DNA from: Octopus vulgaris
Taxonomy: Eukaryota
Direction of reading: 5' to 3'
DNA length: 64,000 bases
Assembly (NCBI GenBank): GCA_951406725.2
Contig: OX597817.1
Coordinates: 85,746,001 to 85,810,000 of the forward strand
Shown here piece after piece: positions 1 to 64,000 of the stretch. Position numbers and translations under genes: made by a program. The stretch's first letter is position 1, and the number at the start of each line of letters is the position of its first letter. The notes below the pieces were generated by a model. The model ran no database searches. It was not told the origin of the DNA and worked only from the letters and a program-made list of their open reading frames with translations.

Positions 1-237
1 CCATTTAGGGGTCAATACAATTATTTTCTAACCTCTTTCTTTCTGTCTCTCTCTTTCTGTTGATTCTTTTCAACCATCACCATCACAAGTATGACCACCC
101 TCGCTACCACAACTGCCATACACACCATTCAGACTTCTCATGCCACCACTATCAATACCTCTGACTTTACTGCCTTCCCCTCCACCACAGTCTTTTACAT
201 CACTTACTATCACCATTGTCCCTGACTGTTTCAGCCA

Positions 238-1076
238 CCACCACCATAAACCCAACCAGTACCTTAAGTACTTAAACATTAATTCTAATCATCACAAATT
301 CGCCTTCAATAATATAGTTGACAGTATTTCAATTCATATATCTGATCTCTCATCCACTGAAGAAATATTCAATAACCACACTCCATATTACTACTAGGGG
401 CTCACTGCCAGTGGCATCTCTCAAAAAATAAAATACATCACTAATGCTAGGCTCAAGCTACATATATCTCAAGTCATATCACAACATGCTAACTATCATA
501 ATCATAACAGACTATATGTGCACTACACTAGAACCCTGGGAGAACACAGATTAAAACAGCTTAGACCCCACACACACACACACAAATAACACTAGGTCAA
601 AAGCTAAAACAGCTAACAATAATGGGCCATATAAACTCCTCTAATTTCTAAAAATATAGATTATACTACAACTAAAAAAGTGGTGGACACTCTATTCTAT
701 GGTATACACCTCCCTTCTCAGTAAATGTTAAGAACTTAGCCTAATCCTTTTTTAATATATTTGACTCCAACTTCCCTCATCAACATAAATATTACTTTAT
801 CTTTAATAGATCTGCTTTAAAGCTACCCTACTCTTCCCTGCCCAACTTTGAGTCTATCTTAACAGCCTCTAATAGATGCAGACTTTCTCTCTATTATCAA
901 GATATACTCCAAAACAACTCTGAATACATGAGCACCCAACACATACTAGCTCCAATATCGAACCCAATACTTTAGACCATAACCAAAACCCAACCAATCT
1001 TACTAACACTAACCAGAATACTAGTATCCAAACTTACACCACAAATACACATAGGATAAATAATAACAACGATAGA

Positions 1077-1115
<39 letters not shown>

Positions 1116-1560
1116 AATAATAGTAATAATAGTAGTAATAATAATGTTAATAACATAAATCAGTCTACCCCCATCTCTAACCTCTCCCTAGAATAATCCT
1201 CAGAACAATCCCCAGAATGCACTACCATGTGACAACCACCCTATAATTATTTGCTCTCTACAAATCCATTGCAGAAGGTCTAACGTAATTTACAAATGCC
1301 CTGTCCTCAACACACTACACAATTCTGCAACCATATATATAGGGTCAACTATAAATTTTAAACAGAGATATGCTGCACATCTCAATTCTTTTAGATATGA
1401 GAAACACAGTAAATCCACAACCCTTACCAGTCACATACATCATCTTAAAAATAGGAATATTCCATATAACTTATCATGGTCCATAATAGATTCAGGGTCT
1501 CTATACCAGGATCAATGCCCAGCCTGTAAGCTATGCCTAAAAGAGGCATTCCACATATAA
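238..1560 (+). mobile_element. 5'-truncated, degenerate Penelope-like retroelement (Naiad-type RT thumb/linker + GIY-YIG endonuclease)
   Basis: Manual translation gives three pieces. ~240-397: HKPNQYLKYLNINSNH..ISDLSSTEEIFNNHTPYY (RT thumb). 694-876: ILWYTPPFSVNVKNLA*SFFNIFDSNFPHQHKYYFIFNRSALKLPYSSLPNF (linker). 1228-1560: CDN..CSLQIHCRRSNVIYKCPV..IYIGSTINFKQRYAAHLNSFRYEKHSKSTTLTSHIHHLKN..LSWSII..CKLCLKE (GIY-YIG). In-frame stops are present. Confidence 0.85.
1058..1153. repeat. (AAT)n microsatellite inside the PLE relic
   Basis: Direct reading. Confidence 0.9.
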
Positions 1561-1851
1561 AATCATAGCTAAATAAGTATAATGCAACCACTGCGTTTTT
1601 TGTATCTTCAAATATTACCGCAGATCAAAATGTAGCTTAAATCACCAATTGAATGAACAGCACATGGAATTAATATCTGCACACTATCCATTTGTAATAA
1701 CAAATTATGAACTCCTATCAGAATTTACATACCATGGACAAGAAACCTCTTTACCCATTCTACACAACACATTCCTTGGATAATGGAACTGCAATTGTAA
1801 CATCTAACATATATTTTAATTTTTATTCTATTTCCCTTTATACTTCCTATA

Positions 1852-2259
1852 TACTCTTTTTACTCTTTTACTTGTTTCAGTCATTTGACTGCGGCCATGC
1901 TGGAGCACCGCCTTTAATCGAGCAACTCGACCCCGGGACTTATTCTTTGTAAGCCCAGTACTTATTCTATCGGTCTCTTTTGCCGAACCGCTAAGTAACG
2001 GGGACATAAACACACCAGCATCGGTTGTCAAGCAATGCTAGGGGGACAAACACAGACACACAAACACACATACATATATATATATATACATATACACGAC
2101 AGGCTTCTTTCAGTTTCCGTCTACCAAATCCACTCACAAGGCATTGGTCGGCCCGGGACTATAGCAGAAGACACTTGCCCAAGATGCCGCGCAGTGGGAC
2201 TGAACCCGGAACCATGTGGTTGGTTAGCAAGCTACTTACCACACAGCCACTCCTGCGCC
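1852..2259 (-). mobile_element. tRNA-derived SINE, family A (full length)
   Basis: Reverse complement of GGCGCAGGAGTGGCTGTGTGGTAAG (A box)...GGTTCAGTCCC (B box), internal (TA)/(TG) tract and (AAAAGAGT)n tail. More than 10 copies in the window. Confidence 0.9.
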
Positions 2260-2293
2260 CATCTCTACCTTTCCAAAATAATTTCTTATATTG

Positions 2294-2924
2294 TGCCACT
2301 CCCAAACAGTTGAAGGAATCAGAGGGAGAGGTAGACCCAGGAAGACATGGGATGAGGTAGTCAAGCATGACCTCAGAGCGTTGGGCCTCACTGAGGCAAT
2401 GGCGAAGGACCGAGATCTCTGGAGATGTGCTGTGACTACAAAGACCCAAGTCGCTTCCGGCTCCAGTTCCGCATAGCCCCTGCCCATTCAACGTACCTTG
2501 GATCCTGGAATGTCTCGCTGTGCTTGAGGAGACCTGTTGAGTCAAGTGCATGTACACGAACATCAAAACAAATATCAATGGAAATAGTAGTTGTGATATC
2601 TGTGTCGGTGGCACATAAAAAGCACCATCCGAACATGGCCGATGCCAGCGCCACCTTGGCTGGCTTCTGTGCCGGTGGCACGTTAAAAGCACCAACCGAT
2701 CGTGGCCGATGCCAGACCCCTCCCTGGCACCTGTGCAGGTGGCACGTAAAAAGCACCCACTACACTCGCGGAGTGGTTGGTGTTAGGAAGGGCATCCAGC
2801 TGTAGAAACACTGCCAGATCAGACTGGAGCCTGGTGCAGCCCCGGCTTCCCAGACTCCGGTCGAACCGTCCAACCCGTACTAGCGCGGAAAACGGACGTT
2901 AAACGATGATGATGATGATGATGA
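2294..2924 (+). mobile_element. RTE-clade LINE 3' end
   Basis: ORF end VEGIRGRGRPRKTWDEVVKHDL..DRDLWR, 3'UTR and (GAT)n tail. Homologous to 39663-40290 (-). Confidence 0.9.
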
Positions 2925-2963
2925 TTGAACTCTACTATTTCCTTCTATTTAAATCTCTCATAT

Positions 2964-3014
2964 CGTCTCTAATGATGGGGTATCCTTTATATCCCTGAAA
3001 AGGCTGTAAAACTG
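2964..3014 (+). ncRNA. Degenerate type I hammerhead-like motif (PLE 3' region)
   Basis: CTAATGA-tggggtat/atatccct-GAAA-aggctGTA. The core is mutated (CUAAUGA), so it is probably inactive. Confidence 0.4.
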
Positions 3015-5340
3015 CCTTTCTCTTTATAAATGTCCTAGAAATTTCACACTGCCTTGGCTTTATTGTCTCATTTTATTTAACACACATACACACACACACA
3101 CATATAAACTGGCCTCCACCATTAAAATGCACACTGCTCAACATCTTAGAGTGTGCTTCTCCAGATTTATGTTTTCTACAAACGGTGTGTGTGTGTGTGT
3201 GTGTGTAAATTGTTATAAATCCAAACAAACAAGTGAAGGGATAGAAGAAATGCAGTTGGAAATGTACACAGAATAAATTACAATTAATTAGAATTTAATT
3301 ATATCTTAAAATATAGGAATATTTTTGACAGGTTTCACAACAGATTTTCAAAAGTGTATACAGTACATGTTTACAATTCTGTGTATAAATAGATATTTGA
3401 GGTACTTATAAAGGTAGGGGTAAGTTTATATTAGATGCATGTAGATGTGCATATGCATGTGTGTGTGTGTACATACTCTTGTATGTATAGATATGTAGGT
3501 TTATATCATTGTATTTGTGTGTGTAATATACATACACACACATATGAGTGTATGTATGAGTATGTATATGTATATATATGTTTATACACATTTATATAAG
3601 TAGGTATGCTCATATACTTGTGTGTGTGTATGTGTGCATGTGTGTGTGTGTGTGTACAGGTTACTGAAACTTAATGTTTCTTGTGAAAGAAACAGTTACT
3701 ACTAAATTTGGTGGTATATTTATGCTCATTATATGTTTGTGTGTGACGGTTCGGTGTGAGTGTGTGTCCATGTCTCTGTGCATGCTGTTGGCCTCTTGTT
3801 TGTGTCCATCCAGTGGTTTGCTTTTTTTGCATTTGCTTTTTGACTGTTGTTCTTGTGTCCTTTCAATGGCTATTTTCAATGACTTGACATTTACTTTCCT
3901 TGAATTTGTTAAAGATGGATGGATGTGTTCTAACTTGTTTTGTTGTTTTATTCTTGCGATTTATTTTTATTGGGCAGTATATGTAACCAATTAATCTGTT
4001 ATTATAATTATGAATGTTTATATGGGGTTTTTTTCAAGTTTTTATAGGGGTGTGTTGTATGTGTTTGCAAATATTCCTGTTATAGGAGAATGATTATGTT
4101 GGGGGAATATTGTTTTGGTCAAAGTTAAGGAATTTGAAAGATATGTCTTGTTTGTTTGTGTATTTTGTGGAAGCCTTATTTGAATCAAAAGACATTTATG
4201 AAAGAATCTAGAACAATCTCTTCTTATAAATTGCATTTTATGGTTGAGTGGCTTGTGCTAATGTGTTTTGAATTTTGTTAGAAGGTAGGGTCTAAGGGCT
4301 TCTTTAAGAGCTGGAAAGTTTGGTGTGGTACTGAACTCATCTGTTAAACTAATTAAACATTTTTGTTTGTTTATTTCATGTACTTTTTGAATTATAAATC
4401 TTTAAGTATGCTTGCTTTTGTGTTTGTGTGTATGTGTGTGAGAGAGAGAGAGAGAGCACATGTTATAGTCAAAGGTTTTTTCTCTTGTGAAATAATTCAT
4501 ATATGTATCTATATGTACATTGATGCATGTGTGTTGGTATGTGTATGTATATATATATATATGTACTTGTTAATGTCTTATATAAATTTTTGTTTATTCC
4601 ATGTCAGACCATGCCTTACCTGACAGATAGGTCTCTTGATCAGGACACATTTGTGCAATTTTTCACAAAAAATTTCATTGAGCTTCCAAATCCTGTCTTC
4701 TTATTAGGTAAAACTGATTAAACTTTAAACTTCAGGAACATTTTTCTACAATTTTTCTGGAACAAATAAATAGCAAAATCGAATTTTAATATGCCTCAAG
4801 AAAATCCATCCAACCCTTTTGCTCGTTTTTCCAGCATGTTCAGCACTTCACATTGTCTTGGCTTAACAGCCCTCACCCTTTGTTTTTACTGTTTTGTTCT
4901 CACAGTCCTGTTTTTGCTACCACTTTCACCCTCTGCAAAAAATCCCAAATTCTATTTAATTTGCTTTGCGGGAAGGACTGTTTTAATGAAGTCCCATCTT
5001 GTCCTTACCTTCGAAACATGGAGTAGATAAAACAGGGGACAACTGATGAAGGGAATGTTCTTTATGTTGCATGTCTCATTTCTCTGTTTGCTTGTTATTT
5101 TCGTTATTCGAAAAAAAAGTTCGTTTTCTATGTTTTTGTTTTTTATGTTCTCATTTCTCATTCTGTCCACATTTTTTTTAATGTCCTATACCCATTTATG
5201 CATATATACATACATGTATATGTAGGTATGCACATATATGTATGTATATATGCATATATTTATATATTATTTATATTATTATATATATATATATTTGAAA
5301 TTTACAGAAAGCAAAAGACAAAGACAGGTGCATAAACAAC

Positions 5341-5398
<58 letters not shown>

Positions 5399-5401
<3 letters not shown>

Positions 5402-5711
5402 GTTCAGTGGATAGAGAGTTGAACTCACAATCATGAGGTAGTGAGTTCAGTTCCCAGAACAGGCTGTGTGTTGTGTTCTTGAGCAAGACACTTTATTTCA
5501 TGTTGCTCCAGTTCACTCACTTACAGAAATGAGTTGTGATATCACTGGTGCTAAGCTATGTTGGCTTTTGCCTTTCCCTTGGATAACATCAGTGATGTGG
5601 AGAGGGGAGGCTGGTATACATAGGCAATTGCTGGTCTTCTATAAACAATCTTGCCCAGACTTGTGTTTCGAAGGGGCAAATCATTCATGACCGAAGGGGG
5701 TCTTTACCCTT
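5399..5711 (+). mobile_element. tRNA-derived SINE, family B
   Basis: tRNA-like head, TTCTTGAGCAAGACACTTTATTTCATGTTGCTCCAG central domain, 3' CATGACCGAAGGGGGTCTTTACC. Paralog at 8723-8989. Confidence 0.8.
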
Positions 5712-5736
5712 TTCATATATATATATATATATATAT

Positions 5737-6098
5737 GGAGGTACAATGGCCCAGTGGTTAGGGCAGTGGACTTATGGTCATAGGATTACAGTTTCATTTC
5801 CCAGACCAGGCGTTGTGAGTGTTAATAGAGTAAAAACACTTAAAGCTCCACAAGGCTCCGGCAGGGTTGGTGAAGAATCCTGCTTTCTCTCACTCTTTCT
5901 TCCTGTTTCTGTTGTACCTGTATTTCAAAGGACCAGCCTTGTCACACACTGTGTCACGCTGAATCTTCCCAAGAACTATGTTAAGAGTACAAATGTCTAT
6001 GGAGTGCTCAGCCACTTGCACATTAATTTCATGAGCAGGCTGTTCCATTGATCAGATCGACTGGAACCCTCATCATTGTAACCAACAGAGTGCCACAA
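5737..6098 (+). mobile_element. tRNA-derived SINE, family C
   Basis: GGAGGTACAATGGCCCAGTGGTTAGGGC A-box head; flanked by (TA)n on both sides. Confidence 0.65.
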
Positions 6099-6144
6099 CA
6101 TATATATATATGTATTAGAAGGTTTGGAGATGATGTACAAGTAT

Positions 6145-6265
6145 TATATATTAGAAGAAATGAGGTACTCACAAATCTTGATGGTTTTATATTTGCAGAT
6201 ATTTATCTGTAAATAATAAATATCTGTAAATATAAAACCATCCAGATTTCTGAGCACCTCATTTC

Positions 6266-6277
<12 letters not shown>
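6145..6277. repeat. Inverted repeat, 62-bp arms with 9-nt loop, in (TA)n
   Basis: 6145-6206 vs 6216-6277, ~4 mismatches. Confidence 0.9.
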
Positions 6278-6336
<59 letters not shown>

Positions 6337-6353
6337 TCTTTCTTTTTTTTCAG

Positions 6354-6389
6354 CATCAAGAAGACATAATTGAAAAATTAAAATTGGAG
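6354..6389 (+). CDS. UACA/RAI14/ANKRD24-like gene, internal exon (HQEDIIEKLKLE)
   Basis: Polypyrimidine-cag acceptor, GAG|gtattt donor, 36 bp, phase 0/0, coiled-coil composition. Confidence 0.65.
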
Positions 6390-7964
6390 GTATTTGCATT
6401 TTATTAAATTTGGTTAATCTATATGAGTTGGATGGTTCAGAATTGTTAAAATTGCTTTATAATAGTTACTTACATTTGCTATTGCTAATTCCTTAACCTA
6501 TAAGGTAAGAGTTAAGATTAGCATAAGAATATTAAATATCTATTTAATAAACTCAGGCCAAATAAGTAGTGCACTTTGTTTAACATTTTAAAAAACAGTC
6601 CTCAACCATATTTGATATCATTTTATATTGTAAACTAATATTTGGTTTTATATCCTCTTGGAAAATAACTCTCTGCACAGAGTACCACATTTCTAAGCTG
6701 TAGATTTATCAGTCAAAATCAAGTTGTGCAGCAGAATACAGGCTGAGAAATCTAAACTATGTGTTAATGATACAAACTTCTCAACCAGAAATTAACCCTT
6801 TCATCCATTATGCCTCTACAACTGCATATCAATGATCTAAATACTATTTGACATTGAACTAAAACAAAATATTTCTTCATATCTTCAGGTCGTGTCTTAA
6901 TGTCTGAATTATCAATGTGTTTCACTTAACTATTTTAGTCCCAACCCAGCTGAAACCACTTCTGGTTTTATGATGCAAAATTGTCTAATTTAAAATGTTT
7001 ATGTCCTAATTAAAAGTTTTATCATAATTTTATCTAAAACTTTCTCATTAAGTTATGTCCTAAAGACAAGTTAAATAACAAAATATTTGTTTTGATAAAT
7101 ACTTTTAGAGTCTTGATTATTTTCAAATTTAATTAAAACATTAAAATTGAATTTGATTAAAACACTAAAATTTAATTTAATTAAAACATTGAAATTAGCA
7201 GCGTATTAGAAACATGGTCTCAGAACAGTTAACCAATGGCAAGTTTCTTAAAAATATATATTTCACAAATTTGAGGTCAACAGAATCTGTAATGAATTGT
7301 AGTTTCCATAGTTGTTGTTTAATCACAGGTTATTCTGGATCAAATAGACCTTTAGCATGTAAGATAGTCTATTGAATAGTTAAGCATGATCCACAAATAT
7401 ATAGTTTCCCATATCACCTCCTAACTTTTATCACACTTGCATGTTACCTGCTATTCTGTATTAATTTTCCATTGCTTAACCATCATTTAAACTGTGACAA
7501 GCATCTTTTCTGTCAGATGTTGTGGTGTATATTTCTCAGTTTTTATCTGGTATGTATTTCTCAGTGTTTTTTAAAGCAATAAGGTGTGATTTGAGGGAGA
7601 TTTGGCTACTAACTATGGTAAGTCAAGCAACTGTGTAACAACCCATTCAACAGTTGGAATTTCCATAGTCATAAGTGGATGGAAAATAACAAAAGACTTA
7701 GATAGGATTCTAGCTTGTTGTAGATAACTACATCAGAAATACTGGTACCTATTCTCAACAGCAAACAAAATTAGACCCATAGAATAGTGTTTTGTTAAGG
7801 TTATTTCTACAGATACTCTATTGAACTTATAGCCATCACTGAATTTTGCTACATTTCGTATCAAGAGGTCAAATGTAAACAGACAATGTACCTACAAATC
7901 TTTAACATAGAATAGTGTCCTTCTCCAAACACAAAAAGAAATATCTGCAGTGGATGTGAACATA

Positions 7965-8350
7965 GGCATAGGAGTGGCTGTGTGGTAAATAGCTTGCTTA
8001 TGAACCACATAGTTCCAGTTTCAGTCCCACTGCGTGGCACCTTGGACAGGTGTCTTCTACTATAGCCTCGGGCCAACCAAAACCTTGTGAGTGGATTTGG
8101 TAGACAGAAACTTAAAGAAGCCTGACGTATATATGTATGTGTGTATATATGTGTGTCTGTGTTTTTCCCCCAACATCGCTTGACAACCGCTGCTGGTGTG
8201 TTTATGTCCTCGTAACTTAGAAGTTCGGCAAAAGAGACCGATAGAATAAGTACTAGGCTTACAAAGAATAAGTCCTGGGGTCGATTTACTCAACTAAAGG
8301 CGGTGCTTCAGCATGGCCACAGTCAAATGACTGAAACAAATAAAAGAGTA
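7965..8350 (+). mobile_element. SINE family A
   Basis: Full-length match to the copy at 1852-2259. Confidence 0.9.
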
Positions 8351-8477
8351 TATGAGTCATGAGTTAGTTTTTATCCTCTCAGCCATTTTTTCTGAACCTT
8401 TAGAAAAATAAAAGGTGGAATTCTAAAAATATGATAAGAAGAAAAAACTTTACATAGCATTGTAAGAGCTATAGCTG

Positions 8478-8529
<52 letters not shown>

Positions 8530-8598
8530 GGAGTAAACACATAAATGTGAAACAAGGTGGAAAAAAGAGTACTCAAATACCAGTGGTAGAGTAATATG

Positions 8599-8660
8599 CT
8601 TTATTTTAAGCAGCAGAAAATTCAACAATTTTGTTGAATTTTCTGCTGCTTAAAATAAAG
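8599..8660. repeat. Perfect 30-bp-arm palindrome with 2-nt loop; right arm partly re-duplicated at 8674-8700
   Basis: CTTTATTTTAAGCAGCAGAAAATTCAACAA tt TTGTTGAATTTTCTGCTGCTTAAAATAAAG. Confidence 0.95.
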
Positions 8661-8722
8661 TATATATATATACTTTTCTGCTGCTTAAAATAAAGTATAT
8701 ATATATATATATATATATATAT

Positions 8723-8989
8723 TGTGTGTGTGTTGTGTTCTTGAACAAGACACTTTATTTCATGTTGCTCCAGTTCACTCGGCTGTAGAAAGGAGTAGTG
8801 ACATTGCTGGTACCAAGCTGTATTGGCCTTTGCCTTTCCCTTGAACAACATATGTGGCATGGAGTGGGTGAGTGTTATGCATGGGCAACTGCCAGTTTTC
8901 CATAAACAACCTTACCCGTCTTGTGCCTTAGAGGGTAACTTTCTAGGTGCAATCCCATAATCATTCATGACCGAAGGGGGTCTTTACCA
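8723..8989 (+). mobile_element. SINE family B, 5'-truncated
   Basis: Homologous to 5465-5711. Confidence 0.8.
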
Positions 8990-9540
8990 ATTCATATTTA
9001 CACATATATATGTGTTTGTTTTTAGACTCAGTTATCGAGTTATATACAAAAATAATTTAACATTCAACTGAAGAATAACTCATTACTTTTATTCGAGTGC
9101 ATGTTTTAGTAGAGTACATGTTTATTACACTTTTTATTAAACTTTTGCATAGATAATCTGCAAGCTAAAACTTCAAAGTCAGCCTTTTCCTTTTAAAAGT
9201 TTAATAAATGCATATATATAAATATATGCATGTATTAAACTTATATGACACATACACAAGAACTAAACTTATATGAGACATACACAGGAGCTAAAATATT
9301 TATAGTGGGGTTTACCTTAATTTCCTTAATATATATCCATGCTAGCATGGAAGGCAGACATTAAACGATGATGAGGATGATGTATATTATACCCTCAATA
9401 CATACATACACACACACATACATACATACACGCACACATACATACACACACATACACACACACATGCATGCATACATACATACATACATACACACACGCA
9501 TGCATGCATACATACATACATACATACATACATACATACA

Positions 9541-9571
<31 letters not shown>

Positions 9572-9811
9572 TCATTGTGAGTTAGTCCGTAAGTCACAAA
9601 CAAAAGTACATTCAATATAAATAATAAGAGTGGGTATATTTTTACATCATTAAACAATAGATTACTGGTTCTGGTGTGTCACTGGTCAAGATGTTACCAT
9701 CAGTTTCATGTAATGTCAATATTGTCTGTTGGCAATATTTGATGTGAAACCAATGGAAACATCTTAACCAGTTATATATCATAACTAATAATGTGTGTGT
9801 GTGTGTGCATC

Positions 9812-9843
<32 letters not shown>

Positions 9844-9848
9844 TACAT

Positions 9849-9891
<43 letters not shown>

Positions 9892-10564
9892 TACACTCAC
9901 ACACAGAATCCGAGGCAGAATATACTAAATGAAGGTACTTAGGTAAATTCTTAATTTTTTTAATAATTTACCTTGAGAAAAGGGAAGCTGAACAAAAACA
10001 GTTTGGTCATTGTTAGCAATTCTGATTAGGTGAGATAAAATTATGTTCATTCACGGTTTTCCTATATTATTTAATTATATTATCATGGTAGAATCACATA
10101 CAATCTGACTTGCATTACAAAAGAGCTTGACAGCTACTAACAAGGTGATGTTTCTACCTCAATAAGCATTACTGGAATAGAATGTACATGAAAGAAATTT
10201 TTAAAAATTAGAAATATATTCAGTAGACCCCTCTGTCAGTGTTGTAATTCATATATATATACATACATGTGCATGTATATATGATATATGTAAATGAAAA
10301 CAAGACTAGTTTTGATTAGTTTGAAGAACACTAGTAATATAGTGAGGGAGAGGACTGTGACTCATCAAGTAGAGTTTTCATCCTTTTCACAAGGAATTGA
10401 AGATACATTATCTCACTTTCTTCACAATGATCATGTGGAGTTTGTCTTACATAATAACACTCACAGGCACACACACATAGGCATACACGCTCACAGAGAT
10501 GAAAAGACACAGATACATGCACAGACACACAAATACACACACACACACACATACACACACATTT

Positions 10565-10596
<32 letters not shown>

Positions 10597-11169
10597 ACAT
10601 ACATATATACATACATTCATGTGCACACATACACACACATTTTCTCTCTCTCTCTCACACACACACACATTTTCTCTCTTTCTCTCTCTCTCACACACAC
10701 ATACATACATACATATATACATACACTCATGTGCACACAAACACCACACATAGACATACATGCAAGTACAAACACTCACACATATACACAAACATACATA
10801 CACAAACACACACAGACATGCACTCACACATACACACATATATTCATTCATTTCCATTGATAGTTCTTGAATATTTTAACTAATTAGGTCTTAGATTCTT
10901 TTTCATTTTTGTTAACGAATCTCTCACTTAATGGTGGGATAGAGTTTATTTTGATATCTTGGCTGGTTTTTTATTGGGTTTTTTTTTTGTTTTTGTCTGT
11001 TTGTTTTTGTTTTTGTTTTGTTTTTGTGTCTTTTTGCTAAAAAAATTCTGAAACTCTGACAAGTTGAATCGTTAATTAAGATTAGTCTATTAATTTAAAT
11101 CAAGTAAATTTTAACAAGAATTTACCATAAAATTTTAGAAGTAATTTCATTTTCCTTCTTCATTTGCAG

Positions 11170-11268
11170 ATAAAGAATATAGAAATCCTTCTTTCAGAAG
11201 AGAAAGAGAAAAATGCCATTCAAAGAGCAGAATGTGAAACATTACAAAATATGTATGAAGCCACTCAG
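11170..11268 (+). CDS. UACA/RAI14/ANKRD24-like gene, internal exon (IKNIEILLSEEKEKNAIQRAECETLQNMYEATQ)
   Basis: ttttccttcttcatttgcag acceptor, CAG|gtcaga donor, 99 bp open, phase 0/0. Confidence 0.8.
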
Positions 11269-12102
11269 GTCAGAAATTGAGAGGGGTTTAGGGGTTGGAT
11301 GGGGGGGGGGGGGATTTTTCGGGTTGGAGTATTAATTATTTATAAAATACAAGAAAAAACAAATTACCATCTTATTTCTCCTTGCAGGTTATTATTGTAT
11401 GATATAAAAACAGCTCAACTTATCAAGCAATTGTTTAATACAAAGAGTGACGATGATGATGATGATGAAGGTCTTGCCAAGATGATAATGAAAATGACAA
11501 CAACAATGATGATCTTCTTTTTCTCTTCTGTCTCATCATCATCAATATAATCATCACATTGTTGTCATCATCACTATCATCCCCATCACCATCATCATCA
11601 CCACCACCATCAACTATTATCAGTAGAGTCACTATGGAAATAATTATACATTTACCTAGCTTACAAAACTATCGAAAGAGTTGATCGGGCATTTTTTTTT
11701 CCTTTTTAAGCATTTTCTGATTTCTAAATTTTCTAATTCTACTCTTATTCAATCTTCTTACTGTTTTTCATCAGTTATCTTTTAGAATGAAATAATTTAA
11801 TAAAAATTTATATATTTCTGCCAAGTGTTATTGTAGGAAGCATTTTTATGTATGTCTTTCCTACAATTAACCACTCAACTGGGAAATCTGAGTGAAACTT
11901 GTCATCACAGTTGATAAAGACCAGTAATTCTCTAGCTGTCATTTGTGACCATATGGGTGGTAATCTATCTATACCATTTTGTGAATGTTGAAGAGGAGAG
12001 CATATATCTGTTGATAAATAGGTTTATTTTGATGGTGATATTGATAACTTTCAAGAGAACCACTCAGCAACCGACAGGTTGTTTGCAGTTGTTGCAATTT
12101 TA

Positions 12103-12164
<62 letters not shown>

Positions 12165-13209
12165 TTCATGTTGTTATTGCATTTTTCTTCCCCTAATAGT
12201 TTTTATTTTCATATTATTTTGGCTTTCTTTTTCCCTAAAAGATGTTATCTTCACATTGTTGTTGTTTTTCTTTTTCTAACAGTTGTTATTTTCACACTGT
12301 TGTTGTTTTTGTTTTCTTATAGTTGTTATCTTCATGTTGTTTATATTCCTTCCTCTTATGACTGTTAATCTTCATATTTGCCATTGTTTACTGATTTAAT
12401 GTTCAATAGAACTTGTTATGTAAGTGTTATTTCACTTACGTACAAGACCACACAAGAAGTTGAATACATAGAAACAGCTCAGGGTACTTCACTTTAGTCT
12501 GGAGAATAAATAGATTGTGAAAGGCAAATAAACTAATGCTATACATGATATTCCAATAACTTATCATGAAAACATGAAATATAGCAAAAACAAAAAGGAA
12601 GTGGAGCTGTGATAGTTGATATTTCAAGTGAATTTGAAGAACATTCTCCTGATTAGAGAGAATTTCATTTATTTAGCCTTATCACAGATTTCTTATGTTT
12701 TCTAAATAAGCATTTAGAATTAAACATCTCCCAATAACAGCAAGTTATCCAAACTAAACCCATTTCCCTAAATTCTAACCTACAGTATTAATGACATTTG
12801 CTTCATTTCACTATAATTCCTTTTACAGATTCTTGGACTGTTTGTTTAATTTCATGCACTCATAACTTCTCCTTTACTGATTCCTAGATTCAATATGTTT
12901 TAGTAATGATTTCTCAACCATACAACTTGGCATCACAGACTTTGGATTTGCTGGGTTCTTTTTCATATTTTTTTCCCTGCATTCTAGCATATGTTACATG
13001 TTATGGTACTAATTTTTCATTAGCCTACCTTTTACTTTGGTTTCTAGTCATTATGCATCTGACATTTTTGGCTTTTTATTCTCTTATTTTTCAATGTTTT
13101 CCCACATAACTTAAATAATTTTTGCTGTGCTGACACCATTTCTTTCTTTAAAAAATAACACTTTAACCGATGAAATGCCATGCAAATGGCCAAATAGCTA
13201 TCAGACAAC

Positions 13210-13352
13210 ATGCTGGCAACGGCAACAATCGGTTGGTGCTTTTTATGTGCCACCAGCACAGAAGCCAGTCAAGGCAGTGCTGGCATTGGCCACATTCGGA
13301 TGGTGCTTTTTACGTGCTACTGGCACGGGTATTGCAACTACAATTTCCATTC
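13210..13352 (-). mobile_element. RTE LINE 3'UTR fragment
   Basis: GGTGCTTTTTATGTGCCACC units shared with 15680-15815 and 39890-40010. Confidence 0.75.
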
Positions 13353-13626
13353 AATACATTTTCATTAGATTTCAATAATTTTTCTAAGATTGTTGAAATC
13401 ATGCTAAAATAACAAAATTTCTCTTCTAAGGAGAGAAAATTCTGAAAGTAAGTAATTTCTTTTTATGTATTTTTTTTATTCCATCTGTGTTTTCATAAGA
13501 AATATGTCTGTCTTTGGAATAAATCAAAAAGTAAAAACATTCTGAATGTCTAAGATATAACAACCATGAAGAAATTGGTGGCAAGAGTCTATATTTAATT
13601 CTTTAATATTTTTATCATGAATTTAG

Positions 13627-13729
13627 CAACAGAAATCTGTCAGAACATCAGAAATGCAAACAGTGGACATGAATGACAAGAATCAGAATAATTTTGAACT
13701 GCTTGAAGAAATCGAGTCTCCAACAAAGG
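13627..13729 (+). CDS. UACA/RAI14/ANKRD24-like gene, internal exon (QQKSVRTSEMQTV...EIESPTK G)
   Basis: tttag acceptor, AAG G|gtagct donor, 103 bp, phase 0/1, which matches the next exon. Confidence 0.7.
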
Positions 13730-14168
13730 GTAGCTTTTTTTATAATTTATATTTTTATCTTCCTTATTTTCTTTTTTATACAATGCTACAAAATCAATTA
13801 TAGCAGCATATATTGACTGTTTTTTTTTCTTTTTTACTGTTTTGTTGAAATAATCCATAAATATTAAGCTTCTTGTTTCTCAAACTCTAAAATATCTGAT
13901 GTGCCTTGCCTTGAATAATTATTTAATCTCTGGAACAAAGTGACATTCTACAAGTAAAGTACCCAGTATCCAGAGCAAAGAAGGCAGTTCCATTTCATTC
14001 ATCAATTGATGATTTAATTAACTAAAAAGGTATCAATAAAAACAATCAAACTCAAACAGTAAATGTTATTAATCATTAATTAATAGGTTAACTTATTAGT
14101 AATAATACACAACTAGTGATTTATTTAGGAAATCTTAAGTTTTATTGTCTGGACCATAATGCTATGAG

Positions 14169-14792
14169 CACCAACTTTTCTATATCACATTGTGCCTCTA
14201 GATAATACACTGTTTCCCCAGAGAAATAGAACGTAAGTCCACCACCCAAGTCTATTTTTACTTTTAATACATGTGTAGGCCAAGTAAAATGTATAATATT
14301 ATTGCCACTCTGCACCCTGTAAAGCTTGACACAGCTTGACACACAAAAGGAGCCATAGGATGTTGTTTCAGGAACCAACTTTCAATTTGGTGTTTTTGAT
14401 GTGGTACTTAAAGGAAAGATTTGTGACATGTTCTTGTAACCTAGCTGCCAAAAAATTTGAGTTTGCCTGGCCAGTGTGAGACAAGGATTCCCAGTAGTCA
14501 GTCTTCTATAGTAATCAGGTGCTTGTGCTGAGATTGGCACCAATATGATGCGAGCAAGGGAGCTCACAAGTACTAGGTTATCTAAGGAAGGTCTATTCAG
14601 CCTAAAGTGGAAATGCAGTAGGCAAAAGGCCTATGTCAAGCTTTGCAGGATGCAGAGTGGCAATATTATACTTTTTACTTGGCATACTCTTACATTAAAT
14701 GGGAAAATAGACTTGGTGGTGGACCTAAGTTTTATTTCTCTGGGAAAACAGTGTATTATCTAGAGGCACAATACAATATAGAAAAGTGGGTG
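14169..14792. mobile_element. MITE/foldback element with ~165-bp diverged terminal inverted repeats
   Basis: 14169-14338 is the reverse complement of ~14627-14792 (CACCAACTTTTCTATATCACATTGTGCCTCTAGATAATACACTG...). Confidence 0.75.
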
Positions 14793-15477
14793 ACACTCAA
14801 TCATTTGAAAATGAGAATGGGATGATTAAAAGTCTCTATGGTCAAATGAGGCTACAAGACTGGCCTAACCACCCATGAATATGAAGAAGCAGACCATACT
14901 ATAGAACACTGTCTTGTCTTACGTCTACTGCCTAAACTCAGCAGAGTTTAATAAAAATGCAAAGAACTAAGTAAAGAAATAGGAGACTATCATATAACCA
15001 TTATAACCATAAGAATCAAAAAAAGAACCTTACTAAGTAAAACTATTTTAAACACACAGAATGGTCCCACTGCAGACTGATGTTCAGTATATCTAGATCA
15101 CAAGACCAGAACAATACAGTCAAGTGTTTATTCAGTTATTTCTGTTCTACATATTTAACCCATTCCTAAAACCTCAAATTGTTCTTTCTCCTTTGTCTTT
15201 GTTCAGAGAGCTACTCCCCAACCATTAATAAAATCTTCCCATATCACATGATAGTTTCTTTCAAATTCTTTGACAAATTTTTTGAAACTGTAAAAGATTT
15301 TATTCTGCATTTCTAATCAACTTCTCAGACTGTTCTGTAACATTCATTATCCAAAGCAGTAATTGTTGTTGTAGTTTTTATTTAACCCTAAGTCAACAGT
15401 GATCAAGCAGACCTATGATCAAGGGGTTTCCAGTCATGATAAATGTGTCTGTTTGTATATTTATGGGCTACAATATT

Positions 15478-15951
15478 CATCATCATCATTTAACGTCCGT
15501 TTTCTTTGCTAGCATGGGTTGGACGGTTCGACCAGGGTCTGGGAAGCCAGGAGGCTGCACCAGGCTCCAGTCTGATTCTGGCAGTTTTCTACAGCTGGAT
15601 GCCCTTTCTAATGCCAACCACTCCATGAGTGTAGTGGGTGCTTTTTACGTGCCACCGGCATAGGGGCCAGGGGAGGCTGGAAACGGCAACAATGGGTTGG
15701 TGCTTTTTACGTGCCACCAGCACAGAAGCCAGTCAAGGCAGCGCTGGCATTGGCCACATTCAGATGGTGCTTTTTACGTGCCACTGGCATGGGTATCGCA
15801 ACTACAATTTCCATTTGATTTTTATTTTAATGTTGATGTACTTGACTCAACAGGTCTCCTCAAGCACAGCAGGTCGCCCTACGATCCAAGGTAAGCACAG
15901 TAGGCCATCCTGCAATCCAAGGTACTTTGGATGGACTGGGGCTGCTATGTG
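15478..15951 (-). mobile_element. RTE LINE 3'UTR with (GAT)n tail
   Basis: Reverse-complement homolog of 2470-2924. Confidence 0.85.
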
Positions 15952-16535
15952 AAGCTCCCCTTTCCATGTGGCAAAGGGGTATGAGAAGCCACTATAAAAT
16001 CAGACAGTCAGTCTTTGTAGAAGATCAGTAGTAGTAGAGTCATTGTAGGAGTTCTCACTTGGAGTCAGTGTCAGTTACATGTTATATATGAGTTCAAGTT
16101 ATATATGAGTTCAAGTTTCAAGTCATTGTCTTATAGCATGATAGGCAAATCAAAGATAATGAGACACGGAATACCGTCACAGCATAATAGTGGCAACAAG
16201 AATATTACAATGCTGATAATAACATACAAGTGGACGAGGATCCACAGTATAACAATTATTCGATGTCAACTTCCTTTGTTAAGGCAGTAGATTTGAAGAT
16301 GATATTATTGCTATTTCTAGCAATTAGTTGTTAGTTGTTAAAAGCTGTTGTGTGGCAGGGAAGTGTAACATAAATCCACCTACATTATTTAGTTTAGTTT
16401 ATTTTATTTATATAGGCAACATTTGTATTTTTGTCTCCCTCTATCTCTTAACAATTAGTGTTGGTTAATTTAAATTTCTGTGACATAGTAGTTTGACAAA
16501 AGAAATGCACATAAGTGCCAGACTTTAAAAAAGTA

Positions 16536-16792
16536 CAGTTGTAGCCAAAAGTTTGGAACATTTTTTAAAAAATTAAAATTGTTATCCCAAATACAATTTG
16601 ATTCAAATATATATATACAACATAGAGATATACTTACCTAATAACTGATCTAATGGTTCAAATTTAGAAGAAATATAGGCAAAATCAAAAATATAGCTCT
16701 AGACCAAATTGCTTACTTTTAATATAACTTTGGACATTTAATATAAAAATTCTAATTTTTAGACCTATGTTCCAAACTTTTGGCCATGACTG
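16536..16792. mobile_element. Tc1-like MITE inserted into an old SINE
   Basis: TA|CAGTTGTAGCCAAAAGTTTGGAACAT ... ATGTTCCAAACTTTTGGCCATGACTG|TA; SINE-A-like sequence resumes on both sides. Confidence 0.85.
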
Positions 16793-16944
16793 TAAGTTCT
16801 GTGGTTGATTTGTTTGACTAAATCCTTCAAGGCAGTACTACAGCATGGGTTAAGCTCCATGACTAAAATAGGTAAAAGATAAATACTAACAGTCATTAGT
16901 GTATCAGACAGAATGCACCCTGGTATTTTTTCTGATACTCTGTT

Positions 16945-17072
16945 CATCTTTGGTGTTACAAAGGGTTTTGTTGGTCTCTCAACTGCACCCTACACATAAT
17001 AATCAAGGGGGTTGCAGTATCGGAAGTTAGGTGGCCAGATTTTCAGGGTGACATGGTCGCAGAAATTGTTTA
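16945..17072 (-). mobile_element. maT/Tc1-type transposase fragment
   Basis: Reverse complement resembles 34875-35000 (NFCDH..IWPPN..CNPLDYYV). Confidence 0.65.
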
Positions 17073-17163
17073 ACTCTTGCAAACCAAATCCTAAAACGAA
17101 ATTTGTAGTATAGTTTTATATCTATTTCATTTTATCTTATGCTTAAATTCAAAAATTATTCAG

Positions 17164-17243
17164 GTAATGATCTGAAAGAAGAGGAAGAAATTGTGGTTAC
17201 TACAGACTCTTGGAAAGAGAATCAGTTGTTAATAAACAATCAG
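17164..17243 (+). CDS. UACA/RAI14/ANKRD24-like gene, internal exon (GNDLKEEEEIVVTTDSWKENQLLINNQ)
   Basis: ttattcag acceptor, consensus CAG|gtaagt donor, 80 bp, phase 1/0. Confidence 0.8.
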
Positions 17244-17479
17244 GTAAGTGTAATACCAAACATTAAATTCTTCATTCTTTTTTACTATGGAAGATTTAGA
17301 AACAACAACCAAATATTTCTCATATAACATCCTACTATCTTAAATAAAACAGATGTATTTAATAATGTCTTAGATAGACAACAATTGAAAAAACATAGGA
17401 TAGTCATAGTTAGAACACCTTCAACCATAGATCAACTTGATGAAGGCTAACCTGGAGCTAAACCATCCTCATTCCCTTC

Positions 17480-18420
17480 TGTTCATCATTGTCCTCAAAT
17501 CCATAACAGGAATTTAAGACTAGCTGCCCTTGAAAACTACTATATGCTGATGACTTCATTCTGATAACAGAATCAGTCATAGAATTAGAAAAGAAATTCC
17601 TAGTGTGGAAGCAAAATCTGGAATCAAAGAGCCTTAAAGTTAACTTAACAAAGTCCAAAATTCTACTAAGCAGGAAAAGATAGACCCCACTCCCCTTGTT
17701 TGATATGTAGGAAAAGTGTAGGTAGGAATTCCATACAGTGTACTCAGTGCAAACTATGAACATGTATCATGGTATTATAGGAAGGTTAATGAAGAAAGTA
17801 ATGTTTGTATGTGGAAGGTGCTCAAAAGCAATGAACACTAATGACATACAGGCGATAGATTTTCTCAAATGCCCAGAAGGTTCCTAGAAGTAGCAATAGT
17901 TTCTGTTACCTAGGTGATCTAATTAGCAGTAGAGGGGGATGCTCTGAAAGTATAGTTGCCAGGTGACAATAAGAGGGAAAATTTCAGAGAACTATTATCT
18001 CTGTTGGCAACAAAATGACTCTCTTCGAGAGTGGAAGGCAGAATGCATGATACTTGTGTACAAACATGATAGAAGGTAGCAAAATGTGGACTGTGAATAC
18101 AGAGGATGTATAAAGGTTGGAAATTACTGAGGCTAACATACCCCCAATGGATGTGCATGCAAGCACAAATGTATTAAATGAAAAATTAGGCATAATAGGA
18201 ATCAGATGTAGTGTGCAAGAGAGACGGCTGCACTGGTATGATTATGTAGTGCTTATGGATGAGACAGCTGCATAAAGAAGTGCTACTCACTAAATATGGA
18301 TGGAGCCTGTGGAAGACTCAAGAAGACATCGCAGGAAGTAGTGAAGAATAACCTCTGGATGTTAAGCCTCATGAAAGAGAGGACAAAAGACCATGATGGT
18401 TGACAATTTACTGTACTTGA
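17480..18420 (+). mobile_element. Old RTE LINE ORF2 relic
   Basis: Degenerate EFKTSCP*KLLYADDFIL..ELEKKFLVWKQNLESKSLKVN, homologous to the LINE at 40389-41150. Confidence 0.8.
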
Positions 18421-19146
18421 GAAGAATACCCATCCATCTAAACAAAAAATTAGGACCTAAAAGCATATCACTTATATATGTCTCCTGCACCCATTGTCCT
18501 TCTTCCTTGGAACCACCTCTTTATCATGCATTCTCAGTATCATCCCATACCATCTTATTTTTCATCTATGACTTGACACATTTTCACTATCATTTTTCTT
18601 TTCCCAGTGAGTAACCTTATATTTCTCCATAGCAAGACACCTGTCCTTGTCTTTCTATCATACTTTAATCTCTCATCACCTGGCATAAAACCAACTCCCC
18701 CAATACTACTCCCTCCACAGTTGAAGAGGTGAGTCTTGCCTTGCAAGTTATTTCATGACTTTACTAGTGCAGGTGCCATATAAAAAGCACTCAGTACATT
18801 ATCTAAGTGGTTGGTATTAGCAAGGGCATTCAGCTATAGAAACCATACCAAAGCAGGAATTGGAGTTTGGTGCAGTCCTCTGACTCACCAGCTCCTTTCA
18901 TGCCATCTAACCCATACCAGCAAGAAAATGGATGTTATATGATGATAATGGACGAATTTTATGAGGCAGAATTTCATAGGCTGGATGCCCTTCCTGTCAC
19001 CAAACTTCACCTATTTCCAAGTAAGGTAATATTTCCCCACAACCAGACATGTTTACATGAAAGTTCAGAAACAAAGGACACCATACTGGTGTCGTTTGCA
19101 TGCTGGTGACTCTTGTTTGTAACTATCATGCAATGTCAAGTCATAT

Positions 19147-19710
19147 AGGCTTAACATCCAGAGGTTATTCTTCACTACTTCCTGCGATGTCTTCTTGAGT
19201 CTTCCACAGGCTCCATCCATATTTAGTGAGTAGCACTTCTTTATACAGCTGTCTCATCCATAAGCACTACATAATCATACCAGTGCAGCCGTCTCTCTTG
19301 CACACTACATCTGATTCCTATTATGCCTAATTTTTCATTTAATACATTTGTGCTTGCATGCACATCCATTGGGGGTATGTTAGCCTCAGTAATTTCCAAC
19401 CTTTATACATCCTCTGTATTCACAGTCCACATTTTGCTACCTTCTATCATGTTTGTACACAAGTATCATGCATTCTGCCTTCCACTCTCAAAGAGAGTCA
19501 TTTTGTTGCCAACAGAGATAATAGTTCTCTGAAATTTTCCCTCTTATTGTCACCTGGCAACTATACTTTCAGAGCATCCCCCTCTACTGCTAATTAGATC
19601 ACCTAGGTAACAGAAACTATTGCTACTTCTAGGAACCTTCTGGGCATTTGAGAAAATCTATCTCCTGTATGTCATTAGTGTTCATTACTTTTGAGCACCT
19701 TCCACATACA
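19147..19710 (-). repeat. 564-bp inverted duplicate of 17806-18369
   Basis: End coordinates sum to the same value (37516), so there is no net indel; ~4 substitutions. Mirrored ORFs appear in the ORF track. Confidence 0.95.
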
Positions 19711-21264
19711 CACACTTGCATATACATATACACATACACACATATATACATATGGGTAGCTTTCGTCTTTTTCTGTCAAAAATGAGTTTTCCAACCCAGC
19801 GTTTACATGCTATTATTTCTGGCTTTATGTGGGCACTTTGAGATATTCCAAAATAAATTAGTTCACATTTTCTTGCAAGTTTATAAAATTCCTATGATGT
19901 CAACAAAATACAATTCTTCCTGATAAGAATAAGGTTTCTAAAATGGATAGAGAAATTTGCAGGATTGCTTTGGTACAATGGTAGAACACCTGTCATGTCT
20001 ACAAGTAATGTGGGTTGTCACACAGGTAGCCTTTGTCTTTTCTATCCTAAAGGGTTTTTAAACCCAGTATTTACATACCATTATTTATAGCTTTATGTGT
20101 ATGATTTGAAATATATGTATGTGTATATATATGATTGGTTACATATACAATCGCCTTGTTTTAATTTCTGTCTACCAGATCCACTCCCAAGGCTTTGGTT
20201 TGTCTCAGATGACACCTTCCCAAGGTTCCACTTTTGGAACTGAACCCAAAACCATGTAGTTTGGAAGCAAACTTCTTTACCACACAACCATACCTGCATG
20301 CTTAAGAAGTTCTTTTCAGATTCCCATTTACTTTTCAGGTAACATTTGTATGTCAGTAATATCAACACTATCAATAAGACTTCAGTAACATCTTTGTATG
20401 ATGGTGATGCTTGTTTACAACCATCACATGACAAGGTTACACACACACATATACATTATATATATATAAAATACAAAATGGGACAAGAACACAAAACATC
20501 TGGACAGCTAGGTGATACAAAAAGGGACAACAAAACATCTAGATAGATGATACAAAGAAAACAAGGACGGGTCATTCAAAGTTTTCTTTCCTCAGCCAAG
20601 CACCAGATTATCCTCGCAATTTCGGCTGATTATTCTTGAGATTGCTCCAATCTGGCCATATATATATGAAGACATGCTTCTTTCAATTTCCATCTTCCAA
20701 ATCCACTCAGAAGGCTTTGGTCATCCTAGGGCTATTGTAAAAGACACTTGCCCATACTACTGCATAGTGCATGTGAACCTGAGTGCATATAGTTGGGAAG
20801 CAAGCTTCTTAAACACATAGCCACACCAGTGCCTATCCATGCTTGTACCTATCAACAATACATCGGTGAGGCTTCAGATTCCTTGATGGTTTCCTTTGAT
20901 AGTCAGTAACAATTACTGCTAGATTTTTGTCTTATTTCTTCAACCAAAAAAGTAATTTTAATTAAGGATTTATTGCCATACAACATTCAATGCATTAACC
21001 CATAACTTATTGATCCAAATTCATGTCATTGGTTCATTTCAGTTATTTCCCATAACTCATTTTAATTTTTATTTATGCAAATTAGAATAGGGAAACAAAC
21101 TGAGGGAGCTATTACCTCTGCTGATGTTGACAGAAATATATAGAGAGATGGCCCCTACCTCTTGCCTGTAAACAAAGCTAAAACTTTTCCCTAAGCATGT
21201 AAATTAACTTTGAGAGATTAGTTCTAAATTTCTTGAAATTTTCTCCCCTTCATTTTGATAACCC

Positions 21265-21442
21265 CTAACTGCCACTAAGTTTATATTGACTTACTCCTAG
21301 GGGTAAATTATTTCTCCATATCTTTGATTACCTCCAAAAACTACCACTAGGTTTATATTTATTTACTCCAAGAGGTAAATTATCTCTCCTTATCTCTGAA
21401 AGCCTCCAACAACTGCCACTGGGTCTATATTTACTTGCTCTA
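21265..21442. repeat. Degenerate tandem repeat, ~72-bp unit x ~2.5
   Basis: AACTGCCACTARGTTTATATTKACTTACTCC..GGTAAATTAT recurs. Confidence 0.7.
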
Positions 21443-24400
21443 AGTATAGACTTTAATAAATTATGAAATATATTTTTTATGTACACCATTCAGTGCCTCA
21501 CTATTTATCAAGATTCATTCCACAGGCCCATCTGAGTTATCTCCATTTGCTCTTTTCTCTTTTTTTATTAATTTCTACAACTGATTAGTTTTATGAGCAT
21601 TTGATGACATTTTCACCTGTTTTGGTATTGAACAGCCATCAGAATTACATTTTACATTTATCTTGGCTCTAAAATACTCAAAGAAAGTTTCAGCAGTTCC
21701 AAAGGAAATTTCATAATTTCTCATCACTTCTCGATAAACTCATTTTTGTTTCAAGATCTTTTCATAGACATTTGTTTAATTAGTCTAATCAATCAGAAAT
21801 GGTCTCCATGAAATTATTCTTCTCATTTGATTTATGGGAGAATGTCCTATGATAGTAATTAAATGTATTTATTGGAACTAAGATTTTAAGCTTCTTTTTA
21901 CTTCTTCATTCTGTCATTAGTCATGACAGAATGTAACAAAACTTTCACAAATAACTTATTTTCGTTTTTCAGTTATTACATAATCTTTCATTAAACTCAT
22001 GTGTGATTAGTTTGTTTTTTTTTTATTTTAAAATTTAATCACTTCAATTATATACCACATTTCTGTTAATACTTTGTTTTACCTTCAAGTCATCACCATC
22101 ATCATCATCATCATCATCTTTTAACATCTATCTTCCATAGTAACATGAGTTAAATGATAGGACTGTGTCATGTTCCAGTGTCTGCTTTGTCATGGTTTCT
22201 AGAACTGGATGTGCTGCCAAGTGTCAATCACTTTACAGAGTGCACTGGGTGCTTTTTTTTTTTTTCTCATGACACCAGCACTAGTGAAGTCACTGTACAG
22301 CTTTACTTGACTTTCATTGAATGGTGCCACTGTAGAGAAGAAGGCAGTTTTACACTAGGCAAGGAGAAATCAAGAGTAAGAGAGAAGAGACCAGAAGAGA
22401 ACAGGTTTCTTAATATAGAGAAAATATATGGCTCCTAGCATTATAAAAGAGAGAGTACAAGTAAAAAAGGTGGGACTGGAAAGAGAGACAGAGACAAGTA
22501 TTAGGAAAGATTCAAACAAAAAAAAGCATAAATGTTATACAAACACACGAAAACGTTATATAGATCACAATAATTTTATGTCACTAAATCCCAACTTGGC
22601 AGTGATGTTACACTCTCAAACAAAAGAGATAAGCTGTCAAACTATTACAGAGATATGGCTTAAAATTCACACAGGCTACTGTCACAACATCAATAAAAAA
22701 TGGCAAATGTATTACATTATAAGTGAAAAAAAAACCAGCTTTAAAACTCCTTTTTCTCTCTTTCTCTCTTTCCCTCTCTCTTTCATTTCATCAGCTGTAG
22801 CTATGAAATTATCATAAAATTAATTGGATTATAAAACAGTGTACTTCAAAGTTATCATTTGATCTTTCTCTTTTTAAAATAGAAATGTTAGAATTTTCTA
22901 GAAATTTATAATTTTCAGAAAATATTAAAGCTTTCTAATATTTTTCTCTTTTTTTCTGATAGTTAATAGTAGAAAGAAAGAATGTGGTTTTAAAAACAAT
23001 TGTGCCAACAAAATCCATATTCTTTATGCTATCCTAGATAAATTGATATAAAACAGAAAGATAAAAATATATATTGCTTTGTTTGAAGTTTAGCATAGTT
23101 TTGAATATAACTACTAAAATTGATAGCTGCAATCCTTCAATTAATCACCATTTTTTCCATACTGATATCATAGAATTTGGCCTCAAAAATATCTTCCCTT
23201 CACCTATCGCATCTTTTATTATTATCATTAACTCTATAACATAAACTGTATCTTATTCTGTTCTCATTTTATTTTTACAACTGACTGAGCAGGCCTATTA
23301 TTATACAAGTCACCCAGTCATGACCAGCTTGTCTTTTTCCTTCAGACATTATCATACTACATTATTCAATGTAGTGCTAGATATGTTGATTTTTTTTAAA
23401 TAGTAGAGTATTATTTAAGGTTGTTTGCTGGATATTTCTATCAAGTTAAGCCATTATATAGACACTCCCTTCTTGGTTTAACCATCAAGTCTTCTGACTT
23501 ATAAATAAACATGTGATGGCTCCAATTCCAAAACATTTCCTGTAGTTTGTCAAATATTACACCATCCTTCTACTTTATTTTATCAAATTATACACATATC
23601 ATTTCTTTTCATCTTACAATCATTATTAAAAATTTTTTTTTACTATCTCTTAATGTCCGTCAACAACCATATAATTGTATTATCTGTACACATTCACATA
23701 TTTGTTTGTTTTCCTGTATATTATAATATCAAGTCAAAATACAAATGTGAGAGGATATTGAACAACTTTCTCATGATTCTTGAGTTAAAACGTGTTGCTA
23801 CTATCTTTCTTTTGTTTCTAGATTCAAGACTTTATTTTACATTACCTCTTTTCATCAAGTTTCCTAGAAGAGACACCAAATCATCTCAGAATATTAACTA
23901 TAATAGACTGGAAACCTATCAGTGGGTGTTTATTATTTGTTTGCTTTATACTATGAGATTAGAGCTACCTGTTGCTCTCAGGGACCTTTGGGTTTAAGAA
24001 TCATTTATTTTAAATATTTTACTGTCTATAAAATATGATATTCCTCCCTATCACTTCTGTGGTATAATATGAAGTGGGAATTTACTATTGCAATATTTTA
24101 TTATAGCCATATACTGCAGTAACAGTATTTTATCATAGTCAATTATTACAGTAAAGTATTTTGTTATAGCCATATATTGCAGTGTAGTGGCATGTGATAT
24201 AGTGGTTAGGGTGTTATACTCATGATTGTGAGATTTTAGTTTTGACTCCTAGACCAGGCAATTTATTGTGTTCTTGAGCAAAACACTTCATTTCATGTTG
24301 CTCCAATTCACTCTGCTGACAAAAATTAGTAATCCCTGAATGAACCAGCATCCCATCCAGTGGGTGGAATATGTACTCCAGCCTTATGAACCTAGGGCTC

Positions 24401-27400
24401 AAACAAGACCGTTGATTCTTTATATATATGTGTGTGTGTGTATGTGTGTGTGTGTGAGTGTGTGTATTTTTGTAGTAATAACATTTTGTTATAACCATAT
24501 ATTACAGTAACAGTATTGTTTCATAGTCATATATTACAGTTTAGTACTTTGTTATAGCCATTTTTGCAGTAACAGTATGTTGGCATAGCCATATACTTCT
24601 TTGGTCCCTTTTATTTCAACTCCTTCATTAAAATTTCAATTCTTGTATACTTTTAGAAAAGTTTTTTTTTTAATCTTTCAGTCAGAAGGGAAGGCAGCTC
24701 CCAAGGCTCTACACAGGACCTCCTAGATATAGATTAAATAAATAACTGAATATAATGAGAAATAATGATTTCTTTTATGCAATGAGAAATAATATTAATC
24801 AAAAATATGGTGCTAATAAAAACTCAGAAGATTGGGTTATCCAATCCAATGAGTTCTTGCAACATTATCTTATATTTCTTTCAATAATTCCTCAATAACT
24901 TCTAAAATCTAAATATTCTCATAAACAGTAGAGTGTGGATGTTTCAAGCATTTTTCATTTAGTCCAGCAAAAAAACTCTCACATTTTACAGTCCGACAAA
25001 TGTTTCAGCATCAAACACTCAGTATGCATTGATTTCAAAACATGATGGCAACTGAAAAAAAAAAACAATAAAAGATTAGCTACATGAAGATAGCATTATT
25101 ATCTTTCTAACTTTATTAACTGGCACATCAACAGTCATGTAAAATAGGGGAGATTTTTCAGTTGTACCCTATATGTCATAGAGAAGAAAGATGACCTTTT
25201 TTTTTTCTCAAAGTTTCCAAAACTGGTGAGGAGAAGGGAAGGAAGAAATCACAATTTATAAGTTCCTGTTGTAGGAAGCAGCACATCAGGGTATTGTGTT
25301 ATCTTCTGACAGGAAACTTTGTCTAAAAGCTTGCTATCAGTCAAAAGTGACAAGTTTATATTCTTATACAAAATGCAACAAAAAAATAAACCTCCCAGAT
25401 TACCATTCTTGATAAACGTTTTAATAGCAAGCATGTGCACCTGTCTAAACTTGATGGTAACTGAAGAAAAATGATAAAACATTAGCTGTGTGAAGACACT
25501 ATTACCATATGCCTAACTTTAGTACTATTACACCAATGGCCACATAAAATATGACAGGTTTTTCTATCACACTCTGTATAACTGTGCCCTACCTGCACCA
25601 TTACAATTAATTACCTGCAATCATGTCTGCCTCACTTTTAATATGCTTTGACACAGTGGTACTGCTGCATGCAGGAGCAACTCTATAAAATTGGCAAAGT
25701 GTGGAATTAGCTCATTGTTCAATTTTTTCAGGGTTAAATTAGTACCTTAAAAGAGGTTTGTCTTTTGCTGATCATTGAATAGAAATGAACAAACATCTTT
25801 TCACCCACCCACCCCCAAATCACAGATGTTTGAGTGACAGTCAATAAAAACTGGAAAGAATTTTTAAATAATTCTAAATTGTCATTCATAATGTTCTTCT
25901 AGTATATATGTGTGTGTGCAATCGTGCATGCATGCATACATATACATAAACATACATATATACATGCATGTAAACATGCATACATTCATACATACATGCA
26001 TACATACATACATACATACATACATACATACATACATACATACATACATACATACATACACACATATAACACATATGTACATACATACAAACAGACAGAC
26101 TTTCATACACACATGCATATTCTCACATGCATTTACGTACACACATGTGCAAGTTGGTTCATAAGTAATTGATGAAAAATATTCAGGTATTTTAATACTA
26201 AAGTATCGTGATGTCACCACAACACTACCATGATATCACCATGATTAACCATGATATCACTATGATATCATTATGACACTACCACATGTTTATCAAATGA
26301 AGGAAGTTTTTTCATAAACATATATTTCTTCAATTGTTTTATTGTTACATTTGATTAAATGTCACCTTGAAGTCTTGTCAATTCCTCTGTTTGTACCATT
26401 TGCCTAAATGTCACTTATAATAATAATAAAATGAGATGATATTTGTTTTTTCATCATTTCATCACATTGAATCGAGAAAAATATCAAAAATTATCTTATA
26501 CAACTAATATTCTTTAAAATGCAGTAATATTGTACTGTTTGTAATATCAATGTATCCCAGTGTACTTGTTATAGAGTTATATACTAATTCATTCAATGTG
26601 TGTGACACTCAAGACAGCCATTCTTTCCCTGATAAAGGTCTAGGAAGACTAGAAATTAGTCATACAATTTCACTTTTTCTACCTACAAAGAGACCAAATC
26701 AAAGATTTGATCTATGGTTTAATGTCTTTCAATAGCATGGCTAAACCTGCAGAAGTTATAACATCAGTATCATCCTCATTTTATCATTTAACATCTTTGT
26801 TTCACACTGTCAAGAGTTGTATGGTTTGACGTGATCCAACAGGTCCAAGGACTGCGTCATGCTCCACTATCTACTCTAACATAATTTCTATGGTTGGATG
26901 CCCTTCCTGATGCCAATCATTTTACAATGAGTACTGGGTGCTTTTTTCATGCTACTAGTAGTATTTAAGTTGCCATGCAACTTACAAGTCTAAGAAGCCT
27001 GAGAGGAGTAACCTTATGTTAGGAGATGAAGGGTTAAAGTATGAGAGAAAAGGCCAGAGCAGAAAATGTTTCTTATTGTAGAGGGCCTACATAGCTACCT
27101 GTATTGTAGAAGAGAGGTTGTGGATGAGTTGAGTAGAGAAGAGGAAAGATAAAAATAGCAGTGATGCAGTATCTGTGTGAACCCTCAATGTATCATTCAT
27201 TTCCAGTTAGATTTTTAATACTTCTTTACTTTAGCTACCTCTCTAGATCTTCACTCTCCAGATCTTCACTCTCCAGATCTTCACTCTCTCTGCAATATTC
27301 AGAACCAAATTCTTTTATCAGATTCTGCCCACCACTATTGCTAACAGTAACCCTGTAACTTCACAAATCTGAGAATGTGGCTTTCTTATTACAGCTCAAC

Positions 27401-27729
27401 TTACTTCTTTTTGTTACTTTGGTAATGGTATCTGCCATATGAATAACTTTTCTTATGGGACTATTTCTATGCCTTGTCTTGTAATAATACTCTGAATATA
27501 GAAACACCATATTTCAAATAAATTCTAGCCCAGGTCTGTCATCTTCATATTTTAAAGTTCATATTTGTAATCTTCAGGTTTTAGAGTCCATATTTGTAAG
27601 ATATTTGTACACCATGCTTGTTAAGATACTGACAACACAACCTGAACGTCTTTTGTCATTGACAAACTGAAAATATCCATCAAAAAATGAAACATGAAAA
27701 TAAATAGCACAAATTGCAAGATCCTGTTG

Positions 27730-27955
27730 CCTAGCATGGAAATAATTACATCCAGCATGGAAATGATTGTACCTAGCATGGAAATGATCACATAGAAATA
27801 ATCATACCTAGCATGAAAATAATCATACCGAGCATAGAAATGATCACACCAAGAATAAAAATTATTACACTTAGCATGGAAATAACCATGCCTAGCATGG
27901 AAGTAATCACACCTAACATGGAAATGGTCACATCTAGCATGGAAATAATCCCAGT
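27730..27955. repeat. 21-bp minisatellite (CCTAGCATGGAAATGATCACA-like), ~11 units
   Basis: Direct reading; explains the repetitive ORFs on both strands. Confidence 0.9.
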
Positions 27956-28171
27956 TAAGGATTTCAAGAGAGAACATAACACAGAGTTTGTGTTTCTTGA
28001 CAATGTAGTCCCAGTTGGAATGGGATATGTAAAAAGGCAACTCTCACTAGAATCAACAGTATTTGAAATATCAAGAAACATGATCTGGATCAACTTTGAG
28101 CAGCAACTCAAAATTTGGCTGTAAAATTTTGTAATGTGTGTATGCGTGTGTGCATGGTGTGTGTGTGCATG

Positions 28172-28203
<32 letters not shown>

Positions 28204-28548
28204 GCGTGTGTGTATGCATGTGTGTGTGTGCGTGTGTGTGTGTGTGAAGACACATAGCCTAGCAGTTAGAGTGTAGCACTTACAATCATTATGTTGTGTG
28301 TTTGATTCTAGGGCCTGGTGATAATTGTCTTCTTGAGCACAACACTTCATTTCACATTGCTTCAGTCAAACTCTGCTAAAAAGGAGTACCTGCTGCAGCT
28401 GAGAGTTAATGCTGTGATGGACCAGCATTACCTCCAGGGCATGTACTCTCAGTTGCTCAACTACCTTAAAAATCCAGACAAATTCAGGCCTCAGGAGCCA
28501 GTTGACTCAAGGCAGATGTTATATATAAGTGTGTATACATGTATATAT

Positions 28549-28965
28549 AGGTGTAGGTGTGATTGTGTAGTAAGTAGCTTGCTTAACAACCACATGGTTC
28601 TAGGTTCAGTCCCACTGCATGGCATCTTGGTCAAGTATCTTCTACTATAGCCTTGGGTTGACCAAAGCCTTGTGAGTGGATTTGGTAGACAGAAACTGAA
28701 AGAAGCCCATCATGTATATATATATATGTATATAGATAGATAGATAGATATGTGTGTGTGTATGTTTGTATGTCTGTGTTTGTCCCCACCATCACCACCA
28801 TCACTTGACAACCAATGTTAGTATGTTTATGTCTCTGTAACTTAGCAGTTCAGCAAAAGAGACTGAGAGATAAGTACTAGGCTTACAAAGAATAAGTCCT
28901 GGGGTTGCTTTGTTCAACTACAGGCAGTGCAGTCAAATGACAGAAACAAGTAAACGAATAAAAGA
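28549..28965 (+). mobile_element. SINE family A
   Basis: Diverged full-length copy. Confidence 0.85.
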
Positions 28966-29402
28966 ATGTGTATGTATGAATATTCAACATATATATATAT
29001 CATATATATATTTAATGTATATATATTATTTATATATGTATACATACGTACGTACATACGTACGTACATACATACATGCATACATACATACATACATACA
29101 TACATACATACATACATACATACATACATACATACATACATACATACATACATACATACATACATACATACATACATACATACATACATACATACATTGG
29201 TTAGTTATTTAGTTACAGGGTTCATTAGAATCTAGTTGCATCAACACATAGGACACCAAGACCAGCTATGTACCATAGCATTGAGTTCACAATGAGGTAA
29301 AACAACTATGAAACATCTTGTGTATACTCCAGGTATGTACATATGTAGAACCAAATTCAATATAAACCATAAATCCAACTCAGGCTTGGTTCCAGGTGTG
29401 AC

Positions 29403-29438
<36 letters not shown>

Positions 29439-30624
29439 GTATCGCTCAATCAATCACTCCCCTTCTCACTTTACTCTCTTCTATCACCATAGCTCTTCTC
29501 CCCCTCCTCATACCACTTTTCTTTCTTGCTAGCCAGAACCATCTCTCTTGTTAGTCATTCCTCATCCATTAAAATTGTTCTCTACACCCACATGTTACAT
29601 TGGCCATACCATATATGTATAAATATACTTATATATATATATTTATACACATATGCACACACACACATTGTTTGTTATGGCTGGCCATTTACAGAGCAGT
29701 AAGAACAGGTGTAGTGTTATGTCTGGTACAGGATATTAACTTTTTTAGTTAATAATACATCTATCTTTCACAGCTGAAAATGCTTTGCTGTACTGGGATT
29801 TACTTTTTGACATTTTTACATTAATGCATAAGCATCATTATTCTGCAAATTCAAGTATCTACAATTTCAGTTTTTTTGTTTTTTTTATGGGAGTAGGGAC
29901 AAATGTTTTACTGCTATATATGCTTCCAACTTCCAAACACTTTTCTGTGAAGTAAGAATAACATTTTGGAACAGAGTAAGGTAACATTATTTGCCTAGAA
30001 GTTTTATGTGAACTCAGTGCCATTGTCTGAGCCTAAGACTCTTGGAAACAGTATTTCAGTCAATATTATTTCGCTCAATATTATTTCAATTCTGTTCCAT
30101 CAATAATTACATCACTTTCAGTTAGAAAATATCATGAAGTAAACAAAAGAAGCAGAGAACAATTATTCTTTTCTTTCTCATTCATTAATGATTTTCTTTC
30201 TAAACATTAAGTATGTCCTTATTTAGTTCTTTAAAATCTAACTCAATGATGTTTGGTTGGTTGTAAACTGTGCATTGAATTCACAGTGATGTATAGAATT
30301 ACTTAACACAGAAGGTTTGTTTTTGTCTATTAAAACTGCTATTGCACTTATGACATTATTATTAAACCTATGATAATATTATTTTCTTTATTTACCATTG
30401 TAAGTAGTGAAATGACAAAAATGATAAGCTACTTACACTGAATGCATTGCTGTATTTAGTTTCATCTCTCTACAGAGTTAACTTTGTTTACCATATAGTC
30501 AAGAAATGGTAGAAGGGGTGTCAATAAAATACATACCTATCATATGTCAGGAATATTTCAATCAACTATATACTTTCTTTAAAATTTATGAAACTGTGCT
30601 GTTGTGATTATTAGTAATCACCTA

Positions 30625-31045
30625 AGGATGCTAAATTGGCAGAATCATTAGAGAATAGAGCAGTATTTCTTCTGGCTTTTTACATTCTGAGTTCAAATCC
30701 CACCAAGGTCAACTTTGCCTTTCACCCTTTCAGAGTCAAATAAATAATGTACCAGTCAAGTACTGGGGTTTGATGTAATTGATTTGCCTCCTTACCTCAA
30801 AATTGCTGGCCTTGTGCTAAAATTAGATATAATTATTAGTAAATACATAAGGATGATAGATTAGTAGAATCAGTGGAGCATCAGACAAAATGCCATGCAA
30901 CATTTCTTTGATTGTTTACATTAGGTTGTTTACAGTTAACTTAGCTTTCATCTCTCCAGGGTGATTTAAATAAAGTACCAATTGAGTATTGGGGTCAATG
31001 TAACTAACCCCCTTACTTCAAAAATTTCTGGTTTTATACCTAAAT
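30625..31045 (+). mobile_element. Two tandem diverged copies of SINE family D
   Basis: GGCAGAATCATTAG..TTACATTCTGAGTTCAAAT..GTCAACTTTGCCTTTCA..GTACCAGTC..GGGGT; related to 61560-61775 (-) and 53305-53400. Confidence 0.65.
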
Positions 31046-31334
31046 CATTAAGTTATTTGTAGTTACATCATTTCACTGTTTCCTGTGATAGATGCATGGA
31101 TGTCACACATTCTTTCATTCCCTCTTTGTTACAATTCATGCCAATGTAGGAATTCCTTGCTTAACAAATGGAGTGCTAAATTCTCAACCAATTAAGTCTG
31201 CATTCAAGATTTAATCATTCACACCCATTTTACTTTTGTATATTAGAATGCATTTGCTAATTAGATCCAAAGGAACCACAAACTAAAATTTCAAAATACA
31301 TTGCTAGTTTATCATTGTTTAATAAATGTGTGAA

Positions 31335-31460
31335 ACCCTTTTTCTGCAGGTATTTGACGGCAGTGTGATGCCAAATTTTGTCCATTTTCAAGAGAAGTCG
31401 CTAGTAGTTACTTTCATAGTCTTCTTTGAACTGTGAGATGTCAGTTTACCTAGAAAGAAA
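31335..31460 (-). mobile_element. mariner 5' fragment
   Basis: Minus strand reads MDKIWHHTAVKYLQKKGF, resembling a mariner transposase N-terminus. Confidence 0.55.
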
Positions 31461-33057
31461 CAATACAGTTATTAATAAGAAGAGTTGAAACTAACACATG
31501 CAATATTTCATAGCTCTAATATCACTCCTTCATAATCAGCCTATGAGCTTTTCAGTCCACCCTCGTGATGATAAGTAGAGTGAAGCATTATAAAAGTATT
31601 ATTTATGTACTGACAAACATGTTTGTTTCACTCTCTTTTTAGTAGTATAAAGAACTGATTAAAAATGTATATATATGTATATATTATTATAAGTGGGAAA
31701 CAGCCTAGAAATGAACTAATGGTGGGAAATAAAAGAAAACAAAGAGAGTTAAGACTGATATGAAAACTATGACAAAAGTCAGCTGTAATACATAGTTATA
31801 ACAGCTAATAGAATAATTTCTAAATTCTAGTGATTTAGAAATTAATATCATAAAAATACTTCTTTTGATTCTTAGAAGCATAATGATTAAATAAAGTTTC
31901 CTATTTCTTTATACAGTTTTTGCATTTTTACTGAATTCTGCTAGGTCTTTTGAACTGCAAGAGTTGGGTAGGAGAGGGCAGACAAGACAGTGTTCTGTAG
32001 TTGGACCAGTTTTGCAGCCCCATCTAACTAAAACAACTTTTGATCTTGCCATTCTCATTTTCAGATGGTCAAGTGTCTTCCACTGAATCTAGGGTGCTTC
32101 TGAACCAGAAAGGAGGCCTTTAGTAGATAGGAGTTTCCTGTGTTGATTGGAGGAGGAGGGATGAATAAATCCTTTTGTTACTGTATTTATTTTGAGATGC
32201 TCTGTATTTCTTTCAATTACTTTAAATATAACGAAGAATTTAGTAAAAATAACTAAGTTATCATTCAGCTAGTGTTAGGGACATAAATTGTGACTAAGGT
32301 TTGGTGGAAGATTTTCATTAAAAATTTATGAAACCAAGACATTTGTACTCAGAGCCAGAACTGGTTTCAGCTGGGTTGATAATGAAAAGGTTAAACTACA
32401 TTTGTATTGAGATAGTGATGTATAAAAGTTCTCAACTACATGGTTTTCAGATTTAGTCCCACTGCACATACACACATGTGTGTGTCCCTTTGTTTTGACA
32501 TCATCTGATGGTTCTATGTGAGCCATCATGCAAGCAATGTGGTTCATTTCCAGCCTTTTGTGTAAAACATGTCTGGCCATGAGCAAATATTGCTTTGCTT
32601 GGAGACAGATGAGGGTTGGTGACATGAATGGCATCCTGTCACCACAGAAATGGATTTTATCTGACTCATGCAAGCATGGAAAAAATGACATTAAAACGAC
32701 AGCAGCGGCAGCAAAGACGACGATGACAATGATGACGACGATAGCAACTGTGACAGTAGCAATGGCAGCAACTCAGTGATGATGACAGCAACAATAATGA
32801 CAAAAGTAAGGATTAATATATGTAAAAGAAAGCTAAAAATTTGAGGCAAGTGCTGAGCATGGGTGCTGGATGCATGCATACACTTAGAATAAACTAGAAT
32901 AAACTACTATAATTAAAAGCTAAAATAAACTCAAATAATCACTATAAACTTATTTATGTGATGATCTGGTTTAAATATCTCGGGAAACAAGTAAACAACT
33001 TACTCTTTCTGTTGGCAAATATATTTTCAGGGAATGATTCTTATAAAATTTTACATA

Positions 33058-33479
33058 GGCGCAGGAGTGGCTGTGTGCTAAGTAGCTTATTTTACAACCA
33101 CATGGTTCCGGGTTCAGTCCCACTGTGTGGCACCTTGGGCAAGTGTCTTCTACTAAAGCCTCAGGCTGACCAAAGCCTTGTGAGTGGATTTGGTAGACAG
33201 AAACTGAAAGAAGCCCGTCATTTATATGTATATGTATATATATGTGTTTGTGTGTCTGTGTTTGTCCACCCCCACCCCCACCCCAACATTGCTTGACAAC
33301 TGATGCTGGTGTGTCTACATCCCCATAACTTAGCTGTTCGGCAAAAGAGACCGATAGAATAAGTACTTGGCTTACAAAGAATAAGTCCTGGGGTCGATTT
33401 GCTCAACTAAAGGTGGTGCTCCAGCATGGCCGCAGTCAAATGACTGAAACAAGTAAAAGAGTAAAAGAGTAAAAGAGAA
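33058..33479 (+). mobile_element. SINE family A
   Basis: Full-length copy with (AAAAGAGT)n tail. Confidence 0.9.
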
Positions 33480-34257
33480 TGGAAACAATAATAATATGGT
33501 TTTGAGACTCGAATTATATGAATTCAATATTAGAGAGTAAATATCAGGAAAGTAAATCTTCCTGCAGCAGTGGTTCATGTTCATAGATGGCAGCAGTGAT
33601 CAATTATATAAGTTTCTGAGAACTAAAGTTGCCTGGTAATATTTTAACAGTGAAAATGGAAGGATTGGGTGTAGGGGAAGGCTATTGAGTAGAAGTGGAA
33701 ACTGGGTTATTAGTTTGATATTACTATTGTCTAAATAGGTTGTTCTAGTTAAAGGACAACATAGGGTGTATTATGATTGGAAAGGTCAGTATAATTATAA
33801 GAAAGGGGTTTTGTGTGAGGGAATGAAATAGACGAGGCAATGTTGAGGGAGGAAATTATTTGAAGGATGTATAAAGAGGCATGAGAAAAGGAATATATAA
33901 GAGAAGGACATCAAAAGGAGTATAAATGGATGAGAGGAGTATATAAAACCCAAAAATAGAAACCATAAAAATTATATGAAAATATATAAAAAGTTTATTA
34001 AAAGATACAAAAATTATATATGAAGATATTTGAAAACATATACAAGCATTAAGTGAGAGGTATGAAGGGAAGAAGAGAGAGAGAGACAGACAGAGACAGA
34101 GAGAAAAACAAACCAAGTACTATTATGAAAGTAAGAGGACACAAACAAATACTTGAAGTTAGATGAGTAAAACATATGGAAAAAGAATAGAAATATTAAA
34201 AGAATCAACAATAATGAAAGAATGTGTACAGCAAATATATATATATGAATATATATT

Positions 34258-34368
<111 letters not shown>

Positions 34369-34429
34369 TGGATATATATATTTTATATATGTATGGATGG
34401 AAGTATGTATGTATGTATATATAGGGTGA

Positions 34430-35242
34430 GATAGGTAAATTGTCATCATTTTATATTTTTAATTTCACACATGTGCATTGTTTGTTTTTGATTTTGTTGA
34501 CTACACAGTATAGTAGGGTCAGTTGGGCACTACTCATGAGAAAAACAGCACCATGATGCAATTCACTCTGCCAGAAATTTGGAAACAACATGCTGTACTG
34601 CTTGGCATTCATGCTGGAAGCCCCAATACAAATAGATAGTACCAAGCGTGATAAAAATCAAACATCCAGTCAACATCATGGTGTTTGGAGTGATCACTAG
34701 TTATGCTTCCATTCGACTTCCACACCACCTCAGACTCAACATGGAAGCCTACATCAAGTACCTGGAGGTGGTAGTGCTGCTCTGGTTGAAGAGGATGGCT
34801 GCTGGAAGACCCTATTTCTGGCAACAGGAGTCTGCACCATGCCACACAAGCAGGAGAACTCAGTCATGGCTGTCAGACAATTTTTGCGACCACATCACCC
34901 CTAACATCTGGCCACCTAATTCCCCACATTGCAACGCACTTGATTATTATGTGTGGGGTGCAGTTGAGCAAGAGACCAACAAAACTATTGTAACACCAAG
35001 GCAAGGATTATGGCAGTGTTCACCAACTTAAACAAGGAAATCATCCTGAAGAGTTGCAGAAGATTCTGAATTCGTACGGAGGCCATGGTTGAAGCCAATA
35101 GCGATTTTATTGAATAAATTTACTCTTTAGTATTTCAAGATATTTTTATGTAACTTTGGTAAGTATATCTGTTAAGATGAGATGTGAGTGTTATTTTCAT
35201 TTTTACATATATTAGACAACAATAGATTCACCACGCCCTGTG
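34430..35242 (+). mobile_element. maT (DD37D-like) Tc1/mariner transposon, internally deleted
   Basis: ORF 34648-35031: KHPVNIMVFGVITS..YFWQQESAPCHTSRRTQSWLSDNF..WPPNSPHCNALDYYVWGAVE. Confidence 0.8.
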
Positions 35243-35284
35243 TGTACGTATGGATATAAATTTTATTTCGATAGATAGATATGT

Positions 35285-35358
<74 letters not shown>

Positions 35359-35366
35359 TGCATGTA

Positions 35367-35409
<43 letters not shown>

Positions 35410-36099
35410 TTATATATTTGTTGTGCAAGATTGACTAAACTGGCAAAATGACCATTCCGAAATATAACAATATATATATATATATATATATGTGCGTGTG
35501 TGTGTATGTATGTATGTGCACACATGAAGTTATATAAAGATAAATAAAAAAGATAATGCGATGATTAAAAAAGGTATGTGATAATGCTGTTGTACAAATA
35601 TAATGGGCTGGTCTACATTGTTATAAAGTATGGAAACGGAAATACAAAAATACAAAAAAATCATGTGTTTATATATAAATGTTAGTGTGTGTGTGTATGT
35701 ATGCATGCATGCATGCGTGCATGTGTTTATGTGTGTGTAGAAAGGAACAAAGAAAATGTAATTGGTATTTATGCTTTATATGATACATACATGTTTCTGA
35801 GGATCAGCTAAAATATCAATTACATGAGCTTAAATACCCAATTATACCACAAATGCAGCCAGCCCTCTTCATCATCTTTATTAGCAAAAACTACCTCTCT
35901 CTCTATATATATATATATATGTATATGTACATATGTATACATATCGTGTGTGTGTGTATAAGTATGCAAAATTGCATAAGCAATGACAATTAAATTATTC
36001 TGAGTGAGAATTCAGTCCTGGCTGCAGATTCAGTTGGATGAAAATTTAGCACTTCTCCAATAACATTGACAAGTAAGACTTTCTCTCAGTCTCTCTCAC

Positions 36100-36130
<31 letters not shown>

Positions 36131-36774
36131 TACACACACACTCACATACAAACACGCATGCACACACATGCACACGCAATGGCAAGCAGACAAGCAAGCA
36201 GCCTGATTCAATAATTGGCAATATAGAATATATTTGCATTAAACCAAGGATATCACATCAATAATGGTCTACTCTTAAAAGAAATTATTCATCTACCAAT
36301 CTGGTGTTGATCTATGTATATAAGATAGGTAGAGATAGATAAATAGATAGACTGGCAGATATATCAATCATCATCATCATTGTCATTGTTTTAAAGTATA
36401 CTTTTCCATGCTTGTGTGCAACTGACAAAAGTATATTGGAGCTGTTTTCTACAACTGGATGCCCTTCTTGTCACTAATTTCCACCTGTTGTAAAGTGAGG
36501 TAATAATCTCCCAGTCTACTGAACAACAAACAACCTGGAAATAAACAACACTGTATGAATGAGCTGTTTGTTTATGAAAATCACCCAATGTCATGAAATG
36601 TCAAGAAATGTCAAAAAACCTAGACATACTTTTGTGGTAGACTGCAAGCAAATGATACCATTAGCAAAGCCACTGTTTACAACTAACAAGTGAACGCATT
36701 TGAAGAGGAGGGAAATATGAATTCACTCACACAGACATACACAGAATTACACACATACACACACGTATGTGTTG

Positions 36775-37680
36775 GTGGGGTATTAGGACTAAATTTGGTG
36801 ATATTTTATGTCTCCTTTTCTCAGAAACAGCTTGATGTATTGGTGAATAGTCAACATTATTGGAGAGCATAGAGATTTAAGTTGTAATTGAGAAAAAGTT
36901 AAGCTGACACAGAAGGCTGGAAACCATCTGAACATTGGAAAATAGTTATCTGTATCATGATGATTCATGCCAGGTATCAAATGCCAACATCATGATTGCT
37001 GCTCAATGCTCTGTAAATACTGCAAAAGCTATAAAATGTGACATGGACAGTTGCAATAGAAACTACAAAGCTATGACTAGCAGGAAGGAACAGTGCAAGT
37101 ATTCTGACTGTATCTGCCCACTGGAATTCATCCCCACATCTTTGAACAGGCCTTAGGCTCAATTCAGACAGCTATGTGAAGCTGCTGGAGATTGTGGTCA
37201 ATCTCTGGCTGCAAAGGATTGCTGCTTGAAGGCCAGATGTGTGACAGCAGAATTTGGCTCCTTGCCGTTACCTCTAGAAACAGTCAGAAGTGGCTGTCAG
37301 AGAATTTCTATGACTTCATCAGCCCAATTTCAAGCTTCCTAATACTCCCAATTGTAATTCAAGAATAACTATGTGTAGGGCATCATTGAGAAAGGTGTCA
37401 GCCACACCACCTGCAACACCAAGGCTGAACTGGTTGCCAAGATCAAAGAGGTGTGTGAAGATCTTCCCAGAGAAACAGTGAGGAATGCATGCACCAGGTC
37501 CATAGCCATCTTGAGGCTGTGTTAGGAGCTGAGGGGGGGGGGGCTACTTTGAGTAAACTGTTATCTCCCAGCCATAATTTAGTTGATATCTTTTGGTTTT
37601 TATAAATTTTTAAATTTTTTGGATGGGATATGGTGTTTTCTTCTTTTATGCAAGCTGTCAAATTTAGCCTGAACACCCTC
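36775..37680 (+). mobile_element. Second degenerate maT-like element
   Basis: 37160-37550 resembles 34720-35110; weak TIRs GGGTATTAGGACTAAATTTG / CAAATTTAGCCTGAACACCC. Confidence 0.6.
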
Positions 37681-38032
37681 TGTGTGTGTGTGTGTGTGTA
37701 TCATTATCATCATTTAATGTCCACTGTCCATGCTGACATGGGCTGGATGGTTTGATCAGAGCTGGAGAGCTGCACCAGGCTCCAGTCTGATTTGGCACCG
37801 TTTCTACGGTTGGATGCCCTTCTTAACACTAACCACTTTACAGAGTGTGCTGGATGTCTTTATGTGGCACCAAGTGAGTGCTTTTACATGGTGGTACCAG
37901 CATGAGTGCTTTTTATGTGGTGCTGGCTCAGGACTCTTACTGGCCAATCCTTTTCACCAGGAGGACTAGCCTTAACACTTCTGCTGAGGAATACAGGTCT
38001 TCTTGAGTACAGCAAAATGCCAGGCATGTATG

Positions 38033-38079
<47 letters not shown>

Positions 38080-38349
38080 AACAGCTGAAATCCAGATATT
38101 CTCTGTATAGAAGACACTTAGTAGTGCTCAAAAGATTCAAAATTAGACTCCGATGTCTTTACAGGGGATCATTCTACAAGGCAAAGAAAGGCTATAAGAT
38201 AGATCAGGTTGAGCAGGTATAAAAGCAATTATTGACATAAGTGAATTAGACACATCAAATACATTAAATATATTAAGTACATATTTATACATATAAATTC
38301 ATCATTCATCATCTGAAAATTTCCACCTTTTGCTTTCTCTCATTTTCAA

Positions 38350-39321
38350 CTTCTTTTGTGAGCTTCTGCAGTGTCATCCTAGAAACATGCAGTTGAGCAT
38401 TGTCATGGAGCAGAATTGGACCACATCGATTAACAAGTGCAGGTCTCATTTTGCTCAAGTGAACATGCATTTCTTCCAGTTGCTTACGGTAAACTTTCAA
38501 TGTAATGTTCTGATTAGGTTCCAGAAAGCTGTAATGGATAACACCAATAACAGACCACCAGACAGTAACCATAATCTTTTGCTGATGCAACTTCAGTTTC
38601 AGGAAATGTTTGGGTGCTTCATCACAATCAAGCCATTGACCCAATTGCTTATGATTGTCATAATGGGTCCATTTTTCATTGCAAATCACTATTCAATCAA
38701 GAAATGGGTCATTAGAGTTTTGCAGGGAGAGCATCGAACACACTTCAAAAATGCTGAAGTCTTTGATTTTCATTGACATCATGCAGAACCCATTTATCAA
38801 GACTTTTCACATTGCCGATTTTCTTCAGGTAATCTGATAATGTTAAAACACTGATATCAAGCATATGAGACATTTTTCTGACACTTGGTCATGGGATTTG
38901 TTTGACTATTGTTTTCAAATGCTGATCATCAAGGGTGGATGGACATCCTCTACTTTTTTGATCTTCAAGGCTCTCATTCCTGCTACAGAATCTCTCAAAC
39001 CACCATTGTATTGCCTGATCACTGGTGGGCCCTTTACTCCATACTCTGTTGATATTGGTGGTTACTTGGAAAGCATTATGTCCAAGCTTCAATTCATGCA
39101 AAAAAAAAGTAAATGCATTTCTTCTTTTTTCATGTTTGAAATTAAGGATTTCTGCACTTCAAAATTATATTCTGAAAGAAATCAATAAAAATTTATTAAA
39201 GAGTACACATCAATTATTAAGCATGTAAAATTTCGTCTAAAACACTACAAAAATAACATCTTAAATCGAATTTGAAAAATGTTTTTGAAAAATCAGGCAG
39301 TATTTTCTGAACAAGCTAATA
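38350..39321 (-). mobile_element. mariner (cecropia/Hsmar1-like), 3'-truncated and degenerate
   Basis: ORFs HELKLGHNA..INRVW..QWWFERFCSRNESLED and CNEKWTHYDN..QWLD..KIMVTVWWSVIGVIHYSFL..GPILLHDNA. Confidence 0.9.
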
Positions 39322-39603
39322 TTTCCGAAAATACATGTTAACACAACATTTTCAAGGCAATCCAGAATTAGTTAAATTCAAACATTTGAACTGATTTAAA
39401 GGTTGTTTATTTTCCATCATTCTTTCATGCATCTACCCCGATATATATATATAAATATATATATATATGTATATATATACAACAAGGTTCTTTCATATAT
39501 ATATATATATATATAGGAAGAGTTTACGGAGAAAACAAAAGACGAAGACAGGTGGTGTACAAAACAAATAGATGTATTAGTATAACACTCAGGAATAAAA
39601 AAA

Positions 39604-39640
39604 AGTCTTTTACGTTTCGAGCCCACGCTCTTCTACAGAA
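39604..39640 (-). ncRNA. Minimal hammerhead-like motif variant in a short repeat within (TA)n
   Basis: Minus strand CTGTAGA-agagc gtgg gctc-GAAACGTA; the core deviates from CUGANGA. Confidence 0.3.
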
Positions 39641-41151
39641 TACATATATATATATATATATATCATCATCATCATCACCATCGTTTAACGTCCGTTTTCC
39701 GCGCTAGCACGGGTTGGACGGTTCAACTGGGGTCTGGGAGGCCAGGGGCTGCACCAGGCTCCAGTCTGATCTGGCAAAGTTTCTACAGCTGGATGCCCTT
39801 CCTAACGCCAACCACTCCGCGTGTGTTGTGGGTGCTTTTTATGTGCCACCTGCACAGGTGCCAGGGGGGTCCGGCATCGGCCACGATCGGTTGGTGCTTT
39901 TAATGTGCCACCGGCATGGAATCCAGCCAAGGCGGCGCTGGCATCGGCCACGTTCGGATGGTGCTTTTTATGTGCCACCGGCACAGGTATCACAACTGCT
40001 ATTTCCATTGATATTTATTTCGATGTTCATGTACTTGACTCGACAGGTCTCCTCAAGCACAGCGGGATGTTCTGGAATCCAAGGTACTTTGAATGGGCAG
40101 GGGCTATGCGGGACTGGTGCAGGAAGCAGCCCGGGTCTTTGCAGTCACAGCATATCTCCAGAGATCTCGGTCCTTTGCCATTGCCTCAGTGAGGCCCAAC
40201 GCTCTGAGGTCATGCTTGACTACCTCATCCCATGTCTTCCTGAGTCTACCTCTCCCCCTGATACCTTCAACTGTTTGGGAGTGGCACTTCTTCACACATC
40301 TCTCCTCATCCATCCACAGTACATGACCATACCATCGCAAGCGTCGCTCTTGCACACCGCATCTGATGCTTCTTATGTCCAGCATCTCTCACAGGGTGCT
40401 TACACTCTGTCGTGCATGCACACTGACATTACACATCCAGCAGACCATGCTAGCTTCATTCCTTTCAAGTCTACGCATGTCCCCTGCAGTCACAGCCCAT
40501 GTTTCACTACCGTGAAGCATGGCAGTTCGCACACATGCGTCATACAATCTACCTTTCACTTTGAGCGAGAGACCCTTTGTCACCAGTAGGGGTAGGAGCT
40601 TTCTGAACTTTGCCCAGGCTATTCGTATTCTAGTGGTGATACTCTCTGAGCATCCACCTCGACTACTAACTTGGTCACCCAGGTAGCGGAAACTATCAAC
40701 TACTTCTAGTTTCTCCCCCTGGGGTGTGATGGAATCTGTTTTCTGAGTATCTGTGGTGTCTATTGTCCCAGTGCATCTGCCGCACATGAAAGCTATCCTA
40801 TCAGTTAATTTCCCTTTGATGTTGCTGCACCTCTTATGCGTCCATCTTATGGAGTTTCTACCTACACCTTTCCTACAGATCGAGCAGGGCCACCTGCCCG
40901 AGGGGGTGTGTGCTGAGTTCGCCTTTCTGCTTACTATAACTTTGGTCTTTGCTACATTTACTCTAAGGCCCTTTGATTCTAACCCTTGCTTCCACACCCG
41001 AAATTTCTTTTCTAGTTCCGGTAGTGATTCTGCTATGAGAGCCAGGTCATCAGCATAGAGGAGCTCCCAAGGGCATCCTGTTTTGAATTCCTCTGTTATT
41101 GCCTGGAGGACTATGATGAATAAAGGGGGACTGAGCCTTGGTGTACACCTA

Positions 41152-42412
41152 CGAGGGGCGTTCAATAAGTAATGCCCCTGACCCACTTGCAATTATTTAT
41201 ATCTCTATAGATTAAGTGGCAAATTACAGCTCTGAACTAATTGTGGTTTCCGATTTACAAGTGTTTGAACTGAGTCAAGTGTGAAATGGAGCCTGTTGAG
41301 TGTCGAGCAGTGATCCAGTTTTTGTATTTGAAAGGACACACACCACAGGAGACTTTTGATGAAATGAAAGTAACTTATGGTGATGATGCCCCATCATATG
41401 ACCTTGTAAAACGCTGGCATCATGAATTCAAACATGGTCGGAACTCTGTGGAAACAGCTCCCAGATCTGGTCGCCCCCCCTTCTGCAATTGATGAGGCAT
41501 CTGTCTGTCAAGTTGAGGCTGCCATTTTGGAAGATCGACGCATAACTACTCACCAAATAGCCCATGAGGTCAAGATTAGTACCAGGTCTGTGGAAACTAT
41601 CATTCATAACCATTTGCATATGCAAAATGTGTCTGCCAGATGGATTCCCAGGTTGCTCACACCTTTCCAGAAGCAAGAACGCGTCGATTGCTCGAGGATG
41701 AATTTGGAGATGTGCCAAGAAGATGAGTCAAAATTTTTCAAAAGGCTGATTGCATAGGATAAAACCTGGGTCCATCACTATGATCCAGAGACCAAAGCCC
41801 AGTCAATGCAGTGGAAGCACCGTGACTCACCTCCTCCAAAGAAGGCAAGGGTGCAGCCCTCCACTGGCAAGGTCATGCTTACAGTCTTCTGGGACCAGGA
41901 CGGAGTAGTGAAGACAGATTTCCTGGCAAAGGGTGCCACAATTACAGGAGTCTATTATGCTTCACTTTTGAGGAAATTAAGAGAAGCTATCAAAATCAAG
42001 AGGCGAGGCAAGATCAGCAAAGGCATCCTCCTCCTGCAGGACAATGCTCCGATCCACAACTCGCGTGTCGCCAGATCAGAAGCACAGGCGTGCGGCTATG
42101 AACTCATCCCCTATCCCCCCTACTCTCCTGACCTTGCACCCTCTGATTTTCACCTCTTCCCAGCCATGAAGTTGTTTTTGAAAGGAAAGCGTTTCCCAGA
42201 TGATGCAGCCTTGATTTATGAAGTCACGTCGTGGTTGGAGGACCAAGCTGGGGTCTTCTACAAAAATGGTCTTCAGAGCTGCATCAAACGATGGGAGAAA
42301 TGCATAACTCTGGGTGGTTCCTATGTAGAAAAAGGCTAATAACTGTCCCAAGTTTCGTTGCTCTACTTCTATGGGAAGTGGGTCAGGGGCATTACTTATT
42401 GAACGCCCCTCG
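41152..42412 (+). mobile_element. Full-length mariner (irritans-like), 1261 bp
   Basis: Perfect 37-bp TIRs CGAGGGGCGTTCAATAAGTAATGCCCCTGACCCACTT; TA duplication at 41150-41151 and 42413-42414. Confidence 0.97.
41286..42339 (+). pseudogene. mariner DD34D transposase with one frameshift and one stop
   Basis: MEPVECRAVIQFLYLKG.., WIPRLL, *DKTWVHHY, QDNAPIH-(34 aa spacing)-YSPDLAPSD. Frameshift near the C-run at ~41474-41480; TAG at 41755-41757. Confidence 0.93.
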
Positions 42413-43511
42413 TACTTCTACCCAGAATTCTTAACAAGGTTCTTTCACCTTCTGTCAGCTAAATCCACTCCTAAGGTTTTGGTTGGCTGAGGGCTGCAGT
42501 AGAAGATGTATGCCCACAGCAGGATTGAACTCAAACCACATAGTTGGGAATCAGCTAAGCCTAGGCCTATATATATATATATATATAGTATAAAATATGA
42601 ATAAATATTTTATATCCTATAAGTAAAAATAAATTTGAATTATCTAATTATCACAAATATGGACAATCATGCAAAAAGGAGCTAAGCATCTTAAAGCCCT
42701 CACCAATCTCAATCCTGGGCAAATGTTCTCTTCCTGCCTCAGATGTTGAGTTACTGACAAATCCTCCCACATCAATGAAGGATACTCAGTGTTTGTCACT
42801 GTACATTGGAAATAACCAATAAATCTCATTCAAGTCACACCCAACCTTCTTCTAAAAGAAAGGACACATAAGATAACGTTGTCCAAAATATTATGTCAGA
42901 AGTAAAAGTAGCAATTTCACAACTGGAACACCTTTGAAAGTACATCTGTTTAGCTAGTACTGATCTAAGACTAAATAGCAATGCTTAATAAAATTATATA
43001 TCATTTGTTAAAATTGATTAATTAAAAGAGTATGCAGAAACAATTAAAGAATGATCAATCTTCTCTAAAAGATTTGGAGTCAAATTATAGCAGCTTGGAA
43101 TATATGAATTGTTGCAAAATCATGGTGCCTGAAGACAGTCAGGGATTATATCAGTGAAAATATCATATAATTAGATGGACCAACCAAGACATACTTCAAC
43201 TCAACAATATTGTTTTCTTAATTTTCTCTTTTGTTTTAAGCTTTTTAACAAAAATTATTATCTTCTTGATGAAAGACTTCATAATGTTAAAGAATTATTT
43301 TATAAATATTAAAATAAATATGAAATGTTTTACTGTCTAATCTTTCCATTTGTTAGATGATTGCTCTAAAAAATACTTATTCCTCTGTTCTTCATTGATA
43401 GAACTGCAGCTTTTCGGTAACCTTCTTTTCCAAAACTAAAAATATGATAATTAGTAATGGTGAGAAAATTTAATTATTTAGCTGTTGTTTTTCTTTTTCT
43501 TTTCCTTTCAG

Positions 43512-44585
43512 AATCAGTGCCAAGATTCAGAAACCCAAGCTGATTTCGTTACAGATGATAAAGTTAATGATCTACTAGCCAAAAATGAATGCTTGCACTT
43601 TCAAATTGAACAGTTATCTTTTCAATTAAGTAAAGTTTATAATCGATTTATGAGGAAAGACTCTGATGAGAGTATTGACAGTGGGCAAGACAGTCAGTTA
43701 TCTCCAATACAGCAACAAAATGACTTACTAACACTGGAACTTGAACAACTCAAACAAGATTACCTGCTTCTGCAAAAAGAACACCAAGACCTAGTCAATG
43801 CTGGGGACATACTGCAAGAGGATTATGAGAAACTCCTTGAAGAACGGGATAAAATGCAAGAAGTCCTTGAAAAGGTAACTAACACCAAATGGGTAGCCCA
43901 AAATGAAATAGCTGCCTTGGAAACAAAGAATGTTATTCAAGAAATCCCTGAAACTATTAATCCTAATTTTGAGAACTGGGAGCAAGGCAAGCAAAATATA
44001 ATAAACAAGCATTCAGACACTGATTTAAGAACGAGTCAACAGAGGAATCCAGAAACAGAGGATGTGATAGAAGAAGATGGGTTAAAAAGAAGTATTCAAC
44101 TGAACAGCTGCTCAGAAGTTCTACAAGACCAAAGTATAATATTGAATCATTTGCAGACACTGAGGGATGAAAACAAAAAATTATTCCTGGAGAAAGAGAA
44201 TGTTATTGAAGACCTTGAAATATCATTCAATGAAAACAGTGAGCTAAAACAAAAATTAAATGCAGCAATTGAAAACTATAGCTTGTTAGAGAAAAATTAT
44301 ACATCATTGTTGCTTGAAAAACAAAATGTGGCTGCTAAAGATATTAGTGGCCTTGATAGCAAGAATATTAATGACAGCAGCATTCGACTACACTCTAATC
44401 AACAAGAACAACTTCAATTATACCCCTCCCAGCCAAATGAAAGGTCTATTCAAACTACAGATGATAACAACATTCAACAGACACTTCCAAACAATAGTTC
44501 AGAGAAGGAACAGATTGATATACAGAAATCAAATCAGATCGAATTACTGAAGGTCCTTATATCACAACTTCAGCAAGAGTTAATA
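43512..44585 (+). CDS. UACA/RAI14/ANKRD24-like gene, large coiled-coil exon (358 codons)
   Basis: Longest ORF in the window; ttttcctttcag acceptor, ATA|gtaagt donor, phase 0/0; heptad-rich E/Q/L/K sequence. Confidence 0.93.
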
Positions 44586-45973
44586 GTAAGTAACAATTTG
44601 ATATTATTAAAAACGAAAATGTTCACCGTACATACATACCCATAATTATTTAAATACCTAAGTGAATAAATCACTTCAAGTGCTTAGCTTGCACAATTGA
44701 AACATACTGGAAACATAGGAAGGCTGAAGTACCACTCCTAGAATAGGGCTCTAGACAGTCCCTTATAATACCAGGTCTATAATTGTGTATGCCTTTCAAA
44801 ATTTGCATTGCTCAGCCAGGAACAGGGTCATGTTACTCATGATGCCAAAAAGCAATATAACACCCCATCTGACCTTCCATGTGGCTTATGTAGCAAAGTA
44901 TGCTGTTAAATGGTTGAGTTAAAATGCCATCTCAAAGCATGCCACCCAAATAGACTAAGATCCATTAGAATAGATCAAATGTCCAACTTGCAGTATGAGT
45001 TGGAGGTGAATGATTGTTTAGACTATGAGCTGTCTCAGAAGTGACCAGTGACAAGTAAACTTATACTAAGATGGATGGTCAATGTGCAGGAAGTGGCTGC
45101 ACTTGGACAGTTTGACTTCAACTATATAGATGTGTATGTATATGTGTGTATGTGCTTTTGTTCAATCAGATAATGGCCCTTACAAGAAGAATAAACAAAT
45201 ATATCTTGCTATACTTTACATTAATGAGTATTATATACTAAAATGCCTTTCTCTCAGTTTTTTAGACAGGTATCTACTTATGTAATTATGTTCCAATCTG
45301 TCAAGCATCTTACCCATTACAGAAACCACTACTCCACTTTCTTATTGCAATGACCTCTGACAAGTCAGCCAATTTCAAATGATGGCCTTTTTCATTTTCT
45401 TCTCCTTTCCTTATTCTTTTCTTCCAGTTAAGTATTCTAGTGTAATCATTAATACTTACCTCTTCGTCCTTCCATACCCATTTCTTTCACACTTGAGTAT
45501 TCTGTAGAGTACTGATCAGAATTGGTTATTGAATGCTATTCGCCCCTGACCCCACTTCCACCTTACATATACATGGTAGAAAAGAGTAGTCAATACATTT
45601 TGTAAAGTATATATTTCTTTATATCAGCTAACACAGGATTGCATTACTTCAAGTTTCTCAAAAATTACCAGAAAACAGCACTCTGAATTATTCATGGTTT
45701 TGGTACTGACTTGGAATGCAATTCTTAGATAAATTTTAATACAAATACAATCATGCATGCGTGTGTGTGTGTGTATGTGTGCATGAGTAGAGAGAGAGAG
45801 TGAGAGTTGCAGTGGGTGGCGGTGGACCTAAATATATTTATATACTTGAAGCATGTATAATTTTGCTCCGATTCAGAGTGCGATGTATGTATGTATTCTC
45901 AATATGACTCAGTTAAGTTGATAATACATAATTATGTAGCATAACAGAGCATAACAAGGCATTTATGTATAAG

Positions 45974-46014
<41 letters not shown>

Positions 46015-46060
46015 CATGAATGAGTGGACAAATGAAAGGACACTCGACACATTTATAATA

Positions 46061-46460
46061 TATATAATATATTGTTAATAATATCAGGAAATCAATATCA
46101 AAAAATTCTTCAGGAAGATATATACATGTATAGAATAATTGTTGTATTAAAAATATAACTATATATAATTATATGTAAATATGTATAAATATATAATAAT
46201 AAAAGTTTAAAAGTTTTGAATTAAGATTTTAAAGCATCTTATGATCGTTTCGCAGAAGTGTTGTTCCTATAATGGAATCCTAAATTTGATAAGCATTTAT
46301 AGACAACATTTCTGCTCCTCAGAGGTATAAAATGTGAAATTTGTATAATCTATCAAATGGTTTTTTTATCAAAAATATAAATATATTCTACACATGTATA
46401 TATCTTCCTGAAGAATTTTCTGATATTGATTTCCTGATATTATTAACAATACATTATATA
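46061..46460. mobile_element. Probable Penelope-like terminal-repeat fragment: 77-bp inverted arms enclosing a hammerhead-like motif
   Basis: 46061-46137 vs 46384-46460 inverted; lies next to a (TA)n tract. Confidence 0.65.
46234..46329 (-). ncRNA. Type I hammerhead-like ribozyme motif with long stem II
   Basis: Minus strand: acct-CTGAGGA-gcagaaatgttgt...acaacacttctgc-GAAA-cgatc-ATA-agat; stem II pairs 12/13. Confidence 0.6.
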
Positions 46461-46834
46461 GTATATATAATCGCTCATATTAAATGTATAAATACTTTAA
46501 TAGTATTAATACTATGATACAATAGAGCACTCAATGTAAATTCTATATATAATATTCTCATTGAATATATTTAACTAAAGATTTATAGATTTATATATAT
46601 ATATATATATGTATATATATGCAAATATATATATATGCACACACACATACATACATACATGCATGCATACATACAGACACACACACACACAAACACATGT
46701 ATATGTGAGTGCATAGCTGCAAAACAAGGTGAATAAAGTAAATACATTCATATACCAAAGGTAAACTATATTTTTTTTTTCTTGTAATTGATCATTAAAC
46801 AAAAGTTAACTTTTGGAACAATGCAATGGTTTAC

Positions 46835-47473
46835 AAATATTTCTAAATATCTGTAAACCAGCTGACAGAAGGTGAAAGAACCTTGTTAAGAATTCCGGGT
46901 AGAAGTAGGTGTACACCAAGGCTCAGTCCCCCTTTATTCATCATAGTCCTCCAGGCAATAACAGAGGAATTCAAAACAGGATGCCCCTGGGAGCTCCTCT
47001 GTGCTGATGACCTGGCTCTCATAGCAGAATCACTACTGGAACTAGAAAAGAAATTTATATAGTATAAAATATGAATAAATATTTTATATCCTATAAGTAA
47101 AAATAAATTTGAATTATCTAATTATCACAAATATGGACAATCATGCAAAAAGGAGCTAAGCATCTTAAAGCCCTCACCAATCTCAATCCTGGGCAAATGT
47201 TCTCTTCCTGCCTCAGATGTTGAGTTACTGACAAATCCTCCCACATCAATGAAGGATACTCAGTGTTTGTCACTGTACATTGGAAATAACCAATAAATCT
47301 CATTCAAGTTACACCCAACCTTCTTCTAAAAGAAAGGACACATAAGATAACGTTGTCCAAAATATTATGTCAGAAGTAAAAGTAGCAATTTCACAACTGG
47401 AACACCTTTGAAAGTACATCTGTTTAGCTAGTACTGATCTAAGACTAAAATATTTCTAAATATCTGTAAACCA
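46835..47473. other. Composite locally templated insertion with 26-bp target-site duplication
   Basis: TSD AAATATTTCTAAATATCTGTAAACCA at 46835-46860 and 47448-47473. 46860-47056 is the reverse complement of 41001-41151 joined to 42415-42460; 47057-47449 is a direct copy of 42583-42975. Confidence 0.95.
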
Positions 47474-47581
47474 TTGTACTGTTCTAAAACTTCTCTCTGT
47501 TTATTGGTTATGCTTAGAAACTCTGAGTATCAATTTGTTAAGTTTTTTACCATAAAAAAACATTGTATGTGTATATGTTTT

Positions 47582-47625
<44 letters not shown>

Positions 47626-47627
47626 TA

Positions 47628-47782
47628 GGCGCAAGTGTAGTTGTTTGGTAAGAAGCTTGCTTCTCAACCATATGGTTCTGGGTTCAGTCACACTGTGTGG
47701 CACCTTGAGCAAGTGTCTTCTACTATATCCTTAGACCAACCAAATTTTGAGTGGATTTAGTAGACAGAAAATGGAAGAAGCC

Positions 47783-47851
<69 letters not shown>

Positions 47852-48080
47852 ATATTTTTATGTATGTGTCTGTGTTTGTCCTCCCACCATTGCTTGAAAA
47901 CCGATGCTGGTGTGTTTATGTCCCCATAACATAGAGATTCAGCAAAAGAGAACAGTAGAATAAGTACTAGGCTTGCAAAGAATAAGTCCTGGGGTCGATT
48001 TCTCTGACTAACGTTCTTTAAGGCAATGCTCCAGCATGGCTGCAGTCAAATGACTGAAACAAGTAAAAAAATAAAAGAAT
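47628..48080 (+). mobile_element. SINE family A
   Basis: Full-length diverged copy. Confidence 0.85.
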
Positions 48081-48146
48081 ATGTATACACACACACACAC
48101 ATAAACATACACACACATACACAGATACACATATACATACGTGTGT

Positions 48147-48185
<39 letters not shown>

Positions 48186-48209
48186 TGTGTGTGTGTGTGT
48201 TTGTGTGTG

Positions 48210-48241
<32 letters not shown>

Positions 48242-48878
48242 GTTGAAAATCTCCCATAAGTTTTCACCAAAATCACAGGTATTGAACTTTTAATTTCATA
48301 TCAGAATGTGTTCCTCTCAAGTTCCTGTATAAATAAATAAAAAGCTTACAACCCTCTAGAAAAAGAATATTAATTCACATAGGGTGTACAAATTGGCTTG
48401 CTGGTGTTAATCTGAAAGCCATTAAAAAATCCTTAATCCACATTGTTGCAAAAACTTGGGGTTTATCTCCTCCAAATTTCATTCCACAGCAAAATTATAA
48501 ATATTTATTTTTCTTAACCTACATATATTTTGTTAAAAATCTAAGAATTTTGTTTTACCAGTTTTTAAAATGTTCTTGGCATTTGCGTATAAAGTAAGAC
48601 GAATTCAATACAGTTATACATTGTTTCTTCTTGGTCTCACAGCAATCAGAGTTAAACGAACACTGACAAGAACCTAATTTAGTGCTGGTTATAATGCTGG
48701 AGGCATTACTAGCTATGGAATATTAGTGACTTCATAAAAAATAGAATCTTTAATTTGTATACATTTGCACAAATGCAACACTGATTGAAGTGGAAATGTG
48801 TGTGTGTGTGTGTGCATTCATGCATGCAAGTATGTGTATATATATTTATGTGTATATATGTACACATATAAATATACA

Positions 48879-48929
<51 letters not shown>

Positions 48930-51192
48930 CATATGTATGTATATGTGTGTGTGTATACATATATACACACACACACACACACCACACACACATACATACA
49001 TACACACAAGGAGGGAGAGAGAGAAAGATGGAGGAAGGAAATGAGAGTGATAAAAATATAAATTAGTACTTAAATATTGTAGGTCATTTGGGAGTTCACA
49101 CCCTTAACAGATGCAAATCTAAGATAACCAAGAACTATCATGGTAGGAGTGACCTAAGAGGAATGAAAGCCTGTAAAGGAAATGTGTGTAGACAAGATAG
49201 AGGCAATTTTATAAACATCCAGTCCTTGGATGAGCAGATATAAAAACATTAATGAGGATAATAATTTCTCTCTTTCACACACACACACATGCACATAAAA
49301 CTGGATACTCTCATAGTCAAGTATATCATAATAGATATGCTTTCTTTATTGACATGGGTTGGCCAAGTTGGTAGAAAAAGTAATCCTAAGCTTCCAGCTC
49401 AAGATTACCTCTCAAAGTGCTTTAAAAGCTAAAAATGATACAGTTAAAGACTATGGCAGAAAAACCTTCCTACATTTTACATGGCCAAGAATGAAGAATC
49501 TGGGAGATTTTTGGCTACACTTTGTATTATGTTTAATACCTTTAGTGATTATGCCATAAATAAAAAGATAATGTTCTAGAAAAATTTCCAATAAAGATAT
49601 AAAATATATTTTACATAATATATATTTAAATAGATATTATGACGAATAACAAATAAAATGATGATATTGTTCGGTATTTTACACATCCACAACATATATG
49701 CTAAAAATATTTTCACCTTGTCATTGATTATTACTCACAATTCCTGATCTCTTTAAGCAATTATGAAACAAGTTGTTAATGTAGTTAATACCATTTGTTA
49801 CAGAAGATTTAACAAAATAGATATTTTTACACAGTTTCAATAAACATTTTTGTACACTTTCAATTAACATTTTTTTTTAAATAGCAAGATTTCATATTTT
49901 TACAATTCTATGTAAATAATGTTTTATATAAGATTAGAAATGGTTACTAAATCACCACAAAATTCAACAGTTAGTACCTACTACTACTATAAATACTCTT
50001 GTAAACCACTGATTATATTATTCTACCAATATCTCTCATCTTCAGTGACTCACCTTTCCATTTAATTTACTAAAAATTGTAATCATGAAAACATGAAAAC
50101 AGAGCGGGAATTATAATATGAGAAAGAACTTGAAGCAGCTTCAACAGCTCCTGAAGTTTTACACACCTTTAAGCATTGACTGTTTGCTTTACTCAGTATA
50201 AATCTATTCTTGAATGGACTGGTGGCTCTTATCAGGGACTACTAGCAAACTTTGTTAAACCAAAATAATTTTTAAATAATCTTTTAATATGTTGTTCACA
50301 ATGATGCTTTAACTGCTTAAAATTGGCTTTATTTAATTGACAAAGGATGCCATAGTAGTACACAAGATCATCTCTTGCAAACAATTGACAATAGAATCTG
50401 TTGGGATGTATGTAAGACCTGGTTAGAAATATGTCTTAGATTGTAACTTCAAAAATGTAATGGCTGACGTATAAGAAGATGAATATATTTCCATTCATTC
50501 ACAACCAGCTCCCTTAGGTCTCTATATGAAACAAGCTACTGGAAAACAAAACTTTAACTGTTACTTCAACCATAAATCAGGTTCATGCTTCATAAATACC
50601 AAGAAAGAGTCTCAGTTCTATGACTCTGCCATACAAATAGAAAATAGTGCAGTTACCTTGTGAAGTGGCTTAAGGAGAACTTTTGAATTCTACAAGTCAA
50701 ACTTCTAAATAAGCTTCTTCTTGTGTAACTGCCCCTTGTTGCAGGTTAAAGGCTTTATTTCTATGGGAAATTTTCATTGCATGATCACAATCTACTTTAT
50801 TACTTGTTTCATGAGTAAGAAATAGGAACACATTTCAAAATTCTGTAGATCCCCAAAAGAACTATGAGCAGTTCTAACCTTTTTGAGGTACTTGCCTCTT
50901 GAGGTACTTACCCCTTGTAGACAAAGACTCTCTCATTGACTTAGTCATTCATGGAATTCTTTAAAAGGACATTGGCATGATATTTCTGAATCAATTGTAC
51001 ATAACCTAATATTGCTGAATACAACTACAAGTGTATGATTCAGTTCATTTCAATGGGCCAATCAAGAAATATAGTGAACTAGAATTAAAACTATTTGTGA
51101 ACTAAAGCCAGAATTAAAAGACTGTCCTAATGATCAAATATGTTTCCTCATACTCTATGACTGTTCAACAAGCATTGTTGGTATTCTTTTTC

Positions 51193-51558
51193 AGGAGTGT
51201 CTGTGTGGTAAGTAGCTTGCTTACCACCACATGGTTCCGGGTTCAATCCCACTGTGTAGCACCTTGGGCAAGTGTCTTCTACTATAGCCTCGGGCCAACC
51301 AAAGCCTTGTGAGTGGATTTGGTAGACAGAAACTGAAAGAAGCCCATCATATATGTATATATGTGTTTGTGTGTCTGTGTTTGTCCCCCCAACATTGCTG
51401 GTGTGTTTACGTCCCCGTAACTTAGCGGTTTGGCAAAAGAGACCGATAGAATAAGTACTAGGCTTACAAAGAATAAGTCCTGGGATCAATTTGCTCAACT
51501 AAAGGTGGGGCTCCAGCATGGCCGCAGTCAAAATGACTGAAACAAGTAAAGAGTAAAA
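51193..51558 (+). mobile_element. SINE family A
   Basis: Near full-length copy. Confidence 0.9.
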
Positions 51559-52089
51559 ATATTTGTTTGTTAATATATGAGTTAGTGCCCCACTACCAAC
51601 CAAACTTAGAGATTTGCTCTCTGGCTGAACTAAAAATTAATCCATCAAAAATCTTCTCAAATCAATTTTAAATCTGCATTACAAGTTCCCTTAATCTAAG
51701 TTTATTTATTGGAAATGAGTAGAATTCTCAGAAAAGATATTGTCAAGACAAGTGATCAGCATAATACACTAATACATATCATTAACAATAACAGCAAAAA
51801 GAGATTAGTGTTAGTCTAAAACTATTAACAACTCAATGCTAATCTGCTGCATTGCATTCTATTTCAATGATGAAATATTTCTGTCTTTTTAGATATATAG
51901 TCAATTGTTTGAAATTGAACGTTTTAGTTCCAGTCTTACAAATGGTTTTTAAAGATTTGGAACAAATTATAAAGATTAATGACCTGTTGGGACACTGTAT
52001 TTCATTATGCAACCATGATATTCTACAAAGTATATTAAATGCTTTCATAAGTGAACACTGTGTTCTACTGTGTTAGCAGTGCTATTACA

Positions 52090-52364
52090 TCACTTGTTAA
52101 GGTTATCTACAGATTTTCTATAGACATTATAGCCAACACTGATGATTTTGTTACGACATTTCATATCTGAGTACACCTAATGTAAACAACATTGAGATCG
52201 AAGATGAAAAATGGGTAATAGACTTTGTAGTATACATTACCCATTTTTCATCTTCAATCTCAATGTTGTTTGCATTAGGCATACTGACATACAAAATGTT
52301 GTAACAAAATTAGTGCTGGCTATAATTTCTATAGAAAATCTATAGAGATGACCTTAACAAGTGA
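52090..52364. repeat. Foldback element/long imperfect palindrome, ~130-bp arms
   Basis: TCACTTGTTAAGGT..GAAGATGAAAAATGGGTAAT / ATTACCCATTTTTCATCTTC..ACCTTAACAAGTGA. Confidence 0.85.
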
Positions 52365-53304
52365 AATTATAAAGAGTCTTATTCATGACAACAAGATGAA
52401 AGGCATGTTCACTTATTTAGATAGATGACCCAGTGAATTAGATCTTAACACTCTCACATTTATTTCTGCTTATATACCAGTAGCAATTAATAAACAGCCC
52501 CTGTCTCATATTATGAGTCTGTTTACTTGTTATTCCAACTGGGATCCTTGCTTCTCAGAAAGAATAAGACCTCTAATCATGCTCACTTTCCATTCTTAGA
52601 GGAGGCTGTTATGACAATCAATGAGTTAAAAGCATTCTTGTGCCATTTACCAGTTCTTTTTACATAGCACCAGCACCAGTAGTTTTTACATGACATCAGC
52701 ACCCACATCAATGCTTTTTATGTGGCACCTTGGTTTTAGGATCTCAGTTCCATTGTGGTAGGCAGGTCTTCTCAAGTACAGTAATACACCACATATTTCA
52801 GTCTTCTGTCATCTCCTTTGTAAGGTTCAGTGTTTACGAAACAGATGTATGTATATGTCCTTATTCTTATCTTTTTAGGTTCTATTTCTACATTGTTCTT
52901 TTTTTGCTGCTTTTTTTTTTACTTTTTCCTTTCCTACAGATTTTTCTCTCCCTCTTCCCTCATACTTATTTGTGGCAATTCTGAGAATATAGTAGTAATT
53001 ACCACTGCTTTTATCTGAACATCTTATTTCTCTTTTGGCATATATGTACACCATAAATTCAGACAATTTCTTGACCTGTCAACATGAGTGACCCAGGTGT
53101 TTGTAAGAGATCATATATAGAGGAGAAACTAGACACATTGTCTCAGTGGTTCCTCCCCTTATGTGTTTCTCTGGCAATACTTCAACTTAAAGTTATTTAT
53201 TACTCTGATTTTCATTGTATTTATATCTGGTGGCTATGTACACTGCAATTTTTGTTACTTGTCTCAAAGAAACCATCAGTGCATTTTCATTTAATGTTAC
53301 ATGG

Positions 53305-53722
53305 TGTTAAGGTGGCAAGCTTGCAGAATTGTTAGCATGCTGGGCAAAATGCTTAGCAGCATTCTATCCATCTTTTCATACTGAGTTCAAATTCCACTCG
53401 GATACCTTGGACAAGTGTCTCCTACTGTAGTCTTGGGCCAATCAAAAACTTGTGAGTGGATTTGGTAGATGGAAACTGAAAGAAGCTCGTTGTGTGTGTG
53501 TGTGTGTGTGTATCTGTGTTTGTTCCCCACCACTGCTTAACAATTGGTGTTTGTGTTTTTACATCCCTATGACTTAGCGGTTCAGCATAAGTGACCAATA
53601 GAATAAGTACCAGGCTTAACAATAGAATAATTACTGGAGTCAATTCATTCAACTAAAAATTCTTCAAGGCAGTGCCCCAGCATAGCTGCAGTCTAATGAG
53701 TGAAACAAGCAAAAGATAAAGA
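53305..53722 (+). mobile_element. Chimeric SINE: family D head joined to family A body
   Basis: D-like head to ~53400, then CCTTGGACAAGTGTCT.. family A sequence to the tail. Confidence 0.6.
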
Positions 53723-54675
53723 TAATCCAGCATGTTGATTGATGTAATAACTCCACCAATTATTGAAACAATCATTACTAATTAATAAATATAGTAATGC
53801 CAATTTTATTCTTCTTATCATTTAATTTTGTACTCAGCAATGGCTGTAGTATTCTTATAATTGGTGCATTTACTGGATGTTATTTCATCTCTATACATCC
53901 TGTTAGCTGAGATTTTGCATGGACTGCTGACTAAGATATTTGCCTTAATTTCCTGAATACCCTTGATTTTACAACCAACTCAAGTGTTTTGGGGGTTCAA
54001 GAGACATAACTCTTAATAAATCCCTTGCTCAATTGTCTCCCATGACGTTTCATCTTTCTTTGCAGTACCCACAAACCAGATATGACATTTTTTACCTTCA
54101 ATAACACAGAACAGTCGTTCCATACCTTCCATCTCTGAAGAGCATGTGGAGTTAGTTAACTCATCTGTCATCTAATACCTGGTTATCTAATACCCAATGT
54201 GAAACTGATTGCTGTGATCATCAGCTGAAATGGATCTATAGTACTGTATACTTTGATTTAATATCACTCACATGGCTTTGGTCATCTCAGGACTTATAAT
54301 AGAAGACATCTTCCCAAGGTGACATGCAGTGGAACTGAACCTAAAATCATGTGGTTGGAAAGCAAATGTATTAACCATACAGCTTAAACCTAAGAATTTA
54401 TTTCTTGGCACCATTATTAATTAGAGAAATAAAGTTTAACCAGTAAAAGCAAAACACCAAAAGCCTCGTATGTTTAGAAAATGAGAAATGAGAAGTTGTG
54501 TTGTTCAGCCCTTCCTAATTTCATTAGTGATATAAGTAAACCAAAAACCCAAACCTCAAGTTACTTGGAGAAGAATTCCAACAACTGCATGGGAGGAAAA
54601 GATTGTTGTGTTTATGGATTGGTAGCAGTGAGTAGCAGCAACAGCAGTGATTTTTTTATTTTGGCATCTCTCCAC

Positions 54676-54701
54676 ACAGCAGCAGCAGCAGTAGCAGTAG
54701 C

Positions 54702-54766
<65 letters not shown>

Positions 54767-54770
54767 CAGC

Positions 54771-54816
<46 letters not shown>

Positions 54817-54833
54817 ACAGCAGCAACAGTAGT
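54676..54833. repeat. Compound (GCA)n/(GTA)n microsatellite
   Basis: Direct reading. Confidence 0.95.
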
Positions 54834-55182
54834 TTTCTAATTCATTTATGGCTAAGATTAAATATATTTTTTCATTGAAATATATTTTCATTAATTTTTG
54901 TTTTTTTACTGCCAAAGCGCTAATCACAAAAATGTATCATTATTAAGAATGTAGTATAATGGGTTTAAATTTAAATAATATCTTTACTTTGAACATTTTT
55001 GCTTTCTTTCATGTTCATAAATACTGGTTCTATCACCACTACCCAACTCATCACCCTTGACAAAATGCCAATTTTTTGCAAGGAAATATGCGACTCTCTA
55101 AAATCAAACCTTTGTAAGTTAAACCCTGATAATATTAGAAATCAGAATAGAGATAACCAAAACAATAAACTCCCTAATAGTG

Positions 55183-55720
55183 CAGGCATGGCTGTGTGGT
55201 AAAGAAGTTTGCTTCCTAACCACATGGTTTCAAGTTCAGTCCCACTGCATGGCATCTTGGGCAAATGTCTTCTACTGTAACCTCAGGTCAACCAAAACTT
55301 TGTGAGTTGATTTGGTAGATGGAAACTGAAAGAAGCCAATTGTGTGTGGGGGCGGGGTTTATCCCCACCATTGCTTGACAAATGTTGTTGGTTTGTCTAT
55401 TTATATGCATTTAAGAGTTGAAATAACTGTGAAGATATATATTATGGCTGACTAATCAATGTGTTGGACTAACAACTTTAAGCTGATATTTATCCAGTTT
55501 TCCTTTTGCCAAGAATAAAGTTGAAAACTAGGTAACATTGCAATATCAGAATTGAATAGACAACATTAGCAAGACCATCACATTAGCAGTTCAGCAAAAG
55601 AGACTGATAGAAAAAGTTCCAGACTTTAAAAATAAGTACTGGGATCGATTTGTTTGACTAACCCTTTGAAACAATGCCCCAGCATGACCACAGTACCATG
55701 ACTGAGACAAAGGAGAAAAG
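55183..55720 (+). mobile_element. SINE family A interrupted by a 185-bp insertion
   Basis: SINE 5' part runs to 55397 and resumes TTAGCAGTTCAGCAAAAGAGAC at 55583. Confidence 0.85.
55398..55582 (-). repeat. 185-bp inverted duplicate of 56394-56578
   Basis: No mismatch seen by eye. Confidence 0.95.
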
Positions 55721-56624
55721 ATATAGTATTCTGTCCAACACTCATTTATGTTACTTCCTCATAACCATGTAAAAAAAGATTAGTTTCTAACTTTAGCATA
55801 AAACATTTTTGAGTGAATAAATATGGTAAAAGGAATTGGTTCCAGTATATTCCTATTACTCATAGTCTTTTCATTGTCCCATGAATTAAGGAAGATGAAG
55901 TTTATTTTAGAAGGTTTGGATTCAGAATGAGGAGTAGGCATGACTGCATGGTTAAGCAGTTCAGTTCCCAACCATTGCATAACACCTTGAGAAAATGTCT
56001 TCTACTAAGCATTGAACTAACCAAAGCAGATTTGGTAGATGCAACTGAAAACTGAAAGAAACCTCTGTGCATGCACGCATGCATTCATGCATGTTTGAGA
56101 TTTCTTTCAACATCAGATGAATGCTATGAGTGTCACTATCTTCTATGGAAATCTTGCCTTTCTTGAAAATAGATGATGGTTGGCAATAAGGAGGGCATCT
56201 GGTTGCAGAGAGTCTGCCACAACAAGCTTTGTCTGCCCCATGTAAGCATGGTAAAAGTGGACATTAAAATGATAATGTTGCTTCTGTAAAAGGATATAAT
56301 TACATATTGCAAAGCATCTAATTCAAAACTTCTATTTCTGCCGTCCATGAGTTCAAACATTTGCATTTGTTCATAGAATATCTGTTTGGTTACTGTGATG
56401 GTCTTGCTAATGTTGTCTATTCAATTCTGATATTGCAATGTTACCTAGTTTTCAACTTTATTCTTGGCAAAAGGAAAACTGGATAAATATCAGCTTAAAG
56501 TTGTTAGTCCAACACATTGATTAGTCAGCCATAATATATATCTTCACAGTTATTTCAACTCTTAAATGCATATAAATATTTTCAATTCAACTGAAAGAAA
56601 GGAAGGAAGGAAGAAAGAAAGAAA

Positions 56625-56661
<37 letters not shown>

Positions 56662-57032
56662 CTTTTCTAGTTCAAAAGCAATAAACAATCTAAAAATAGA
56701 GAACAACTTGCTATACACACCCTGAAATATTTTTAGATAATCCTAAATATGTCAAACTATCAAAAATACTTGTTTCTGCTGGAAAATTTCCTGTTCAGTT
56801 ATTTTCTTCCTTAAGGTCTTTTGCTTTCTGGAGAAGAATTTCAAACTTTATCATATTATCTTATCTCTACCTACCCAGTAAAACCATTTTTAAACCTTGG
56901 GCTATAAACATTTTGCTTTGTGTTAATAGTACTAAAAATACAGGGCTAAAGACTGCCAATTGATGATAATATCTCTAACTTATTTATTTTCTTAATTTCT
57001 TTATGTATGTATTTATTTCACTTTCTTCCTAG

Positions 57033-57098
57033 GATTCAGAGAAACGCTATCAAGAAACTGTGCAGACTTACCGTTTACATTTAATCAGTGCTATTCAG
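57033..57098 (+). CDS. UACA/RAI14/ANKRD24-like gene, penultimate exon (DSEKRYQETVQTYRLHLISAIQ)
   Basis: ctttcttcctag acceptor, CAG|gtttgc donor, phase 0/0; resembles the family motif HQEVI.iYR.HLL.A.Q. Confidence 0.92.
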
Positions 57099-57117
57099 GT
57101 TTGCAAAGCTCTTTATA

Positions 57118-57635
57118 TTAAGTGGAAGAAAAAGTTCGTGCACCGTGTTAAAATAATGCTTTTTTTATATATTTTTGTGGTGTGTGTGTTCATTCAGTTC
57201 ATGTCATGTTCAATGATGACTCACTGTGTTTGTCAAAAACGCACTTTGTTTCAACAAGACAATGCAAAGCCACATACCGGCAGAAAGGCCAGCAACAAGA
57301 TTGACGAATTGGACAGTGTGGAAGTTCTGCTGCATCCAGTCTTATAATCCAGACATTTCTCCATCTGACTATGGTCTCTTCCAATCAATGCAGCACTTTA
57401 TGAAAGGTTGCCAATTTGAGTCATTTCATGAAGATGAAGAAGCCTGTCAAGAATTTTTTTATTCAAAGCCGAAGGATTGGTACTCTGACCAAATCCAAAA
57501 GCTTGCTATCATTGAAATAAGGTCTTGGAAAATGGTGGTCTTTATTTTGAAGAATAGATGTTGTTGTTTTTGAATAAATTCTTGCATAAAAAATCATTAT
57601 TTTAACACGGTACACAAACTTTTTCCTCAACGTAG
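57118..57635 (+). mobile_element. Internally deleted mariner with both TIRs
   Basis: TA|TTAAGTGGAAGAAAAAGTTCGTGCACCGTGTTAAAATAATG and its diverged inverse; retains FQQDNAKPH..HP/SYNPDISPSDYGLF. Confidence 0.85.
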
Positions 57636-57967
57636 TATTTAATTGGCTTCTTTAATGTAATAAAATTTAGTGAAAGGCTTCAAGAGGCAAAATTTAATAT
57701 TTTTCTTATTAAATTGATAAGCATTATATATTTTAGTTCCTTCACTGTAAAGAAAATGTAATTGTCTCTCATTATCCTGAATATAAAGGTAAACCAAACA
57801 ATAATTATCCCAAACATATTCAGTATGACAGCTAAATATTAACTTGAAAGAACTGATTAATGGTAGGAGCATACATAATGATTGAAACTATAAATTATTA
57901 AGTTGATTTATTAAACTTTTTAATGAGATTATAAATTTGATATTAATTTGCTACTTTCTTTTTTTAG

Positions 57968-58042
57968 GGCCATATTGATCCTGATGTGAAGAATGGATTG
58001 TTTAGTATCATTGAAATGAGAAGTTTAGAAGAACACTGTTGA
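57968..58042 (+). CDS. UACA/RAI14/ANKRD24-like gene, last coding exon (GHIDPDVKNGLFSIIEMRSLEEHC*)
   Basis: Strong acceptor, TGA at 58040-58042; resembles the UACA C-terminus as recalled (GHMDEDVQEALLQIIQMR...C*). Confidence 0.92.
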   Translation, partial: GHIDPDVKNGLFSIIEMRSLEEHC

Positions 58043-58172
58043 TTTGATTATCATTTATTAGAGAAACGTTGTTTTGAAGTTTCCTTTGTGGTCAACCAAA
58101 CAATCAAATCTATTTCTTGCTTTGCCAACTTCATCAATAATCAACATTCTTCAAGAAAAAAATCACATACGC

Positions 58173-58210
<38 letters not shown>

Positions 58211-58288
58211 GTATATATGTACATATGATGTACATATGAGTGTGTGTATGTATATATATATTATATATATATATATATATATATTGAC

Positions 58289-58404
<116 letters not shown>

Positions 58405-59250
58405 GTTAGTAGAGTTAGAATTTGCAATAGCCATCGAAGGGATAAAAGTATCCATTATACTACTGGTATAATTACCTATGTTAACCTTGGACATACATAT
58501 GGAAGCATATTATGCTCATAGGTTATAAGGTAATGACAAAGATAAACATGGCTTTATCAGGAATCAAATTTAAAGTTAACAGAAAATGGAGAAATATTGA
58601 TCAACATCATGTTTTAATGATACTGCTGGCAATGTTCATTCCTTCGCATTGTACTTGCTTACATGTTTTTTCATATGCAATGTCCTAAGGGGTTTTGGAC
58701 TACTTACAACATATACTACTTTTCTATACTTTTATTTTTTATCTATTTATTTATACCAACCCATATAACGGTCTTAATAGCTTGCCCATTGTTTTTAAAT
58801 TTAACTGACTAATTATATCAAACACTGGACCTTGGTCAATCCCAATACAGGCAATAGGTGGTTGGACTTTACAATATATCAGTAAGTAAATAATTGAAAT
58901 TAATTGTTGGGCACTTTATTATGATAAATTATTAATTAGTACTATAAACATAATTATTTAGAACTATTATGATTACTTCAAAGCATTATGGCACTTTCAC
59001 TCCCTCTTTGTCTTAACCTATTGGCATATCTTGTTATTGTAAATTTTTTATTTTTACTTTTTTATTACTTATCCACCCTATTACCCCCATAGAAAAATTA
59101 ACCCACCAATTACTATTTTAAGTTTAGTCATTTACTCAACGTTCCAAAGTGACACATAAGCAAAATGGTATGATTTAAATATATTAAGCCTTTCATTTTC
59201 CTTTCGAGGCTCTTCTTTTCTTCTCTTTTCTTCTTTGTATGTATTTTTCT

Positions 59251-59370
59251 TCAATCTGATGATGCTCCCTGTTCCAGATCGGATGTATTACCAAATATGA
59301 TGACTTTATTTTTAGAATTTTTAATGGCAATACCATATATCATTGGAAGCAGAAACAGCTGTTAGATGGG
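59251..59370 (+). ncRNA. Hammerhead-like motif with ~75-nt stem II insert
   Basis: CTGATGA-tgctcc...ggaagca-GAAA-cagct-GTT-agat; stem I is imperfect. Confidence 0.5.
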
Positions 59371-59493
59371 ATACAGTCTATTTGTATTGAATTAAAAAAT
59401 AATAATTGATGTAAGTCAATTGTTGTTGATCAATATTTGTCCATTTTCTGTTTACTTATATATATATATATATAATGTACATATGTGTGTGTG

Positions 59494-59540
<47 letters not shown>

Positions 59541-59575
59541 GTATATATATGTACATATGTATATATATGTACATG

Positions 59576-59618
<43 letters not shown>

Positions 59619-59989
59619 ATACATAGTTTAATGTACATAGTATGTAGTTATGAACTACTAATACTTTCATACATTAGAAACATAGTCTAAACAGGTTTTT
59701 ATAATATGCCTAGTGTCTCCAAATAATCTTCAGGCTCTGAGCACATGGCCTATACAAGGTACAAATCAAGATGATTAATCAAGAAAATTCATGAGAAAAA
59801 ATGAGAGGAAGGTGGTTCAAAAAGTGGAAGGGTAGAAAAAAAAACAGGAAAAGAAAGGAAAAAGAAAGGAAAAAGAAAAAAAAGGGAGAATTAGAATTAT
59901 GTCCCCTTTGACCATAAAGCCATAATAAGACTAGTTAGTGTTGGATCAATGGAGAGGGGTCTAAAGTCTGCAATACAGCTGTTCAATCC

Positions 59990-60400
59990 AGAAAGGGTAG
60001 TGTCCTCCAATTTGCCAAAAGAAATTTGTCCATATGTTTACATTTGCCAAACATTTTTGATCTGGAATTCAGCAGTGTGGTGGAATTCTTAGATGTAAAA
60101 AGGATATATGATCTTTCACTTATGCATAACTTGCATTTCTTAGATCCATTAACATTCCACGACACTCCCTTCATTCTTCCCCTATTTCTTAACTTCCATA
60201 ATTGCCTTTGCTCCTACAAATTCCTATATTCTGTTTTTATTTAAACTCATTTAATGTATATTCCTCTCTATTGCTCATTGACACCACTGAATCACAATTT
60301 CCTGCTCCATAATAACTACCTATAGTTTATTTTCTTTAATAGCTCTATATTTTCCCTCCAACCTACAACCATTTACTTTTAAAATATTAACAACACCAAC
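59990..60400 (-). mobile_element. Penelope-like (Naiad-type) GIY-YIG C-terminal relic
   Basis: GCRLEGK...LWKLRNRGRMKGVSWNVNGSKKCKLCISERSYILF..LLNSRSKMFGKCKHMDKFLL (CxxC..CxH tail). Confidence 0.8.
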
Positions 60401-60839
60401 CTCATCTAATTATTCTTATTCCACAAACTTGGAGAACCTATAACAACTTTAGGTATATCTCCTTTTTCATCCTCCTTTTCTTTCTTCTCACCCTAACAAA
60501 TATTCAAAAATTCATTGTTAATTCTATTTAGACATATGTAAAATTACCAACTTTCCTTTGCATTATTGTATTACTAACATAAAATTTGAAATTAGCAAAA
60601 ACTTTTCTATGACTTTGGAAACTATTCTCCACAATCTTGTGTTTCTTTCCAATTGAAACCAACTGAAAATTCAGTGATAGAAATCATATTTGCAAGTATT
60701 ACTCTGTAATCATAATATATATATATATATCTTATTTATCAAACTTTGTTCCTCACCTGTCTTCCATTTTGATGTTTATTGTAATTACACTTCATGTGTG
60801 TGTGTGTGTGTGTGTGTGTGTATGAGTGTATGTGTATTT

Positions 60840-60888
<49 letters not shown>

Positions 60889-61559
60889 CATACATACACA
60901 TATGTGCACACACACACATATGTACATTTACACACATACATACGCACAGATATAAGTTGACTTTCAGGCTGTCATTCCAATAATCATTGAAACTTTAATA
61001 ACTCAAACTCTGCATAAATTTACTAAAATATTTGTGTCCTTTATTTTTGTTTATTTTTCAACTATGAAAACAACTACTATATTTCTGTACTCTGACATAT
61101 TCAATCTGTCATATTTTACTGTCACCATTTTGGTAGAATTAGGTATTTTATTAATTTGATTTAATTTTCTAATTCAAAATAGACTTCTTCATATTTTTTT
61201 TAAATGATAATACCAATATGGAGCCATTCATTTAGTAATAATAATGGAATAAGAAGTCAGTAAAAGTTTTATACTGAACAAAATTTTTCTAGTTTTATTT
61301 TTATTGAGAAATTTAAACTTTTTCAATTCTAAAATATTTGATATTACCATTAGAAATATGAAATACTTTGTTTATTAAGCTTTACATAATTATTTTGTAT
61401 AATTAATATATTTACTTTCAAATGTATACACAAATTTTCTGAGAAACTTGGTCTATGTATAACCATGGTCTTTTTCTTGTTAGTGTTAAACCGTTGCCAT
61501 AAAACAACTATCGTCTGTTGGAAGTCAACCATAATTTTTTCATTTCCACTTCCTTTAAT

Positions 61560-61775
61560 AAATTAATTCCAAGTTTTGCCACAAGGCTGGCAAGTTTGAG
61601 TTGGGGGTAAGCTGATTACATCAACCCCAATGCTCAACTAGTATTTATTTTATTGACCACAAAGGATGAAAGACAAAGTCAACTCCAGCAGAATTTGAAC
61701 TCAGAACGTAAAGATGGAAGAAATGCCGCTAAGCATTTTGCCTCATGTGCTAACGATTCTCCCAGTTCACCACCT
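61560..61775 (-). mobile_element. SINE family D
   Basis: Reverse complement GGTGAACTGGGAGAATCGTTAGCAC..TTACGTTCTGAGTTCAAATTC..GTTGACTTTGTCTTTCATCCTTT. Confidence 0.75.
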
Positions 61776-62883
61776 AACTTCTTGTGGTAAATTGCAAGAA
61801 GTTTATCATCAAACTTTCTCAGGAAATTGTTTACATTTTAAATAAACAGAACATCAGCAAATAAAAAATAAGTTGTTTGAATTATATTTTATCATAATAC
61901 ATTAATATATAAAAGCATTTTCGGATCTAGTTGGTTTGGATGCCAGCATTTCAAAAATTAAAGTTTATCGAAAATTTTTTAATTTGGCACAATAATGTAC
62001 TTTTCCAAGCTGAATTTCTCAAAATTATTTCACTTTTTTCAGAAAAATGTTTTCAAAAAGTTATAGAGGTTTAAAGCTTGATCATTTCACCCAGTCAGGA
62101 AACAGGGTTTGGAAGCTGTCATTTCATGCGTAACTGCACGTTTTGTCATCAGCATCTTGAAAATAGCATGTGTTGTCAATATTTGTAAACAACACATGTT
62201 TTGTAGTTTGAAGCATTCTATATGCATTTAATGTGATAGCACGAACTTAAAAGATTTATCCAACAAACATTATTTAGCTGTTATTTTCAGCACACCTCAC
62301 AACCACCTCAATGACAAAAAGGAAAGAGTAAACAAGTAGTTTTAAGCCTTCAATATGTATTTAATGTAAATGCGATGAACACCACATTACATGCAATAAA
62401 CACGTTACAATTTTTCCCCACAAATGGTTTCAATATAGTTTTAACATAAAGATTTGGAAGAATTAGATGAAAGTTCTCTCTTTTACTCTTTTACTTGTTT
62501 CAGTCATTTGACTGTGGCCATGCTGGTGCACCGCCTTTAGTCGAGCAAATCGACCCCAGGACTTATCCTTTGTAAGCCTAGTACTTATTCTATCGGTCTC
62601 TTTTGCCGAACTGCTAATTTATGAGGACGTAAACACACCAGCATCGATTATCAAGCGATGTTGGGGGAACAAACACAGACACACAAACATATACACACAC
62701 ACACACACATATATATATATGTATGTATGTATATATATATATATTATATTAAATTAGAGATAAAACCACTATTAGGCAAATCAAACAATGAAAAACTTAA
62801 GCCAATACATAAAATTAATTAATTTATATTATTTTAAATATATATCAAAAGTATTAAAAGTTTCATAAAAGATAATGAGTAAA

Positions 62884-62957
62884 ACACTACGATCGTTTCA
62901 TGGCTGTCCAATTCGTAATAATTCGAGTTATGGTTACAGTCAATCTTCAGGTAATTG
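62884..62957 (-). ncRNA. Type I hammerhead-like motif with intact core
   Basis: Minus strand: ttac-CTGAAGA-ttgactgt...acagccat-GAAA-cgatc-GTA-gtgt. Confidence 0.6.
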
Positions 62958-62988
62958 AAATATTTATCTTAGCGAGGTATATATATAA

Positions 62989-63165
62989 AAAACACCCACT
63001 ACACTCGCGGAGTGGTTGGCGTTAGGAAGGGCATCCAGCCGTAGAAACACTGCCAGATCTGACTGGGCCTGACAAAGCCGTCCAGCTTCACAGACCCCAG
63101 TTGACCCGTCCAACCCATGCTAGCATGGAAAACGGACGCTAAACGATGATGATGATGATGATGAT
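62989..63165 (+). mobile_element. RTE LINE extreme 3' end
   Basis: Matches 2750-2924 including the (GAT)n tail. Confidence 0.9.
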
Positions 63166-64000
63166 ATATACATACATACATATATATGACGGTCTTCTTT
63201 CAATTTCCGTTTACCAAATCCACTCACAAGGCTTTGGTTGACCCAATGCTATAGTAGAAGACACTTGCCCAAGGTGCCACACAGTGAGACTGAACCTGGA
63301 ACCATGTGGTTCATAAGCAAGCTACTTACCACACAGCCACTCCTACGCCTATAATTTTCTCTAGTAATTTTCTTTCATGTAAATAAATGTTTATGTTATT
63401 TTAAAAGATTTATCCCAAAAACTTTATTTAGCTGTTATTTTTAGCACACCTCACGACCACTTCAATGACTAAAAGAAACAAGTAAACAAGTAGTTTTAAG
63501 TATTCAATATGCATTTAATGCAAATGTGATGAACAACACATTACAAATTAAATTTTTCTTTTTTAAATTTTGTTGACCAGTTCATAAATTCACATACTTA
63601 ATTGTCAACAGATTAGTAAAACAAGTGGTTCCAATATATTTGTCAACACATGCTTTCTCACAGACAAAAGAGTTCTTATATTCCACTTGTTTCTATGCAA
63701 ACAGGCATGGATGTGTCTGTGGCTTACGATTGGCTAAAATTATCGAAATCTTCAAACTTTAATTGTTAATAACTCTTTATTTATTGATTTATAGTGAAAA
63801 TGATTTTTAAATCATTCATTAGCCAATAAAAGTGTAACATTACACTGAATATGAAATCAATTTGAACAGAATTGATGCTAGCAGCCAAGCCAACTAGATC
63901 CACTTTTTCTATTCTTCTGTAGAAGATATACACCACTTAATTAACATACATGTGCTTAAATCTCTACATCAACTGTATAAGATATGTACAACCTTCATCA

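What the first reader, a model, noticed from the sequence alone, without database searches (positions are those of the whole stretch)
46835..47473. A piece of this gene's own intron re-inserted ~4 kb downstream with twin-priming geometry and a 26-bp TSD: candidate local RNA-templated insertion
Seen: the order is TSD, reverse complement of 42460->41001 (without the mariner), direct copy of 42583->42975, TSD. The junctions have 1-2 nt microhomology, 122 bp of source (42461-42582) is skipped, and there is no poly(A). Identity is very high (~4/197 and ~1/390 differences). Both LINE copies share the same frameshifting lesion after GVHQGS, so this is a local copy rather than an independent LINE insertion. 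Known: an inverted 5' part plus a direct 3' part, with a small gap and a TSD, is the signature of twin-primed TPRT, and RTE elements do not need poly(A) tails. Inference: a LINE RT may have reverse-transcribed the nascent sense pre-mRNA into a break within the same gene (cis RNA-templated repair). DNA template switching (MMBIR, FoSTeS, Pol theta) is the alternative.
Basis: partly seen in the sequence, partly recalled or inferred. Interest (0 to 1): 0.8.

Follow-up and report, generated by a model that had tools for sequence, protein, structure and literature searches.

The report
Two-piece local DNA repair patch
In an octopus gene, 587 bases of one intron sit copied into the next intron as a backward piece plus a forward piece between two identical 26-base repeats; this is real and most likely a DNA-break repair patch copied from nearby DNA, a known kind of scar, though copying from the gene's own RNA is not excluded.

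Summary
Observation confirmed. A 587-bp insert (46861-47447) lies between exact 26-bp repeats: 196 bp inverted from 42459->41001 without the mariner, then 391 bp direct from 42583-42973. The copy carries the donor LINE's own 5' junction, target duplication and lesions, so it is local. Contigs of four other runs carry the junctions and only about two copies of the direct part: no artefact, no high-copy repeat. The RNA reading is not supported over DNA. There is no tail; the 26-bp duplication exceeds RTE's 7-15 bp (the donor LINE's own is 15 bp); no editing mark; the target is an older palindrome; two more >99% local inverted copies without duplications lie in the same 64 kb. A resected + strand or an opened duplex gives the same geometry as twin priming. 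Closest known: repair-mediated duplications (Pace 2009: <5 kb, <=619 bp, some two-donor, some with TSD) and yeast same-locus double inverted insertions. The scan noted similar local two-piece copies on other DNA, one in this genome (unchecked). DNA template about 75%, RNA about 20%. Local copies look dense here, which makes a genome-wide strand test feasible.

The parts
46835..46860 (+). Left copy of the 26-bp target-site duplication
   Evidence: exact match to 47448-47473, no third copy in window
46861..47056 (-). Inverted piece, 196 nt: copy of 42459->42415 and 41151->41001; holds non-LINE flank, the donor LINE's 15-bp TSD, its 5' truncation junction (46888) and 169 nt of RT-coding LINE
   Evidence: 4 differences in 196; family contigs continue differently before 46888
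47057..47447 (+). Direct piece, 391 nt: copy of unique intron DNA 42583-42973
   Evidence: 1 difference; depth about the sum of the two flanks in 3 runs, two separate alleles at 47310 in all 4
47448..47473 (+). Right copy of the 26-bp TSD
   Evidence: junction crossed by contigs in X3, X6, X8 with 0 other letters
46809..46860 (.). Left arm and centre of an older imperfect palindrome (29 of 34 pairs, centre 46843/46844; right arm continues at 47474-47491) that was the insertion target
   Evidence: DNA fold z = -4.0, 0 of 200 shuffles as good
41001..41151 (-). Donor of the inverted piece, LINE part
   Evidence: ORF 40389-41147 hits RVT_1, E 6.5e-8
41152..42412 (+). Mariner-type DNA transposon in the donor, TA duplicated, one frameshift and one stop; absent from the copy
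   Evidence: Transposase_1 E 2.5e-24; 39-nt perfect end match; translation
42415..42459 (-). Donor of the inverted piece, LINE 5' end (to 42432), its TSD (42433-42447) and flank
42460..42582 (.). Skipped source, about 122 bp, ending in a (TA)n run
42583..42973 (+). Donor of the direct piece
   Evidence: one 3350-nt contig of X2 runs through it
39662..42432 (-).
43514..44587 (+). Large coding exon of the host ankyrin-repeat/coiled-coil gene, between donor and insertion
   Evidence: 100% to octopus proteins P0001/P0002; exon map; Ank domains in P0002

Best explanation
The 587-base insert is a local copy of the gene's previous intron, one piece backward and one forward, and it most likely arose when a staggered germline DNA break was patched by copying nearby DNA rather than RNA. 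Inferred steps: (1) a break with 26-nt 3' overhangs formed in an older A/T-rich palindrome, likely because it forms a hairpin or cruciform, though a transposon nuclease could have cut; (2) + strand DNA 3.9-4.6 kb upstream became available, as the resected tail of the left end or as an opened duplex on the sister or homologue; (3) the left end primed at 42460 and copied 196 nt leftward (inverted piece), the right end primed at 42975 and copied 391 nt leftward until it stopped in the (TA)n run (direct piece); (4) the two new strands were joined with 1 nt of overlap and fill-in of the overhangs gave the TSD; (5) the mariner was not in the template: it landed in the donor later, or the template was a mariner-free allele. 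No function is indicated; it is likely a neutral scar.
For: Shown: anatomy; locus-specific junction and lesions copied; presence in runs of four organism labels. Size (587 bp), distance (3862-4571 bp without the mariner), two local donors, short microhomology, no tail all fall in the range of repair-mediated duplications: 824 human cases within 5 kb, max 619 bp, 20 two-donor chimeras of which 5 had both donors local, 6 of 39 inspected with a TSD (4-21 nt), 0 of 39 with poly(A/T), no link to gene density (PMC2671141). TSDs form by fill-in at 3'-overhang breaks without any RT (PMC8355091). Resection to under 10 kb and self-annealing give local inverted duplications in human cells (10.1101/2024.12.14.628481). 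Base rate: all 5 non-palindromic, non-simple self-matches of >=93% and >=40 bp in the window lie within 6 kb (chance about 2e-4, threshold chosen after looking), and the two other >99% copies have no TSD and no tail, one with about 17 bp lost from a SINE. Target palindrome: 4 such loci in the window, under 1% of its length (post hoc).
Against: The two pieces are nearly adjacent in the source and both fit one strand, the sense strand, which is the textbook twin-priming pattern (66% of 1,703 5'-inverted L1 insertions is the figure given next to internal deletions in 10.1101/2024.08.27.596794, passage cut). It is the only one of the local copies in the window with a TSD, and 26 nt is longer than the 4-21 nt of the vertebrate sample. 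Priming microhomology at the left end is 1 nt, less than expected for DNA strand invasion (recalled). The TSD is not symmetric about the palindrome centre (-8.5/+16.5), so a simple cruciform cut needs 8 nt of trimming. The genome is rich in active reverse transcriptases. No empty allele was seen.
Confidence: 0.6

Rival explanations
1. A retroelement reverse transcriptase (LINE or Penelope) or a host polymerase used the gene's own unspliced sense RNA as template from both ends of the break (twin priming in cis).
For: Geometry, sense strand and upstream donor fit; gene is on +; TSD present. Twin priming on host mRNA is documented for L1 (10.1101/2024.12.14.628481; PMC13174262); repair by transcript RNA in cis is documented (review PMC12686478); some break patches derive from RNA (PMC5110952). 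Unchecked scan notes report double priming by Penelope-type elements and one more two-piece intron copy in this genome.
Against: No poly(A) or (GAT)n tail; nearest upstream AATAAA is about 150 nt before the end. TSD 26 bp against 7-15 for RTE and 7-18 for L1 (PMC6007223) and 15 bp for the donor LINE. No T stretch at P-10 and nick not TTTT/A. 0 of 5 differences is a copy-derived A-to-G on the sense strand: at 42424 another run's donor has the copy's letter; at 41070 the family appears to share the copy's letter (no row); five sites are too few to exclude RNA. The mariner skip is not GT-AG in any of 4 registers on either strand. All 39 proximal duplications inspected in primates lacked tails.
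Confidence: 0.2
2. The inversion formed first at the donor, as a replication U-turn (a leftward nascent strand stalled at the (TA)n run and switched to, or was joined with, a 196-nt stretch of the opposite strand), and the released piece was then captured at the staggered break by end joining.
For: In yeast RPA and rad27 mutants most complex insertions are two pieces from one locus in inverted orientation, median 150 bp, junctions 30-119 bp apart in rtt105, joined to the break with 0-4 nt microhomology (PMC11724301). Outer junctions here have 1-2 nt. 196 nt is about one Okazaki fragment (recalled).
Against: The inner junction has 1 nt of microhomology, against 2-11 (median 6) in yeast. A free fragment does not by itself explain a donor 4 kb away.
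Confidence: 0.15
3. The inverted piece is an independent LINE insertion, or the composite is a repeat family, fused by chance to a local duplication.
For: Divergence differs between pieces (4/197 vs 1/393, Fisher p 0.045).
Against: The piece carries the donor's 5' truncation junction, its TSD and flank, a 7-nt lesion and a non-family letter; 2 of the 4 differences are at CpG; direct piece is about two-copy.
Confidence: 0.02
4. Assembly artefact.
For: No single contig spans the insert; none meets the 31-letter bridging rule.
Against: All three junctions occur in contigs of other runs with 0-1 other letters; two alleles at 47310 in 4 of 4 runs; 5 fixed differences between donor and copy.
Confidence: 0.02

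Closest known systems
Repair-mediated duplications (RDs), Pace, Sen, Batzer and Feschotte 2009, PMC2671141 (read: parts 1-5 of 8, passages, part 1 of 15 of Table S1)
   Same: Donor within 5 kb, insert under 619 bp, two local donors, short microhomology, no poly(A), TSD in a minority of cases.
   Different: Invertebrate; TSD 26 nt against 4-21; the two donors are about 122 bp apart (289-3,432 bp there) and opposite in orientation (the part of Table S1 seen has no orientation column); target is a palindrome, not an annotated TE; empty site not observed.
Same-locus double inverted insertions and fold-back insertions at yeast breaks, Yu et al., PMC11724301 (read: abstract, passages)
   Same: Two pieces from one locus in inverted orientation with a small gap, NHEJ-like outer junctions, DNA-only model.
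   Different: There the donors are distant, the inner junction has longer microhomology, and events are somatic in mutants; no 26-bp TSD.
Twin priming of L1 and of host mRNAs (Ostertag and Kazazian 2001, not read; described in 10.1101/2024.08.27.596794, 10.1101/2024.12.14.628481 and PMC13174262, passages)
   Same: TSD, inverted 5' piece, direct 3' piece, internal deletion, direct piece longer.
   Different: No poly(A) priming end, no endonuclease motif, long TSD, template is unspliced intron 4 kb from the target.
Templated sequence insertions, class 1 and 2 (Onozawa and Aplan, PMC5110952; read: abstract, part 2 of 4)
   Same: Copied genomic patch with intact donor; TSD as in class 1, tail-less as in class 2.
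   Different: Fits neither class fully; those donors are distant.
Local n-jumps of cancer genomes (Li et al. 2020, PMC7025897; passages)
   Same: Three clustered junctions, mixed orientation, copy gain by copy-and-paste.
   Different: Germline, sub-kilobase, fixed in the runs laid.

Membership tests
Repair-mediated duplication (Pace 2009) | Donor within 5 kb on the same chromosome | tested here: met
   3862-4571 bp without the mariner; up to 5.8 kb today
Repair-mediated duplication (Pace 2009) | Insert 50-619 bp, donor intact | tested here: met
   587 bp; donor contigs
Repair-mediated duplication (Pace 2009) | Single other copy in the genome | tested here: inconclusive
   No genome held; contig depth and two alleles fit two copies, but the tool says depth is no copy number
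Repair-mediated duplication (Pace 2009) | No poly(A/T) tail; microhomology, filler, deletion or short TSD at the ends | tested here: met
   No tail; 1-2 nt microhomology plus TSD; TSD 5 nt longer than their range
Repair-mediated duplication (Pace 2009) | Empty orthologous site | tested here: inconclusive
   No empty-site joint in 4 of 4 runs laid; reconstructed only, where it restores a palindrome
Twin-primed TPRT insertion | TSD + inverted 5' piece + direct 3' piece with small gap | tested here: met
Twin-primed TPRT insertion | 3' end primed on a poly(A) or element tail | tested here: not met
   No tail; ends in plain intron sequence
Twin-primed TPRT insertion | RNA intermediate (splicing, editing, polyadenylation) | tested here: inconclusive
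   No exon junction spanned; no GT-AG; 0 of 5 copy-derived sense A-to-G
RTE-clade trans-mobilised insertion | TSD mostly 7-15 bp | tested here: not met
   26 bp against PMC6007223; donor LINE 15 bp
RTE-clade trans-mobilised insertion | T stretch about 10 nt before the TSD; microsatellite 3' end | tested here: not met
   T runs at P-3..-5 and P-21..-24, none at P-10; no tail; first TSD letter A does fit animal RTEs
Class 1 TSIP | TSD, poly(A) after a signal, TTTT/A nick | tested here: not met
   Only the TSD is present
Yeast-type double inverted insertion | Longer microhomology (2-11 nt) at the inner junction | tested here: not met
   1 nt
Any | Enzyme dependence (RT, Pol theta, Pol delta, NHEJ) | not testable with these tools
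   Single fixed germline event

The most novel reading that the evidence does not exclude
Octopus germ cells patch breaks inside active genes by reverse-transcribing the gene's own unspliced RNA from both break ends, leaving tail-less, TSD-flanked, two-piece intron copies a few kb downstream; with three >98% local copies in 64 kb, the genome would hold thousands of fossils that let RNA-templated repair in cis be measured in a natural animal germline.
Probability: 0.2. Interest if true: 0.7.

Novelty: new member of a known kind. Interest (0 to 1): 0.27.

Why it matters
As one locus it is a clean but ordinary repair scar without sign of function. Its value is as a test case. Whether natural germline patches are copied from RNA or DNA is open, and two-piece copies reveal which strand both ends used, which one-piece copies cannot. 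The window also holds two other >99% local inverted copies: 2 in 64 kb besides the finding (about 31 per Mb; wide error, not checked with reads, different method) against 0.08-0.65 per Mb of TE DNA in vertebrates (PMC2671141). If that density holds, octopus genomes offer enough events for the strand test.

Tried and rejected
No whole genome is held, so no genome-wide survey. A scan of metagenome contigs for an octopus SINE motif, to get more DNA, found 0 stretches. No RNA holder on record was listed; expression was not tested. Laid 4 of the 20 holders listed; flank holes (right flank in X2, left flank in X3 and X8) prove nothing. Mariner removed by splicing: rejected, no GT-AG (the registers were mis-set and are superseded). 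ADAR fingerprint: two donor-A/copy-G sites looked suggestive but are donor-side changes. Dating mariner against copy: the mariner differs from its family majority at 6 listed sites and seems present in the donor of run X3 (contig starts 25 nt inside it), the copy differs by 5 in 587; the ages overlap, so the order is not dated. TSD search around 6 other LINE pieces and 8 SINEs in the window gave no credible TSD, so the local TSD comparison rests on one LINE. Symmetric cruciform cut: does not match without trimming. Literature: 10 searches found no paper on local twin-primed intron copies or on such duplications in cephalopods; the library is open-access only, so this is no proof of absence. 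Supplements: only part 1 of 15 of Pace Table S1 was read; the five local two-donor rows were not seen; bioRxiv supplements are closed and Yu's Figure S4 was not read; these may hold closer precedents.

Full report
Observation. An exact 26-bp repeat lies at 46835-46860 and 47448-47473 and nowhere else in the window. Between them are 587 bp: 196 nt that are the reverse complement of 42459..42415 joined to 41151..41001 (4 differences), then 391 nt identical but for one base to 42583-42973. The mariner at 41152-42412 is missing from the copy and one clean TA remains. Junction overlaps are 1, 1 and 2 nt; the last is 5 nt if one A slipped. There is no tail.

Context. The exon 43514-44587 is 100% identical to octopus proteins; the gene is on the + strand, with exons at 17163-17243, 43514-44587, 57035-57098 and 57968-58039 and N-terminal ankyrin repeats in the longer form. 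The donor is in the intron before the large exon, the insertion in the intron after it.

It is real and local. Contigs of 4 runs (of 20 holders listed; four organism labels) were laid. The left junction is crossed in X2, the inner one in X8, the right one in X3, X6 and X8, with 0-1 other letters; the short sides are 28-30 letters, just under the tool's 31-letter rule, and no contig spans the whole insert. Depth over the direct piece is about the sum of the two flanks (86.8 against 37.8 and 53.7; 15.9 against 8.5 and 8.0; 10.1 against 5.5 and 4.6) and thousands of times below the LINE, with two letters at 47310 in all four runs: about two copies. No empty-site joint was listed. The inverted piece carries the donor LINE's 5' truncation junction, the LINE's own 15-bp TSD (39481-39495 / 42433-42447) and flank, a 7-nt lesion and a non-family letter at 46975. 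It therefore came from this locus.

Tests of the RNA reading. The donor LINE shows the local retrotransposition signature: 15-bp TSD and a (GAT)n tail. The finding has 26 bp and no tail. RTE TSDs are mostly 7-15 bp, L1's 7-18, and RTE-related insertions have a T stretch near P-10 (PMC6007223, passages); none is there. The mariner skip has no GT-AG in any register. Two differences read donor A, copy G on the sense strand, as ADAR editing would; but at 42424 the donor of run X3 has the copy's G, and at 41070 the family appears to share the copy's letter (no row). At 41056 the copy is derived, T to C on the sense strand. So 0 of 5 differences is an editing mark; that neither supports nor excludes RNA.

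Why the geometry does not decide. If each break end primed its own piece, both copied the + strand leftward. Sense RNA does that. So does the resected 3' tail of the left end, which is + strand DNA upstream of the break: the left end folds back on it (inverted piece), the right end anneals to it (direct piece). Two ends invading a nearby duplex use the same strand half the time. An R-loop also exposes the + strand. This is inference from strand logic. Published support: resection under 10 kb and self-annealing give local inversions and inverted duplications (10.1101/2024.12.14.628481, section 9); 3'-overhang breaks give short duplications by fill-in (PMC8355091, passages); yeast breaks capture two pieces of one locus in inverted orientation, 30-119 bp apart (PMC11724301, passages).

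Base rate and target. All 5 non-palindromic, non-simple self-matches of at least 93% and 40 bp lie within 6 kb (chance about 2e-4; 1e-3 if one is a small transposon's ends; threshold set after looking). Two are over 99%: 17802-18369 / 19147-19714 and 55398-55585 / 56391-56578. Neither has a TSD or tail; the second interrupts a SINE with about 17 bp lost. They were not checked with reads. The reconstructed empty target is an imperfect palindrome, 29 of 34 pairs, far more decayed than the copy and so older; 4 such loci cover under 1% of the window. The TSD lies at -8.5/+16.5 from its centre, so a structure-linked break is plausible but not shown.

Against my reading. The near-adjacency of the pieces, the sense strand, the upstream donor and the TSD are all what twin priming gives (10.1101/2024.08.27.596794, passages), L1 can twin-prime host mRNA, RNA-templated repair in cis exists (PMC12686478, passages), and this is the only local copy here with a TSD. 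Left-end microhomology of 1 nt is low for strand invasion (recalled). Unchecked scan notes describe double priming by Penelope-type elements and another two-piece intron copy in this genome.

Comparison. Repair-mediated duplications (PMC2671141; parts 1-5 of 8 read) are the closest class: 824 human cases within 5 kb, up to 619 bp, 20 two-donor chimeras with 5 wholly local, TSD in 6 of 39 inspected, poly(A/T) in 0 of 39, no link to gene density. In the part of Table S1 read (1 of 15), 3 of the 14 annotated human-specific rows have a TSD and 2 of these 3 lie outside annotated genes; no orientation column was seen. The finding meets the tested RD features except that single copy and empty site remain inconclusive. 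It works like twin priming in geometry but fails the tail and TSD-length tests for a TPRT product.

Verdict. Real, local, likely neutral; a new member of a known kind. DNA-templated repair 0.75 in all (two-ended copying 0.6, captured replication U-turn 0.15), RNA template 0.2. Interest 0.27; 0.7 if a genome-wide strand test showed RNA. Ten literature searches found no description of this class in cephalopods, within an open-access library.

Noticed in passing
window 17802-18369 and 19147-19714: 568-bp inverted local copy (99.1%) of a decayed LINE piece, 778 bp downstream, no TSD or tail.
   Followed up: partly
window 55398-55585 and 56391-56578: 188-bp inverted local copy (no internal difference) that interrupts a SINE with about 17 bp lost; donor lies downstream.
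   Followed up: partly
window 13212-13351 and 15676-15815: 140-bp direct pair, 94%, much closer to each other than to other LINE 3' pieces (85%): likely an older local copy.
   Followed up: partly
window 46053-46137/46384-46470, 14169-14334/14631-14792, 62247-62391/63401-63545: Further close pairs (94% inverted, 86% inverted, 89% direct) with no third relative in the window; local copies or ends of small transposons.
   Followed up: no
window 6145-6277, 8594-8665, 9194-9245, 52090-52364: Non-simple palindromes; the one at 6175-6248 folds at z -12.5 and shares 14 nt and similar ends with the target palindrome, perhaps one small family.
   Followed up: partly
window 41152-42412: Mariner of a very high-copy young family (depth thousands of times the flank at >=96%), one frameshift and one stop.
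   Followed up: partly
window 39496-39661: About 130 bp of other sequence inside the (TA)n between the LINE's tail and its TSD; by eye like a Penelope-related fragment (recalled, untested).
   Followed up: no
window 1192-1560, 38309-38692, 34636-35031, 57115-57638: GIY-YIG remnant (E 4e-4), Transposase_1 remnant (E 7e-24) and two more transposase-like remnants without Pfam hit.
   Followed up: no
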